From Octopus sinensis (lineage: Eukaryota): 36,049 nt of DNA. Both the position numbers and the translations under genes were made by a program. The DNA is taken from contig NW_021826239.1 in the NCBI RefSeq assembly GCF_006345805.1, positions 1 through 36,049 of the forward strand. The letters are read 5' to 3'. This document shows positions 1-36,049 of the stretch, piece after piece. The notes below the pieces were generated by a model. That model had not been told where the DNA came from and searched no databases. It saw nothing but the letters and a program-made list of their open reading frames with translations. The number at the start of each line of letters is the position of its first letter. Positions within the stretch are counted from its first letter, which is position 1.

Positions 1-120
1 TCTACCCATAAGGTTTAGTTGGTACAAGGCTGTAGCATAAGACACTTGTTCTGCAGTAGGACTAAATCCAGAACCATGTGTTTGGGAAGCAAACTTCTTA
101 ACCACACAGCCGTGCCTGCA
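1..120 (-). mobile_element. tRNA-derived SINE family A, 5' part
   Basis: Reverse complement of gcaggcacggctgtgtggttaagaagtttgcttcccaaacacatggttctggatttagtccc (A/B box-like head). Confidence 0.8.
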
Positions 121-267
121 TACGTACATGCACTCACTCACACACACACACACACACACACACACAGATTCCACATAGTTTCCACTCATATCCATTTACA
201 AGGCACTGAAGCTGTTTAAAATAATAATTAAAAGAAAACAGTAAATGTTTATAATAAGGACACTTAC

Positions 268-395
268 CAATACCAAGGAATATCCATTTCTTCAACATTT
301 TCTTGTTTTAAGTTTTGTTGATGAACACCTTCACGTACCCACTTTTGGATACACTGAATGTGAAATATGCAGTAACATCCTTGACAGCACCAAAT
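268..395 (-). CDS. NFXL1: NFXL1 coding exon 4 (C4HC3 RING-like finger); gene continues beyond position 1
   Basis: Acceptor ctttatag| and donor TG|gtaagt; 128 nt, phase 0 to 2. Encodes IWCCQGCYCIFHIQCIQKWVREGVHQQNLKQENVEEMDIPWY(C), compared with recalled human [22 protein letters not shown]...PWPCPKC. Confidence 0.93.
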
Positions 396-995
396 CTATA
401 AAGGAAAGGCAATAGAACAATTGTGCAATGTAATATTGTGAATATAAGAGATTTAGGAAAATTAAGAAATCATCCTACTTCAAAATTATTGAGTGATAAT
501 TTTAATGATAAAGTGAAATAATGACAACTATATATTTTTTCTGGTTGAGAATACAGGAGTACTACCAAAATGAGAAAGCAGTCAGTTGCAGGGTTTACTG
601 AGTGACTGAAATACTGTGAAATGAAGTACTATGCTTAAAGCTTGAGAACTGAACCTGTAACCTAATGATTGTGAATTCAACTTCCAAAACAATATGCTAT
701 GCATCTTTATACAGATTAATGTAAGGAAGGAAAAGAAAAAAAAGCAAACGAGGGAGCCTGTAGGTGGTCACCCGAGTTGCTAGAAATAACAGCTAAATCT
801 TTCAGATTAGTTCTTTTCCTCTTAGATATGGAAAGGATACATTAGGATGGAATGTCTTTGATTATAGGTTTGCTTAACAGTGTTGGCCCAAGACTATATT
901 ACTACTGTAACAACACTCATTGTGAGAGAATTTGCAGATATCATTAACAAATAAAAAATACCAATAAACCAAAAAAAAAAAAAAAAAAAACTTAC

Positions 996-1108
996 AGCAT
1001 CTGTCTTCTTAATAGATTCAATACAAACAAGACATGCTGAGGTGTTGGATCGAAATGAATGAAGTAAGTCTTCTTGTGCTTTAGTAACTTTATTTACTTC
1101 ACCAGAAC
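996..1108 (-). CDS. NFXL1: NFXL1 coding exon 3 (start of RING/PHD-like finger)
   Basis: Acceptor tattatag| and donor |gtaag; 113 nt, phase 1 to 0. Encodes (G)SGEVNKVTKAQEDLLHSFRSNTSACLVCIESIKKTDA, compared with recalled human NFXL1 TCLICIASVKRNQA. Too short for the ORF track. Confidence 0.92.
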
Positions 1109-2021
1109 CTATAATATCAAAAACAAACTTACAGAAATTTTTTGAGACGACGACGATGATTCATACATACACATTTACACACATACACACACAATGTAAT
1201 GTACATAAATACACACAAATACAATGTAAAATAATTAAATCTTAATAGCCTGAGTTAGTTGTTACTTTCATACTTTGTTGACTACATTAGATAAAACAAT
1301 CTATAATGAGAGCATATAAGGTATAATGATTTGAAAATATTCATGAATTCTTTATTTGTTTCACTCTAAAAGACAATGAATACCCATTCTTCGATAACTA
1401 ACACCCCTGACCTCAAGCTAGATATACTATGGTGTGTTTTCTTGTTTCATTGATCCATGACAAATAAAGAAATCAGTTTTTCCTAGATGAGAATTGAAAT
1501 TTATACAGAATTTATACACTCTATTGTACTAGCGTTATAATTCTTGGTCATCACCATTATTTGGTCGGAAGACAGCAAAAATGATAGATAGCTAACCTAG
1601 AAATACTTCATATTAGATTAATTAGTTCAGTGTTTCACTGTTCCCCATAAGCAACAAGAATATATGAATGAAGTGATCAATACATATTCCCCATCTTGCT
1701 CTCCTCTACTAAAAAAAAAATCAGCTATGCAAAGTAAACTGTTATTTTAGTCAATATGTACACACACACACACACACACACATCATAACCATTACTATCA
1801 GTTTGATTCTCATTTGGAACTTTTTCTTTTCTCCTTACAAATAAACATCAAAATTTTCTATTTCCCATTTTGTATATATCCTAATGCATTATCTTTATGT
1901 AAAAAAAAAGGTTAAAAACTACTACTACTACTACCATCACTACTTCATATTGGTAATCAAATAACAAACAATTCATAAAACTGTGAAAGAGACTATTTTC
2001 AATTTAAAAAGATTATTTTAC

Positions 2022-2210
2022 CATATGTTCCAGAATATCCTTTAAAAACAGTGTCTAACACATTATCAGCCAAATCATCTTCAGACGAATCACTTTCCTC
2101 AAAATGCTCAGGAGCTGACTGTAAATGTCTTTGAATTGATTCTTGCATTTGTGAACTAGCTTTTTGAAAGCGTTCTTCAGCACTGTTTTCTAATCCATTT
2201 TTTTCAGTAA
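2022..2210 (-). CDS. NFXL1: NFXL1 coding exon 2
   Basis: Acceptor ttctttttag| and donor G|gtaaaa; 189 nt, phase 1 to 1. Encodes (V)TEKNGLENSAEERFQKASSQMQESIQRHL...EESDSSEDDLADNVLDTVFKGYSGTY, resembling the acidic region of NFXL1. Confidence 0.9.
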
Positions 2211-2560
2211 CTAAAAAGAAAGAAAAACAAAAACAAAATTTGATCAATGAAGCCATTTAATGTTTATTGAAAGTGGAAAATAAATCACTTAAAGAAATAG
2301 CCATCTATTCTAAACAACATACCTAAAGTATCTAGCCTTCTACATCATCTTATGTTGTATTTCAAAGAAAGACCACTCAATACTGCTTGCCCTAGTTGGC
2401 CAAGCTAAGAAATATATATCAGTGTGACATAACAAAGATCTTTAGCTTCATATGCTGTAAGCATGTTTCTTTACCTACAGAGATCAATGCTTTCAATTAC
2501 AAATAAACTATATTTGTAAGATAGAAAAATATTATTTTACACCACTCAATAACTTAAAAG

Positions 2561-2925
2561 AGCACAGGCATGACTGTGTGGTTAAGAAGCTCACTTTGCA
2601 ACCATGTGATTTCAGGTTTAGTCCCACTGCATGGCACCTTGGGTGAGTGTCGTCCATTATAGTGCTGGGCTGACCAATGCTTTGCGAGTGAGTTTGGTAG
2701 ATGGAAACTGTACAGAAGCCCACTATATACATATATAAATGTGTGTGTGTGTGCATCTCTCCTACTGTTGCTTGACAGCCTGTGTTGGTTTGCTGATGTA
2801 TCTGTAACTTAGACAATCAGCAAAAGAGACTGATAGAATAAGTGTCACACTTTAAAATATAAGTACAGGGTAAATTTGCTTGACTAAATTCTTCCAATGA
2901 CTGAATCAAGTAAATCATAAAAGAT
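2561..2925 (+). mobile_element. tRNA-derived SINE family A, near full length
   Basis: Head gcacaggcatgactgtgtggttaagaagc...ggtttagtcccactg, internal (TA)/(TG) run and 3' half gcttgacagcc...gactgatagaataag. Repeated many times in the window. Confidence 0.85.
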
Positions 2926-3017
2926 GAAGACTAGCAAGTCCATTTCAAGACTTTTAAATTAGTGAGAAATACACAGAACACTAATAGTTTAATGATCATT
3001 ATTAAAGCTAAGAATAA

Positions 3018-3238
3018 GGTGGTGTGCTGGCAGAATTGTTAGTACACTGGGCGAAGTGCTTAGCTGTATTTCGTCTGCCACAACATTCTGGGTTCAAATT
3101 CTGCTGAGGTCAACTTTGCCTTTCATCCTTTCAGAGTCAATAAAATAAGTATCAGTGGAGTACTGGGGTCGATGTGATTGACTCATTCTTCTCTCCACAA
3201 AATCCAGGCTTTGTGCCTATAGTAGAAAGGATTATTAT
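3018..3238 (+). mobile_element. tRNA-derived SINE family B
   Basis: ggtggtgtgctggcagaattgttag...gggttcaaattctgctgaggtcaactttgcctttcatcctttc...aataaaataagtatcag...gattatt. A related decayed copy lies at 16835-17080. Confidence 0.8.
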
Positions 3239-4391
3239 AGCCAACAGTATTAAATTTGAAGTTATCAAGCAGTAAGATCTCAAATGTAAATATTGTTCAA
3301 TATAATATTATGAGTAGCAGCTCTAATTTAGCTTCCTTTATAATAATTAACAGCAACTATTTAAAATGAAATATACTATAGATTGCACCAATCACTGAAA
3401 ACCCTTAATCCACTATATCAAATGCTTTAGATAAGTTCAGTTAGAAAAAAACATATAGAGAATCATGGAGGGGTTAGTCAATATCATCATATAATCTGCT
3501 GAAAATTTTCTCATATCTATATCCACTCTTGGAAATTTCAAGTTATTGAATGAAAGGTGACCACTGAAACAATGTAGCACAACTTTCTCATTTAGTGTCA
3601 TCATGATCCATTGTTTCTAACAAAAGTAATTATTCTTGGAAGACTGAAATTTGGAAAAGTTTCCATATATTATTTTTGATCTTTTCAGTTATTGGTAAGG
3701 CCATTCTAGAAACAAATTTTTTCGAAGAATTAAAAAAAAATTTAATTTGAATAGTGAATAGTGAAATATATCTTCTCAAAATGCATGTTAGCATGCAAGG
3801 ATTAGCTACTCAAGATAAAAAAAAGAAATTTTATCAAGGCTTTTTTTCCCCTCCGAGACACATGATTAAATTTTTCTCTTTGTCCTGTTTATTGCACCTC
3901 AACAAACTTGCAATATATGGACTTGTATTAGCTGAGTCTAACATCTTTTATAAATGGACATCCTATTTCATTCTTAAATCATGTCAAAATTCCCAAATTA
4001 TTGATATTAATACAACTATAAAAATAATACCAGCCAAATAATAAAATTTGATTATCATAAAACAACAACAACAATACACTCTCCAAACAAGTTCCAAGCG
4101 ATTTCATACAGAAATGTGTAAATATGTATGTGTCCATATAAGCGTACATGCCTCATAATATAAAATAAAAAAATATATTCACTCTGACTGCTTCACTTCC
4201 AAGAGCCTAAGCTAACAGAACTGCATCCATTCTTATCAACATTTCTAACTAACTATTAACCCATACCTGTTCAAATGAGCAACAGTTTTGTCCAGTCACA
4301 TCTATTTCTCAGTATATGAGGATTTAACAGTAAAAAACACAATCAATAAATTATGAATTTAATTTCTATTTTTATTATTTTTTTTACATAC

Positions 4392-4590
4392 CAGGAGGCT
4401 TTTTATGCCATGGATTAGGAGGAATGTTAGGTGAACAGGCAGCATTTACTTCAGGTTTGCTAGATTCATTGATTTGGTTAAATCTTTTGCCTCGGCTCCC
4501 TCCATTTTCTTGTATATTTGCAGGTGGATTACTTGAAGCTCGCCCTCTCCCTCGACCATGTCCTTTCAAGAAAGCTGGCTTTTTATCCAT
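4392..4590 (-). CDS. NFXL1: NFXL1 (NF-X1-type zinc finger protein) first coding exon
   Basis: ATG at 4590 lies 10 nt after an acceptor (ctttctttag|, exon starts at 4600). Encodes MDKKPAFLKGHGRGRGRASS...KKPP with the RG-rich N-terminus typical of NFXL1. Donor G|gtatgt at 4392/4391, phase 1, matches the next exon. Confidence 0.85.
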
Positions 4591-4880
4591 AATGGATTAT
4601 CTAAAGAAAGAAATTAGGATCATTAAAGTCAAAGTAGATTATTTATACTCTTTAAACAAGATAATCAAAGGAACTTATTGAAATATTATCAACTAAAGGA
4701 AAGCTTACCTGATTTAACGTAATCCAAAAATATTTCTAGTAAAAAAGGGACTTCCTTTTCTCCATATAAACTTTTATATTCTCTTTGGATATTTTCTACT
4801 TCAGAAATTATACTAAAAACAAAATTAGAAATAAATAAAAATAAACATGTAAATATGAAATATAGCTATATGTAGCACCA

Positions 4881-6081
4881 ATTAAATTGTCAAGTTGTCA
4901 AGTATGAAATTTGTAGTAAGGTATATGGTAAACTTCGACAGCTGCTCATTTTGTGTCATTATTATATTTTGAAAATCTTTATAAAGCTTATATAAATCGT
5001 TTTTTCTATTTTTGTTTAGAGATGGATAAGTCAGAAATTCATCGTTTTGAATAGGAGTTCTTTCTTGGAAATACAACATCACAGGTAGCTCAGAATATTA
5101 ATAGAGTATTTCATTCTAATGTTATTACACAGCAGAGAGTATCAAATTGGTTCGCAAACTTTCATTCTGGTAACTTTGACCTCACAAATGAGCAACGTGG
5201 TTGACCAGAAACAAAGGTAGATAATGACGAACTGAAAGCCACTGTTGAGTCAGATCCATTTCAATGTGCCTGTGAATTATTGTTGTTGTTTGGTGTTGAC
5301 AAACAAACAATATTGACTCACCTAGTTCAAATCAGTAAAGTGAAAAAGTTGGATAAGTAGGTTCCACATGAACTCAATGAAAATCAGAAACAGCAACATT
5401 TGGAAGCTTGCATTATGCTACTTTCTCATCACAAAAATGAATAATTTTTGAATCAAATTGTAACATGTGATGAGAAATGGATCCAATACAACAACCATAA
5501 ATGTTCAGCACAATGGTTGGACAAAGATGAGCCACAACAACAGTCCAGAAAGCAAAATTCACCAAAAGAAGCTGATGGTACATGTTTGGTGGTCTGGTGC
5601 AGGTGTGATCCATTATGATTTCATTAAACCTGGCACATCAATCACAGCCAAAGTACACTGCAGCCAACTGGACCAAATGATGTAGAAACTTACAAAGAAA
5701 CAGCCTAGATTAAGCAACAGATTCACCCCTATTTTACAACACCAGACCACACATTGTGAAAATGACATTAGCGAAACTACAGGAGTTGGAGTTGGAAGTT
5801 CTCTATCATCCATCATACTCACCTGATCTTGCCTCCACTGACTACTACTTCTTCCAGGATTTGGATAACTTTTTGATAGGAAAAAAATTTAATTCTAAGA
5901 TTTTATTGCCTCTAGATTGCCAGGCTTTTACAGTTCTGGGCTGGACAAGCTACCGCTGAAATGGCAAAAGTGTATTGACAATATGGGTGCATACTTTGAT
6001 GACTAAAACTATTCCTTGTATTTATAAAACATTAGTAAACTTTTTTTCTTTTCTACAAATTTCATACTTGATGACCTAATA
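4881..6081 (+). mobile_element. Mariner (Tc1/mariner, DD34D-type) transposon relic with decayed transposase
   Basis: 19-bp perfect TIR core tcaagtatgaaatttgtag at 4898-4916 and inverted at 6053-6071. About 1.2 kb long. Motifs (W>*)VPHEL, TCDEKW, VHVWW and HPSYSPDLASTDYYFF are spread across frames, with stops and frameshifts. Confidence 0.93.
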
Positions 6082-6539
6082 ATAATCTCCACTGAAGTTG
6101 CTTGAAGAAAATAAATTTAAAACTAGAATTTTCAAATGGTGTTAGATATTTTTAAAGACAATTTTGAAATCAATATAGGTTCTTTTTTTACTAAGTGCAA
6201 TGGCAAAATTAGTAGAAGAGAAAAACATAGATGTGTGAACGAAACCCAGTACTTTGTCACTACTTTTTTAGACCTAGGATGATGATGTGATGAAGTAAAG
6301 TAAAATTATCATCATCGTTTTTACATCCAGTTTTCTATGCTGGCATGAGTTAGAAGAAAGTTATTGAGACAAATTTTCAACAGCTGATACTCTTTCTGTC
6401 ACCAACCTCCATTTATTTTTGAGTATTTTTCATCCCATTGCTCCCCACTTCTGTGGAGCTACAAGACATTTGTTTACTAAAGAATCTAAACAATGTCACT
6501 TATTTTATTGTTCAGAGGTTGTGTGTAACAACACACACA

Positions 6540-6700
6540 ACAGCTTTCTGTACAGTTTCTGCCTACTAGTTTCACCCACAAAGCATATATCAGTGTAAGG
6601 TAATACCTGAAGACATGCCCAAGATGTCACAAAGAGGGACTAAGCTCAAAACCATGTTGCTGCAAAATGAATTTCATAACCACTCAACTATGTCTGCATC
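6540..6700 (-). mobile_element. Decayed SINE family A
   Basis: Reverse-complement similarity to 2561-2725. Confidence 0.65.
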
Positions 6701-7031
6701 AATATATCAAAGTGAATATTCTATGATATGATCTATCTCATTACAAGTCTCCCAAGAATTATCGATGTCTCATCTCGACTATCAAGCTTGCAAGATTTAA
6801 ATACAAAATTGAAAAAATAAATAAATATGATTCATTGAAATGCGTTATCTCAGTACCCCAGCACTTATTAAGGATGTGTTCAAAGAATATAAATTTAAAA
6901 AAAACTGTAATTCAAAGATTAAAAGGTTTGAAGCATGGTGTTTCATTGATAAATATCTATGTAGATTTATCTTTGCATTCTTTTATAATTCAGATTAAAT
7001 GTTAATCTTTCAATGATTAATAAATCTAAAA

Positions 7032-9425
7032 GACCAAAGACTGGAGGTGTTTCGTGTTGCAAGACAGTGTGTGAGAGAGAATTGTGATGTGGTAGGAGAG
7101 AAATGTGTTCGCATGGAAGATGGTTCACTTGCGCTAAATGAGGATGCAAAGAGAGAGGTTTGGAGACGCCACTATGAAAGGTTGCTGAATAAAGAAAATG
7201 AATGGGATAAAGAGAGTCTGCTGAATGTCGACCCAACAGAGGGACCAGCTATCCGAGTTGACAGTTCCTTGGTAGTTAAGGCGATTAGAAGCATGAAGAC
7301 AGAGAAAGCACCAGGCCCATCAGGAATCACTGCAGAGATGCTCAAAATATCTGGTAGTGTCGCCTATAGCCTAGTCACCCGTATAGTTAATCAGGTGATA
7401 CACGAAGGAGTCATACCCAATGACTGGTGTAGCAGCATAATAGTCAACTGCTACAAAGGTAAAGGTGATGCCCTAGATACAAATAATTACAGAGGTATCA
7501 AGCTGTTGGATCAGGTAATGAAGGTTACGGAGAGGGTCATAGCCCAACTAATTAGAGAGAGAGTTAGTTTAGATGAGATGCAGTTTGGGTTTGTGCCAGG
7601 GAAAAGTACCACTGATGCTATATTCCTGGTAAGGCAGCTGCAGAAGAAATACCTAGCCAAAGATAAGCCCCTGTACCTGGCTTTTGTTGACATGGAGAAA
7701 GCCTTTGACAGGGCCCCCTGATCCCTTATCTGGTGGTCAATGGGGAAACTAGGGATAGATGAATGGTTAGTGAGAGCTGTGCGAGCCATGTACAGGGACG
7801 CTGCTAGTAAGGTGAGGGTTGGCAACGAGTACAGTGAAGAATTCCGGGTAGAGGTAGGGGTCCACCAAGGCTCAGTCCTCAGCCCCCCTATTTATCATAG
7901 TCCTCCAGGCAATAACAGAGGAATTCAAGACAGGATGCCCCTGGGAGCTCCTCTATGCTGATGACCTTGCTCTAATTGCTGAGTCACTATCAGAACTGGA
8001 GGAGAAGTTTCAGGTGTGGAAGCAAGGATTAGAATCGAAGGGCCTTAGAGTCAATCTAGCTAAAACCAAAGTCCTAATAAGTAGGAAGGTAGACAAATCA
8101 CAAACGCCTTCAGGTAGATGGCCCTGCTCGATCTGTAGAAAAGGTGTAGGTAGAAACTCTATAAGATGCACCAAGTGTAAGCTATGGACACATAAGAGGT
8201 GCAGCAATGTCAAAGGAAGGCTAACTAGGAAGATAGTTTTTGTATGTGGCAGATGCTCAGGAGCAATAAACACTGAAAATGCTCTGAGACCAACTTCTGC
8301 CACATTCCAGGGAGAAAAAACTAGAAATAGTTGATAGCTTCCGTTACCTAGGTGACCAAGTCAGTAGCAGGGGTGGGTGTGCTGAAAGTGTAACTGCTAG
8401 AGTAAGAATAGCTTGGGCAAAGTTCAGAGAGCTCTTACCTCTGCTGGTGACAAAAGGCCTCTCGCTCAGAGTAAAAGGCAGACTGTATGACGCGTGTGTA
8501 CGAACAGCCATGCTACATGGCAGTGAAACATGGGCCGTGACTGCTGAGGATATGCGTAAGCTCGCAAGAAATGAAGCCAGTATGCTCCGATGGATGTGTA
8601 ATGTCAGTGTTCATACTCGACAGAGTGTAAGTACCTTGAGAGAAAAGTTGGACCTAAGAAGCATCAGTTGTGGTGTGCAAGAGAGACGTTTGCGCTGGTA
8701 TGGTCATGTGGCGAGAATGGATGAAGATAGTTGTGTGAAAAAGTGCCACACCCTAGCAGTTGAGGGAACCTGTGGAAGAGGTAGACCCAGGAAAACCTGG
8801 GACGAGGTGGTGAAGCACGACCTTCGAACTTTAGGTCTCACTGAGAAAATGACTAGAGACCGAGACCTTTGGAAGTATGCCGTACGTGAGAAGACCCGGC
8901 AGGACAAATGAGACCATAACCCGTGGCCTCTACACGGGATGTAGCCAGTCCACTTATGCATACCGTTCCTTCTTGGGACACAAAACTCTACTTGTGAAGA
9001 CCTGTTGAGGCAAGTGAGAATCGAAATCGATCAACATCAATGGAAATTGCAGCTGTGATACCAGTGCCAGTGGCACGTAAGAGAACCATCCGAACGTGGC
9101 CGTTGCCAGCGCCGCCCCGACTGGCCTCGTGCTGGTGGCACGTAAAAAGCACCATCTGTCTGTGGCCGTTGCCAGCCTCACTGGCCCCCATGCCGGTGGC
9201 ACGTAAAAGCACCATCCGATCGTGGCCGTTTGCCAGACTCGTCTGGCATGTAAAAAGCACCCACTACACTCACGGAGTGGTTGGCGTTAGGAAGGGCATC
9301 CAGCCGTAGAAACATTGCCAGATCAGACTGGGCCTGGTGCAGCCTTCTGGCTTCCCAGACCCCAGTTGAACTGTCCAACCCATGCTAGCATGGAAAGCGG
9401 ACACTAAACGATGATGATGATGATG
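7032..9425 (+). mobile_element. RTE-clade LINE, 5'-truncated, with RT ORF2 disrupted by a few lesions, 3'UTR and (GAT)n tail
   Basis: RT motifs KAPGPSG, NYRGIKLL, QFGF, FVDMEKAFDR, GVHQGSVLSP, LYADD and RRLRWYGHV...GRPRKTW. Stop at 7719-7721; frameshifts near 7885 and 8320. ORF ends at 8911. 3'UTR has internal tandem repeats and a gatgatgat tail. Possible aaaaga target-site duplication. Lies antisense to NFXL1, probably in its first intron. Confidence 0.95.
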
Positions 9426-11918
9426 AAAAGAGCTATCTTCCACACACATGTATAATGGTTTCAGCAAGACAATTGAATTCCATACATAACTTCATCCTTC
9501 TAGAATTAAGAAGCAACAACAGGTTATCAAAATTATTATTATTATTAAGGAATTAACTCCATGGAAAGAACAAGAGAATATACAAATTCTGAATACAAAC
9601 TGAAGTTAGAAACTGTAGTGGCGATTCAAAACTAAATCACTAGGTCACCAGTCAGATATCACAAGCAAGCTACAGTAGTATCATATGATCAATCTATTAA
9701 CCAATCTGCATCAAGCCACCACGAGATTCAATCATCCAGAATCTTCTGCTTTTGGTGCCTAAATTCTTTGCAGAGTGTTGAAACCGGCTGACTCTTTCAT
9801 GTCTCAATCTCTTGCAAGGCAGAATGTTGTGGCAGCTGTGCAATATGCCTCCATTTTGCCACATCAATTGTTTCAGATATTTGTGCAGACATGTCCAGGT
9901 TCTTGGACAGATTGAACTAAACATTCACACAATGTCACACAATAAACTTCATTGATCACTGCACATTTTTCCTTCTCCTCTCCCAGTATGTAATTACTGC
10001 TGTTACTATTTGTAAAATACCAACACATTATGAAATATAAAATCTGTTAAATGTCAGGGTCACCAGCCAACACAAGAACAACTACACTACAAGCCACAAC
10101 AAAACAAAGCTACTACAGTGATCAGATCTACCTTGTATAACCCTAATGCAATTACCAACAAAGCCACTGGATAACAAAAATAATAGTTATAGCTGAACAA
10201 CTACATTGAACTTCACACAGCCAAATTCTGCAGAATAGGTTGTGTATTCTCTCAGACCTGAAAGAAACAGTGTATACCTGTTATGTACAGCCTATAAGTC
10301 TTTTAGAAATGTTCTGTCAGTTATCTTTTTATTCTGTAATTCAGGGACTATTCAAACAAAAGTAGTCCTAAATTTGAGATAAATAAGTTCATGATCTTCC
10401 TTGTTCTTTGGGTTATTTTTTTCATCTGTGTCATTTGAAACAAGCCATTTCGATTTTGTCTTCTTAAGACAGTGTTTAATAATAAGGTCTCTCTCCTCTT
10501 AGCCTGGAGAGTTTTTAAACACTGGTGCTTAACCCCAGCTTTTCTTATTAAAGCCAATGAGATAAATCATCAACGGGAGAAGATATTTTAGATATAAATG
10601 GGCACCTGTTTCTAACAACAAATCTAAGTTGAAATAAACTGTTTGTCCTTGGTCAAGAAACACGATGAAAACGGGCAACAGTTAAGTATTCACGACCTTG
10701 TTGCTTCCCTTGTCAAGTTGATATATAAAACAGTGCAAAATGACACTCTATAACAAGACCATAGACATATCTAGTTAGAGAGATTCTACACTAGACATGG
10801 GGCACTTTTCCGTGAAGCGGGTCACGAGATATGGTTCATCATTAGGCGGACCGCATTACTAAAAAAATTCAAGGTAATTTTTAGTCGTGCTACTCAGAAG
10901 TCCAGCGAACAGCAGGCTGCCCGTGACTGATCTACACAATTCACTCAATCTGTCAAAAATTACAGCCAAATCTCCATATCATTTAGATTAAAAAAAAAAA
11001 AAAAAGCGCATAATGTCATTCTGAGTGAACAATGTTTTCTGATACAAACGTGATTTTCTTGTTTGAAAAGTACATTTCTTTGATGACAAGTCTGCTCAAT
11101 CAGGGTTGACTTGCGGCTAAACAACACCCACCATTGAGAAATTCGTTTACATGACACATAGCAGCAGACACTGTTTCAAGTCCACAGGGCAAATGAAAGG
11201 AGTTAAGAGGTTATGACGAGAAAAGTAACCAGGCCCTAGACTTTGAAAAAAAAAACCCCCAAAAAACAAAGAAATGTTTAGGTGTGAGAGAATGAAGAAA
11301 AGCCATATGCTACGACAGGGGATAAATAATGAAGAGACTAAAGGATGGATGTTGTACAGCTGGGTATAAAAATTGAACTAATTGAACAAATATTCTTACG
11401 TCGCAACCACAGGGATTACGGTCATGCTGGAGCAACTGCCATCTGGTTATTTGTTCGGACGATAGGTTATAGTTTATTTTCTACGACTTAAAAGTACGTC
11501 ACATGTTCTAGTTTCAACGTCAGATTAGAGTGAACCTGTAAATGTGTGCGCGCGCGTGTGTTTGAGAGGATTTCTTTTTTTAAGTACGTGTAAACGAAAT
11601 GAAATTTTATTTACAATTTAAGAAACTATACCAGTATTTTGCATTTAAATAAAACATCAGAAAAACGTTGAAAACATGATTAGAACTTAACCATATTGTT
11701 TAATAAACAGGTGGGGGTGAGTTTCCAAATTACGATAAAATGTAATCGACAATATTGAAATTAACTAGATTAGTTAGATTATAAATGAATATCACAACTT
11801 TTAAAAAATATATATAACACTAAAAGAAATACAAACAGACCCATGTCCGTCAGGTAGAGAACATCTATTACAACCTCAAGTGCAAGAGATGTTCACAGAG
11901 TGGAAGAAATTATTTTAC

Positions 11919-12000
11919 CGTTAAGAAGTGGACAAGTCCAACGTATCGGGAGAATCCTTCGCGAAAGAGAAAGAGAGAAATAAAAGTTTACTGAAAAGCA
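11919..12000 (-). promoter_or_regulatory. Candidate non-coding first exon / TSS region of NFXL1
   Basis: The acceptor at 4601-4602 implies an upstream exon. Here there is a donor-like ACG|GTAAAA at 11919/11918, a TTCGCGAA palindrome at 11958-11965, a pyrimidine-rich run on the minus strand and visibly more CpG. Inference only. Confidence 0.4.
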
Positions 12001-14320
12001 AGCTAGAGAGAGAGATGAGTGATTGGGGATGAAGAAAAACAGTAAAGATTCAGTTGATAAAAAATAACACACTTTTAGATCAATATATTCATTCACAACA
12101 CACTTCATGTGTGAATTACACGCTCAGCAAAATCTCAGCATATTGTCGATAAGGTTGTAAAAGTTTAGCCCAAGGTAAGCCCTCATCGAGTAATGATTTT
12201 TAACTGTTTCAGTTACAAACACTACTGTGTGCATGACAAGGGCGTTTTCATTAGACAGTAGGATGTGAGGTTGTAATTTGAGGGATATTAGGTTTGCATT
12301 TTTAGCAGTTCGAGAAACACGTAGACTCTCTCTCTCTCTCGTTGGCTTATATCGGCCATGCGGTGTTTAGTTCTTGTCAGCCCTGAACTAACAGAATAAC
12401 AATCATTGACGTTCTAGCTTGTGTCCACCGTCTTCTTTATTGAGCCGTAATGTATCCAGAACGATATTATTGAATATATTCTTACTTTTTAAGCTATTAG
12501 GAATGTGGTTTGAGGGAAATCTGAATCTATGGCGTTTTCCTTGGCTCGTATTGTCTTGCTGTTGTTTAACTCCAGTTCAACTTTATCGAGCAAACTTATG
12601 ATCAAAGACAGTCAAATCGTGACAATCCCGCCTTTTGTAGAAGAGTGTATCCATTATCCAGGGAATCTTTCCCCCTTTTTTAGGGTACGACCCGAAGGAA
12701 ATTGGTTGTTAGTTCAAGTAGCTCAAGCGACTTAGCAGAGGTTCACTTCATGTCTTGTAACATCCATCGGGTTGTTGTCAACTGACAGGCGATGCCAACT
12801 TAACAACAGGGGTGACAGAAAAGTACCTAAGGAAAGCGATTATTCTCCATATACAGGGTAAGGTCTAATATACATTAAATAGCGGCTTAGAAAACTTTGA
12901 TCAACTGAAATTATCTACATATCTAATCGATAAAACTTTTTAAAAATCCTTCTTCTGGAGGTGTTGCAAATTTATCCCAAACAAGTATGGGAGGTAACTC
13001 CAATAATATCAGCTAACCGAAATATTGAGGAAATAAACAACAGAAGTAAAAGTGGATCTTGTCTGTGAAAGGAACTAGTAAAAGCCAAGAACATGTTTCG
13101 GTATTATCAAACACCCATCAGCGAAGCATATTTTACTCAGTTGTTTCCATCATTCTGTTTAACATCACCACCTTCCACGGCGTCCACTCTTATTTTAAAG
13201 TATTCGGGTTAGGTCACTTCCCTCCTTTCCGCACCCTATTCTTGGTGTCCTTTAATGGTCCATGGGCACTGCTTTCCAACTTGACTAATGAAAATAAAAT
13301 ATAAAAAGACCTAGAAATTACCCTAAGACTTGCCAATTGAGTATAAGATATCTCGTGGAAAAGGTCTAATAAATAACATGAAATATGGGTGACCGATAAT
13401 AAAGTCACAACTTTATTCGAAGTGTCCACTGCTTTCACTATCTGCATTGCCTTTCTTAGAGATAATGAAGCTGATATTACTGTAATTATTGTTCATAGTT
13501 CATTGTTATTTTACTTAGAGTTTTAGACGTTCAAAAGATTTCTCAACTTATTGCCTTGAATAATCTCAATTAATCGAAGCTTTCCAACCAGTTTTGTGTG
13601 TGTGTGTGTTGCATATCTAAGACCAGTGCCGCCTTAAGCCATGGAGACAATGGCCAGTTGACTGGAAGCCATCACTTGTCTAGGAGCTCAATTCTGATTT
13701 GTGTTGTGGCCTGCTGTCAATAATTCAGTTCTACAGGGTCCAGTGGTATGATTTGCCCGGGTCCCATAATGGTGTTCTGTCACCCGAACGAACACGACCT
13801 TTCAAATAATACCATTTGGTCTATTCAGTACATTTATGTTCACACTGAAGAATGATAATATATTTTTGCAAATTCAAAAGTGAAGCGTATTTGGATTTAT
13901 AAATTCATTGAAACGTTTGGAAGGAATATTACATAAAGTTGGTCCATATGGACGTTTTAAATCTTCTTTGAGGCATTAGATTAAATATTCATGTTTCTGG
14001 CCATATATATTGCTGTATTATTATTATTTAAAAGGGAAGAAAATAGTACAAGACTTGTCGGAAAAAAAAATCACATCTCGATGGAAACCTGTTAAAAATT
14101 ATGATATAATTACGTTCATGTGCCTACACACACACATATATGTTCGGTTATATTTGTCTATTGCATAATGGTCGGTAGACTCCTTGTAATCAGAATAAAA
14201 TACATACATCATACATTTATTGCCCAAGAGAATGTATATTAACATAAATAAAATAAAAAATCCTGGAAAGAGAAAGTAAATGGAAACATGTATGTTGGTA
14301 ACGAATTTCTGACGTGTCGC

Positions 14321-14372
<52 letters not shown>

Positions 14373-14379
14373 TATAGAT

Positions 14380-14720
14380 ATGGTGATTGCCACTTCTTTA
14401 CAGAAGGCCATCTTATCAATTAGTAAATGCCGTGATGGGATCTTATATGATTAGCAAGTCTGCTTCTGGACGAATACGCCTTACTGCAGATATTACATTT
14501 TCAGGCAGTAAGGTGTCTGGAATTGAAGTCAAGTCCTGTTTACAAAGTGCTCGTTTTAAGATGGAGCGTTCGATTCTCAGTGTCTCAAATACTTCACAAC
14601 CACCGCAGATCACTTCTTTCCAAACCGATCGATTTTTCGTCATCTGCTCCCAGTCTTCAACATCCACACTAAAAGTCTTAAGATCGTTTTCGACAGCATC
14701 TCTAAAATGTTTCTTATGTT
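14380..14720 (-). mobile_element. 3' fragment of a different RTE (BovB/RTE-1-like) LINE with a terminal C2H2 finger
   Basis: KKHFRDAVENDLK...DWEQMTKNRSVWKEVI...FETLRI, then after a frameshift CNICSKAYSSRSRLANHIRSH (C-x2-C-x12-H-x3-H), a stop, a short UTR and a (TA)n run. Confidence 0.75.
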
Positions 14721-16834
14721 TATGTATATATAAGTATGTGTATGTATCGGGCAGTACATCACGTTCCATAAGACAGACATGTCTTTGAAAAGTAGCGACA
14801 AGATATGTTTATTCTGGAATGATTATTCACATATTAACAACACAATTTGAATGAGGAATTATGAAAGTAGGATAATATGATATAATATATACGAAAAAAA
14901 TACGAAACATTGTTGCATTCATATTTAAATATACTTACATTTGTTAGTGAAAAAAATTGCAACAAAGCAGACGATTAAGTTATCGGCAGCCATAGTATGG
15001 AACATTGCATGATGGGAGTTTTAACTAGGCTAATTTTTATTTGTTTCTTTATTTGTGTATTAGAATGCAACACTATTATTATTATTGTTGTTATGAATTT
15101 TTAAAAATATCAATATGATTTGTTGGAACACCAAAATTCTGAATTAATCTTTAAAAAATTGAATTAAAAAGCCAATTGTATTTCATTTTTAACTTTTAAC
15201 TGTTTAAGCGACAAAAAATGTAAAAGGTCACGGGAACGTTGATTTGACGACGAGGGTAGGCGAGGCAACTGGTTGGCGTCTTCCAAGTTATCATTTCTAG
15301 ATTATTCAAATGACTGAGAGGAAATTTAAATAACTTTTCTTGCTAAGTGTTGCTTATGAATCCACATAAGGTTAAAAAAAATCCGGGCGGAGACCAAGCC
15401 GCAAGGTAAGTTAAAAACATCTAAAAGCTAGGTATTTTTGTTTTCAAAAACAAAAACATTTGGTCTTATTAAGAGACTAACGTTAAGTTACAATTTTACC
15501 TCCTCCTCCTCACGCTATCCCTCTTTCATTCGATATTACTGCCACCACGTTACTCCTCTTACCTCTTTGTCTTTCTCTTTTTCACTGTCACTCTATTCTT
15601 ACCTTTCTTTTCCCTCAGACAGACACATTTACACTCAGACATATTACGCGCGCACACACACAACTTACAAACATATACACACACATAATATATATGTACA
15701 TATACAATGTCTACTCTAAATACCTTGGAAATTCTATATTATATAGTTTGTACACGCAAACAAATGTATGTATACATCGAACAAAATATTGGACTTTTCA
15801 TTAAAAGTCTAGTAATGAAAGAACCTCATAAACATTACACAACACACACATACACGTGTGTATACACAGACGTGTTTGTGTTATATATATATATATCCCC
15901 ACAAGCTGTATACACAGCCACCCAAATGTCTGCCTTCACTGTCACCAACATACCATTATCATCGTTATTGTACATGGCAACCAACCGATTATTGTTGCTC
16001 TTCTTAATAATGGATGGTGGAACCGTTTTTAGTCTAGGTTTGCATCCATGTCCTTGGTGGAGAAAGGCATGAACACTGTAACCTCTTGTTTTCTTCCAAC
16101 ACTCCCCTTTGTGTTGTTTTTTTTTTGTTTTATGAATATAGTTTCGTTTGGTTTTCTTTAGTGAACCCTCTCCTCCTTGTGGTCTTACGTCTGTCTATAT
16201 ACGCATGTACTTTAGGAAGTACAAATGAGAGAAAAGAGTACGCGACACGTAGTAAAACTTTAATTATTCGTGCGAAGGATCGCACCTAACGAAAGATCCC
16301 TGAGTAACCAACTCCAAATGAATAAGTAAAGAAATTAGTGCTAAATTTATGTGCGTTGCCGAGAGCTAGACGATGGTCGCAACCCCTGCTTTGACCCTCA
16401 ATCGCACCCACTTCTCTTCACTAGTGTCCCCCTCCCCTTTTTTTTATCTTCTTGTTTTCGAAAGGGGAAAACATGAATGTCACCGCATTTCATACCTTGA
16501 TTGTAACTGGAATGGAATCAGTGTGTGTTTATAAACGTAAGAGAACAGATGAGTTATGGTGCAGGCGATCTGTGTCAACGACCGGGTTTGTTTCGATTCC
16601 TGAAATTTTGCGCTTACGTCACTTATATTGCAATGTCCTTGACAAAAAGGCATGAACGTCACGCAATCTCATTTCTTCCACTTCTCCATACTCCCTTGCT
16701 GCCTATATAAGTAAAATAAATATTTGGCGGGCATCGTTGTGCGAACTGTTTTATCCTCCCCCCTACATATACTTTCACACAGACACATTCTCGCTAAATT
16801 GAGTCTACTAGCTCTTTATTATTATATTTGTCCT

Positions 16835-17080
16835 TTTGGTCAAAATACCTTGCGGTATTTAGTTGCGGCACTTTATATTCTGAGTTCAAATCCTACCCAT
16901 GTCAAGTTTATCTTCTTCATTCTATCGGGTTCGATAAACTAAGTACCTGATCAGTACGTGGGTTGATATACATTAGTAAAATCATCAAAGCGTCAAACAA
17001 AAAACACTTTGTGATATTTGTTGTCTAAGTTCCAGTTCTTCCGGGGCCGATAAAATTAAATACCATTCAGGTACTGGAGA
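16835..17080 (+). mobile_element. Decayed SINE family B pieces
   Basis: ttctgagttcaaatcc...tcttcattctatcgggttcgataaactaagtacc and a second ccggggccgataaaattaaataccatt. Confidence 0.6.
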
Positions 17081-17989
17081 ATTTATATGCTTATAATATA
17101 TTTGATTGTGAATGGCATAAATAGAAGAAATAAAACTTTAAAATAGTAAGTTTTCCACCTGTGTTTCATGCAACGGTAATTACGATTTTGAAAGATATCT
17201 TTTTCTAAAATTTAAAATTTTTCCACTTCTCCCTTCCCAGCTTTCGTAACCTTTTCCGGTAAATTTCGATAAATTTACCTCTTTTCCTTCCTCATGGCAG
17301 TAAGGAATAATCTTTTTCTGAAACTCCACAGTAACTTATTCTCGATCTAGAGGGGTCGGTTCATTTAATTTAACATCCAACCCAAATTGAATAGATTTAT
17401 GATCAAAGGACCTCCCAGCCATAATGGTCTCTATATACATTATTTTTTAAGCATTGTTAAGACTAAGTTAACCAACGTGTCAATCGCTTTTGAAAGCAGG
17501 TTTTATCTGAGGGAAATTTAGCTGCTATTTCTGGCAGGTGAAGGAATGACGCAATAGTTAATCTAGTCCTAGACGTAGAAAAAGACGCTAAGCTGGAACG
17601 TCTATGTATGTCTGCTCGATCTGGGCTGACCTGGGGTTAAGTAATACCATCAGCAACAACCCTTATGAATATTCCAGGTAATATTGATTGCCAATAGAAT
17701 TCCAACTTAAAAAATCGCACTGGACTTTTTTTTTTTGATACTAAGAAATATTTTCAGTCTGGGTCCCTCTCGTATAAATAAACGGAAGTCTTCATGCATA
17801 TTTCCTTTACATCGTGCATCGAAACTCTTTCAGTCTTTTCTTTCAAATTATATATTCTTTCATTTTATATAGACTTATGACGCAACCCCAAATGATTCAC
17901 AATTTCTATGAATATTTTACGGAGTAGTTTTGGTCTTTCTAAGACTGATGTTTCCTCGTGGAGTACACATATATCTTCTTACTGCGTGC

Positions 17990-17995
<6 letters not shown>

Positions 17996-18061
<66 letters not shown>

Positions 18062-18443
18062 GTGTATATATGTATGTGTATATGTATGTATGGTATAGTA
18101 TGTATGTGTATATATGTATGTATGTGTATATGTATGTATGTATGTGTATATGTATGTATGTATGTGTATATGTATGTATGTATATATGTATGTATGTATG
18201 TGTATATGTATGTATGGTATGTATGTGTATATGTATGTATGTGTATATATATGTATGTATGTATGTGTATATATATGTATGTATGTGTATATATATGTAT
18301 GTATGTATGTGTATATATATGTATGTATGTATGTGTATATATATGTATGTATGTATGTGTATATGTATGTATGTATGTATGTATGTGTATATGTATGTAT
18401 GTATGTATGTGTATATGTATGTGTGTATATGTATGTATATATA
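17996..18443. repeat. Compound microsatellite: (TA)n then (TATG)n/(TATGTG)n
   Basis: Directly visible; the source of the YVCM/HTYI pseudo-ORFs. Confidence 0.97.
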
Positions 18444-19514
18444 AATAAAATGTGTGTAGGTGTTTGTTTGTTTGTCTCTGAATATGTCTGTTGGCAGATA
18501 GCGATAAATCTAAATTTATATCTTTGGAATTGACGAATATATTTAAAGTTTTTCTATAAAACAAAATAACGATGAGCAATAGACGTAGATTTGCGGTTGT
18601 TGGTGACGATAATAGTAGTCGCGATACTCTGACGATTCTTGTTTCACTTCCGGTTTAAATCAATACTTTTACTTCAAAAATTTGCATCGAATTTCTAGTT
18701 GACATTATCTATATTACGTAGATTTGTATTAACCAAACACGTTGTTGAAACCTCTTTGTCGTTGTTGGCAGGTCCCTCGAATCTTCCCTGTGTTTTGCTC
18801 TTGTTGCAGACAACATAGTTCAATTTTTTTCTCGTTCTCTCCTTAATGATTCTGTTCAACTTCCGGCTGATAACATTTTTACGAAGATTTAAGATCGCAA
18901 CAAACTAAATGCCGTAAGGTGATAGCATTAAAAAAAAAGCCCAATCTGTATTCGCAACTCTTTCTATATGTGAAGCAGGTTTCTTTCCCCAGTTTCCTTG
19001 CTCGGCTTTATCATTATGCATTCAGTATTCAAAAATAATATCACATCTTAATGGAGGTCAGTGACAAAAACAAATGGTGTGTCGGAGTGAAATCTTTGCG
19101 ATTTTAATTACGTCTCTTCGTAAATTATGGTTTCAAATGTCGACAAGGACGACCACGCCAATTTTTAATCCTCCTAGACAAGAAAATACGTGCTCATTGT
19201 AATCTGGATCCATTCAGTTGATCATATCAACAACCCACAATTTGTGACAACTGCGAGAATTTTGGGACCTCATCGACGGTCCTCATCATACACGATGGCA
19301 TGATTAACTCCTACTTTAGGATATAAGAGAAGTGAAAGTGCAATGCGAAAACAAACAGGAAGTGACATTAGTAATATAAAAACGAAAGTAGGGAACTAAG
19401 GAAAAGTCGATTCAACCAGTTACATGATTAATCTCCAATAACTGAGCTTCATATGTAGGATTAGGTAATGAAAAGGCGTTTGGTACGCAGAAACTGTGTG
19501 GGTGTCCTTATATC

Positions 19515-19798
19515 CTATCTTTTACGTGTTTACGTCATCAGACTGCAGCCAAGCCGGGGCACTGCCTTGAAAGATTTTAGTCCAACAAATTGACCCCAGT
19601 ACTTACTTAAAAAAATACATGCGTACATACACACACTACAGGTGTCTTTCTGTTTCTGTCTAACAAATCTACTGAGAAAGCTTTGGTTGGCCTGAGATTA
19701 TAGTAGAAAACACTTCCCCAAGGTGCCATGCAGTAGGACTGACCCCAGAACCATGTGGTTGAGAAGCAAACTTCTTACCACACAGCCACATCTGCACC
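19515..19798 (-). mobile_element. SINE family A (internally deleted)
   Basis: Reverse complement of the SINE A head (19640-19798) and 3' end (19515-19610). Confidence 0.8.
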
Positions 19799-20025
19799 AT
19801 GTGTGTGTTTGCGTCCATCTTCCATTGCTTGAGTCATTCACTGTTTCTCCAAATGATGACATTTTTCAAACACACAGTTGAAGGGAGATGAATGCTAGCT
19901 ACCAAAAACATGTGACGGACTTGATCCCATCCCATTTCTGCAAACGCATGTTAGGATGAAGATTAGTTACCAGGAAACCCATTTTTGCAAATCAAATTTG
20001 TTTTATTGGAGAAAAATTTATATAA

Positions 20026-21066
20026 GCACAGGTGTGGCTGTGTGGTTAGAAGCTTGCTTCTCAACCACATGGTTCTGGGTTCAGTCCCACTGTGTGACAC
20101 TTTGGGTAAATGTCTTCTATTGTAGCTTCAGGCCAACCAAAGCCTTGTGAGTGAATTTGGTTGCTGGAAACAGAGAGAAGCCCATTGTATATACATATAT
20201 ATGTACAGGGTGCTGTGAATAAACTCGTCTAAATTACGCAAAAATGAAAATAACGCTGACATCTCATTTTAACAGATATATTTTCCAAAATTACATAAAG
20301 GACATCTTGAAATACTAAAGAGTAAATTTATTCAATAAAATCGCTATTGGTTTCAACCACGGCATCCAGATGACTTGAAAATCTCCTGCAACTGGGTTCT
20401 CCTGCTTGTGTGGCATGGTGCAAAGTCCTGTTGCTAGACACAGAGTATTTCAGCAGACACCCTCTTGACCCAGGGCAGTCACTTGATGTTGAGTCTGAGA
20501 CTGTGGGAAGATGAATAGAAGCATAACATTGCCATCACTAGTGATCACTCCAAACGTTATGATGTTGACTGGATGTTTGATTTTAATCACTCTCGGTACC
20601 TGACCTCAGATTGACGCCCAAGCACTCTGAAATATTCATGTTGGAGCTTCCGGCATGAATGCTTAGCAGTACAGCATGTTGTTTCTGAATTTCTAGCAGA
20701 GTGAATTGTGTCATGGTGATGTGTTTCTCACAGACATTGCCCAACTGACCTTACTATACTGTGTAGTCAACAAAATCAAAGACAATGTGCATGCGTGAAA
20801 TTATAAATATAAAATGGCGACAATTTACCCATCGCACCCTGTATATATTTGTGTATGTATGTGTCTGTGTTTGTCTCCCCACCATCGCTTGTCAACCAAT
20901 GCTGGTGTGTTTATGTCCCTGTAACTTAATAGTTTGGCAAAAGAGAGTGATAGAATAAGTACTAGACTTATAAAAAATATGTCCTGGGGTTGATTTCTTA
21001 AACTAAAACCCTTTAAGGCAGTGCTCTGGCATGGCTGCAGTCAAATGATTGAAACAAGTAAAAGGA
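20026..21066 (+). mobile_element. Full-length SINE family A split by the DNA transposon at 20206-20841
   Basis: Head at 20026-20200. The 3' half resumes at 20845 and ends ggcatggctgcagtcaaatgattgaaacaagtaaaagg. Confidence 0.88.
20206..20841 (-). mobile_element. Internally deleted Tc1/mariner (maT/DD37D-like) DNA transposon inserted inside a SINE
   Basis: TA|CAGGGTGC...GCACCCTG|TA termini. Minus-strand transposase remnants HPVNIITFGVITSDG, QQDFAPCHTSR and CRRFSSHLDAVVETNSDFIE*. Confidence 0.85.
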
Positions 21067-21179
21067 ATATATATATTTGTTATATTCAGCATGTTTCATA
21101 AACATGGAAAATTTATGAATTTTCATGGGGGTTCTGCCCACTTTAAGCCATCTGAAATTCAAACCAAACATATAGCATT

Positions 21180-21392
21180 ATACCCGCCCTTATGCATTGA
21201 ATCTAAGTTTCAAATATCATAAGGATCCATTCAGTAATTTTGGTCCATGAAATTGTATGAAACACACAACATTATCCTTCTCCCTAGGCATGGAATTTGT
21301 GTTCCAAATATCATTAGGATTGGTGCAGCAGTTTTCGAATGTATAAGTAACACACCAACACACATAAAGACATTGACTTTTATATAATAGGT
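21180..21392 (-). mobile_element. Probable Helitron/DINE-like 5' fragment
   Basis: Minus strand reads ctattatataaaagtcaatgtctttatgtgtgttgg...aaaactgctgcaccaatcctaatgatatttggaacac. The left boundary is approximate. Confidence 0.45.
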
Positions 21393-21489
21393 ATGAATAT
21401 ACAGATATGCATACATGTATATATATGTGTGTGTGTGTATTTTTATATATATATATATATATATATACATACATATACACACACATACA

Positions 21490-22152
21490 CACACAAAGAT
21501 AAATTGATAGATACAACTGAGTGGGCAAACAGAAATATGAGACACTGCCTAGTGCTTTTTTTAAAATTTTGATAAGCCTGGTAGTTATTCTAACAGTTTC
21601 TTCTTGTCAAACCAGTAAATTATGGGGATGTAAATAAACGAACAGCAGTTGTGAAGCAGCGATGAGGGAGAAACACAAAGACATACACTTACATATATAC
21701 ATACATATATATGTACGATTGATTTCTTTCAGTTTCTGTCTACGAAGTCGATGTATATATATACACACACACAAAAAGATAAATTGATAGATACAAGTGA
21801 GTGGGCAAACAAAAATGAGACACTGCCTAGTGCATTTTTTTATTTTGATAAGCCTGGTACTTATTCTATCAGTGTCTTCTTGTCAAATCAGTAAGTTATG
21901 GGGATGTAAATAAACGAACAGCAGTTGTGAAGCAGTGATGAGGGAGAAACACAGAGACAAAGACACATGCACATGCACTTACATATATACATATACAATT
22001 GATTTCTTTCAGTTTCTGTCTGCAAAATCCACTGACAAGGTTGGTCTGAGGCTATAGCAGACAATACATGCGAAGTCACCACACAGTGGGACTGAACCCA
22101 GGATCATGTGTTTTGGAACCAAGTTTGTTAACACAGAGCCACATCTGCACCT
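21490..22152 (-). repeat. Local tandem duplication (about 21490-21741 and 21772-22021) of a SINE A 3' half plus flank, followed by the SINE head
   Basis: aaagataaattgatagataca..gagtgggcaaac...gatttctttcagtttctgtct occurs twice in direct orientation. Confidence 0.85.
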
Positions 22153-22384
22153 GTGTGTGTGTGTGTGTATGGGTGTATATATATGTGTACATATTACATG
22201 TACATCTATATATACATCTACATGTGTACATATACATCTATATGTATATAAATGCATCTATACATATGCATCTATACATATACATATATACTTATACATC
22301 TATACATATACATGTATACTTATACATCTATACATATACATGTGTACATATACATCTATATATCTACATGTATCTATCTATCTA

Positions 22385-22421
<37 letters not shown>
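22152..22421. repeat. Compound (TG)n / (TACATC)n-like / (TA)n microsatellite
   Basis: Directly visible. Confidence 0.9.
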
Positions 22422-22423
<2 letters not shown>

Positions 22424-22425
<2 letters not shown>

Positions 22426-23225
22426 TTAAAATTAAGGATAAAATCTTTGTAAGAAATTATCAGTAGTTAGCGTGAAAAACCTCGTAAGAGAAAAAATCTG
22501 TAAATTTTTCCACTTTGAAAACATTTGTTTATATTATATAGAGGGTACTATTATTCATAGGTACCGCATGCTAGGAGGGACTCTTGTACCGAATGCAAAA
22601 CTTCAACGCAAGTCATTTAAAAACAGAATTTAGTTACATGTCACCTGTGATTTCGCAATCAATGCAGAATATGCATTCTATGCTCTTCAGTGCAATGAAC
22701 TCAAGACATGTAAGGAAAAAACACAATATAGCATACCTGACAGCCAACCGTAGAATTTGTCGTAGCATGTACGAATGTTTATCTTTACATATCTATGAAA
22801 ATGGCGGGCTTATTCGCAATGCATTTCGGTAACAATTTGCCTATTCGGAACAAAAATTCAGTATTGAACTATTCCGGTGAAAAATATAAATTTAAAATTA
22901 GGGATAAAATCTTTATAAGAAATTATCAGTAGTTAGCGTGAAAAACCTCGTAAGAGAAAAAATCTGTAATTTTTCCACTTTGAAAATATTTATTATATAT
23001 ATAGAGGGTACTATTATTCATAGGTACCGCATGCTAGGAGGGACTCTTGCAGTCAAAACTACTAAAATAAACAAATTGTACCGAATGCAAAACTTCAAAG
23101 CAAGTCATTTAAAAACAGAATTTAGTTACATATCACCTGTGATTTCGCAATCAATGCAGAATATGCATTGTTTTTTTAGTAGTTTTGACTGCAAGAGTCC
23201 CTCCTAGCATGTGGTACCTATAAAT
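22424..23225 (-). mobile_element. Penelope-like/retrozyme-like element: 1.6 tandem units plus an inverted fragment, carrying a hammerhead ribozyme
   Basis: Unit 1 is 22424-22889 and partial unit 2 is 22890-23169. 23169-23225 is the reverse complement of about 23016-23073. No credible ORF. Flanked by (TA)n. Confidence 0.75.
22634..22695 (-). ncRNA. Type I hammerhead ribozyme (U16.1C in this copy)
   Basis: Minus strand: UUGCA CUGAAGA GCAuagAAUGCA uauuc UGCAUUgauUGC GAAA UCAC ag GUGA CA UGUAA. The second repeat unit reads GUGA-UA (canonical NUH) at 23131-23136. Confidence 0.75.
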
Positions 23226-23295
23226 ATATATAAATATATATATATATATATAATATAATAATATTATTATAATATATAATATATATATATATATA

Positions 23296-23328
<33 letters not shown>

Positions 23329-24258
23329 AATATATATATAATATATATAAATATATAATATATAATATATATATATATATATAAATATATATAAATATAA
23401 TCATATATAATATAATATATTATATATATAAGATATATAAAATATATATATATATATATAATATATATATATAATCATATATATAAATATATATATATAT
23501 ATATAATATAATATATATATATATATATATAAATATATATTATATATATAATATAATATATATATATACTATATATAAATATATAATATATATATAATAT
23601 ATAAATATATAATATATATATATAATATAAATATATGGCACGTAAAAAGCACCCACTACACTCACGGAGTGGTTGGCGTTAGGAAGGGCATCCAGCCGTA
23701 GAAACACTGCCAGATTTGACTGGGCCTGATGAAGCCTTCTGGCTTCACAGACCCAGTAGAAACCGTCCAACCCATGCTAGCATGGAAAACGGACGCTAAA
23801 CGACGATGATGATAAATATATATATAATATTAAATATATATATATATATAATATAAATATATATATATATAATATAAATATATATATATATATAAGATAA
23901 ATATATATATATAATATAAATATATATATATATATTATATATAAAATATATATATATATATATAATATAAATATATATAAATATATATATATAAATATAT
24001 AAATATATAATATAATATATATAAATATATATATATATATAATATAAATATATATAAATAATATATTATATAAAATATATAATATATATATATATAATAT
24101 AAATATATATAAATAATATATATATAATAAATATATATAAATATATATATATATAAATTATATAAATAATATATATATAAATATATATATATATAAATAT
24201 ATATAAAGATATATATATATAAATATATATAAAATATATATATAAATATATATAAAAT

Positions 24259-24306
<48 letters not shown>

Positions 24307-24415
24307 TAATATATATATATATATATATAAATATATATATATATACATCTCTCTATATATATACATTTGTGCAGATGCATACATACACACATATATATAT
24401 ATATATTATATATAG
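23220..24415. repeat. About 1.2 kb degenerate (TA)n/(TAAA) low-complexity tract, interrupted by an RTE 3' end
   Basis: Almost only A/T outside 23636-23813. Confidence 0.97.
23636..23813 (+). mobile_element. RTE 3'-end-only insertion inside an AT microsatellite
   Basis: Near-identical to 9245-9425 (ggcacgtaaaaagcacccactacactcacggagtggttggcgttagg...aaacgacgatgatgat). Confidence 0.9.
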
Positions 24416-24439
24416 ATGTATGTATGCCTGTATATACGT

Positions 24440-24719
24440 GAGATAATAGTTTCAGTGTTAAAGTGAAAATATCTGATATTAAAATAGACAGATGTTATTG
24501 TTTCACTTTTGACATGTAATGCTGAAATAGTGGAGACAATATGACATTGCTGTGGGCTTGCACTAGGCAAGAAGTTAAAAAATGTTTTGGCCTATGACAC
24601 TACATGGACTCTGTGTAAAATTTGAATGAAATTGGTTGTGTGGTTCTCAAGTTTTAGGGATTCACACAGACACACAAACAGACAGACACACATTCTCATC
24701 CTTATATATATATATAGAT
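24440..24719 (-). mobile_element. 5' portion of a Helitron/DINE-like element
   Basis: Minus strand reads atctatatatatataaggatgagaatgtgtgtctgtctgtttgt...aaccaatttcattcaaattttacacag, a typical non-autonomous Helitron 5' end. The 3' end was not located. Confidence 0.55.
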
Positions 24720-27410
24720 AGAAGCAGGCCAACCCAGAAAAGAAGGATTTGGAAGCTAAAGAACCCTTCACATGGTCAGAGATTCAGGAACATCCTCATC
24801 AAGAAATTTGAGAGGGAGGAGGAGCTACAGACACTGGAAATAGAAGGTCGCTGGAAATTCCTATGGGACAGCTTGCTGAATGCCACAGACCAAGTCTGTG
24901 GATGGTGCAAAGTCCCTTCCAGACCTAGAGTTACATGGTGGTGGAATAGTACAGTAGACAAAGCCATTAGACCAAAGAAACAGGCCTGGAAAGCCTGGAA
25001 GGATGGGGGTAGCAGGACACTGTGCCAGGTAGCCAAAAGAGAAGCTGGGCGGCAGGTATACATAGCCAAAGGCAATGCGGAAAAGAAGAAGTTTGCCAAT
25101 GTCCAGCGACATGAGGACCAAAGAACTGAGGTATTTCGGATTGCTAGACAGTGTGTGAGAGAAAATTGTGATGTCACAGGAGAGAAATGTGGCCGCATGG
25201 ATGATGGTGCACTTGCTTTTAATGTTTATGAAAAGAAAGAGGCTTGGAGAAGCCATTATGAAAGACTGCTGAATGTGGAGAATGAATGGGAGGAGGAGAG
25301 CCTGCCAAACGTTGACCCTGTAGAGGGACCAGCTATCCATATAGACAGCTCTTTAGTAGATAAAGCAATTAAGAGTATGTAGCCAGGAAAAGCCCCCCCC
25401 CCATCAGAAATCACTGCTGAGATGCTTAAAACATCTGGTGGTGTGGGCTATGGCTCAGTCACCTGCATTGTAAACCAGGTAGTTCTTAATGGAGTCATAC
25501 CCAATGACTGGCGTAGCAGCACCATAGTCAACTGCTACAAGGGTAAAGGTGATGCTCTAGATAGAAATAACTACAGGGGTATCAAACTGCTGGATCAGGT
25601 GATGAAGGCCATGGAGAGGGTCATAGCCCATCTCATTTGGGAGTTTGCTTATGTGAGATGCAGTTCGGTTTTGTGCCGGGTAGAAGCACCACTGATGCCA
25701 TATTCCTGGTTTGACAACTGCAGGAGAAATACCTAGTAGACTTGGAGAAAGCCTTTGACAGGGTCCCCCAATCCCTTACCTGGTGGGCGATGCGGAAACT
25801 GGAGATTGATGAGTGGTTAATAAGCGCTGTACAGGCCCTATACAGAGAGGCTGTTAGTAAGGTTAGGATTGGCAATGAATATAGTGAAGAATTCCGGGTA
25901 GAAGTAGGGGTCCACCAAGGTTCAGCACTCAGTCCCCTTTTATTCATCATTGTCCTCCTGGAAATAAGAGGAATTCAAGATGAGTTGCCCCTGGGAGCTC
26001 CTCTATGCTGATGACCTGGCCCTCATTGCAGAATCACTATCAGAACTAGAAAAGAAATTTCGGGTGTGGAAGCTAGATTTAGAATCAAAAGGTCTTAGAG
26101 TCAATGTAACAAAGACCAGAGTTATAGTAAGTAGGAAGGCGAACTCATCACACACATCCTCAGGTCGGGGGCCCTGCTCAATCTGTAGAAAAGGTATAGA
26201 TAGAAACTCCATAAGATGTACCCAGTGTAAGCTATGGATATGTAAGTGGTGAGGCAACATCAAAGGAAAACTAACCAGGAAGATAGATTTCGTGTGCAGC
26301 AGATGCACAGGGGCAATAGACACAATTGATACTCAGAAAACAGATACCATCACACTCCAGGGGGAGAAACTAGAAGTAGTTGATAGTTTCCGCTACCTAG
26401 GTAACCAAGTTAGTAGTGGAGGTGGATGCTCAGAGAGTGTCACCACTAGATTAAGAATAGCCTGGGCAAAGTTTAGAAAACTCCTACCCCTACTGGTGAC
26501 AAAGAGTCTCTCAGAGTGAAAGGTAGATTGTATGACACATGTGCGAACTGCCATGCTTTACGGCAGTGAAAAATGGGCTGTGACTGCGGAGGACATGCGT
26601 AGGCTTGAAAGAAATGAAGCTAGCATGATCCGCTGCATGTGTAATGTCAGTGTGCACACATGACAGAGTGGAAGCGCCTTGAGAGAAATGTTGGACATAA
26701 GCATCAGATGTGGCGTGCAGGAAAGACGTTTGCGCTGGTATGGTCATGTACTAAGGATGGATGAGAAGAGATGTGTGAAGAAGTGCCACTCCCAAACAGT
26801 TGGGGTAGAGGTAGACCCAGGAAGACATGGGATGAGGTGGTCAAGCATGACCTTCGAACGTTGGGCTTCACAGAAGCAATGACGAAAGAGATATGCTGTG
26901 ACTGCGAAGACCCGACAAATAATGTGAGTTCATGGCTGTTTCCTGTACCAGCTTCACATAGCAGCCCCACACATCCAAAGTACATTGGTTGACAGGACAG
27001 CCTGCTTTACTTGAAGAGACCTATTGAGTCAAGTACATCAACATCAACATGAAAATGAAAATGAAATGGAAATTGTAGTTGTGATACCCGTGCCAGTGGC
27101 ATGTAAAAAACCATCATCCAAACATGGTTTTTTACATGCCAGCGCTGCCTTGACTGGCTTCTGTGCTGGTGGCACGTAAAAAGCACCAACTGATTGCGGC
27201 CGTTTCCAGCCTCCCCGGCATCTGTGCCGGTGGTATGTAAAAAGCATCCACTACACTCACGGAGTGGTTGGCGTTAGGAAGGGCATCCAGCTGTAGAAAC
27301 ACTGCCAGATCAGAATGGAGCCTGGTGCAGCATCCTGGTTTCCTTGACTCCGGTCAAACCGTCCAACCCATGCTAGGATGGAAAACAGATGTTAAACGAT
27401 GATAATGATA
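24720..27410 (+). mobile_element. Second, more decayed RTE LINE related to 7032-9425
   Basis: Homologous ORF pieces (TWWWN, NYRGIKLL, KAFDRVP, GVHQGS, LYADD, RRLRWYGHV) with many frameshifts and stops. Same type of 3'UTR, ending gttaaacgatgataatgat. Confidence 0.93.
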
Positions 27411-27693
27411 CATATATATACATACATAATAATAATAATATGAGGAAATATTATTCCAAACTTACAGGGAAAAATTCAATTTAGGAATACTAAATCAAAT
27501 TTCACAAAATATAATATATACATATATATATATAAATTAGTAAAAAACCACCTTTTATCAATTCAAAATGAAAAGTTAAATTACACCATCTAGAAAATTA
27601 CATATAATAGAAAGATTAAATATAAGATAAAAAATATAATGATGATTAAGTAATTTAAAAAAATGATAAATAAAATGTATATGTTTGCTAGAA

Positions 27694-27794
27694 TAACGAC
27701 ATATGTTTTGTGGCTATATTTAAGAAATGATTATAGTAAAAATAGTAATAGTAGTAAAATCACTTCAATATAAATATAGCCACTCATCAGGTTA
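27694..27794 (-). ncRNA. Minimal type I hammerhead with long stem II, G12A
   Basis: Minus strand: UAAC CUGAUGA GUGGCUAUAUUUA...UAAAUAUAGCCAC AAAAC auau GUC GUUA. It has a 13-bp perfect stem II base and a palindromic ACAUAUGU stem III; only GAAA>AAAA deviates. Confidence 0.7.
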
Positions 27795-27891
27795 AAGATA
27801 ACTACAATAATAAAATAATTAATAAATATACGCAAATAATCTTTTAAAAAATAAACATATTCTTTAAAATCTCTCTCTCTCTCTTTCTCTC

Positions 27892-27931
<40 letters not shown>

Positions 27932-29154
27932 ATACAAAATATACCTTAAGTGAAAACTAAATACAACACTTTAAACTATAGACATTAAATCAAATTATTA
28001 ATCAATATATTTATTTAATTAATAAACATCCAGTCTAATACCCATTAAGCAATTTTTGATTCCACTATTGACTTGTACTAGCATTGGGTATATTAATTAA
28101 GACACTAAAACATATTTTCATACATTTAAAATCCAGTAATGTTGTTTGTTGATCAATATTGTTTGGATTTTGTATTATATTGACTTTGATTGTTGTTATT
28201 ATTATTGTTATTTGACTGGATTTGTAGTGAATTGTCGGTTGTATTTGAATGTCTTCATAGTGTATTGTTCTTTTGTTCTAATATTTTTCGTACCTTTCTT
28301 TAATTCATGGGGCTTAGATGTTTTTCGTATTTTTTCATTATTTAATAGTTTTCGCCATTTTCATTGATAATTTATTCTATTTGTTTACACTGTCTTCACG
28401 CATTTAATTTTTATAAACACTAAGACCTATGTATTCGTTTACGTTTAAAATTCAGTTATATTATTTTATCAACAGGCTAAGTAACGGTTTTTGCTTATAA
28501 ATATTATTTGGCTTTTGAATTATATTGGGTTTGATTATTATTGTTATTATTATTGTTGTTGAAATATTATTCTTTTTATATATATTGATAGTTATTAATT
28601 ATGATATCTATTTATTTAGAATGCTTTATTATTATTTTATAAAGGGATTTAATGTATTACATATAATTTAATTTGAGAATTAATTTTGTTAGACAATACA
28701 TTATTTAATAATTAGGTGGTATATTAATCAAGTAGTATTACATTTAAGTATATTAGTTTTTATATTAATTGATATTTTGGTCAACTATATTATTGAATGA
28801 TATAGTAAATCTATAGATACTACATATATATTAATTATATAGTTAGTTTATATAATGGATGTATCTATATTTGAACCATTTTTTATTTTGATGCCAGTAT
28901 TTATGTATATAAATTAATATTAAGGTTTTTATTATTAATTGCTTAATGAGTATTAGACTTTATTTGGATGTTTATTAATTAAATAAATATATTAATTAAT
29001 AATTTGACTTAATGTATATAGTTTAAAGTGTTGTATTTCGTTTTCACTTAAGGTATATTTTGTATCTTATATATATTTTAAAGAATATATTTATTTTTTA
29101 AAAGATTATTTATGTATATTTATTAATTAATTATTTTATTATTGTAGTTATCTT

Positions 29155-29258
29155 TAACCTGATGAGTGGCTATATTTATATTGAAGTAATTTTACTACTA
29201 CTACTAATATTTTTACTATAATTATTGCTTAAATATAGCCGCAAAACACATGTTGTTA
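29155..29258 (+). ncRNA. Mirror copy of the hammerhead, G12A and GUC>GUU
   Basis: taac ctgatga gtggctatattta...taaatatagccgc aaaac acat gtt gtta. Confidence 0.62.
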
Positions 29259-29497
29259 TTCTACCAAATATATATGTTTTATTTATTATTTTGCAAATTA
29301 CTTAATCATCGTTATATAAAATTTATATTATATTTAATCTTTCTATTATATGTAATTCTCTAGATGGTGTAATTTAATTTTTCATTTCGAATTGATAAAA
29401 GGTGGTTTTTTTCTAATTTATATATACATATATATATATATATACACACACACATATATATATACACACACACATATATATATATATATATACACAC

Positions 29498-29529
<32 letters not shown>

Positions 29530-29549
29530 ACATACATATATATACATAT

Positions 29550-29815
29550 ATCATCATCATCATCGTTTAATGTCTGCTTTCCATGCTAGCATGGGTTGGA
29601 CGATTTTGACTGAGGGCTGGCGAACTAGATAGCTGCACCAGGCTCCAATCTTGACCTGGCAGAGTTTCTACAGCTGGATGCCCTTCCTAACGCCAACCAC
29701 TCCGAGTGTGTAGTAGGTGCTTTTTACGTGCCAGTCAGGCGGTACTGGCAATGACATCGCTCGAATCTTTTTACACATGTCACCGATGCAGGTGCCAGTA
29801 AGGCAACGCTGCTAG
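29550..29815 (-). mobile_element. RTE 3'-end fragment
   Basis: Reverse complement of the same RTE 3'UTR, with a (CAT)n tail at 29550-29563. Confidence 0.85.
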
Positions 29816-29904
29816 TATACACATACACACACACACACATAATGTATGTATGCATATGTATACGCACAAGTACATACACATATATTATATATATATTCTC
29901 TTAT

Positions 29905-30215
29905 CTGTAACTTTTTTCAGTCATTAGACTGTGGCCATGTTGGGGAACTGCCTTGAATTTTTTTTAGTCAAATGAACCAACCCCACTACATATTTTTTAA
30001 GCATGATACTTATTCTATCAGCCTCTTTTGTCAAACCGTTTATGGGGACGTAAACACACCAACACCAGTTGTCAAGTGGTGATGGGAGTACCAACACAGA
30101 CACACACACACACAAATATATATTCAACGGGCTTCTTTCAGTTTCCATCTACCAAATCCACGCACATGGCTTTGGTCGGCCCGAGGCTATAGTAGAAAAC
30201 ACTTGCCCAAGGTGT
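29905..30215 (-). mobile_element. SINE family A, 5'-truncated
   Basis: Reverse complement of the SINE A body and 3' end. Confidence 0.8.
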
Positions 30216-30271
30216 CATATATATATACATATATATAAACACACATGTATATATACATATATATAAACACA

Positions 30272-30470
30272 TATGTGACCTCGTGTGTACCATTGGCGAT
30301 TTTTTTTTCCCTCTGTCTTCCCTTCTCTGGATCTTTCCTTCTGACGAAGAGCTCCGCCCGAAACGTTAAACCCTGCTTCTTCCCTTCTTTCCTGAGCGTC
30401 CAATAATACTATATTTGTTCCACGTCCTCGCGTTGTTGTGTTTTTTTGTGCTTTCTTGTTTGGATTAAGT
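30272..30470 (+). mobile_element. Penelope-like terminal repeat fragment with a minimal hammerhead at about 30339-30371
   Basis: tt CTGACGA a gagc tcc gccc GAAA cg tta aa. Palindromic AACGTT stem III, one mismatch in stem II, weak stem I. Sits between TA/CA microsatellites. Confidence 0.6.
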
Positions 30471-30515
30471 ATATATATATACATATATATAAACACACAC
30501 ACACATATATATATA

Positions 30516-30847
30516 TCAGCGCCGCTCCGACTGGCCTCCGTGCTGGTGGCACGTAAAAAGCACCATCCGATCGTGGCCGTTGCCAGCCTTGCCTAGCCTC
30601 TGAGCCGGTGGCACGTAAAAAGCACCATCCGATCGTGGCCATTTGCCAGCCTCGTCTGGCACCTGTGCCAGTGGCACATAAAAAGCACCCACTACACTCA
30701 CGGAGTGGTTGGCGTTAGGAAGGGCATCCAGCCGTAGAAACATTGCCAGATCAGACTGGGCCTGGTGCAGCCTTCTGGCTTCCCAGACCATAGTTGAACC
30801 GTCCAACCCATGCTAACATGGAAAGCGGACGCTAAACGATGATGATA
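30516..30847 (+). mobile_element. RTE 3'UTR fragment
   Basis: Near-identical to 9106-9425, including the gtggcacgtaaaaagcaccatccgatcgtggcc tandem units and the (GAT)n tail. Confidence 0.9.
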
Positions 30848-30886
30848 TATATATATATATATATATATACATATCTATCTGTATAC

Positions 30887-31433
30887 AATAGAAATATTAA
30901 AATTACTAAGTCTCTCTAAAAGAGATTACGGCAGCGTTATTGGAAATTAATAGTTATCGCCATATTAATATGGCAATCTTATAGATATAAGACTAAAGCT
31001 GTTGCTGATTAGCTCCATGAGGCCATCGCCTTAAGCTAGCTATTTGACACACAAACTGCGTCCATTATAACCTTCGAACAAGGGAGGTCAGCCGCTTCAT
31101 CCTGCCAGTCAGACAGCTACAGACGACGTTTCAGGGTTGTTGCCCCTTATCAATGCAGCGTAGTCAGACTTGCAGTTGTCGCTACTGATCGTCTCAGTTC
31201 GAAGGCTTTATTTACCTAGTTTCGGTGGAATACATCCACTTGTTTTCAATAATAGAAATATTAAAATTACTAAGTCTCTCTAAAAGAGATTACGGCAGCA
31301 TTACTGGAAATTAATAGTTATCGCCATATTAATATGGCAGTCTTATAGATATAAGACTAAAGCTGTCACTGATTAGCTCCATGAGGCCATCGCCTTAAGC
31401 TAGCTATTTGACACACAAACTGCGTCCATTATA
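30887..31433 (-). mobile_element. Retrozyme/Penelope-like element: 364-bp unit plus a 183-bp partial direct repeat
   Basis: 30887-31069 is repeated nearly identically at 31251-31433. No ORF. Hammerhead in the unique part. Confidence 0.75.
31107..31170 (-). ncRNA. Type I hammerhead ribozyme with variant U3-A8 core
   Basis: Minus strand: AGUCuGAC uac GCUGCA UUGAUAA GGGG caacaa CCCU GAAAC guc GUC UGUAGC u GUCuGACU. All three stems pair and stem I extends past an internal loop. Confidence 0.75.
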
Positions 31434-31539
31434 TTCAGCTTGTTTCGAGATGCATAAATTATAATGGTTATTGACAATTTTGTATATTTTTGGCATATTT
31501 GACATTAGAATTTTTCTTTTGCCCTTATTTTATAAGTTA

Positions 31540-31927
31540 CTAGCAGTATTGCCTGGCGTTGCTCAGGTTTGTAAGGGAAATAACTATGTAAGCATTTTTA
31601 GAGATGTAAAGTATAATAGCCATCTCAATATGGTTAACCACAAAGGGGGGGTGTTACTGTAGCTTTTTACGTTCTGAGATTTAATAAATTTTTAGAGAGT
31701 TACTTCCCTTATATATGCCAAAAATGCATTAAAAATGGGAAAAATTGATGGTAAATTATTTTTAAAATTGTAGACTCATCGTCGACGCGCTAATACACAG
31801 AAGGGCTCGATATGAATCATGACTATAAGATACCCGGTTTTGGTTAAAACTGCACCGCAAAAGTGGGAGTAGTTAGGAATCTAAATCGTAGGAGACAGAC
31901 AGCACACAACCTCTCTTTTATATATAA

Positions 31928-31930
<3 letters not shown>
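31540..31930 (-). mobile_element. Non-autonomous Helitron
   Basis: Minus strand starts A|TCtttatatataaaagagagg, has a subterminal hairpin cctg-agcaacgc-cagg and ends CTAG|T. No target-site duplication. Confidence 0.8.
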
Positions 31931-31963
<33 letters not shown>

Positions 31964-31965
31964 TA

Positions 31966-32116
31966 TTCGGAATGGTCATATTGCCATTTAGCCAATAAAA
32001 CACACGCACTATATATTGGGGTTATTTTGCTTCAGTGATCTTTATTTTTTACATTAATCTTAATCTTATTTCGGCCAAAGTTCTTGGCTAAAAACTGGCA
32101 ATATGACCATTCCGAA
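31966..32116. repeat. Short inverted repeat (about 30-bp arms), probable MITE or Penelope-type inverted fragment
   Basis: ttcggaatggtcatattgcca-tttagccaa (31966-31995) versus ttggctaaaaactggcaatatgaccattccgaa (32084-32116), between two (TA)n runs. Confidence 0.75.
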
Positions 32117-32180
32117 ATATAACAATATCTGTTTCAAACAACGACTTCACGTAAAAAATATTGCACAACAAATATTAAAC

Positions 32181-32253
<73 letters not shown>

Positions 32254-32619
32254 TGTGTTAGTGTGTGTATTTATGTACATATGCATATGTGTGCTTATAT
32301 TATGGATGAAAGTTTGTATATGCATATAAGTCAAAGGAAATGGGTTATTTCTCCTTACTTAATAGAACCTTTTATTTCTTATGAATTAGTTTTAAAATCA
32401 TAGACAAAGCTTATAGTATATTGTATTGTCTGAAATTCAGATAAGGAAGGATCTGTATAGAATCCATTTGGTGTGTAGTTATATTCTGTATTTGCCTAAA
32501 TATAACTTATGTCATCAGCATTATCTTCAATCTGTTTTATCTGTTATCATATATATATATACATGTATATACATATATATACACAAGCAAAATGTATATC
32601 TATGTATATATATATATGT

Positions 32620-33993
32620 ACGGGCAAAAGCCCCCCCCCTCCTCATCCCGTCCAATGGACGGTGCTGAGTTGTCAAACATTTAAGCCAAATTTGCTTATA
32701 AAAATAGAAGTTCTAGTCACACTAGAACAACACATAAGTGTACAACTCATGGGAGACTTCAATCTACCCAATGTCAGATGGCCCGAGGGCCTTTCTCTCC
32801 CAGGAATGACATGATGTGAACGAGGACAGGCGAGGTCCCTCCTGAACCTCATCAACACCCTGTACATGGAGCAAGTAATACTCCAACCAACCAGGGCAGG
32901 TAACACTGGATCTCTGCTTCACAAATAATATGGATCTCATCCATAATGTGAAAGTGACACCAACACTACTCTCGGATCACAACATGGTAGAGCTGACCAT
33001 GTACGGGCCAAAGGAAAGCATGGACATGCAGCCTACAAGAATCCCTCAGAATCTTTCCAGCTTGAACTTCAATAAGGCAAATGTGTCCCAGAGAGAAAGG
33101 CCACTGTACACAAGAACAAAATCCCCAGAGAGAGAGGAAAATTCTAATGAGACGGCGTACAAAAATTTCAAATCGCCTAAACAAACAAATTGAAAGCAGT
33201 GAAAAGTCCCGCCTGAAAATGAAACTGTTGGAAATTGAAAAATGTCTGCAACTCTCCCATGAAAAGGAAAGAGCAGACAAAGAAGCCTGGGCTATAGACA
33301 ACATAAAATCTAAACCCAGAGCTTTCTACAGGTATGCCAAAGAAACAGCTACGGTGCACTGTAGGATAGGGCCACTCCTTGAAAAGGGGTGGCTCACTCA
33401 CAGGAAATCCAATGAGCTTGGGGCGATCCAACGAGGCTACACGGGAAGATAGCCTCTGTGCAGCATGTAGGCTGCTGGGAGGGACTCAGGAGATTAGAAC
33501 TCTATTCCTTGGAGCGTGGGCGAGAAAGATATGCCAGAATATATGTCTGGAGGGTCCTGAGGGACTTGTCCCAGGCTTTGGCATCGAGAGTCACACAAAT
33601 GCCAGAACCGGACGCCACTGCGTGGTACCAAGGACTCCAAATTTGCCATCAAGATGTAGGACAAGATACTGTGATAGCCTGGGCTTCAGAGGCCCACAGC
33701 TCTTCAATATCCTCCCGAAGAACCTGAGGGACCTGCATGGTGTAGATGCGGATGTCTTTAAAGTAGGACTGGATCTCTTCCTGTCAGGTGTCCCGGATGA
33801 ACCAACTTCACTGCATGTGCGGGCAATTGCAGACTGAGGTTGCTCAGTGATGCATCAGCTGCATCGAACTCTCTCATGCACCAAGGGCAGTTGCTAAAAA
33901 GCATTCTTATGGTAAAATCATTGTAGCAAACCAAATGGCGGTGCCCCAGCATGCCACAGCTCATGAGCTGAAACTGGAAATCAAATCACAATC
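32620..33993 (+). mobile_element. CR1/L2-group LINE copy with internal deletions (endonuclease remnant, linker, 3' end; RT removed)
   Basis: APE endonuclease motifs LMGDFNLP, QPTRAGN(T)LDL and LSDHNMV. 33083-33415 matches 34132-34460, then jumps to match 35723 onward. Ends aaatcaaatcacaatca. Confidence 0.88.
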
Positions 33994-34004
33994 ATATGTA
34001 TATA

Positions 34005-34045
<41 letters not shown>

Positions 34046-34047
<2 letters not shown>

Positions 34048-36049
34048 CACACTGGCCTGAATGTCTCTGCTCGCGCCAGACATCGACGTGAAACTTCAAC
34101 AATTCATGTCGTAATGCAATACATATCTACAATGTTTCCCAAGAGAAAGCCACTGTACACAACAACAAAATCCCCAGAGAGAGGAAAATTTTAATGAGAT
34201 GCATACAAAAATTTCAAATCGCACTAAACAAACAAATTGAAAGCAGTGAAAGTCCCCGCCTGAAAATAAAACTGTTGGAAATTGAAAAATGTCTGCAACT
34301 CTCTCATGGAAAGGAAAAAGCAGACAAAGAAGCCTGGGCTATAGACAACATAAAATCTAACCCCAGAGCTTTCTACAGGTATGCCAAGAAACAGCTACGG
34401 TGCACTGTAGGATAGAGCCCACTCCTTGAAAGGATGGCTCACTCACAGGAAATCCGATGAGGGTAGTGAAATACTAAATGAGCAATTCAAGAGTGTTTTC
34501 ACCCCACCCCTTGGGCATTTCCAAATCAGCAATCCAACTGACTTCTTCACCACTGCAAATATGGGGTCAGAGCGGCGATGATTGATTACATCAATATAAA
34601 GGAAAGACGATGTAATAAAGGCTATAGCTGAGATGAAAACAAACTCAGCTATTGGCCCCGATGGATTCCTGGCAATCCTTCTAAAAGTAAGTTAGAGAGT
34701 CCTAGCAAGACCACTGCAGTCTCTCTTTCAGAGCTTCCTTGCAACTGGCAAACTTCCAGAAAACTGAAGGAAGGTAAAATATGCCCTATTCATAAAGGAG
34801 GTAGCAGAGCGGAGGCCAAGAACTACAGACCTATCTCTCTGACCTCACACATCAGCAAGGTCATGAACGAATAGTCAGTAGGAAACTAATCACCTTCCTT
34901 GAAGAAAATGACTTGCTGCCTGACACCCAACATGGTTTCGACCAGGAAGAAGCTGCTTAACTCAGCTCCTACAACACTATGACTGGGTGCTGAAACGACT
35001 GCTCAACCACTCAAATGTGGAAGTCATATATCTTGACTTTGCAAAGGCCTTCGATAAAGTCGATCATGGAATGATATGTCACAAACTGCGTGATCTCAGC
35101 ATAGTTGGAAAACTGGGAGAATGGCTTCATGACTTTCTGAAAGATAGAAGTCAGGTGGTAGTAGCCAATGGGGCCACTTCCATTAACATGCAAATAGTGA
35201 GCGGTGTTCCGCAGGGCACTGTTTTGGGACCACTACTGTTCATAACGGCCCTCTCAGACATGCCCTCAGCCACGCAGAGAGCCACGATCACAAGTTATGC
35301 AGATGATACAAAAGTTTCACAGGCAATACAGAACCCTGAGGACACTAAACGCCTGCAATGTGAACTGGACAAAATATACAAGTGGGCTGAAAAGAATAGC
35401 ATGCAGTTCAATGCTGAAAAGTTTCAAGCTTTATACTATCAGCATGCAAAACTGAATGCAATACCCAATGAATACACTGGACCCGGAGGAATTGCAATCC
35501 CAGAGGCACAATCAGTGCGTGACCTGGGTATTTACCTGAGTGGTGACGCAACCTTTCGTGTACATGTTGCTAAATTGGCAATGAAATGTAGACGACTGGC
35601 CGGGTGGACTTTCAGAACCTTTAGAACAAGAAACCATGATGGTCCTCTGGAGGACACTTGTCCTAAGCCACTTTGACTATTGCTCTCAGCTATGGTCACC
35701 ATCCAGTGTCAAGCTGATCACAGAACTTGAGGCGATCCAACGTAGCTACACGAAGAAGATAGCCTCTATGCAGAAATTAAGCTACTGGGAAAGACTCAAG
35801 AGATTAAAACTCTTGGAGCGTAGGCGAGAAAGATATGCCATAATATACATCTGGAAGATCCTGGAGGGACTTGTCCCAAACTTTGGCATCGGGAGTTACA
35901 CAAATGCCAGAACTGGGCGCCACTGCATGGTGCCTAGGACTCCAAATTTGCCATCAAGATGTAGGACAAGATACTGTGATAGCCTAGGCTTCCGAGGCCC
36001 ACAGCTCTTCAATATCCTCCGAGAATCTAAAGACCTGCATGGGGTGGGA
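34046..36049 (+). mobile_element. CR1/L2-group LINE, 5'-truncated, frameshifted RT; runs off the window end
   Basis: Motifs NYRPISLTSH, YLDFAKAFDKVDH, SGVPQGTVLGPLLF, YADDTK, FNAEK, RDLG and LEAIQR...SYWERLK...LERRRER. Confidence 0.93.

What the first reader, a model, noticed from the sequence alone, without database searches (positions are those of the whole stretch)
33414..33576. Genomic LINE copy with a dense one-directional A-to-G cluster: probable ADAR-hyperedited RNA written back into DNA
Seen: aligning this stretch by eye to the sibling copy at 35723-35881 gives about 16-17 A(sibling)>G(this copy) differences, no G>A, and about 6 other substitutions (e.g. aagctactgggaaagactcaagagattaaaactc > aggctgctgggagggactcaggagattagaactc; tggaagatc > tggagggtc; cccaaac > cccaggc). 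The sibling keeps the LINE-like peptide (ELEAIQRSYTKK, SYWERLKRLK, LERRRER) while this copy breaks it (ELGAIQRG, GCWEGLRRLE, LERGRER), so G is the derived state. Most changed As have a 5' A/U/C neighbour, and the bias fades after about 33580. Established: ADAR A-to-I editing reads as A>G on the RNA strand, is clustered, disfavours 5' G and is very extensive in coleoid cephalopods. Inference: an edited LINE transcript was reverse-transcribed and integrated, a heritable fossil of RNA editing and possibly of ADAR acting against retrotransposons.
Basis: partly seen in the sequence, partly recalled or inferred. Interest (0 to 1): 0.85.

Follow-up and report, generated by a model that had tools for sequence, protein, structure and literature searches.

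The report
RNA-edited LINE copies written into DNA
This retrotransposon copy, and six more of its family elsewhere in the same genome (likely an octopus), carry dense one-way bursts of A-to-G changes, most likely scars of the RNA-editing enzyme ADAR that became heritable when edited RNA was copied back into DNA.

Summary
Confirmed and extended. Against its nearest genomic relative the copy has 17 A>G among 55 As in 33421-33575 and only 3 other substitutions in 393 columns. Contigs of a probable DNA run carry the Gs at single-copy depth. Six more copies of this LINE family have sense-strand A>G tracts (21-220 each). Pooled: 623 A>G against 78 other changes; changed fraction by 5' neighbour T 44%, A 40%, C 22%, G 12%; 3' G enriched. 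That is the ADAR signature. No cluster of any other type appeared in 238 alignments, though the sample was enriched for A>G; matched motif tests gave 3 A>G loci to 0 T>C, so strand bias is suggestive only. Best reading: ADAR-hyperedited LINE RNA was reverse-transcribed and inserted, in at least about 0.2% of copies. The RNA partner, the enzyme and any defence role are inferred. Known for retroviral proviruses; my ten searches found no report for LINE insertions. This scan noted similar cases in two other genomes.

The parts
32695..33081 (+). Copy A, 5' piece (end of the endonuclease region); 5'-truncated; no A>G excess
   Evidence: 97.4% to intact copy L121:1882-2270; private changes listed
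33078..33416 (+). Copy A, second piece (linker), after a 115-bp internal deletion with 4-nt microhomology; one private A>G at 33389
   Evidence: 97.6% to L121:2385-2720; joint
33414..33416 (+). Joint of a 1.26-kb internal deletion (removes the RT domain), 2-nt microhomology; 33416 reads A in run X1
   Evidence: bridged by a 171-nt contig of X1; no other scored copy spans it
33421..33575 (+). A>G tract: 17 of 55 As changed, 1 T>G, two 1-nt deletions
   Evidence: present in X1 contigs
33576..33811 (+). Copy A, unchanged 3' part of the ORF; no private A>G against the nearest relative
33812..33990 (+). Copy A, ORF end, 3' UTR and tail, with private indels that may be assembly errors
   Evidence: alignment; no long X1 piece listed over it
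34051..36049 (+). Copy B, same family, other subfamily, same orientation, no A>G cluster; runs to the contig end
   Evidence: 93.3% to L121:2306-4313

Best explanation
The A>G tract is most likely the record of ADAR editing: a sense transcript of this LINE likely paired with antisense RNA of the same family over this stretch, was hyper-edited (A to inosine), and was then likely reverse-transcribed and inserted in the germline, fixing inosine as G. Shown: the tract and its direction; its presence in contigs of a probable DNA run; six more such copies; their neighbour signature; sharp or patchy tract limits; no A>G excess in the one flank that could be tested; no near-identical daughter among scored matches for three copies. 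Inferred: the enzyme, the RNA stage, an antisense partner from elsewhere (the element has no long fold-back of its own), germline timing, and supply of intact reverse transcriptase before editing or in trans. The deletion at the tract's 5' edge may be a template jump by the enzyme or a later deletion.
For: 17 A>G, 0 T>C and 3 other changes against the nearest copy. X1 contigs of 171 nt (depth 62) and 93 nt (depth 52) cover 33366-33599 with one difference, at 33416. Seven copies hold 623 A>G against 18 T>C and 78 other changes in all. Changed As by 5' base: T 138 of 311, A 295 of 738, C 118 of 539, G 61 of 516 (G against the rest p = 6e-26; C against G p = 1e-5). 3' G 187 of 510 (p = 2e-5). The three copies found without motifs show the same 5' pattern (all). 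5' G depletion with 3' G excess is the published hyper-editing motif (PMC3197674; PMC4365171). L141 is changed from its 5' truncation to its 3' UTR. The 5' flank of L179 shows 3 A>G and 7 T>C in 336 columns. All 7 clusters among 238 alignments are A>G on the LINE sense strand. The genome has 17 A_deamin (PF02137) matches. Editing of repeat RNA in all tissues is reported for squid (PMC9068888).
Against: Copy A alone has a weak context (G depletion p = 0.10, no changed A after C), and so does L146 (p = 0.26). Strand bias rests on 3 against 0 loci in five matched motif pairs (p about 0.13), and later searches were aimed at A>G. The test on possible RNA runs showed no A>G excess over the DNA run. 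Run X9, the same sample as X1, had no depth at 33418-33471, and X1 may be the assembly's own source. The six other copies were not checked in reads. Choosing the nearest relative while ignoring A>G lowers the count of other changes. Human ADAR1 and ADAR2 did not detectably edit L1 RNA in culture (PMC5224506; PMC8677026).
Confidence: 0.87

Rival explanations
1. ADAR-type deamination acted on a copy already in place: either cDNA of an edited transcript converted part of the resident copy, or ADAR deaminated the DNA strand of an RNA:DNA hybrid.
For: It gives the same neighbour signature. In copy A, L146 and L244 the tracts are internal or patchy. ADAR can edit DNA in DNA:RNA model substrates (PMC12925331). 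Copies A and B share one allele (33394/34439) seen in 0 of 56 other copies, a hint of local conversion.
Against: L141 is changed over its whole inserted length. The L179 flank shows no A>G excess. All seven tracts are on the sense strand, whereas host transcripts would cover either strand. No inverted family copy lies in the window contig or in the 30 kb fetched around each of L146, L232 and L244. The inverted copy 12 kb from L141 is 94% to L121, ordinary for the family.
Confidence: 0.06
2. The LINE reverse transcriptase itself sometimes puts C opposite template A (for example under a skewed nucleotide pool), giving sense-strand A>G without any editing.
For: It explains the sense-strand direction, the confinement to insertions and the singletons. 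A>G hypermutation during retroviral replication is in print (title seen in a reference list).
Against: Rates reach 81 of 141 As in one 400-bp block with 4 other changes. Tracts have sharp limits inside one copy (17 of 55 As, then none to 33811). The neighbour order T, A, C, G with 3' G excess matches ADAR.
Confidence: 0.03
3. An error-prone DNA polymerase (eta or iota type) filled a gap next to the deletion joint and mutated A:T pairs.
For: The tract in copy A begins at a microhomology joint, and 14 of its 17 sites follow A or T with none after C, as for the WA motif of polymerase eta (recalled).
Against: Density of 31% here and above 50% in blocks elsewhere. Tracts up to 2 kb. Pooled C context clearly above G (p = 1e-5). 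No T>C tract found. Internal deletions also occur in 3 of 30 ordinary copies.
Confidence: 0.03
4. The Gs are an assembly or polishing artefact, or belong to an unsampled G-rich subfamily.
For: The window is a small unplaced contig. 33416 differs in X1 and 33812-33960 has unsupported indels. X9 shows no depth over part of the tract.
Against: X1 contigs match all 17 Gs without gaps. The best other genomic match to the tract is 88% (40 scored of 940 candidates). Four of the six other copies lie on chromosome-scale scaffolds. The seven copies share few sites with one another.
Confidence: 0.01

Closest known systems
ADAR-type A>G hypermutation of avian retroviruses (Rous-associated virus U3 LTR, avian leukosis virus inverted repeat; Felder 1994, Hajjar and Linial 1995, as summarised in PMC12925331)
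   Same: Clustered A>G, up to about half of the As, in an element that passes through RNA and reverse transcription (review passage).
   Different: Here it is a non-LTR element, repeated in at least seven independent genomic insertions of an invertebrate, with no fold-back inside the element to explain the duplex.
APOBEC-edited retroelements fixed in vertebrate genomes (PMC4866542; lizard L1, PMC3880073)
   Same: Strand-specific single-type mutation clusters in young retroelement copies, at a similar rarity (85 of 32,872 lizard L1, about 0.26%).
   Different: Those are G>A from cytosine deamination of cDNA; 19 invertebrate genomes served as negative controls for LTR elements. Here it is A>G with an RNA-editing context.
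ADAR hyper-edited repeat RNA (PMC3197674, PMC4365171; squid repeats, PMC9068888)
   Same: Dense A>G clusters in repeats, 5' G depleted, 3' G enriched.
   Different: Those are differences between RNA and DNA and are transient; here the changes are in the genome.
ADAR1 and ADAR2 restriction of human L1 (PMC5224506, PMC8677026)
   Same: ADAR meeting LINE RNA.
   Different: Those studies found restriction without editing and no A-to-I in the L1 RNA sequenced. Here edited RNA seems to have completed retrotransposition.

Membership tests
LINE (endonuclease + reverse transcriptase non-LTR retrotransposon) | ORF with APE-type endonuclease and RT domains | tested here: met
   Intact relative L093/L121: PF14529, PF03372, PF00078; copy A is 97% identical in its 5' pieces
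LINE (endonuclease + reverse transcriptase non-LTR retrotransposon) | 5'-truncated dispersed copies with a simple-repeat 3' tail | tested here: met
   Truncations in 30 copies taken in genome order; tails; 1,647 matches to one motif
LINE clade (CR1, L2, RTE and others) | RT phylogeny against named clades | not tested
   The homolog search gave one named protein among the 120 listed; no tree was built
ADAR hyper-editing signature | Dense cluster of A>G with few other changes | tested here: met
   17 against 3 in copy A; 623 against 78 pooled
ADAR hyper-editing signature | 5' G depleted, 3' G enriched | tested here: met
   Pooled p = 6e-26 and 2e-5; copy A alone not significant, p = 0.10
ADAR hyper-editing signature | A>G on the transcribed strand only | tested here: inconclusive
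   7 A>G clusters, none T>C, but the search was enriched for A>G; matched motif pairs 3 against 0
ADAR hyper-editing signature | Double-stranded RNA substrate | tested here: inconclusive
   No long fold-back in the element and no inverted copy in the window contig; a partner at the source locus or in trans cannot be seen here
ADAR hyper-editing signature | The family's RNA is edited in living tissue | tested here: inconclusive
   Contigs of three small runs on L121 show family variation, with no A>G excess over the DNA run
ADAR hyper-editing signature | Dependence on ADAR enzyme activity | not testable with these tools
   Only the presence of A_deamin domains was shown; ADAR was not told apart from ADAT or ADAD
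APOBEC-edited retroelement | G>A clusters on the sense strand | tested here: not met
   14 G>A against 623 A>G; no G>A cluster of 6 or more

The most novel reading that the evidence does not exclude
In this animal ADAR hyper-edits retrotransposition-competent LINE RNA in the germline often enough to leave a genome-wide, datable fossil record. Edited copies insert once and leave no daughters, so RNA editing works as an invertebrate counterpart of APOBEC hypermutation, and as a real route by which RNA edits become heritable DNA.
Probability: 0.45. Interest if true: 0.88.

Novelty: new variant of a known kind. Interest (0 to 1): 0.72.

Why it matters
Whether ADAR edits mobile-element RNA that goes on to insert is an open question. 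Cell-culture work on human L1 found restriction without editing, and a defence role for editing in cephalopods is proposed but called unexplored. Edited insertions are direct evidence that such RNA is edited in cells that pass DNA on, that the LINE enzyme copies heavily inosine-bearing RNA, and that RNA edits can be inherited. They can be counted, dated and mapped with genome sequence alone. That makes the defence idea testable across species with different editing levels.

Tried and rejected
A second A>G patch at 33726-33795 vanished when copies of the right subfamily were added. A G-rich subfamily or daughter copies: best other matches were 88% for copy A, 88% for L141 and 82% for L179, each 40 scored of 940-2,980 candidates. 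The single T>C motif hit, L187, is an old copy with a balanced spectrum (47 G>A, 43 C>T, 35 A>G, 29 T>C). Two A>G motifs found nothing; the last had no matched T>C control. Laying possible RNA runs on L121 was swamped by family variation. X22 laid no reads, and X2 and X9 had no depth at 33418-33471; these holes prove nothing. Flank tests gave no comparable columns for L141 and L146. The pooled context wrongly included two old diverged alignments and was redone. The deletion joint is not special (3 of 30 ordinary copies have one). The Carmi 2011 genome screen was not held.

Full report
Setting. The window is a whole small contig (G000:C2710) of a 2.72-Gb animal genome. Two copies of one LINE family lie head to tail at its end: copy A (32695-33990) and copy B (34051-36049). 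An intact natural relative, L121 on C4, encodes an endonuclease and a reverse transcriptase (Pfam). One degenerate 22-letter motif matches 1,647 places; 104 of 121 sampled copies had the plain form of it, so about 1,900 copies cover that position. The only named protein among the 120 homologs listed is from Argonauta hians, 57% identical. That points to an octopod host but does not prove it. The LINE clade was not determined.

The observation. The nearest relatives, L034 and L035, differ from copy A at only 3 other sites each over 33417-33811. Against L034 copy A has 17 A>G, all in 33421-33575, among 55 As, with 0 T>C and 3 other substitutions in 393 columns. Fourteen of the sites are nearly absent from the family (G in 0-5 of about 104 aligned copies). 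Three (33481, 33561, 33574) carry G in other subfamilies but A in the six nearest copies. The private A>G rate in 167 ordinary alignments (240 kb) is 0.0042 per A, giving p about 2e-27. A second patch seen at first was subfamily variation.

It is in DNA. Run X1 (DNA by the tool's guess, possibly the assembly's own source) has a 171-nt contig at depth 62 over 33366-33536 and a 93-nt contig at depth 52 over 33507-33599. They have no gaps and one difference, at 33416. Those depths match other single-copy joints in X1 (about 55-60). X9, the same sample, and X2 had no depth at 33418-33471, and X22 laid no reads; the tool warns that holes prove nothing. The indel-rich stretch 33812-33960 has no long X1 piece listed and may be assembly error.

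Anatomy. Copy A is L121:1882-2270, 2385-2720 and 3982-4560 joined at 4-nt and 2-nt microhomologies. The tract begins at the second joint, where 1.26 kb is missing, and ends sharply at 33575. The upstream pieces have 1 private A>G in 719 columns. No other scored copy spans the joint. Internal deletions occur in 3 of 30 ordinary copies, so the joint may be unrelated to the tract.

It recurs. Seven motif searches that demanded G at two family As hit four loci: copy A, L141 (C13), L146 (C7) and L179 (C11499). All four are heavily A>G. Five mirror searches for T>C hit one locus, an old copy with a balanced spectrum. In the five matched pairs the score is 3 loci to 0, which is suggestive only; the last A>G motif had no control. 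DNA searches with L141 and L179 brought three more: L232 (C16), L222 (C13370) and the milder L244 (C3). A scan of 238 distinct alignments for 6 or more private changes of one type in 160 bp found 7 clusters, all A>G on the LINE sense strand; this sample was enriched for A>G. A>G counts against nearest relatives are 17, 71, 30, 114, 150, 220 and 21, with 78 other changes in all. The yardstick was chosen to minimise non-A>G differences, which lowers that last figure; a column-majority yardstick gave the same picture for four copies. The copies have different nearest relatives and share few sites, so they are likely independent events. Four have changes around the motif position, so at least about 0.2% of copies are affected. 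None of the three tested has a near-identical daughter among the 40 scored matches. The six other copies were not checked in reads.

Signature. Pooled over seven copies, As within 40 nt of a changed site were changed in 138 of 311 cases after T, 295 of 738 after A, 118 of 539 after C and 61 of 516 after G. Before G they were changed in 187 of 510 cases, against 24-28% before other bases. The three copies found without motifs show the same 5' order. Depletion of 5' G with excess of 3' G is the published ADAR hyper-editing motif; the order U, A, C, G is recalled, not read here. Copy A and L146 alone do not reach significance. Among codons changed only by A>G in copy A, 12 of 14 change the amino acid.

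Mechanism. Most likely a sense LINE transcript paired with antisense RNA, was hyper-edited by ADAR, and was then copied into the germline genome by the family's reverse transcriptase, which reads inosine as G (established chemistry). L141 is changed from its 5' truncation to its 3' UTR, and the one testable flank of a heavily changed copy is unchanged (L179). Both fit editing before insertion. The element has no long fold-back and the window has no inverted copy; none was seen in 30 kb around L146, L232 or L244. The partner therefore likely came from the source locus or in trans; this is inferred. The genome holds 17 A_deamin matches, not sorted into ADAR, ADAT or ADAD. An attempt to see editing in possible RNA runs was inconclusive. 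Rivals are in-place conversion or hybrid editing (0.06), reverse-transcriptase error (0.03), an error-prone DNA polymerase (0.03) and artefact (0.01). A defence role is not shown: the edited RNA did insert, and most LINE copies leave no daughters anyway.

What is known. I read passages of PMC2873906, PMC4866542, PMC3197674, PMC5974252, PMC8677026, PMC5224506, PMC3880073, PMC12925331, PMC3185545 and PMC4365171, and passages plus the first part of the RNA-editing section of PMC9068888. No supplements were read. A>G hyper-editing in avian retroviral sequences is long known (review passage; originals not read). G>A editing by APOBEC is catalogued in genomic retroelements. Human ADARs restrict L1 without detectable editing. 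Ten full-text searches listed no paper reporting ADAR-type A>G tracts in genomic LINE insertions, judged by titles, abstract starts and the passages above. The library lacks most subscription papers, and the Carmi 2011 screen was not held; it or its supplements may bear on novelty. This scan's own unchecked notes describe an A>G L1 copy and an A>G endogenous retrovirus LTR in two other genomes, so the phenomenon may not be special to cephalopods.

Verdict. It is more than a single oddity because it recurs at least seven times with a clear enzyme-like signature. Interest 0.72.

Noticed in passing
window 33394 and 34439: Copies A and B share an A>T allele seen in 0 of 56 other aligned copies although their 3' parts belong to different subfamilies; possibly local gene conversion or an unsampled sub-lineage.
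   Followed up: partly
window 33812-33960: Copy A's 3' end has two insertions, several 1-nt indels and transversions not shared by relatives, and no long supporting piece in run X1; possibly uncorrected assembly error.
   Followed up: partly
window 33418-33471: Run X9, listed as the same sample as X1, has no depth here while X1 does; filter, library or a polymorphic insertion.
   Followed up: no
window 7032-9421 and 25116-27409: Two copies, 76% identical, of a second retrotransposon family; the first has RT-like reading frames (RTE-like by recall); not scanned for A>G clusters.
   Followed up: no
L181, G000:C2502:263721-264758: A full-length A_deamin (PF02137) match in one uninterrupted stretch with 6 stops, possibly a processed pseudogene of an adenosine deaminase.
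   Followed up: no
L248, L249, L252 (element positions about 1050-1600): The three long changed copies are all most heavily changed in the linker between endonuclease and RT (up to 81 of 141 As per block); may mark a common antisense partner, but two were found with a query from this region.
   Followed up: partly
L143, G000:C13:19937943-19940363: An inverted, ordinary family copy lies about 12 kb from the changed copy L141.
   Followed up: partly
L141 flanks: The TA-repeat flank on the 3' side of the copy is rich in TG variants and that on the 5' side in CA variants; not tested against other microsatellites.
   Followed up: no
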